Source of the DNA: Octopus sinensis | Taxonomy: Eukaryota | Direction of reading: 5' to 3' | Length of the DNA: 22,913 nucleotides | Assembly (NCBI RefSeq): GCF_006345805.1 | Contig: NW_021823561.1 | Location: 1-22,913 of the forward strand | Shown: in pieces, positions 1-22,913 of the stretch | Layout of the letters: each line of letters begins with the position of its first letter | Position numbering within the stretch: position 1 is the stretch's first letter | Position numbers and translations under genes: made by a program | Notes under the pieces: generated by a model | Database searches by the model: none | What the model saw: the letters and a program-made list of their open reading frames with translations, nothing else | What the model was told of the DNA's origin: nothing

Positions 1-512
1 TGTGAAGACGTGTTGAGGCAAGTGAGGATCAGAATCGAAATCGATCAATGGAAATTGCAGATGTGCTACCAGTGCCGGTGGCATGTCGAAACTCTGCTTG
101 TGAAGACCCATTGAGGCAAGTGAGGATCAGAATCGAAATCGATCAATGGAAATTGCAGATGTGTTACCAGTGCCGGTGGCATGTAAGAGAACTTTCCGTT
201 TCGCGACCGTTGCCTGCACCGCCCCGTTTCGTGTCCGTTGCCAGCCTCGCCTGGCCTCGTGCCGGTGGCACATAAAAAGCACCATCCGTTCGTGGCCGTT
301 TGCCAGCTCTGTCTGGCACCAGTGCGGGTGGCACGTAAAAAGCACCCACTACACTCACGGAGTGGTTGGCGTTAGGAAGGGCATCCAGCCGTAGAAACAC
401 TGCCAGATTTGACTGGGCCTGATGAAGCCTTCTGGCTTCACAGACCCCAGTAGAACCGTCCAACCCATGCTAGCATGGAAAACGGACGCTAAATGATGAT
501 GATGATGATGAT
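1..512 (+). mobile_element. 3' end (3' UTR) of an RTE-like non-LTR retrotransposon, 5'-truncated, with (GAT)n tail
   Basis: Subrepeats containing gtgccggtggcac, core ggttggcgttaggaagggcatccagc, palindrome ccatgctagcatgg (465-478), then aacggacgctaaa and (GAT)n to 512. Homologous to the copies at 4751, 10105, 15466 and 16083. RTE clade assignment is from family recognition. Confidence 0.75.
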
Positions 513-572
513 TATACAGTAATAGATAGCAATATTCTGCTGGTCATAAGATGTGTTTGAGTGTTATGCTTA

Positions 573-586
573 ACTAGGGAAAGAAA
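573..586 (-). CDS. Candidate alternative terminal coding exon start, encodes (I)SFPS* (coding part 586-570)
   Basis: Acceptor atttgacacttcag, then tt tct ttc cct agt taa. Phase-1 compatible with the 1219 donor. Paralogous to 873-889. Confidence 0.2.
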
Positions 587-872
587 CTGAAGTGTCAAAT
601 AAATTCTTTAGTGACAAACTTGATCTGTTGCCTGGGTTAACACCATCACCTGGTCCTTAGGTGCTTTTAGTGAAACCCACTACGTTGCAAGTATTTACAC
701 AAAGCATCTAAAGATATCTTATTCCCCCCCCCTTCCATTAGTTTGTAGGCCTGAGTAAAGAGTCTATGATTAGTCTAAACACTTCAAGGAAGTGCTCCAA
801 CATGGCCGCTGTTGAAACAAATAGAGATTGAAAAAAAATAAAAAGATAAAGTGCATTATGCTTTAAACTACC

Positions 873-889
873 TTAACTAGGAAATGAAA
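873..889 (-). CDS. Candidate terminal coding exon, encodes (I)SFPS*
   Basis: Acceptor gattatgtctttcag, then tt tca ttt cct agt taa. Phase-1 compatible with the 1219 donor. Confidence 0.25.
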
Positions 890-1218
890 CTGAAAGACAT
901 AATCAACATTATGAATCAACAATGTTATGAAGATTTATAAGTTTATATATCAAGATAGAAATATTGATAGAAGTCAATTCAGCAAAAATCAAAACTTATT
1001 TACTAAGTTTTGTTTATAACACAGCACTATAAGCAGCTGTGGTATTTAAACAAATGTTAACTAGGTTTAATTAACTGTACTAAAATAGGATCATAAATGT
1101 TTCAGTCCTTTCTAGAAACCATCAAGATATTATTAAGTGATATTGAGCCAAGGAGAAAGCCTATTCCATTGTAACTTGCTGAACATAGCAGCCATATCTC
1201 CTTCAAATGATAGCTTAC

Positions 1219-1265
1219 TGTCTGAGAAGAAGAAAAGAGCAAATGACATAACTTGGTCTAGGACA
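1219..1265 (-). CDS. Candidate exon D of unidentified host gene, (Y)VLDQVMSFALFFFSD
   Basis: Strong acceptor ttttatttatatatttcttcaaacag and donor a|gtaagc. 47 nt, phase 2 to 1. If the donor is skipped the frame reads on to TAA at 1133. Confidence 0.35.
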
Positions 1266-1396
1266 CTGTTTGAAGAAATATATAAATAAAAGGCAGGCAC
1301 GAACCTGGCTGGCTGGTTATGAAGTTTACTTCTCAACTACAAGATTTGAGGCTCCATCTCAGTGTGGAACACCACCACACACCTCCGTCCCCATAT

Positions 1397-1630
1397 ATAT
1401 TTCTTTACTGCCCACAAGGGGCTAAACATGGAGGGGACAAAGAAGGACAGACAAAGGGATTAAGTCGATTACATCGACCCCAGTGCGTAACTGGTACTTT
1501 ATTTATTGACCCCGAAAGGATGAAAGGCAAAATCGACCTCGGCGGAATTTGAACTTAGAACGTAACGACGGATGAAATACCACTAAGCATTTCACCCGGC
1601 GCGCTAACGTTTCTGCCAGCTCGCCGCCTT
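1397..1630 (-). mobile_element. tRNA-derived SINE, family 1 (Meta-domain-like body; octopus OR-type)
   Basis: Minus strand reads aaggcggcgagctggcagaaacgttagc (A-box-like), gttcaaattcc (B box), ttgcctttcatcctttcggggtc...agtaccagtt (Meta-like), tail ...gtgggcagtaaagaaata. Confidence 0.85.
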
Positions 1631-1945
1631 TTCTCCATCCCCATATAACTACCATTCCTACCTTTATTTCGATCACCTTCCCCTCCTTCCCACCAAATGC
1701 ACAGAGAAATAGCCACATAACTCGCTTGACCTTCATACTGGTAAAAGGGGAAAAACATCCATCTGTGGTACATCCACTAATGTTATATCCCATGAAGAAA
1801 TGAATCCATGATTATGATCAACCTGATGCCCACAGATACAACAGACTACACTGTAATCATCCCAGGAATATGGACTGTGATCTTAAGAGTCCTGTGATTT
1901 GAGAAAACGCATCTAGTAGTGCATTAAATGTTTATAAATTCCATC

Positions 1946-1951
1946 CTATTA

Positions 1952-1982
<31 letters not shown>
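1946..1982. repeat. (ATT)n microsatellite
   Basis: Visible tattattgttattattattattattattattattat run. Confidence 0.9.
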
Positions 1983-2038
1983 ATTCATCCTACATTATAT
2001 TGGTACAACTTGATACAACCCTGAAAAAACTGGCTCAC

Positions 2039-2126
2039 TACTCAGTATCATTAGAAGGTGACTGGCATAATTGAATAGGAGCTTTATTTGCATGTTCAAA
2101 ATGTTTGCAAATGAAAATGGAATACT
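2039..2126 (-). CDS. Candidate exon C, (K)YSIFICKHFEHANKAPIQLCQSPSNDTE
   Basis: Acceptor atttcttgcatccactgcag and donor ta|gtgagc. 88 nt, phase 1 to 2, stop-free, bridges exons B and D in frame. Confidence 0.3.
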
Positions 2127-2441
2127 CTGCAGTGGATGCAAGAAATATTTAAATTTGTGAAAAATTAGAGTTCAAAAATTCAAAAAAGTTCAGAAATGAA
2201 AATTATAGGAAATTTATAGGAACATGAATTTATAAAAAAATTTCCAGACAGTCAAGCCCTTAAATAATTGCTTTCTTTTAATACTTTTAGTAACTGTTAC
2301 ATAATTAATAAGTAGCTTTCTCCATTGTAATATATATTTCTTGAGTGCACAAGAGTTGAAGTTTTGAAGTCCCTTCATAATCTCTCCTGCCAAATGGTTG
2401 ACTGGCAGAGAAATGTTAAACTGAAATACTTGGGCACTTAC

Positions 2442-2602
2442 TGAAGGACTTCTGAAACCTATCCGAGTCTCTCTTGAGTCTCAAAAGATTAATTTTTCTG
2501 GTAACATTTACATCTACTGTAAACAATGTATCTTCTAACTCAGTGAGTTCATTATTTTCAAGATGGGAAGACCAGTGGAAAATAAAAAAAAATATACCAT
2601 AT
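2442..2602 (-). CDS. Candidate exon B, (R)YGIFFFIFHWSSHLENNELTELEDTLFTVDVNVTRKINLLRLKRDSDRFQKSF
   Basis: 53 stop-free codons ending at a canonical donor a|gtaagt. Acceptor ctactgtgtcttggcag is moderate and is the only nearby AG that keeps frame with exon A. 161 nt, phase 2 to 1. Confidence 0.45.
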
Positions 2603-2660
2603 CTGCCAAGACACAGTAGCCTAGGGTAGTTTTTCTACATGGTCGACTCCTCAATCATCT

Positions 2661-2706
2661 AACACATGCATGCATGGAATATGGATGTTAAACGATGATG
2701 ATGATG
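2661..2706 (+). mobile_element. Tiny 3'-terminal remnant of the RTE-like element
   Basis: catgcatgcatggaatatggatgttaaacgatgatgatgatg matches the family's 3' end and tail. Confidence 0.6.
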
Positions 2707-2935
2707 TGAAAGCAGTTAAGGGTTGGTGACCACAAGAGCATCTAGTTGTAGAATATTGCCTCAATGAGTCATATCCAATTCATACCAGTAAGGCAAAAGT
2801 GAAAGTAAAAATGAAGACAGCAATAATGATGAAAATGATGATGATAGCCATAACTATAATATCTTTGATTACAGATCTGCTTAGTCAGTGATTGGTCTGG
2901 GGCTATACAACAACAACAACTGAAATACTACTTAC

Positions 2936-3091
2936 CGTTTCTTTGGCAATACATTAGCCAGCTTGAGGTTTGATTCTACTAAGTTTGGTTCATCTTTCTT
3001 GGGTTTCACCAAATTATAGAGAATGTTCTGATTCCTCTGAAGTTCAGATACTTTAGCCACTACAAGGCCTATAGAGCTGCCATGTTGGTGA
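2936..3091 (-). CDS. Candidate internal exon A, HQHGSSIGLVVAKVSELQRNQNILYNLVKPKKDEPNLVESNLKLANVLPKK(R); product unknown
   Basis: Very strong acceptor ttttttttttcccttgctag and donor cg|gtaagt. 156 nt, phase 2-2, exactly one open frame, non-repetitive sequence. Confidence 0.6.
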
Positions 3092-3375
3092 CTAGCAAGG
3101 GAAAAAAAAAAGAATCAAAATGTTACAAATATTAGTGGGTTTGTTTAAACATTTTAAAATTGTTGCAACCATAATTAATATAATGATTCCAAAAAAACAA
3201 ATATCTCCATAAAGGCCCATGTATAATATCCAATCATATATAGCACACACATCTTGATTTTGGGACCAAAATTGTCTTAAAATCCTATAATAACTTGCAC
3301 TTTTCACTGCTGTTATAAGATTAGTTAATCTACTATAATCCAATATATTAGTTTTTAATATTTCATTTTATATTT

Positions 3376-3572
3376 AAGGCAGCAAGATGGCAGAATTGTG
3401 AGCAAAAATGCTTAGTGGTATTTTGTCCATCTTTACGTCAGAGGTTCAAATTCCGCCACAGTCAACCCTTTTGGGATTGATAAAATGAGTACCAGTTGTG
3501 CACTGGAGTCAACAATGGACTTATCCCCTCCCCCGAAATTGCTGGCCTTGTGTCATAAGTTAAAACCAATAT
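3376..3572 (+). mobile_element. tRNA-derived SINE family 1, diverged
   Basis: aaggcagcaagatggcagaatt...aaatgcttagtggtattt...ggttcaaattccgcc...gataaaatgagtaccagtt, homologous to 1397-1630. Confidence 0.75.
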
Positions 3573-3621
3573 TTCATTTCATGTAAAATATATTAATATA
3601 TTTATGATATAATAATAATAA

Positions 3622-3836
3622 TCTTTTCTATTAAAGGCACAAGGCCTGAAATTTGTTCGGAGGGACTAGTCGATCACATCGACCCCCATGGTTACACTGG
3701 TATTTAATTTATCAAACCTGAAAGGATGAAAGGTAAAGTCAACCTTGGCAGAATTTGAACTCAGAACATAGAGGTAGATGAAATACTATTAAGCATTTTG
3801 CCAGGCATGCTAATGATTCTGCCAGCTCACTGCCTT
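3622..3836 (-). mobile_element. tRNA-derived SINE family 1
   Basis: + strand gtcgatcacatcgacc...gaaaggatgaaaggtaaagtcaacc...aatttgaactcagaac...ctgccagctcactgcctt is the reverse complement of the family body and head. Confidence 0.8.
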
Positions 3837-3837
3837 G

Positions 3838-3940
3838 ATGATAATAATAACAAAATAATGATGATGATAACAATGATAATAATAATAATAAAATACACAC
3901 ACACACACACACACATACATACATATATATACATACACAC
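3838..3940. repeat. Compound (AAT/GAT)n + (CA)n/(TA)n microsatellite
   Basis: Directly visible. Confidence 0.85.
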
Positions 3941-3994
3941 GAGCAAAAGCCCCCCCCATCCAATGGATGGTGCTGAATTGTCAAACATTTAAAC

Positions 3995-4054
3995 CAAATT
4001 TTCTCAAAACAACTTGTCCGACTGTCCCATAGGCCTCCCCTTTGAGAAACACTG
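3995..4054. mobile_element. 60-bp hAT (Charlie-like) MITE remnant
   Basis: Left end caaattttctcaaa vs reverse complement of right end cagtgtttctcaaa (11/14). Flanking 8-mers atttaaac and atttaacc (7/8) fit a hAT 8-bp TSD. Confidence 0.55.
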
Positions 4055-4331
4055 ATTTAACCTAAATTTGAGACACCAGCAAAAGAAGAAATAAAGATAG
4101 ACTTTTTCTATTCCAAAGAAAAACGATTTTATTTACACAAATATGCAACCGAAGAGTTTAAAATACCAGTAATGATAAGGCTGTTGACAAGGAGAACACA
4201 AACATGGTTTAAACAGTGAGCTTGGCAGGAAAGAAATATGCCTTTAAGCAGTACAAAAACAACAAAAAATGGAGGGTGCAGTTGACGGAAGAAAAGCAGG
4301 ACAAAAACGGCTTTATTGATCACATTCTCAC

Positions 4332-4450
4332 CTGGAATCGATTTTTGTAATTTTTATCTACATATCAAATTTGAGCGCAATCGGATGGAGAATGCCCGAG
4401 ATCTGAGAAGACACACATACAGACAGACAAAACAGATTTTATATAATAGA
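4332..4450 (-). mobile_element. Probable 5' fragment of a non-autonomous Helitron
   Basis: Minus strand starts a|tctattatataaaatctg, then gtctgtctgtatgtgtgt and ccgattgcgctcaaatttg, a pattern typical of Helitron 5' ends. No 3' CTAG/hairpin found. Confidence 0.4.
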
Positions 4451-4456
4451 TATTTC

Positions 4457-4640
4457 TTTTCTTTGTTTCAGTCATTTGACTGCGGCCATGCTGGAGCACC
4501 ACCTTAAAGATTTTTGTTTTTAGTTGAAGAAATCAAACCCAGGAATTATTCTTTGTAAGCCTAGTACATATTCTATCAGTCTCTTTTGCCAATCCACTAA
4601 GCTATGGGAACATATACACATCAACAACAGTTGCCAAGTT
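4457..4640 (-). mobile_element. 3' portion of tRNA-derived SINE family 2
   Basis: tttcagtcatttgactgcggccatgctggagcacc...attctttgtaagcctagtac... matches the tail of 17776-18243 and 21184-21599. Confidence 0.75.
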
Positions 4641-4750
4641 CCGGCCCTGTTATGTTGTGAGTCTGCCTGCAAGGACAGTGACATGAAGCTGCATTGGATG
4701 ACATCACTGATGAGGAGAGAGTAAACTTGTCGTATGGCAACTACTGGTCT

Positions 4751-5240
4751 TCATCATCATCATCATCGTTTAACGTCCGCTTTCCATGCTAGCATGGGTT
4801 GGACCGTTTGACCAGGGTCTGGGAAGCCAGGAGGCTGCACCAGTCTGATCTGGGAGTGTTTCTACAGCTGGATGCCCTTTCTAATGCCAACCGCTCCGAG
4901 AATGTAGTGGGTGCTTTTTACGTGCCACCGGCACAGGTGCTAGGTGAGGCTGGCAACAGCCACGATCGGTTGGTGCTTTTTATGTGCCACCGGCACAGCG
5001 GCCAGTTGAGGCGGCACAGGCAACGGCCATGTTCGGATGGTTCTTTTATGTGCCACCGGCACAGGTATCACAACTACAATTTTCATTGATTTTTGATTGA
5101 TTTCGATTTCACTTGCCTCAACAGGCCTTCGCAAGCAGAGTTTTGTGTCCCAAGAAGGAAAGGTATGTATAAGTGGACTGGCTACCCCAGGTAAAGGCCA
5201 TGGGTTATGGTCTCACTTGTCCTGCCAGGTCTTCTCACAC
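4751..5240 (-). mobile_element. RTE-like LINE 3' end including the last ORF codons, 3' UTR minisatellite and (GAT)n tail
   Basis: (CAT)n at 4751-4767, palindrome at 4784-4797, core, four gtgccaccggcac subrepeats. Minus-strand 5' end reads ...gag aag acc tgg cag gac aag tga (EKTWQDK*), interpreted as the ORF terminus. Confidence 0.8.
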
Positions 5241-5394
5241 AAAAAAAAAATCTCCTTTCCAGAAGCAAAAGCATAATTAAACCAGAGTGACAGAGGCCCT
5301 AGAGGTACACCATGCCTGAAAAAAAGTTGAGTTGGTCATGGTTAGAAAGCCTATGCCCAATGTTTTATTCAATTAGGAGTGACATACAATGAAA

Positions 5395-5590
5395 CAACAT
5401 TCATCCTCATCATTGATTTTACATCCACTTTTCCATGCTGGCATGGATTGGATAAAAGTTTGTTCAAACAGGTCCCTCTATGGCCAGATGCCCTTCCTGT
5501 TGCCAATCATCACCTGTTTCCAAGTAAGGGAATATTTCCTCATGACCAAACATGTTTCCATGGAAGACGTGGTATGAAAGAGACTGCTTG
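5395..5590 (-). mobile_element. Older, diverged relative of the (GAT)n-tailed element
   Basis: catcctcatcatt...catccactttttccatgctggcatggattgga...ccagatgcccttcctgttgccaa shares the 3' end and core. Confidence 0.55.
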
Positions 5591-5814
5591 CATGATGGTG
5601 ACATTCATTTACAAACATCATGTCAAGGCAAGAAGACACACACACACGCAGGCAAATTCTCTATGGCTACGTACCCTTCCTCTATCTAACCTTCAACTGT
5701 TTCCAAGCAAGGTAATATTTACCAAGGCCAGTCATATTTTCTATGCTTGTAGCAATGATAGCAAAATTCATTTACAACCATCATGTTGTGCTAAGACATG
5801 AACACACACATTCA

Positions 5815-5975
5815 TATATGATGGGTTTCATTCAGTTTCCAGCTGCCAATTTCACTCATAAGACCCAGGGCTATAGTAGAAGACATTTGTCCAAGATGCT
5901 GTGCTACGGTGCTAAGCCTGGGGCCACATGGTTGGGAAGCAAGCTTCTCAATTACACAACCATGCATATGCTTGC
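5815..5975 (-). mobile_element. Decayed 5' part of SINE family 2
   Basis: ggctatagtagaagacatttgtccaag...ccacatggttgggaagcaagcttctca matches family 2 head and CORE-like region. Confidence 0.65.
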
Positions 5976-7039
5976 ACCTGGTTACTTTTTTCCAGATATA
6001 ATATATCCCCGCTTTCTTCCTTTTACTTCTGCTTCCACAGTAGCCTCTGCTCTTTGGAGTTGGTCGGCTGGCTGGCCTTGTACCACCTTCACAAACATAC
6101 ACCCGCCTCACTCATCTCTCCTTTTTTAATTCACCCATACTGTGTTTATGCACACCTTGCGGTAACTGCTACACCTGGTTCTTTCTCTCTCAAACTTTCC
6201 TTCTGGAATTTCCTCTCTGCATGTTTTTACCTGCAATTTTTGAAAATGAACTTTAACTATGTTGATTTCATTGGTCTTGGATGGCCTGCAAAAGCTATGG
6301 GCACATTCACCTTTCTCAAAACCCTAACCCTACCCCGCCAAAAGTCAAACGAAACAAAAAACATTCCAAAGCAAACAGGCCTCATTCTTTTTTTTTTTGA
6401 AGATAAAGTGAACTGTGAGTTATGGAATATTCTGTTGCTATTTCTAGCAGTCCAGGCAACCACATAGAAGCTGTTGTTGTTATTGTGGTGGTGGTGTGGT
6501 GTGTGACAGTCACATCCTTTACTGTCCATTGCAATTAGCTAATATTTTGGTTGTTTATTCATTATGTTGACTGTAGGAAGGACAAACTGAATATCAGACT
6601 GTGTTTACATGTATATTGACTGTATGAGGGAGTAGGGAGTAGAGTGTGCAGGGGGAGTGAAACTAGACTGGCAGGTAAGCAATTAGTAGAAATTACTTAG
6701 CAGGGGAGGAGGAGTGTAATATAGTAATTAGTAATGAAGACGAGGTGACAGTGACCAGCACACAGTGTCAGATAACAATGGCCAGTAGGCAATTAAAACA
6801 AGTGGACTTGCAAAGATAAAGACTGGATGGATAGTGGGTTAATAGATTGTTGTTGTTGGTGGTGGTGGTGTCAATGGTATTTAACGCCAGGTCAGGTGAT
6901 CAAGCACGCCAATCTTTTATCCTTTACTAATCACTGGACTGTGGCCATGCAGGGATCCCATATAAATGCACGCACATACACAAATATATACGTACACGCA
7001 ATGTTAACTGATGATGATAATGACACAAACCACTGTCAC

Positions 7040-7170
7040 CTAGTGTTTAAGGTTTTGGGCTCGCAATCATAAGGTTGGCATGTTCAATTCCAAGCCCTTG
7101 TGCCCGTGAGCAAAGCACATCATTTCACAGTGCTTCAGACTACCCAGCTAAATGTGACCACCAGCCAACC
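7040..7170 (+). mobile_element. Decayed CORE-like tRNA SINE
   Basis: gttcaattcc B box, followed by ttgtgcccgtgagcaaagcacatcatttcacagtgcttcagactacccagct (CORE-like). Confidence 0.45.
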
Positions 7171-7719
7171 GCTGGTGCAGCCCTTTCTCCCTTCAGTTGT
7201 CATATCTTTGATGTTCCACAGGGTCAAGTCTGTACCTATGTCTGATTGTGATTACATAGGCACCTGAAGCATTTAGCAAAAGCATGGTATATGCCACTAG
7301 TTTATATACATTTGCAAGTAACAGCTAAGCTATACCATCAGATACACTTATGCATCTACATACATGCATATATGCATACACAGAGTCATATGATTACTTG
7401 AACTGCTAAAAACAGCAGCAAAATGTATCATCCTTAAATCATTCCATAAGTACATGTTGGATAATGTGGACTCAGGTTCATTGCAGATAGTGAAAAGACA
7501 GGATGGGCATGCCTGGAATACTCTTGAGTGTAAATTTCTTCAGTCAGAGTTGACCTTTAAGATAAGCAACAATGACACAAGAGAACTTCAGTTGCTAGAA
7601 ATGGCAGGCAAATATCCTAAAACCACACCCTACAGTCTTAAAATAGTATTAGCATATTAGACAATCTAGTCCCAGATGTCTTTGATCATGAATTTGCTTG
7701 ATCTACAGCTAAACAACAA

Positions 7720-7940
7720 TGTGCGCATGTACACACACACATACATCTATATATTTGTACACACACACGTGGTGTTTATCACACATACATATACATACAG
7801 GCATGAACATACATACACATATACAAGATACAGCACATGCACATTTACTGATAGAAAATATTGTTTCCCCTTTAACAAACACAGAAATCATTTATACATG
7901 TCGTACCTTGAAACACGCACACACACACACACACACACAG
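7720..7940. repeat. (CA)/(TA)-rich low-complexity tract with (CA)n at 7915-7938
   Basis: Directly visible. It explains the His/Thr-rich ORFs in the track. Confidence 0.8.
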
Positions 7941-8093
7941 ATATTGTTCCCAATGTAAATTTACACAAATTACACTTTATTGCTCCACCAAAGAACTAAT
8001 AAATATTTAGCATAATATAGTTTGCTTAGCATTCATGTACACAAGGTGTGCGTGTGTGTGCGTTTGTGTGTGCAGAACACACTGAAATATATA

Positions 8094-9322
8094 CAGGGGT
8101 TGGAAAAATAATGGAAACACCTAGCATCATAAATTTGAAATATCTATAAAACCATCAAAAGCTTGTTCATTTTTATGTTTTATGATCTATTATTAGTGTT
8201 GTTTAATGTTTTGCTAAAATTGCTGTTTCTTTTCAGATATCATCAGAAAAAGGTAACTAAAATTCATTAAAATGACAGATCTATCAGATTTTCAAAGAGG
8301 TCAAATTAGTGGTGCTCATACAGCAGGCGCTAGCGTAACGAAAACATACGAAAGGTTTTGTGTATCAAGAAGTACTGTCTTGAAAGTAATGACAGTCTTT
8401 GAGAAAGAGGGAAATATCTCTTCTTCAAAACAAAACTCTGGAAGAAAACCAAAACTTTCAGACGGGGACCGTCAGACTCTTACACGAATTGTTAGAAACG
8501 ATCACAAAAGTACAGCTCCCAGCAGAGCTTAATGACCACCTCAAGAACCCAGTTTCCACAAAAACTGTTTGCCAGGAGCTACTACACAAAGCCGGATTTC
8601 ACAGGAGGGCTGCAATCAGAAAACCATTACTTTCAAAAACAAACGTCACAAAGCATTTAGAGCGGAGTACAAACCTATAGAATTGGTCCCTAGAGTAGTG
8701 GAAGAATGTTATTTTCTTGGACAAGTCATCCTTTACCTTATTTCTGACCACCGGCTGAGTGAAGCATTTGACCTAGACTGCCTTATTCCAGCTGTTAAAC
8801 ATGGAGGAGGATCTGTGATGATCTGGGGAGGCTATATCTTGGAAATTTACCAGCCCAATGGTTTCCCTTCAATTAATAGTCAAGACTATTTAAGCATTTT
8901 ATCTGATCAAATTCATCCTATGGTTGCAGAACTGTTTCCGGAGGGAAAAGTAATCTTTCAGGATGATAATGCACCAATTCACACAGCTAAAGTTGTTACC
9001 AAATGGCATGAAGAGCATTCTAGTGAAGTTGAACATCTTATCTGGCCACCACAGTCCACATATCTCAATATTATTGAATATTTATGATGCATTTTAGAAA
9101 AACAAGTAAGGATTCGATATCCTCCACCATCATCACTACAAGAACTGGAGACTGTTTTAGCAGAAGAATGGACAAAAATTCCTTTGGAAACAATTTAAAC
9201 TTTGTACTAGTCCATACCTCATAGAATTCAAGGTGTAATTACTGCCAAAGATGGTCCTACCCCATATTAAAATAAATTTGCTTGAAATTTTAAGGTGTTT
9301 TCATTATTTTGTCCAGCCCCTG
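8094..9322 (+). mobile_element. Tc1/mariner DNA transposon, full length (1229 bp), inactive
   Basis: TIRs caggggttggaaaaataatggaaacacct and reverse complement of right end caggggctggacaaaataatgaaaacacct (~30 bp). TA TSD at 8092-93 and 9323-24. Confidence 0.95.
8272..9270 (+). pseudogene. Disrupted Tc1-type transposase with DD36E spacing
   Basis: MTDLSDFQRGQISGA HTH start, GRKPKL, VIFLDKSS (first D at 8720; WSDES-like), VKHGGGSVMIWG, FQDDNAPIH, WPPQSTYLNIIE, end GPTPY*. Frameshift near 8525, small deletion near 8755, several in-frame stops. Confidence 0.93.
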
Positions 9323-9949
9323 TATATCAAATGCACACATTCAGATACATATACAGCTAAAAGCTGCATCACTCACATTCTTCTATAGACACAGTGAAGT
9401 AAACACACTCATACCTTCTAATACCCACATGCACATCATACATTCATATACAAACTAATACATACACACAAACAACAGAACAAACTGAATGTGCAATAAT
9501 ATTTACTAATCTCACCAGGACTTATTCTTGGAATACAAAGAGGAGAGTATTCCAAAATAAAAAAAAAGAAACAATAATAAAATCTAAGCCAGCCTGCTAG
9601 CACAGAGTGGTTTGGCACATTAGCGTCCATCCTTCAAGTTCAGAAACCTGATTTCATATTGAGATGTTAACGAAGAACCGAGATTTTTCTTCATCAACAA
9701 CTGAGAAACAAAGCTGCAGCACCACAGTACATTACAGATGTATAAAAATGGTGTGTGCATGTGCTATGGTAAACGAGTTGATTCATTAGTGATAGATGAG
9801 GGGCTTACTAACTTTCGTTTATTCAACAATGAGCAAGCTCTTGTATATTCGTCACCCTGCTCTGTGCTGAAGCCACCAAAATCTGTTGTTATATTACATT
9901 TCCAAGTGCTGAAGCTTATAATCAGTGAGCTGCCACTCTGCAGTAGATG

Positions 9950-10085
9950 CAGCTTGTTTTCAATCGATTGACTGGAGCAAACATGAAATGAAGTGCCTTG
10001 CCCAAGGCCACACCACTCTATCCAGACCAAGAACTGAACTTGTGACCTTATGATATAAAGTGCTATAGCGTAATTGCTAGGCCAC
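9950..10085 (-). mobile_element. Decayed CORE-like tRNA SINE
   Basis: gactggagcaaacatgaaatgaagtgccttgcccaagg...gaactgaac is the reverse complement of a CORE-like ccttgggcaaggcactt segment and B box. Confidence 0.55.
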
Positions 10086-10104
10086 ATGCCTTCATCTTTG
10101 TATA

Positions 10105-10558
10105 CCACCATCATCATCATCGTTTAACATCCGCTTTCCATGCTAGCATGGGTTGGACGATTTTGACTGAGGGCTCGCGAACCAGATGGCTGCACCAGGC
10201 TCCAATCTTGATCTGGCAGAGTTTCTACAGCTGGATGCCCTTCCTAACGCCAACCACTCCAAGAGTGTAGTGGGTACTTTATACGTGCCACCAGCACGGG
10301 GGCCAGTCAGGTGGTACTGGCAATGACCTCGCTTGAATCTTTTACACATGCTACCGGCACAGGTGCCAGTAAGGTGATGCTGGTAATGATCATGCTCGAA
10401 TGGTGCCCTTTTACGTGCCACTGGCACGGAAGCCAGTTGGCCGCTCTGGCAACGATCATGCTCGGATGGTACTCTTGGCACCCTACTAGCACGGGCACAA
10501 GTGCCAGTAAGGTGACGCTGGTAACGATCACACTCGAATGGTGCCTTTTATGTGCCAC
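10105..10558 (-). mobile_element. RTE-like LINE 3' end with 6-bp TSD
   Basis: (CAT)n tail, palindrome at 10138-10151, core, subrepeats. tgtata is present at 10099-10104 and 10559-10564. Confidence 0.85.
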
Positions 10559-10805
10559 TGTATATAATATATGGTATATAAAGATGATGTTAGCTATGAT
10601 AATAAATAAGTGATTACTAACTTTATTTAACAGTGAGAAAACTATGTATATTACAGATATATAAAGTTGTGTGTATTATATTAATAGAAGTGATTTATTG
10701 GTCATAGATGTATGGTTAATAGCTTCAGTTTATTTAACAGTGAACAACTCTTTATCATCAAGTACTGTCAGGCCAACACTCAGTAGGCAAGTAGTTTGCT
10801 GAATG

Positions 10806-12816
10806 GTGAAAGCTGAAATTTAATTACTGGAAAAATAAACTGTACCCTTCCCATATTCAGGTGGTCGATGGGTATGGTCCATCTGCAGCATGTGATAATA
10901 CATAGGATGCGGTTTGGTTTTATTTATAGTTTGTTATGATCTGTTACGGAGAGATTCAGGACAGGCAAAACTGGTAACATCAGTGACAAATTTGATTTTA
11001 TGTCCACTGGAGTTGTTCCTTTGTGCTGATCAAATGTGGAACCTGTGATTGTTCTAGTATGTTTGTGTATATCATTTTATTATCTCCACCTTCGCTAAGG
11101 CGGAGGTATTGTTTTCAGTCATGTTTATTGTTTGTCCATGGACAAGATATCTCAAGAACCACTGGATGTTTGGCCTCATGACTGGCACAAGCTGATTAGA
11201 TTCATATATCTATATCCCTGTATATGCCATATTTTTGTTTTGTTGCACATTTCCACAGTCTGACATGCAATGATTAGTTGCATGTGTTGCAGTTGAAAAA
11301 TACTTTAATATCTATGGATTATGCATGGGGTACCCAGAAACTGTGAAAGCTGAAATTTAATTACTGGAAAAATAAACTGTACCCTTCCCAATCAGGTGGT
11401 CGATGGGTATGGTCCATCTGCAGCATGTGATATACATAGGATGCGGTTGGTTTGGTTTTATTTATAGTTTGTTATGATCTGTTACGGAGAGATTCAGGAC
11501 AGGCAAAACTGGTAACATCAGTGACAAATTTGATTTTATGTCCACTGGAGTTGTTCCTTTGTGCTGATCAAATGTGGAACCTGTGATTGTTCTAAGTATG
11601 TTGTGTATATCATTTATTATCTCCACCTTCGCTAAGGCGGAGGTATTGTTTTCAGTCATGTTATTTGTTTGTCCATGGACAAGATATCTCAAGAACCACT
11701 GGATGTTTGGCCTCATGACTGGCACAAGCTGATTAGATTCATATTATCTATACCTGTATATGCCATATTTTTGTTTTGTTGCACATTTCCACAGTCTGAC
11801 AGCAATGATTAGTTGCATGTGTTGCAGTTTGAAAATACTTTAATGTCTATGGATTAGCATGGGTACCCAGAAACTGTGAAAGCTGAAATTTAATTACTGG
11901 AAAAATAAACTGTACCCTTCCCATATTCAGGTGGTCGATGGGTATGGTCCATCTGCAGCATGTGATAATACATAGGATGCGGTTTGGTTTTATTTATAGT
12001 TTGTTATGATCTGTTACGGAGAGATTCAGGACAGGCAAAACTGGTAACATCAGTGACAAATTTGATTTTATGTCCACTGGAGTTGTTCCTTTGTGCTGAT
12101 CAAATGTGGAACCTGTGATTGTTCTAAGTATGTTTGTGTATATCATTTTATTATCTCCACCTTCGCTAAGGCGGAGGTATTGTTTTCAGTCATGTTTATT
12201 TGTTTGTCCATGGACAAGATATCTCAAGAACCACTGGATGTTTGGCCTCATGACTGGCACAAGCTGATTAGATTCATATTATCTATATCCCTGTATATGC
12301 CATATTTTTGTTTTGTTGCACATTTCCACAGTCTGACATGCAATGATTAGTTGCATGTGTTGCAGTTTGAAAATATACTTTAATATCTATGGATTATGCA
12401 TGGGGTACCCAGAAACTGTGAAAGCTGAAATTTAATTACTGGAAAAATAAACTGTACCCTTCCCATATTCAGGTGGTCGATGGGTATGGTCCATCTGCAG
12501 CATGTGATAATACATAGGATGCGGTTTGGTTTTATTTATAGTTTGTTATGATCTGTTACGGAGAGATTCAGGACAGGCAAAACTGGTAACATCAGTGACA
12601 AATTTGATTTTATGTCCACTGGAGTTGTTCCTTTGTGCTGATCAAATGTGGAACCTGTGATTGTTCTAAGTATGTTTGTGTATATCATTTTATTATCTCC
12701 ACCTTCGCTAAGGCGGAGGTATTGTTTTCAGTCATGTTTATTTGTTTGTCCATGGACAAGATATCTCAAGAACCACTGGATGTTTGGCCTCATGACTGGC
12801 ACAAGCTGATTAGATT
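10806..12816. repeat. Tandem array, ~3.7 copies of a 533-542-bp unit
   Basis: Unit starts gtgaaagctgaaatttaattac at 10806, 11343, 11876 and 12418. Copies are near-identical. The last copy stops at ...gctgattagatt (12816). Confidence 0.97.
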
Positions 12817-13040
12817 TTGGGATCAGTCCAGTACCGGACAAGGATTCTGGATTATTTACCAGTTTTTTTTTTCTTTTTTACTTAATTTTTGTGAGCGGTC
12901 AGGTTCATTTTTAGAATTCCCATTTGTGAGATCAGTCAAGTTTATTTAAGATATTCTCATTTTAGAAATTATCTCCGGCCAATCGTTGAGAGGACGTTGG
13001 TGATGCCTTGGTGGAGGTTTGCACTCTCTGAGTGCTTGTT
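12692..13040 (+). mobile_element. Non-autonomous Helentron/HINE (DINE-1-like) element, ~350 bp
   Basis: Left stem-loop tatctccacctt-cgct-aaggcggaggta, right subterminal ggtggaggt complementary to the left end, terminal hairpin gcactc-tct-gagtgc, T-rich flanks, no TSD. Orientation is by convention. Confidence 0.75.
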
Positions 13041-13044
13041 TTCT

Positions 13045-14280
13045 TTACATTATTGTCAATGTATTGTGAATACTGTGGCAGTGTTGTATTTCCTAGTATT
13101 TTGTCCTTCATACATGTGTGTAGGGTCTGTTTATATAGTTGCTTAGCTCTAGGTTAACTCTAATCAAGCAGGCTTATGACTGAAGTCATTCCAGCTGTGA
13201 TCTTCCCATATATTTGTATATTTAGGATTAGATTGTCCAGTGTCAGCATAGTTATTGAAGTCATGTACTTTCTTAGGATAAAAGGATGTGATGTAAAAGA
13301 GAGTTGGCTGCTATTTCTAGCTGGTCAAGTTATCATGCTGAGCTTCCTCTTCCTTGTTGGTTCAATGTTTATGTTGTTGAGTGTGATGGTTGGTTATAAT
13401 TGATGTTCTCATGAGTTGTTGATAAGAAGGGAGAGGTTGGGTTTGGAAGGGGTTATATTCAGTCTGTTGTTTTGCAACTAGGTTGTTAGGTTTAATATAG
13501 GGTTAGGGAAGTTGTGCAGCTATGCTTTTGAGAGGCGGGAAGATGTGATTGAGATGTCAACTACATATGAAGAAGTGCATATACTTTGAGGTGTGAAAGG
13601 TCATGCTGGGGCAGGTTAAATTGAAAGCAAATGAAAGGACAGAACCACCACATGGTTATTTCAGTTGGGAAATTGCAAACAGATGCTGATACATGCTGTA
13701 TAAACTTGTCAGATTGAGAAGTAGTTTACTTGTCAACATTTCATATTGTTTTGCAAGGAAGTGATAATTACTTTGCAGAAGATGGAGAGAAGAACTTTAC
13801 TGACGTGAATGATAATTACAATAAGAGTGTGGGCTTTTGTTATTGAAACCATCGTGCATGACAGTTGAGTGTAGAGGTGTGAATGTAGAAATTAAGAGAT
13901 GGGAATATGTGGATTAGTGATGTCAAGAAAAGGTCTTTGTAAAATGTTCAAAGGTATGCAAAACAGGTTTTAGAATCAGATGCATTCCACAACAGCAGCT
14001 TCAGGGACATAAGTCTATGTGATACTACTCCAGTAGGACATTAAAACTGTAAATATTTCATCCTGCATACTATGTGATACTACATCAGTTGGGCCTTAAA
14101 ACTATAATGAATTTATCCCCATTACAGACTTTGTGGATTTTGATAGAGTTGGTACAAGTGGTTGTAGATGCTGTTGCATTAATTGATTCTTTTAGGCAGT
14201 AGATATTTTAGATGCATATTTTTGATTTCCTCTACTGTGTTTTTGGAGTCGGACAGAATGACGGGTTCAAAATAATGGTC
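13045..14280 (-). mobile_element. Highly decayed Penelope-like element (RT and GIY-YIG remnants)
   Basis: Fragmented minus-strand peptides KIHK, GPTDVVSH/CPTGVVSH, TFYKD, PLHSTVMHDG resemble the Penelope RT N-terminal region. FNLPQHDLSHLKVYAL resembles the GIY-YIG HFNLPxHSxxDLKV motif. Many stops and frameshifts. Confidence 0.5.
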
Positions 14281-14285
14281 TAAGT

Positions 14286-14908
14286 CAGTGGTTTTCAATT
14301 TTTATGTGTCATATGAGAAATCAAGCAAAAAAAAAAATTTACTGGTACATTAATATTTTATGCTTCAGACAAGAGGAAAGATTGCCCATGAAGCTTTACA
14401 TGGTTTCAAAGACAGGTGGAAGAGAGAAGTTAGCCTCAAACAAGAAACCTGGTTTGAATGTTTGCAAGAGATGGGTCCACTAAAGGCACCTAAGATGCAA
14501 GGTAGTAGTGCTAAACTAAGTGATAGATTAAGTCTCCCACATATGTATGACAGAGCAGGATTTGAACTCACAATGCAAAGAACAAGAACAAATACCACAA
14601 AGCAGTCAACCCCATATTCTTATAGTTTTGCCAATCTGACTGGTGCTTTTTTGTTTTATCTACCCACAAAAGCATGAAAGGCAAAGTAGATTCCAGTGGT
14701 ATTTGAACATAGAGCAAATAAAATCAGACTGAATACCACAAAGTATTTATTCAATCCAATGCTCCTCTACCAATTTACCATTTTTTGTATAGAAAGTATA
14801 GAAAAAACCCCCAACTATTTGAAAAACATTTTCTTATCCAAAGTGCACCAGTAATATTTTGCTCAATCTCTTGTGTGTTGTGAAATCAAAAATGATTGAG
14901 AACTGCTG
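14286..14908. mobile_element. hAT-like MITE remnant with imperfect long terminal inverted repeats, containing SINE fragments
   Basis: Left cagtggttttcaa...gagaaatcaagcaaaa..tttactggtaca vs reverse complement of right cagcagttctcaa...gagattgagcaaaatattactggtgca. A further hAT-like right end ttcaaaaccactg is at 15148-15160. TSDs are degenerate. Confidence 0.4.
14370..14760 (-). mobile_element. Two decayed tRNA-SINE fragments
   Basis: B-box reverse complements ggatttgaactcac (~14548) and atttgaac (~14701), plus Meta-like atgaaaggcaaagtaga. Confidence 0.45.
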
Positions 14909-15465
14909 ACCTAATCCTAGATTTTTGACAACTTCATTCTGTCAGGCACCAATTGTGAATTAAATTTTCAAATCAAGAATTTAGAAAACTATGGCTTGCT
15001 ATGTTTTGATTATTAATCATACTTGTAGATAATAAAATTATGAATAACATATTTTCCAAGATGTTGAAGCATTAGAATGAATTTTTTAAAGCTTTAAATT
15101 ATAATTTAAAAAAACCCATGGAACACCTATACACCCTTACACACCATTTCAAAACCACTGCTCTGTGTGGAAAATGCATCTTTTGTGGGTATTTTTATGG
15201 TTAATTTTTGATAAACTTTTAATGAGGTTGTTATTGTACTGTGTGATACAGCATAATTATTGTTAGAACTGTTGGTGCTGCAAATTTCTTTATATGGATG
15301 TTTGACTGTTTGGTTTATGTTGAATACAAATGTTTGCCAGTTTTCTGTTTTTTCTATATTTTCTTTGTTTCCTGATGCTGTGTTTTATTTCTGTTGCATA
15401 CAAAGTTTTGATATGTAGTGCTTGAGGTTTTATCTCTAGCTTTTATCAGATTAGGTATTTCAATA

Positions 15466-15863
15466 GTCACTGCCAGAGCAGCTGTCTGGCACATACAGAA
15501 CACCATTTGAACGTGATTGTTGTCAGTGTCACCTCACTGGCACTTGTGCTGGTGGCACGTGAACAAAACATTCGAGCAAGGTTGTTGTCAGTGCTGCTGG
15601 ACTGACTCCTGTGCAGGTGGTACGTAAAAAACACCATTTTCGAGCATGGCCATTGCTAGTACCACCAGACTGGCCTCATGCTGGTGGCACTTTAAAAGCA
15701 CCCACTACACTCTCGGAGTGGTTGGCATTAGGAAGGGCATCCAGCTGTAGTAACTCTGCCAGATCAGATTGGAGCCTGGCACAGCCATCTGGTTCGCCAG
15801 TACCCAGTCAAATCATCCAGCCCATGCTAGCATGGAAAGCAGATGTTAAACGATGATGATGAT
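15466..15863 (+). mobile_element. RTE-like LINE 3' end
   Basis: Subrepeats with ggtggcacgtgaac/ggtggtacgtaaaaaacacc, core, palindrome at 15822-15835, (GAT)n tail. Confidence 0.8.
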
Positions 15864-16082
15864 AACTGGAGTTACTCTTTTTATGTCGTTTTGTGGGTAA
15901 TGTTTTTTTTTTTAATGTGCCTCTGAATATTTAATGAATGCATAAACTGCAGTGTCTATGTTGGTTATGAAGTTGTTGAATTCTTCTATTTGGAAGAATT
16001 CTATTTGGTTAATTCAATTGAGCTTTCTTTTTCTTTATTTTCTTAGGATGTTTCTGAAAGTGTTTTATTTTGTTCATGGATG

Positions 16083-16406
16083 TCATCATCATCACCATCG
16101 TTTAACGCCCGCTTTCCATGCTAGCATGGGTTGGATGGTTCGACCGGGGTCTGGGAAGCCAGGAGGCTGCACCAGGCTCCAGTCTGATTTGGCAGTGCTT
16201 CTACAGCTGGATGCCCTTCCTAACGCCAACCACTCCGTGAGTGTAGTGGGTGCTTTTTATGTGCCACTGGCATAGGTGCCGGGGGAGGCTGGCAACGGTC
16301 ATGATCGGTTAGTGCTTTTTTCATGCCACCGGCACAGAAGCTCGTCAAGGTGGTATTGGCCACATTTCTATGGTGCTTTTTACGTGCCACTGGCACAGGG
16401 ATCACA
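16083..16406 (-). mobile_element. RTE-like LINE 3' end
   Basis: (CAT)n, palindrome at 16116-16129, core ggatgcccttcctaacgccaacc, three subrepeats. Confidence 0.85.
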
Positions 16407-16805
16407 AATGTGTGGGTATATATTCTCCTTGTCTTGACATATTCATGCTGACTGCAAACAATGTAATTTTTAAACAATATTCCATAAAAGCATGGGTGGG
16501 CTGATCACTAGACTAGGTGAAATATTACCTTGTTTTGGAAACAAGGGGAGGTTGGTGACAAAAAAATGACCTGACTCTAGAAGAACCTGCCTCAACAAAG
16601 TTATCATCTGACCCATGGAAAAGTGGATGTCAAAATGAGGATGATGATGATGAGAGGCAATGTGGAATTCAAATAACTAGATGTAATATGCCAGTTGCAA
16701 TAATTATAAACAACTCTTGTCTCTTGGCCTTGAGTAGTTTTGAACTTCTCACCTGTACCTACATATACTATACATTCATACTTATAAACTACTTTCATTT
16801 CTTAA

Positions 16806-17342
16806 CATAGCAGGTATCATGATGTCCCAGGCAGAATAACCTACAGGTTTCTGTATTACTACTTCTATGTAGATATGAAAACAAAAATGTTTAAACAAGA
16901 GCAAAACAAGCCTCGTCGTATTGATATTTTACAAAAGGACATTAGCAATGGCAACTAAAGCAGAAACAAAAGCTGTTCACAACTGAAATCAGGTCACAAA
17001 CTTGTCATACAAGAAGCTCGTCTTCATTAAACATACAATTGTGATATCAATTACTTTACTGCAGACCAATTTGTTATCAATTCAGAGTAAAACATTCTCA
17101 ATGAATATATTGTTTGGTAATGGATAAATTCAGAACAAAAATCTACAGATCTGCTTAATCATATTTAAGAATGGTTAAAGAACACTCAAATAGTCTTAAC
17201 ACAAGAAGAACTGAATGGTTCACACTTACTGATTGGCTTAGCACACATTGGGGTGAGAGAAGAAAATTCAAAGTCAGAAAGGATTGGTCAATATTTACTT
17301 ACAATTAAGCATTGTAACAACCTACAAAATAAACCGGTTTAA
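16806..17342 (+). pseudogene. Possible decayed reading frame of unknown origin
   Basis: 179-codon frame with five internal stops, all TAA, and protein-like composition. It ends at the TTAA of a MITE insertion. No motif recognised. Confidence 0.25.
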
Positions 17343-17563
17343 CCCTTTCGTTACCAACCCAGCCAAAACCACCTCTGGCTCTGTAGTACAAATGTCTTGT
17401 TTTCATAAGTTTTGCATCAAAATATACCACCAAACCTTAGTTGCAATTTATATTCTTAATACTAGCTTAATGATAACTAAGTTATTTTACTAAATTCGTT
17501 GTTATATTTAAAATAATTGAAAGAAACACAGAGCATCTCAAAATAAATACAGCAATGAAAGGG
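17343..17563 (+). mobile_element. piggyBac-like MITE (221 bp)
   Basis: TTAA at 17339-42 and 17564-67. Termini ccctttcgttac and caatgaaaggg. Confidence 0.88.
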
Positions 17564-17775
17564 TTAAGGTAGCTGAAAATTGTTTTTACTAAGTGTGAAT
17601 GATGTGTTTGGGAAAAAAACAAAACAATAATGATGCTGATGATTCTTTTTATGTATATACAAAGCCAAGAATGATTTTGAATTGTGAATCATGATGTGCA
17701 TGTTTTCCTCAAGGAAATGCAACAGAGCAGACCGAAACTGGAAACCATGTTATGGTTATGATTTATACTTCCAGT

Positions 17776-17989
17776 ACTCTTTTATTTGTGACAATCAGTT
17801 GAATGTGGCCATGCTGGAGCATCACCTTTAGTCGACCAAATTGACCCCAGGACTTATTCTTTGTAAGCCTAGTACTTATTCTATCGGTCTCTTTTGCCAA
17901 ACTGCTAACTTACAGGGACATAAACACACCAGCATCGGTTGTCAAGCGATGTTGGGGGGACAAACACAGACACACAACCATATACACAC

Positions 17990-18049
<60 letters not shown>

Positions 18050-18053
18050 TATA

Positions 18054-18087
<34 letters not shown>

Positions 18088-18243
18088 CGACGGGCTTCTT
18101 TCAGTTTCTGTCTACCAAATCCACTCACAAAGCTTTGGTCGGCCCGAGGCTATAGTAGAAGACACTTGCCCAAGGTGCCACACAGTGGACTGAACCTGGA
18201 ACCATGTGGTTGGTAAGGAAGCTACTTACCACACAGCCACTCC
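17776..18243 (-). mobile_element. Full-length tRNA-derived SINE family 2 (CORE-like; octopus OK-type) with internal (CA)n(TA)n
   Basis: Head ggagtggctgtgtggtaagtagc, B box ggttcagtcc, CORE-like caccttgggcaagtgtcttc, microsatellite, tail ...gctccagcatggccac...taaaagagt. Confidence 0.9.
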
Positions 18244-18264
18244 TGTGATTTCTGCCCAGTGCTC

Positions 18265-18266
<2 letters not shown>

Positions 18267-18307
<41 letters not shown>

Positions 18308-18320
18308 TATATATTATATA

Positions 18321-18355
<35 letters not shown>

Positions 18356-18503
18356 GACAGGCTTCTTTCAGTATCCATCTATCAAATTCACTCACAAAGC
18401 TTTGGTTAGGCAAAGGCTATAGTAGAAGACACTTACCCAGTGTGGAACTTGAACCTGGAACCATGTGGTTGGCAAGCAAGCTTCTTACCACACAGCTATG
18501 CCT
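18267..18503 (-). mobile_element. 5' half of a second family-2 SINE ending in its (TA)n tract
   Basis: 18356-18503 repeats the head of 17776-18243. (TA)n at 18267-18355. Confidence 0.8.
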
Positions 18504-18602
18504 ATGTGTGTGTGTGTGTGTGTATGTATATATATATATTATATATATATTATATATATATATATATATATATGAGGCAGAGAGAGAGAGAGAGAGAGAG
18601 AA
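18504..18602. repeat. Compound (TG)n(TA)n(GA)n microsatellite
   Basis: Directly visible. Confidence 0.9.
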
Positions 18603-19170
18603 GACAAACAGATGTACAATCTTAAAGACACAAAATACAAGTAGATATTAATTTTTCAAGAACAAGGTTAAAAGAGGTGAAGTGAAGCTGAAGACAAAGA
18701 AGTTATAGAAAGGTCACTGGATAATGAAGAAAATAGTAGGAAAAAATATATATTGTAGAAAGAAATATTAAGAAATACCAATGAGGAAATAAACCACTTC
18801 ATGGGAAATACTTAAACAGAATAGATTCATTCAACTGTGATATAAAAAGCATTGACCTGTGAATGATTAACTTGAAAAACTGAAGTTGTTGTTTAACTCT
18901 AAGTTTGCCCTGACTAAGTAGATCAAAAGCATTCAAGCCATAACATGATTCTTCTATTTTCCTTTTTTCTAGTTACAATGATATTTTCCCCTATTTTCTA
19001 GTTATAATGACAACATTATCCAATATGTCCTTTATTAAGGCAGCAAAGTGTGATTAAAAAAGATTTTGCTGTTATTTCTAGCTGTTAGAGCAACTCTATT
19101 GAAAATTCCTGAATCAGTTGAAAAGCTGTCTCTTTAACAGCAATTCGGCATCTATCATTTCACACTTTAA

Positions 19171-19312
19171 CCATTTTCTGTTAGAATACACTGCTTTTGT
19201 TTCAGTTAACTTTGAATATAACAAAAGAATTTAGTAAATCAACTTTGTCGTTATTAAGCTGGTGTTTGGAACATAAGATGAAATTTTGATGGAAGCTGTG
19301 ATTTAGATCACT
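19171..19312 (-). mobile_element. Older related TTAA MITE fragment in opposite orientation
   Basis: ttaa|ccatttt start. tataacaaaagaatttagtaaa...ttattaagctggtgtttggaacataa matches the reverse complement of the MITE interior. Truncated at the TTAA of the next MITE. Confidence 0.55.
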
Positions 19313-19316
19313 TTAA

Positions 19317-19513
19317 CCCTTTTGTTACCAACCCAGCTGAAACCGGCTCTGGCACTGAGTACAAATGTTCTGAATTAAAATCTTCTACCACACCTTAGTT
19401 ACAATTTATGTTCCTAACACTAGATTAATGATTATTTTACTAAATTCTTTGTTATATTTAAAATAATTGAAAGAAAAACAGAGCATCTCAACAGAAATGT
19501 GGTAAGAAAAGGG
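19317..19513 (+). mobile_element. piggyBac-like MITE with a small internal deletion
   Basis: TTAA at 19313-16 and 19514-17. Termini cccttttgttacc and aagaaaaggg. Homologous to 17343-17563. Confidence 0.85.
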
Positions 19514-19544
19514 TTAAAATATATAATAGAGAAACAATTCTTAA

Positions 19545-19749
19545 CCCTTTTGATACCAACCTGGCTGAAACCACCTCTGTAGTACAAATGTCTTGTTTTC
19601 ATAAGTTCTGAATTAAAATCTTCCACCAAGCCTTAGTTACAATTTATGTTCCTAAATGATAACTAAGTTATTTTACTAAATTCTTTGTTATATTTAAAGT
19701 AATTGAAAGAAACATACAGCATCTCAAAATAAATACAATAATGAAAGGG
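19545..19749 (+). mobile_element. piggyBac-like MITE
   Basis: TTAA at 19541-44 and 19750-53. Termini cccttttgatacc and taatgaaaggg. Confidence 0.87.
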
Positions 19750-20299
19750 TTAAAATAGGAAGCTTGTCACAAGAATCACAAGAACTGGGAGTGGACTAAT
19801 GTGTGTTTGTATTAAAAAGGTTAAATTGAAAAAGGATGATGAAACCTTGTTGGAGAGGTGATGCGTGGGTATGAGGCATGTAACTGTTTGTCTACATGAC
19901 AAGTGAGACCTGCATAACTCCACAGTTTGAATGGTGCTTATGAAGATCCTGAGATTGATACTAATCAGTCAATCCAGTAGATGGGGCCTCACAAGAGTTA
20001 GGGGCCCAGTGCACTATAAAGTTGTTGAAAGGAAGGCCCTCCAAATGGTGAATATTCTCTTCTGATGACCCCTGAAACCTACTGGTATCTGGTATGTGGA
20101 ATTTTTGACTGAATGCACTTGAACAAGCAAGCTGTTTCCAATTCTTCAAAAGAACATCAAAAACATAAAATATTGATTGTTACAAGTTCGGTATAAAAAG
20201 GAATTTATTAAAACAATTCATCATACATTCTTATGTGCAGTAGAATGAATGTCACAGAAATACAGTATCAGCATGTGTGTGTGCTTGACAGTATGTGGC

Positions 20300-20372
20300 T
20301 TGGGGTCGATGTAATCGACTTAATACCTATGTCTGTCCTTGTTTGTCCCCTTGTGGGTAATAAAGAAATAGG
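20300..20372 (+). mobile_element. 3' fragment of SINE family 1
   Basis: ggggtcgatgtaatcgacttaatacc...tgtccccttgtgggtaataaagaaata matches the tail of 1397-1630. Confidence 0.7.
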
Positions 20373-20911
20373 TATGTGGTTTGGTGTTTGGGTATTGGAC
20401 TCATGGTTTGATTATTTCATGTTGCTCTGGTTTATTCAACTGAAAATGAGCACCGAGTGCTGATGCAGCTCTCTTTCCCTCTAGCAGTTACAATCTTGAT
20501 GTGTTGGCAGGTCAAAGGTTAAAAGGCTTGCAAGGGTGTTTGTGTCTGATTGTAACTACATAAGTACTTAAAAAATTAATGAAAGCAAGGTATATACTAG
20601 CATCATTCATAAATAAGCATTACAAGTATACTCTTTTCAGGGCCTCTGAGACTGGTAAGAAGAAAACAGGAAGTTCTGCAGAGCCTTAGACCTGGTGAGA
20701 ATGCTTGCAATAAAGAGGGCTCCACTAAAAGCTGATGAGGACTAAATGGTAGTGTTAAACTTGGTGAGAGACTATATCTACTGAAATGAAGAAATACAGG
20801 AAGACAGACAATGAAAGCTTTGGGGAAAATAATAACAGCCACAAAAAGACTTTATCAGCAAAACATGTTCTGTGATTAAAAGGTATGGTATCATAAAAGA
20901 TGCTATCAAAA

Positions 20912-21042
20912 AGGCATGGCTGTGTGGTTACGAAGATTGCCTTGTTACTCTATGGTTTTGGGTTCAGTTTCATTGTGTAGTACTTTGGACAAATGTCTTC
21001 TACTTAAAGCCCTGAGCTGACCAATGCCTAGTAAGTGAAATG
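20912..21042 (+). mobile_element. Decayed 5' part of SINE family 2
   Basis: ggcatggctgtgtggtta...gggttcagtt...ctttggacaaatgtcttctac. Confidence 0.6.
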
Positions 21043-21183
21043 TATTTTTTGAAGCGTCAAAATTTCCATCATAAAACTATGACCTGGCTACAAACAGTTC
21101 CACTGCAACAAAAAAATTTGATAAACATGTTCTGGTATGTCTTAACCAAAAGCCTTATTAATAAAACATATAGTGTAAATAGT

Positions 21184-21347
21184 GGAGTGGCTGTGTGGTA
21201 GGTAGCTTGCTTACCAAGCACATGGTTCCGGGTTCAGTCACACTGCGTGGCACCTTGGGCAAGTGTCTTCTGCTATAGCCTCAGGCCAACCAAAGCCTGT
21301 GAGTGGATTTGGTAGACGAAACTGAAAGAAGCCGTCATATATATATA

Positions 21348-21399
<52 letters not shown>

Positions 21400-21599
21400 A
21401 TATGTTTGTGTTTGTCCTCCCAACATTGCTTGACAACCAATGCAGGTGTGTTTACATCCCCGTAACTTAGCGGCTCGGCAAAAGAGACTGATAGAATAAG
21501 TACTAGGCTTCCAAAGAATAAGTCCTGGAGTTGATTTGCTCGACGAAAAGGCAGTGCTCTAGCATGGCCACAGTCAAATGATTGAAACAAGTAAAAGAG
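21184..21599 (+). mobile_element. Full-length SINE family 2 with internal (TA)n
   Basis: Head ggagtggctgtgtggtaggtagc, B box, caccttgggcaagtgtcttc, (TA)n at ~21337-21388, tail ...agcatggccacagtcaaatgattgaaacaagtaaaagagt. Confidence 0.9.
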
Positions 21600-22228
21600 T
21601 GTCACAAATGGCTATCTATAAAAGTGAGGAAAAGAGTCCTTGGGGGCATGCACAGAAGCCGTCCTCACATATTGTTGAGAGACCAGGAATATCAACAAAC
21701 TAGGGCAAAAGCTAATTAGTACTGCACAGGTGTGTTTTCTTAGTAGTTATGTTGATGGCACTCTGTGCCAATAATGTGACAAACATCCAAGGTCTTTAGA
21801 CGAGCTAAAGAACAGCAAGCTCAGAAGTCTATGATGTTGAATAGATTAGATTTATTCCTTATGTAGAACAAGTTTGAAGTTTAAAAATAAAAGAGGAGGA
21901 AGTTGTCAGATTCATAACTTTTTCCTTAGGAAAGTAGTGACGTAAGCGAAGCAGCATACCTAATTCAGTGTAGGAACGAAACTGTAATTAAGGCCAATGA
22001 CTTGCAGTAATTTCTTTCACAGGTGTTTAAAATAGGAAAGCAGAACCTTTAGTAAACAACATTAGGCCCTTGTTTCCGTATCGGCACAACAAAAGCCACA
22101 ATGATGAGAAAGCCTCGACTAAATTTCACACTCAAATCACAGTCTGCTGCTTTCAAAGACATAGGCATTAGATAATGTAGGCCAGAGTACTCTGTATGTA
22201 AAATAAAATGACGATTATAACTTGAATA

Positions 22229-22748
22229 CCGTAAATCCTCGGGTATAGTCCGCCCTTGAGTATAATACGCAGGGGATTTTTAAGGAGCTGAACCTCTGAA
22301 AAACCTAAACCATGTGTATAATACGCACCCCTTCTCTAACTTGAGTCAAGGAGGTCTATATAACGTCTTTGGTTTGTAAAACTGTATACGGTAACGTCCT
22401 TTATTATTATTGTATATATAACAAAATGCAAACGTGTAGCATTTTTGTGCATTTTGTTTGTAGAAAATAAAGAAATAACTGTAATAACAGTAATAAAGTT
22501 TAATAAATGTTGCTTACTGCAAGTTATGGATTTTTTTTTATGACTTCATTGCTTTCAGGCTTAGCTTAGGGTATTTTCGCGCCCGACATCACAACATGCT
22601 TCTGAATAAACATTACCAGACAGCAAATAGAGACGTGGACATTTCTTAGAAAATAATTTTCATTTCTAACCTCGTACATAGTACGCACTAGGGATTTTGA
22701 CCTTTAAATTTTGGGAAAAAAATGCGGATTATACTAGAGGATTTACGG
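22229..22748. mobile_element. Tc2/pogo-like (TcMar) non-autonomous element, 520 bp
   Basis: 25-bp TIRs ccgtaaatcctcgggtatagtccgc vs ccgtaaatcctctagtataatccgc (22/25). TA TSD at 22227-28 and 22749-50. Confidence 0.85.
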
Positions 22749-22913
22749 TACCTTTGATCGTAAGACTGCTATTGTGCACCTGGTTGAAGGCTCGATGTAT
22801 GTTTGTATGTATTCAAACTCGCATTTGGGGTAGGAGAAAACAAAGCAATTAATTTATTTACATTTGTTCTAACTTCACAAAAGCTAATGGACCGCTCCAT
22901 TGCTGTTTTACCA

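What the first reader, a model, noticed from the sequence alone, without database searches (positions are those of the whole stretch)
10806..13040. Tandem amplification of host flank plus the left end of a Helentron-like element
Seen: structure is (A-H'-B)x3 then A-H(full). A is 274 bp of flank, H' is the first 125 bp of the HINE including its left hairpin, and B is 143 bp. Only the last unit continues into the complete element. Established: Helitron/Helentron elements use rolling-circle replication and are linked to tandem arrays, which usually comprise whole elements or internal repeats. Inference: amplifying external flank together with a partial terminus suggests a nick- or hairpin-triggered re-replication or circular (eccDNA) intermediate, i.e. 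a HINE seeding a new satellite from host DNA. Caveat: the breakpoint lies inside the element rather than at a terminus, so ordinary slippage or MMBIR is also possible.
Basis: partly seen in the sequence, partly recalled or inferred. Interest (0 to 1): 0.7.

Follow-up and report, generated by a model that had tools for sequence, protein, structure and literature searches.

The report
Young tandem duplication straddling a transposon's left end
A 540-bp stretch made of ordinary flanking DNA, the first 122 bp of a small non-coding rolling-circle-type transposon and 143 bp of unknown origin is repeated 3.7 times head to tail; it looks like an ordinary, very recent local duplication that happened to include the transposon's end.

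Summary
Units start at 10806, 11343, 11876 and 12418 (537/533/542 bp). The fourth shares only its first 399 bp, to 12816, then runs on into a complete ~350-bp element (12695-~13046). That element is real. A profile built only from unrelated metagenome copies hits it at E=5.5e-22, and it has the hallmarks of a Helentron-associated non-autonomous element (HINE). The locus holds four element 5' ends and one 3' end.

The mechanistic inference is not supported. Neither novel junction (12274|12275, element position 122 to B; 12417|12418, B to A) lies at an element terminus or hairpin. The flank/5'-terminus junction is simply carried inside every unit. Both junctions are blunt. The 143-bp B segment has no detectable source.

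In 120 related loci from other animals, terminus-spanning tandem duplications are no commoner than background: 1 of about 120 3' ends and 0 of 24 5' ends, against 1.2% of bases.

Units differ almost only by 1-4-bp indels, so the array is very young or poorly polished.

Best reading: a one-off non-homologous duplication, then unequal exchange, with the element as passenger. Modest interest.

The parts
10806..12816 (+). Whole tandem array: 3.74 copies of a ~540-bp unit (A-H'-B)x3 + A-H'
   Evidence: unit starts at 10806, 11343, 11876, 12418; homology ends at 12816
10806..11342 (+). Unit 1 (A 10806-11081, H' 11082-11202, B 11203-11342)
   Evidence: about 4 small indels relative to units 3/4
11343..11875 (+). 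Unit 2 (A 11343-11618, H' 11619-11739, B 11740-11875); the most divergent unit, about 13 indel events and 1-2 substitutions
11876..12417 (+). Unit 3 (A 11876-12152, H' 12153-12274, B 12275-12417)
   Evidence: A-H' is 100% identical to unit 4
12418..12694 (+). Fourth copy of A: 277 bp of non-element DNA ending in the T-rich site ...CATTTTATT
   Evidence: no match to the element family or elsewhere in the window
12695..13046 (+). Complete HINE-like non-autonomous element (~350 bp), colinear with family members from other animals
   Evidence: profile HMM built without the window: 12701-13040, E=5.5e-22, hmm 8-258 of 271; for both termini
12697..12720 (+). 5' subterminal palindrome / hairpin CTCCACCTT-CGCT-AAGGCGGAGGT. 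CTCCACC (12697-12703) is the inverted complement of GGTGGAG at 13010-13016
   Evidence: read directly from the sequence
12736..12751 (+). Degenerate GTTT/GTCC microsatellite-like stretch, at the position of the (GTYT)n tract of family members
   Evidence: alignment; HINE feature per PMC7492417
12816..12817 (+). Right breakpoint of the duplication, inside the family-conserved block GATTAGATT|TTGG (element position 122|123)
13010..13017 (+). 3' subterminal inverted repeat GGTGGAGG
   Evidence: read directly from the sequence
13021..13035 (+). 3' palindrome GCACTC-TCT-GAGTGC, followed by the T-rich tail TTGTTTTCTTT to ~13046
12275..12417 (+). B: 143-bp segment of unknown origin joining H' position 122 to the start of the next A. 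Contains a 9-bp-stem palindrome (GACATGCAA/TTGCATGTG region)
   Evidence: no source found

Best explanation
This is a recent local segmental duplication in an animal genome, and the transposon is a passenger.

Ancestral state (inferred): left flank, then A, then a complete ~350-bp HINE-like element inserted at a T-rich site, then right flank.

Step 1 (inferred): one non-homologous event duplicated the 399-bp segment that runs from 277 bp upstream of the element to 122 bp inside it. The two copies are separated by 143 bp of foreign filler, B. Likely routes are double-strand-break repair between sister chromatids with captured filler, or a template switch.

Step 2 (inferred from near-identity): the resulting 399-bp direct repeats expanded from 2 to about 4 copies by unequal sister-chromatid exchange or replication slippage.

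Shown directly: the layout, the element's identity and termini, the positions of the junctions and their bluntness. The array has no evident function.
For: - The layout is (A-H'-B)x3 + A-H', with exact register.
- The element's 5' end is fixed by 24 independent copies whose flanks diverge immediately before TTACCTCC. The window reads ATT|ATCTCCACC.
- The fourth copy continues colinearly with the family through the conserved GATTAGATT|TTGG block. The full copy is therefore the ancestral state and B is foreign.
- A and B are absent from the family.
- Neither novel junction coincides with an element terminus or hairpin. Both are blunt, with no shared bases (sequence).
- A upstream of the first 5' end is identical to the internal A copies, so the array arose at this locus and was not transposed in.
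- Inter-unit differences are about 17 indel events against 1-2 substitutions, so the copies are effectively identical.
- Terminus-spanning duplications in 120 family loci match background: 1 of about 120 3' ends and 0 of 24 5' ends, against 1.2% of bases.
- The same window holds several other tandem duplications unrelated to this element.
- An old paralogue of the left flank aligns weakly across 10805|10806, hinting that flank-A contiguity is ancestral.
Against: - The source of B is unknown, so step 1 is not reconstructed.
- An alternative order of events needs only one novel junction: B-A ancestral, simple duplication of B-A-H', then loss of the first B.
- Four 5' ends with one 3' end is also the signature reported for rolling-circle-amplified truncated Helitrons.
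- The breakpoint inside the element lies about 65 bp after the microsatellite, roughly where HINE central repeats begin. This could be more than coincidence.
- The survey used short-read metagenome assemblies of other species, which collapse tandem repeats and give little power.
Confidence: 0.6

Rival explanations
1. Transposon-machinery origin. One version is aberrant rolling-circle replication of a 3'-truncated template, as in the Xiong-Dooner-Du model. Another is a transposase nick at the 5' end collapsing a fork. Either would produce a concatemer with many 5' ends and a single 3' end, carrying flank with it.
For: - The window holds four 5' termini and one 3' terminus in direct orientation.
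- This matches the 'multiple 5' but single 3' end' arrays summarised in PMC12628747.
- The element has intact-looking termini and hairpins.
- One related element in another animal (L048) has a 148-bp duplication of its 3' end plus flank.
Against: - In a rolling-circle concatemer the novel junction falls exactly at the 5' terminus, and units contain only element DNA.
- Here 420 bp of non-family DNA (B+A) separates each truncation point from the next 5' end.
- A is the local upstream flank, and the array starts with A.
- No junction lies at a terminus or hairpin.
- The family survey shows no enrichment.
- No autonomous partner was found.
Confidence: 0.12
2. Assembly artefact or inflated copy number. 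The organism has one or two units, and the assembler expanded a repeat from noisy long reads or haplotype overlap.
For: - Differences between units are almost all 1-4-bp indels, mostly in homopolymers. They are concentrated in the interior unit 2, while units 3 and 4 are identical. This pattern is typical of unpolished long-read consensus.
- No independent copy of the junctions could be found.
Against: - Artefactual duplications are usually two copies at a join, not 3.7 in-register copies.
- Artefacts do not create a 143-bp foreign segment with two clean junctions repeated three times.
- Unit-specific errors imply that reads traversed distinct units.
Confidence: 0.13
3. A nascent or already mobile composite. 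The stretch from the first 5' end (11082) to the only 3' end (~13046) behaves as a tandem-repeat-carrying HINE whose 'central repeats' (B-A-H') are internalised host DNA. Alternatively, the 540-bp unit is a dispersed satellite family.
For: - Left arm, then array, then right arm is formally the architecture of repeat-carrying HINEs (PMC7492417).
- The breakpoint lies shortly after the microsatellite, where such arrays begin.
Against: - The array extends 277 bp upstream of the first 5' end, with the same A. This marks a local origin.
- Known HINE central repeats are about 140-180 bp and are not reported to contain the left arm.
- There is no second copy of A or B in 22.9 kb and none in the databases reachable here.
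Confidence: 0.08

Closest known systems
HINEs / DINE-1-like non-autonomous Helentrons (Thomas et al. 2014, PMC4067079; Cg_HINE of oyster, PMC7492417)
   Same: - No coding capacity.
- A palindromic 5' subterminal repeat 2 nt from the end, with its complement.
- A GTYT-type microsatellite after the left arm.
- A 3' subterminal inverted repeat followed by a 6-bp-stem palindrome, then a short T-rich tail.
- T-rich (TT) insertion site.
- The family tends to be associated with tandem repeats.
   Different: - The tandem repeat here is not an internal array of 140-180-bp monomers. It is a 540-bp unit that includes the left arm itself plus external flank, and it starts outside the element.
- Linkage of this particular family to a Rep/helicase/endonuclease partner was not shown here.
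Rolling-circle-amplified truncated Helitron arrays with multiple 5' ends and one 3' end (Xiong, Dooner & Du 2016, as summarised in PMC12628747)
   Same: Head-to-tail units each carry the element's 5' end. Only the last unit has the 3' end.
   Different: - Units there are truncated elements joined directly to the next 5' terminus and integrated at new sites.
- Here each unit carries 420 bp of non-element DNA.
- The flank is the local one, and no junction is at a terminus.
Tandem repeats / satellites whose monomer embeds a transposon fragment plus non-TE DNA (e.g. chicken HinfI repeat with a CR1 fragment, listed in PMC9659126)
   Same: The monomer is a chimera of a partial mobile element and unrelated DNA, amplified by general duplication and unequal exchange.
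   Different: Those are established multi-copy satellites. This is a single array of fewer than 4 copies with essentially no divergence.

Membership tests
HINE (Helentron-associated interspersed element) | Non-coding, short, interspersed in many copies with defined ends | tested here: met
   - Only junk ORFs are present.
- More than 120 loci share the 3' end.
- 24 copies have clean 5' ends.
- A profile HMM hits the element at E=5.5e-22.
- Copy number in this genome itself is unknown; there is 1 full copy in 22.9 kb.
HINE (Helentron-associated interspersed element) | 12-15-bp subterminal inverted repeats, 2-4 nt from the 5' end and 38-60 nt from the 3' end; the 5' one is palindromic or has a nearby complement | tested here: met
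   - CTCCACC at 12697-12703 starts 2 nt from the 5' end at 12695.
- Its complement GGTGGAG lies at 13010-13016, about 30-36 nt from the 3' end.
- The perfect inverted repeat is only 7-8 bp, shorter than typical.
- The 5' palindrome folds at -6.4 kcal/mol.
HINE (Helentron-associated interspersed element) | 5-10-bp palindrome 8-35 nt from the 3' terminus | tested here: met
   GCACTC-TCT-GAGTGC at 13021-13035, 7-11 nt from the end.
HINE (Helentron-associated interspersed element) | Insertion into T-rich / TT sites without target-site duplication | tested here: inconclusive
   - The flanks ...ATTTTATT| and TTGTTTTCTTT| are T-rich, and family copies are preceded by TT.
- No empty site was available to show the absence of a duplication.
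HINE (Helentron-associated interspersed element) | Autonomous Helentron partner (Rep-helicase-endonuclease) sharing the termini | not testable with these tools
   - No helicase or Rep ORF occurs in the 120 loci.
- No eukaryotic genome or repeat library was available.
Rolling-circle-amplified truncated Helitron array (Xiong et al. model) | Multiple 5' ends, single 3' end, direct orientation | tested here: met
   Four 5' hairpins and one 3' motif.
Rolling-circle-amplified truncated Helitron array (Xiong et al. model) | Units made of element sequence only, with the truncation point joined directly to the next 5' terminus | tested here: not met
   - B+A (420 bp) lies between the truncation point and the next 5' end.
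- Neither B nor A matches the family.
- A equals the flank upstream of the first 5' end.
Tandem-repeat-carrying HINE (central repeats) | Array confined between left and right arms; monomers distinct from the arms | tested here: not met
   The array begins 277 bp upstream of the first left arm, and each monomer contains the left arm.
Ordinary segmental tandem duplication / nascent minisatellite-satellite | Head-to-tail near-identical copies in register, a partial terminal unit, unique flanks, junctions unrelated to mobile-element ends | tested here: met

The most novel reading that the evidence does not exclude
The locus is a snapshot of how a repeat-carrying HINE is born. A duplication spanning the element's 5' boundary has placed host DNA (B-A) and extra left arms between an upstream 5' end (11082) and the only 3' end (~13046). 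A Helentron transposase could then mobilise a ~1.97-kb composite and spread a new 540-bp satellite of host origin. This would explain how unrelated repeats come to sit between related HINE arms.
Probability: 0.07. Interest if true: 0.6.

Novelty: new member of a known kind. Interest (0 to 1): 0.25.

Why it matters
If it is only a local duplication, it is one more example of a young tandem repeat whose unit happens to include a transposon fragment, and it is of little consequence.

It would matter if arrays of this kind recur at this family or if the composite has moved. It would then give a concrete, testable route by which rolling-circle elements internalise host DNA and seed satellites. Current models (captured filler against intrinsic sequence) leave that step open.

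A side result is useful for annotation. The element belongs to a family whose 23-nt 3' end is conserved exactly in more than 120 contigs from other animals.

Tried and rejected
1. Other copies of A, H or B in the window: sensitive blastn found none. A family profile HMM found only the four known positions.
2. Independent copies of the junctions: exact look-ups of two ORFs spanning A/H'/B and A/H'/rest found nothing. A protein-level homologue search also found nothing.
3. B as a diverged version of the rest of the element or of the right flank: rejected, with alignment scores at or below the shuffle mean.
4. B as a patchwork of short templated pieces from nearby DNA, the MMBIR signature: rejected, with 13 matches of 8 nt or more against 13.6 expected.
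5. Duplication of a larger A-H-flank segment followed by internal deletion: rejected, because B is absent downstream of the full element for about 10 kb.
6. A pre-existing A-B array with the element inserted at A|B: rejected, because the sequence after the element's 3' end is not B.
7. Autonomous Helentron in the related loci: no Rep/helicase ORFs.
8. Matching the termini to published HINE or Helentron sequences: no textual match in two papers or their supplements. Table S2 of PMC7492417 was illegible.
9. Rfam and tRNA scans of the window: nothing.
10. The viral-contig scan for the 3' motif found nothing.
11. Identifying the organism: a Tc1/mariner ORF search gave only generic animal transposase hits. 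A SINE-sequence literature search gave nothing relevant.

Full report
**Context**

The window is eukaryotic and looks like an animal genome. GC content is about 37%. It has AC/AT microsatellites, several SINE-like repeats with (CAT)n tails, and a Tc1/mariner transposase remnant. It contains no tRNA or Rfam matches. The organism could not be identified with the tools available.

**1. The observation**

TRF missed the array because the period exceeds its 500-bp limit. Repeat finding and alignment show it clearly.
- Units start at 10806, 11343, 11876 and 12418, with lengths 537, 533 and 542 bp.
- The fourth unit matches for 399 bp, to 12816, and then diverges into unique sequence.
- Each unit splits into three parts. 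A is 277 bp, H' is 122 bp, and B is 143 bp.
- Units 3 and 4 are identical over A-H'. Unit 1 differs by about 4 small indels. Unit 2 differs by about 13 indel events and 1-2 substitutions.
- Most indels are single-base changes in short homopolymers. This pattern points to noisy long-read consensus more than to evolution. The true units are probably near-identical, and the array is either very young or poorly polished.

**2. Is H a real element, and where does it start?**

Nothing else in the window resembles A, H or B. I therefore scanned metagenome contigs for the 23-nt 3' motif GGAGGTYTGCRCTCTCYGAGTGC.
The viral collection gave none.
- Twenty-four copies show a clean 5' end. Their flanks diverge immediately before TT|ACCTCCGCCAAGGAGGTTATGTTTT.
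- The window reads ATT|ATCTCCACCTTCGCTAAGGCGGAGGTATTGTTTT, so the element starts at 12695.
- At the 3' end, similarity among copies stops 7-10 nt after GAGTGC. This places the window's end at about 13042-13046.
- A full alignment shows the window copy colinear with family members throughout. It covers the palindrome, the GTYT tract, CAAGATAnCTCAA, GATTAGATTTTGG...GATCC...GGATTCTGGAT, and the 3' end.
- A profile HMM built without the window sequence hits 12701-13040 at E=5.5e-22. It hits the three truncated copies over profile positions 8-88 only.
- A, B and both flanks have no match in the 120 loci.

**3. Is it a HINE?**

Published definitions require several features (PMC4067079; PMC7492417). 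These are subterminal inverted repeats with a 5' complement, a microsatellite after the left arm, a 3' palindrome close to the end, and T-rich targets.

All of these are present here.
- CTCCACC (12697-12703) pairs with GGTGGAG (13010-13016).
- The 5' palindrome folds at -6.4 kcal/mol, z = -3.6.
- A GTTT/GTCC tract lies at 12736-12751.
- The 3' palindrome GCACTC-TCT-GAGTGC lies at 13021-13035.
- The flanks are T-rich.

The link to an autonomous Helentron was not testable. No Rep/helicase ORF occurs in the 120 loci, and no published terminus sequence matched. 'HINE-like' is therefore a structural assignment.

**4. What the junctions say**

The array has two kinds of novel junction.
- H' position 122 joined to B: GATTAGATT|CATATT, against the ancestral GATTAGATT|TTGGG.
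- The end of B joined to the start of A: GAAACT|GTGAAAG, against the left flank GAATG|GTGAAAG.

Both are blunt, with no shared bases. The first lies inside a family-conserved block. It is about 95 bp from the 5' hairpin. The second lies 277 bp upstream of the element.

The flank/5'-terminus junction (12694|12695) is identical in all four units. It was copied as ordinary internal sequence. A transposase nick, a hairpin-stalled fork or a rolling-circle concatemer would each be expected to place a novel junction at the terminus. None is there.

A upstream of the first 5' end is the same as the internal A copies. The array therefore arose at this locus and was not inserted as a concatemer.

**5. 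The B problem**

B cannot be traced to any source.
- It is not elsewhere in the window.
- It is not in the family.
- It is not related to the remainder of the element or to the right flank.
- It is not a mosaic of nearby short templates: 13 matches of 8 nt or more, against 13.6 expected.

Two histories remain.
- (i) The ancestral state was flank-A-H. A-H' was then duplicated with 143 bp of captured filler between the copies.
- (ii) The ancestral state was X-B-A-H. B-A-H' was then duplicated in a simple event with one junction, and the first B was later lost at the left edge.

An old, about 70%-identical paralogue of the left flank (9722-9990) aligns with 10640 to about 10821. This crosses 10805|10806 weakly, with score 32 against 22.7±4.4 and 9 of 300 shuffles as good. 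The flank tail alone reaches 5 of 500. This mildly favours history (i).

Either way, two 399-bp direct repeats 143 bp apart are an ideal substrate for unequal sister-chromatid exchange or slippage. That would account for growth to 3.7 copies.

**6. Is the element predisposing?**

I used the 120 family loci (560 kb) as a proxy.
- 1.2% of bases lie in tandem duplications of period 50-1500 bp.
- One of about 120 3' ends lies in such a duplication. This is L048, where the last ~85 bp of the element plus ~65 bp of flank are duplicated at a 148-bp period.
- None of 24 5' ends does.
- This shows no enrichment. Power is low, because these are other species and short-read assemblies collapse repeats.

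The window itself has several other tandem duplications unrelated to this element. They include old ~100-bp repeats in the immediate left flank.

**7. Comparison with known systems**

- The closest published pattern is tandem arrays of truncated Helitrons with many 5' ends and one 3' end, attributed to rolling-circle amplification of a template that lost its terminator (summarised in PMC12628747). The window shares the four-to-one end count. It fails the defining feature that units are element-only and joined at the 5' terminus.
- Repeat-carrying HINEs have left arm, array and right arm. Here the array starts outside the element and every monomer contains the left arm.
- Satellites whose monomer embeds a TE fragment plus other DNA are already known (PMC9659126).

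**8. Verdict**

The proposed element-driven mechanism is not supported. An ordinary, very recent local duplication is the best explanation (about 0.6). The rivals are an assembly artefact (about 0.13), a transposon-machinery origin (about 0.12) and a mobile composite or dispersed satellite (about 0.08).

The most novel reading still open is a repeat-carrying HINE caught at birth. I put its probability at about 0.07. No step in this work needed to be referred.

Noticed in passing
window 13013-13035; loci L001-L120: The element's 23-nt 3' end (GGAGGTYTGCRCTCTCYGAGTGC) is conserved exactly in more than 120 evidently eukaryotic metagenome contigs. The 5' palindrome and internal blocks (CAAGATAACTCAA, GATTnAATTTTGG..GATCCGGA) are conserved too. 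This is a very widely conserved non-autonomous family whose published name and autonomous partner I could not establish.
   Followed up: partly
L048:2349-2636: In another animal's copy of the same family, the last ~85 bp of the element plus ~65 bp of 3' flank are tandemly duplicated (148-bp period, 95% identity). It is the only terminus-plus-flank duplication among about 120 loci.
   Followed up: yes
window 12277-12284 vs 12691-12698: Bases 3-10 of B (TATTATCT) equal the 8-mer that spans the element's 5' boundary (TATT|ATCT). It sits 2 nt after the H'|B junction. It is not significant against the count of chance 8-mers, but its position is curious.
   Followed up: partly
window 300-511(-), 2616-2705(-), 4751-5064(+), 10105-10558(+), 15487-15863(-), 16083-16363(+): There are at least six copies of a SINE-like repeat with a (CAT)n tail and the core CGTTTAACRTCCGCTTTCCATGCTAGCATGGGTTGGA. 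Several carry internal ~62-bp sub-repeats (TRF rows at 228-346 and 4910-5064; 10290-10549). Two copies form a 186-nt inverted pair, 15678-15863 / 16088-16273.
   Followed up: no
window 8399-9087 (+): Degenerate Tc1/mariner transposase remnant with a DDE_3 domain. The best hits are 'Tcb1/Tc1 transposase' proteins of various animals, with E down to 8.5e-42.
   Followed up: partly
window 9722-9850, 10556-10650, 10640-10765: The left flank of the array is itself an old, about 70%-identical ~100-bp repeat, with two adjacent copies plus one copy upstream of a SINE insertion. This locus has duplicated before, independently of the element.
   Followed up: partly
window 17338-17572, 19312-19522, 19540-19758: Another interspersed repeat family is present, as a tandem pair (~236-bp spacing) plus one dispersed copy.
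   Followed up: no
window 17827-18243 vs 21184-21548: Two inverted copies of a repeat (arms 83-93% complementary), each next to AC/AT microsatellites, bracket about 3 kb.
   Followed up: no
window 13000-14500: The right flank of the element has a strong G-over-C skew (up to +0.36) without obvious coding or repeat content.
   Followed up: no
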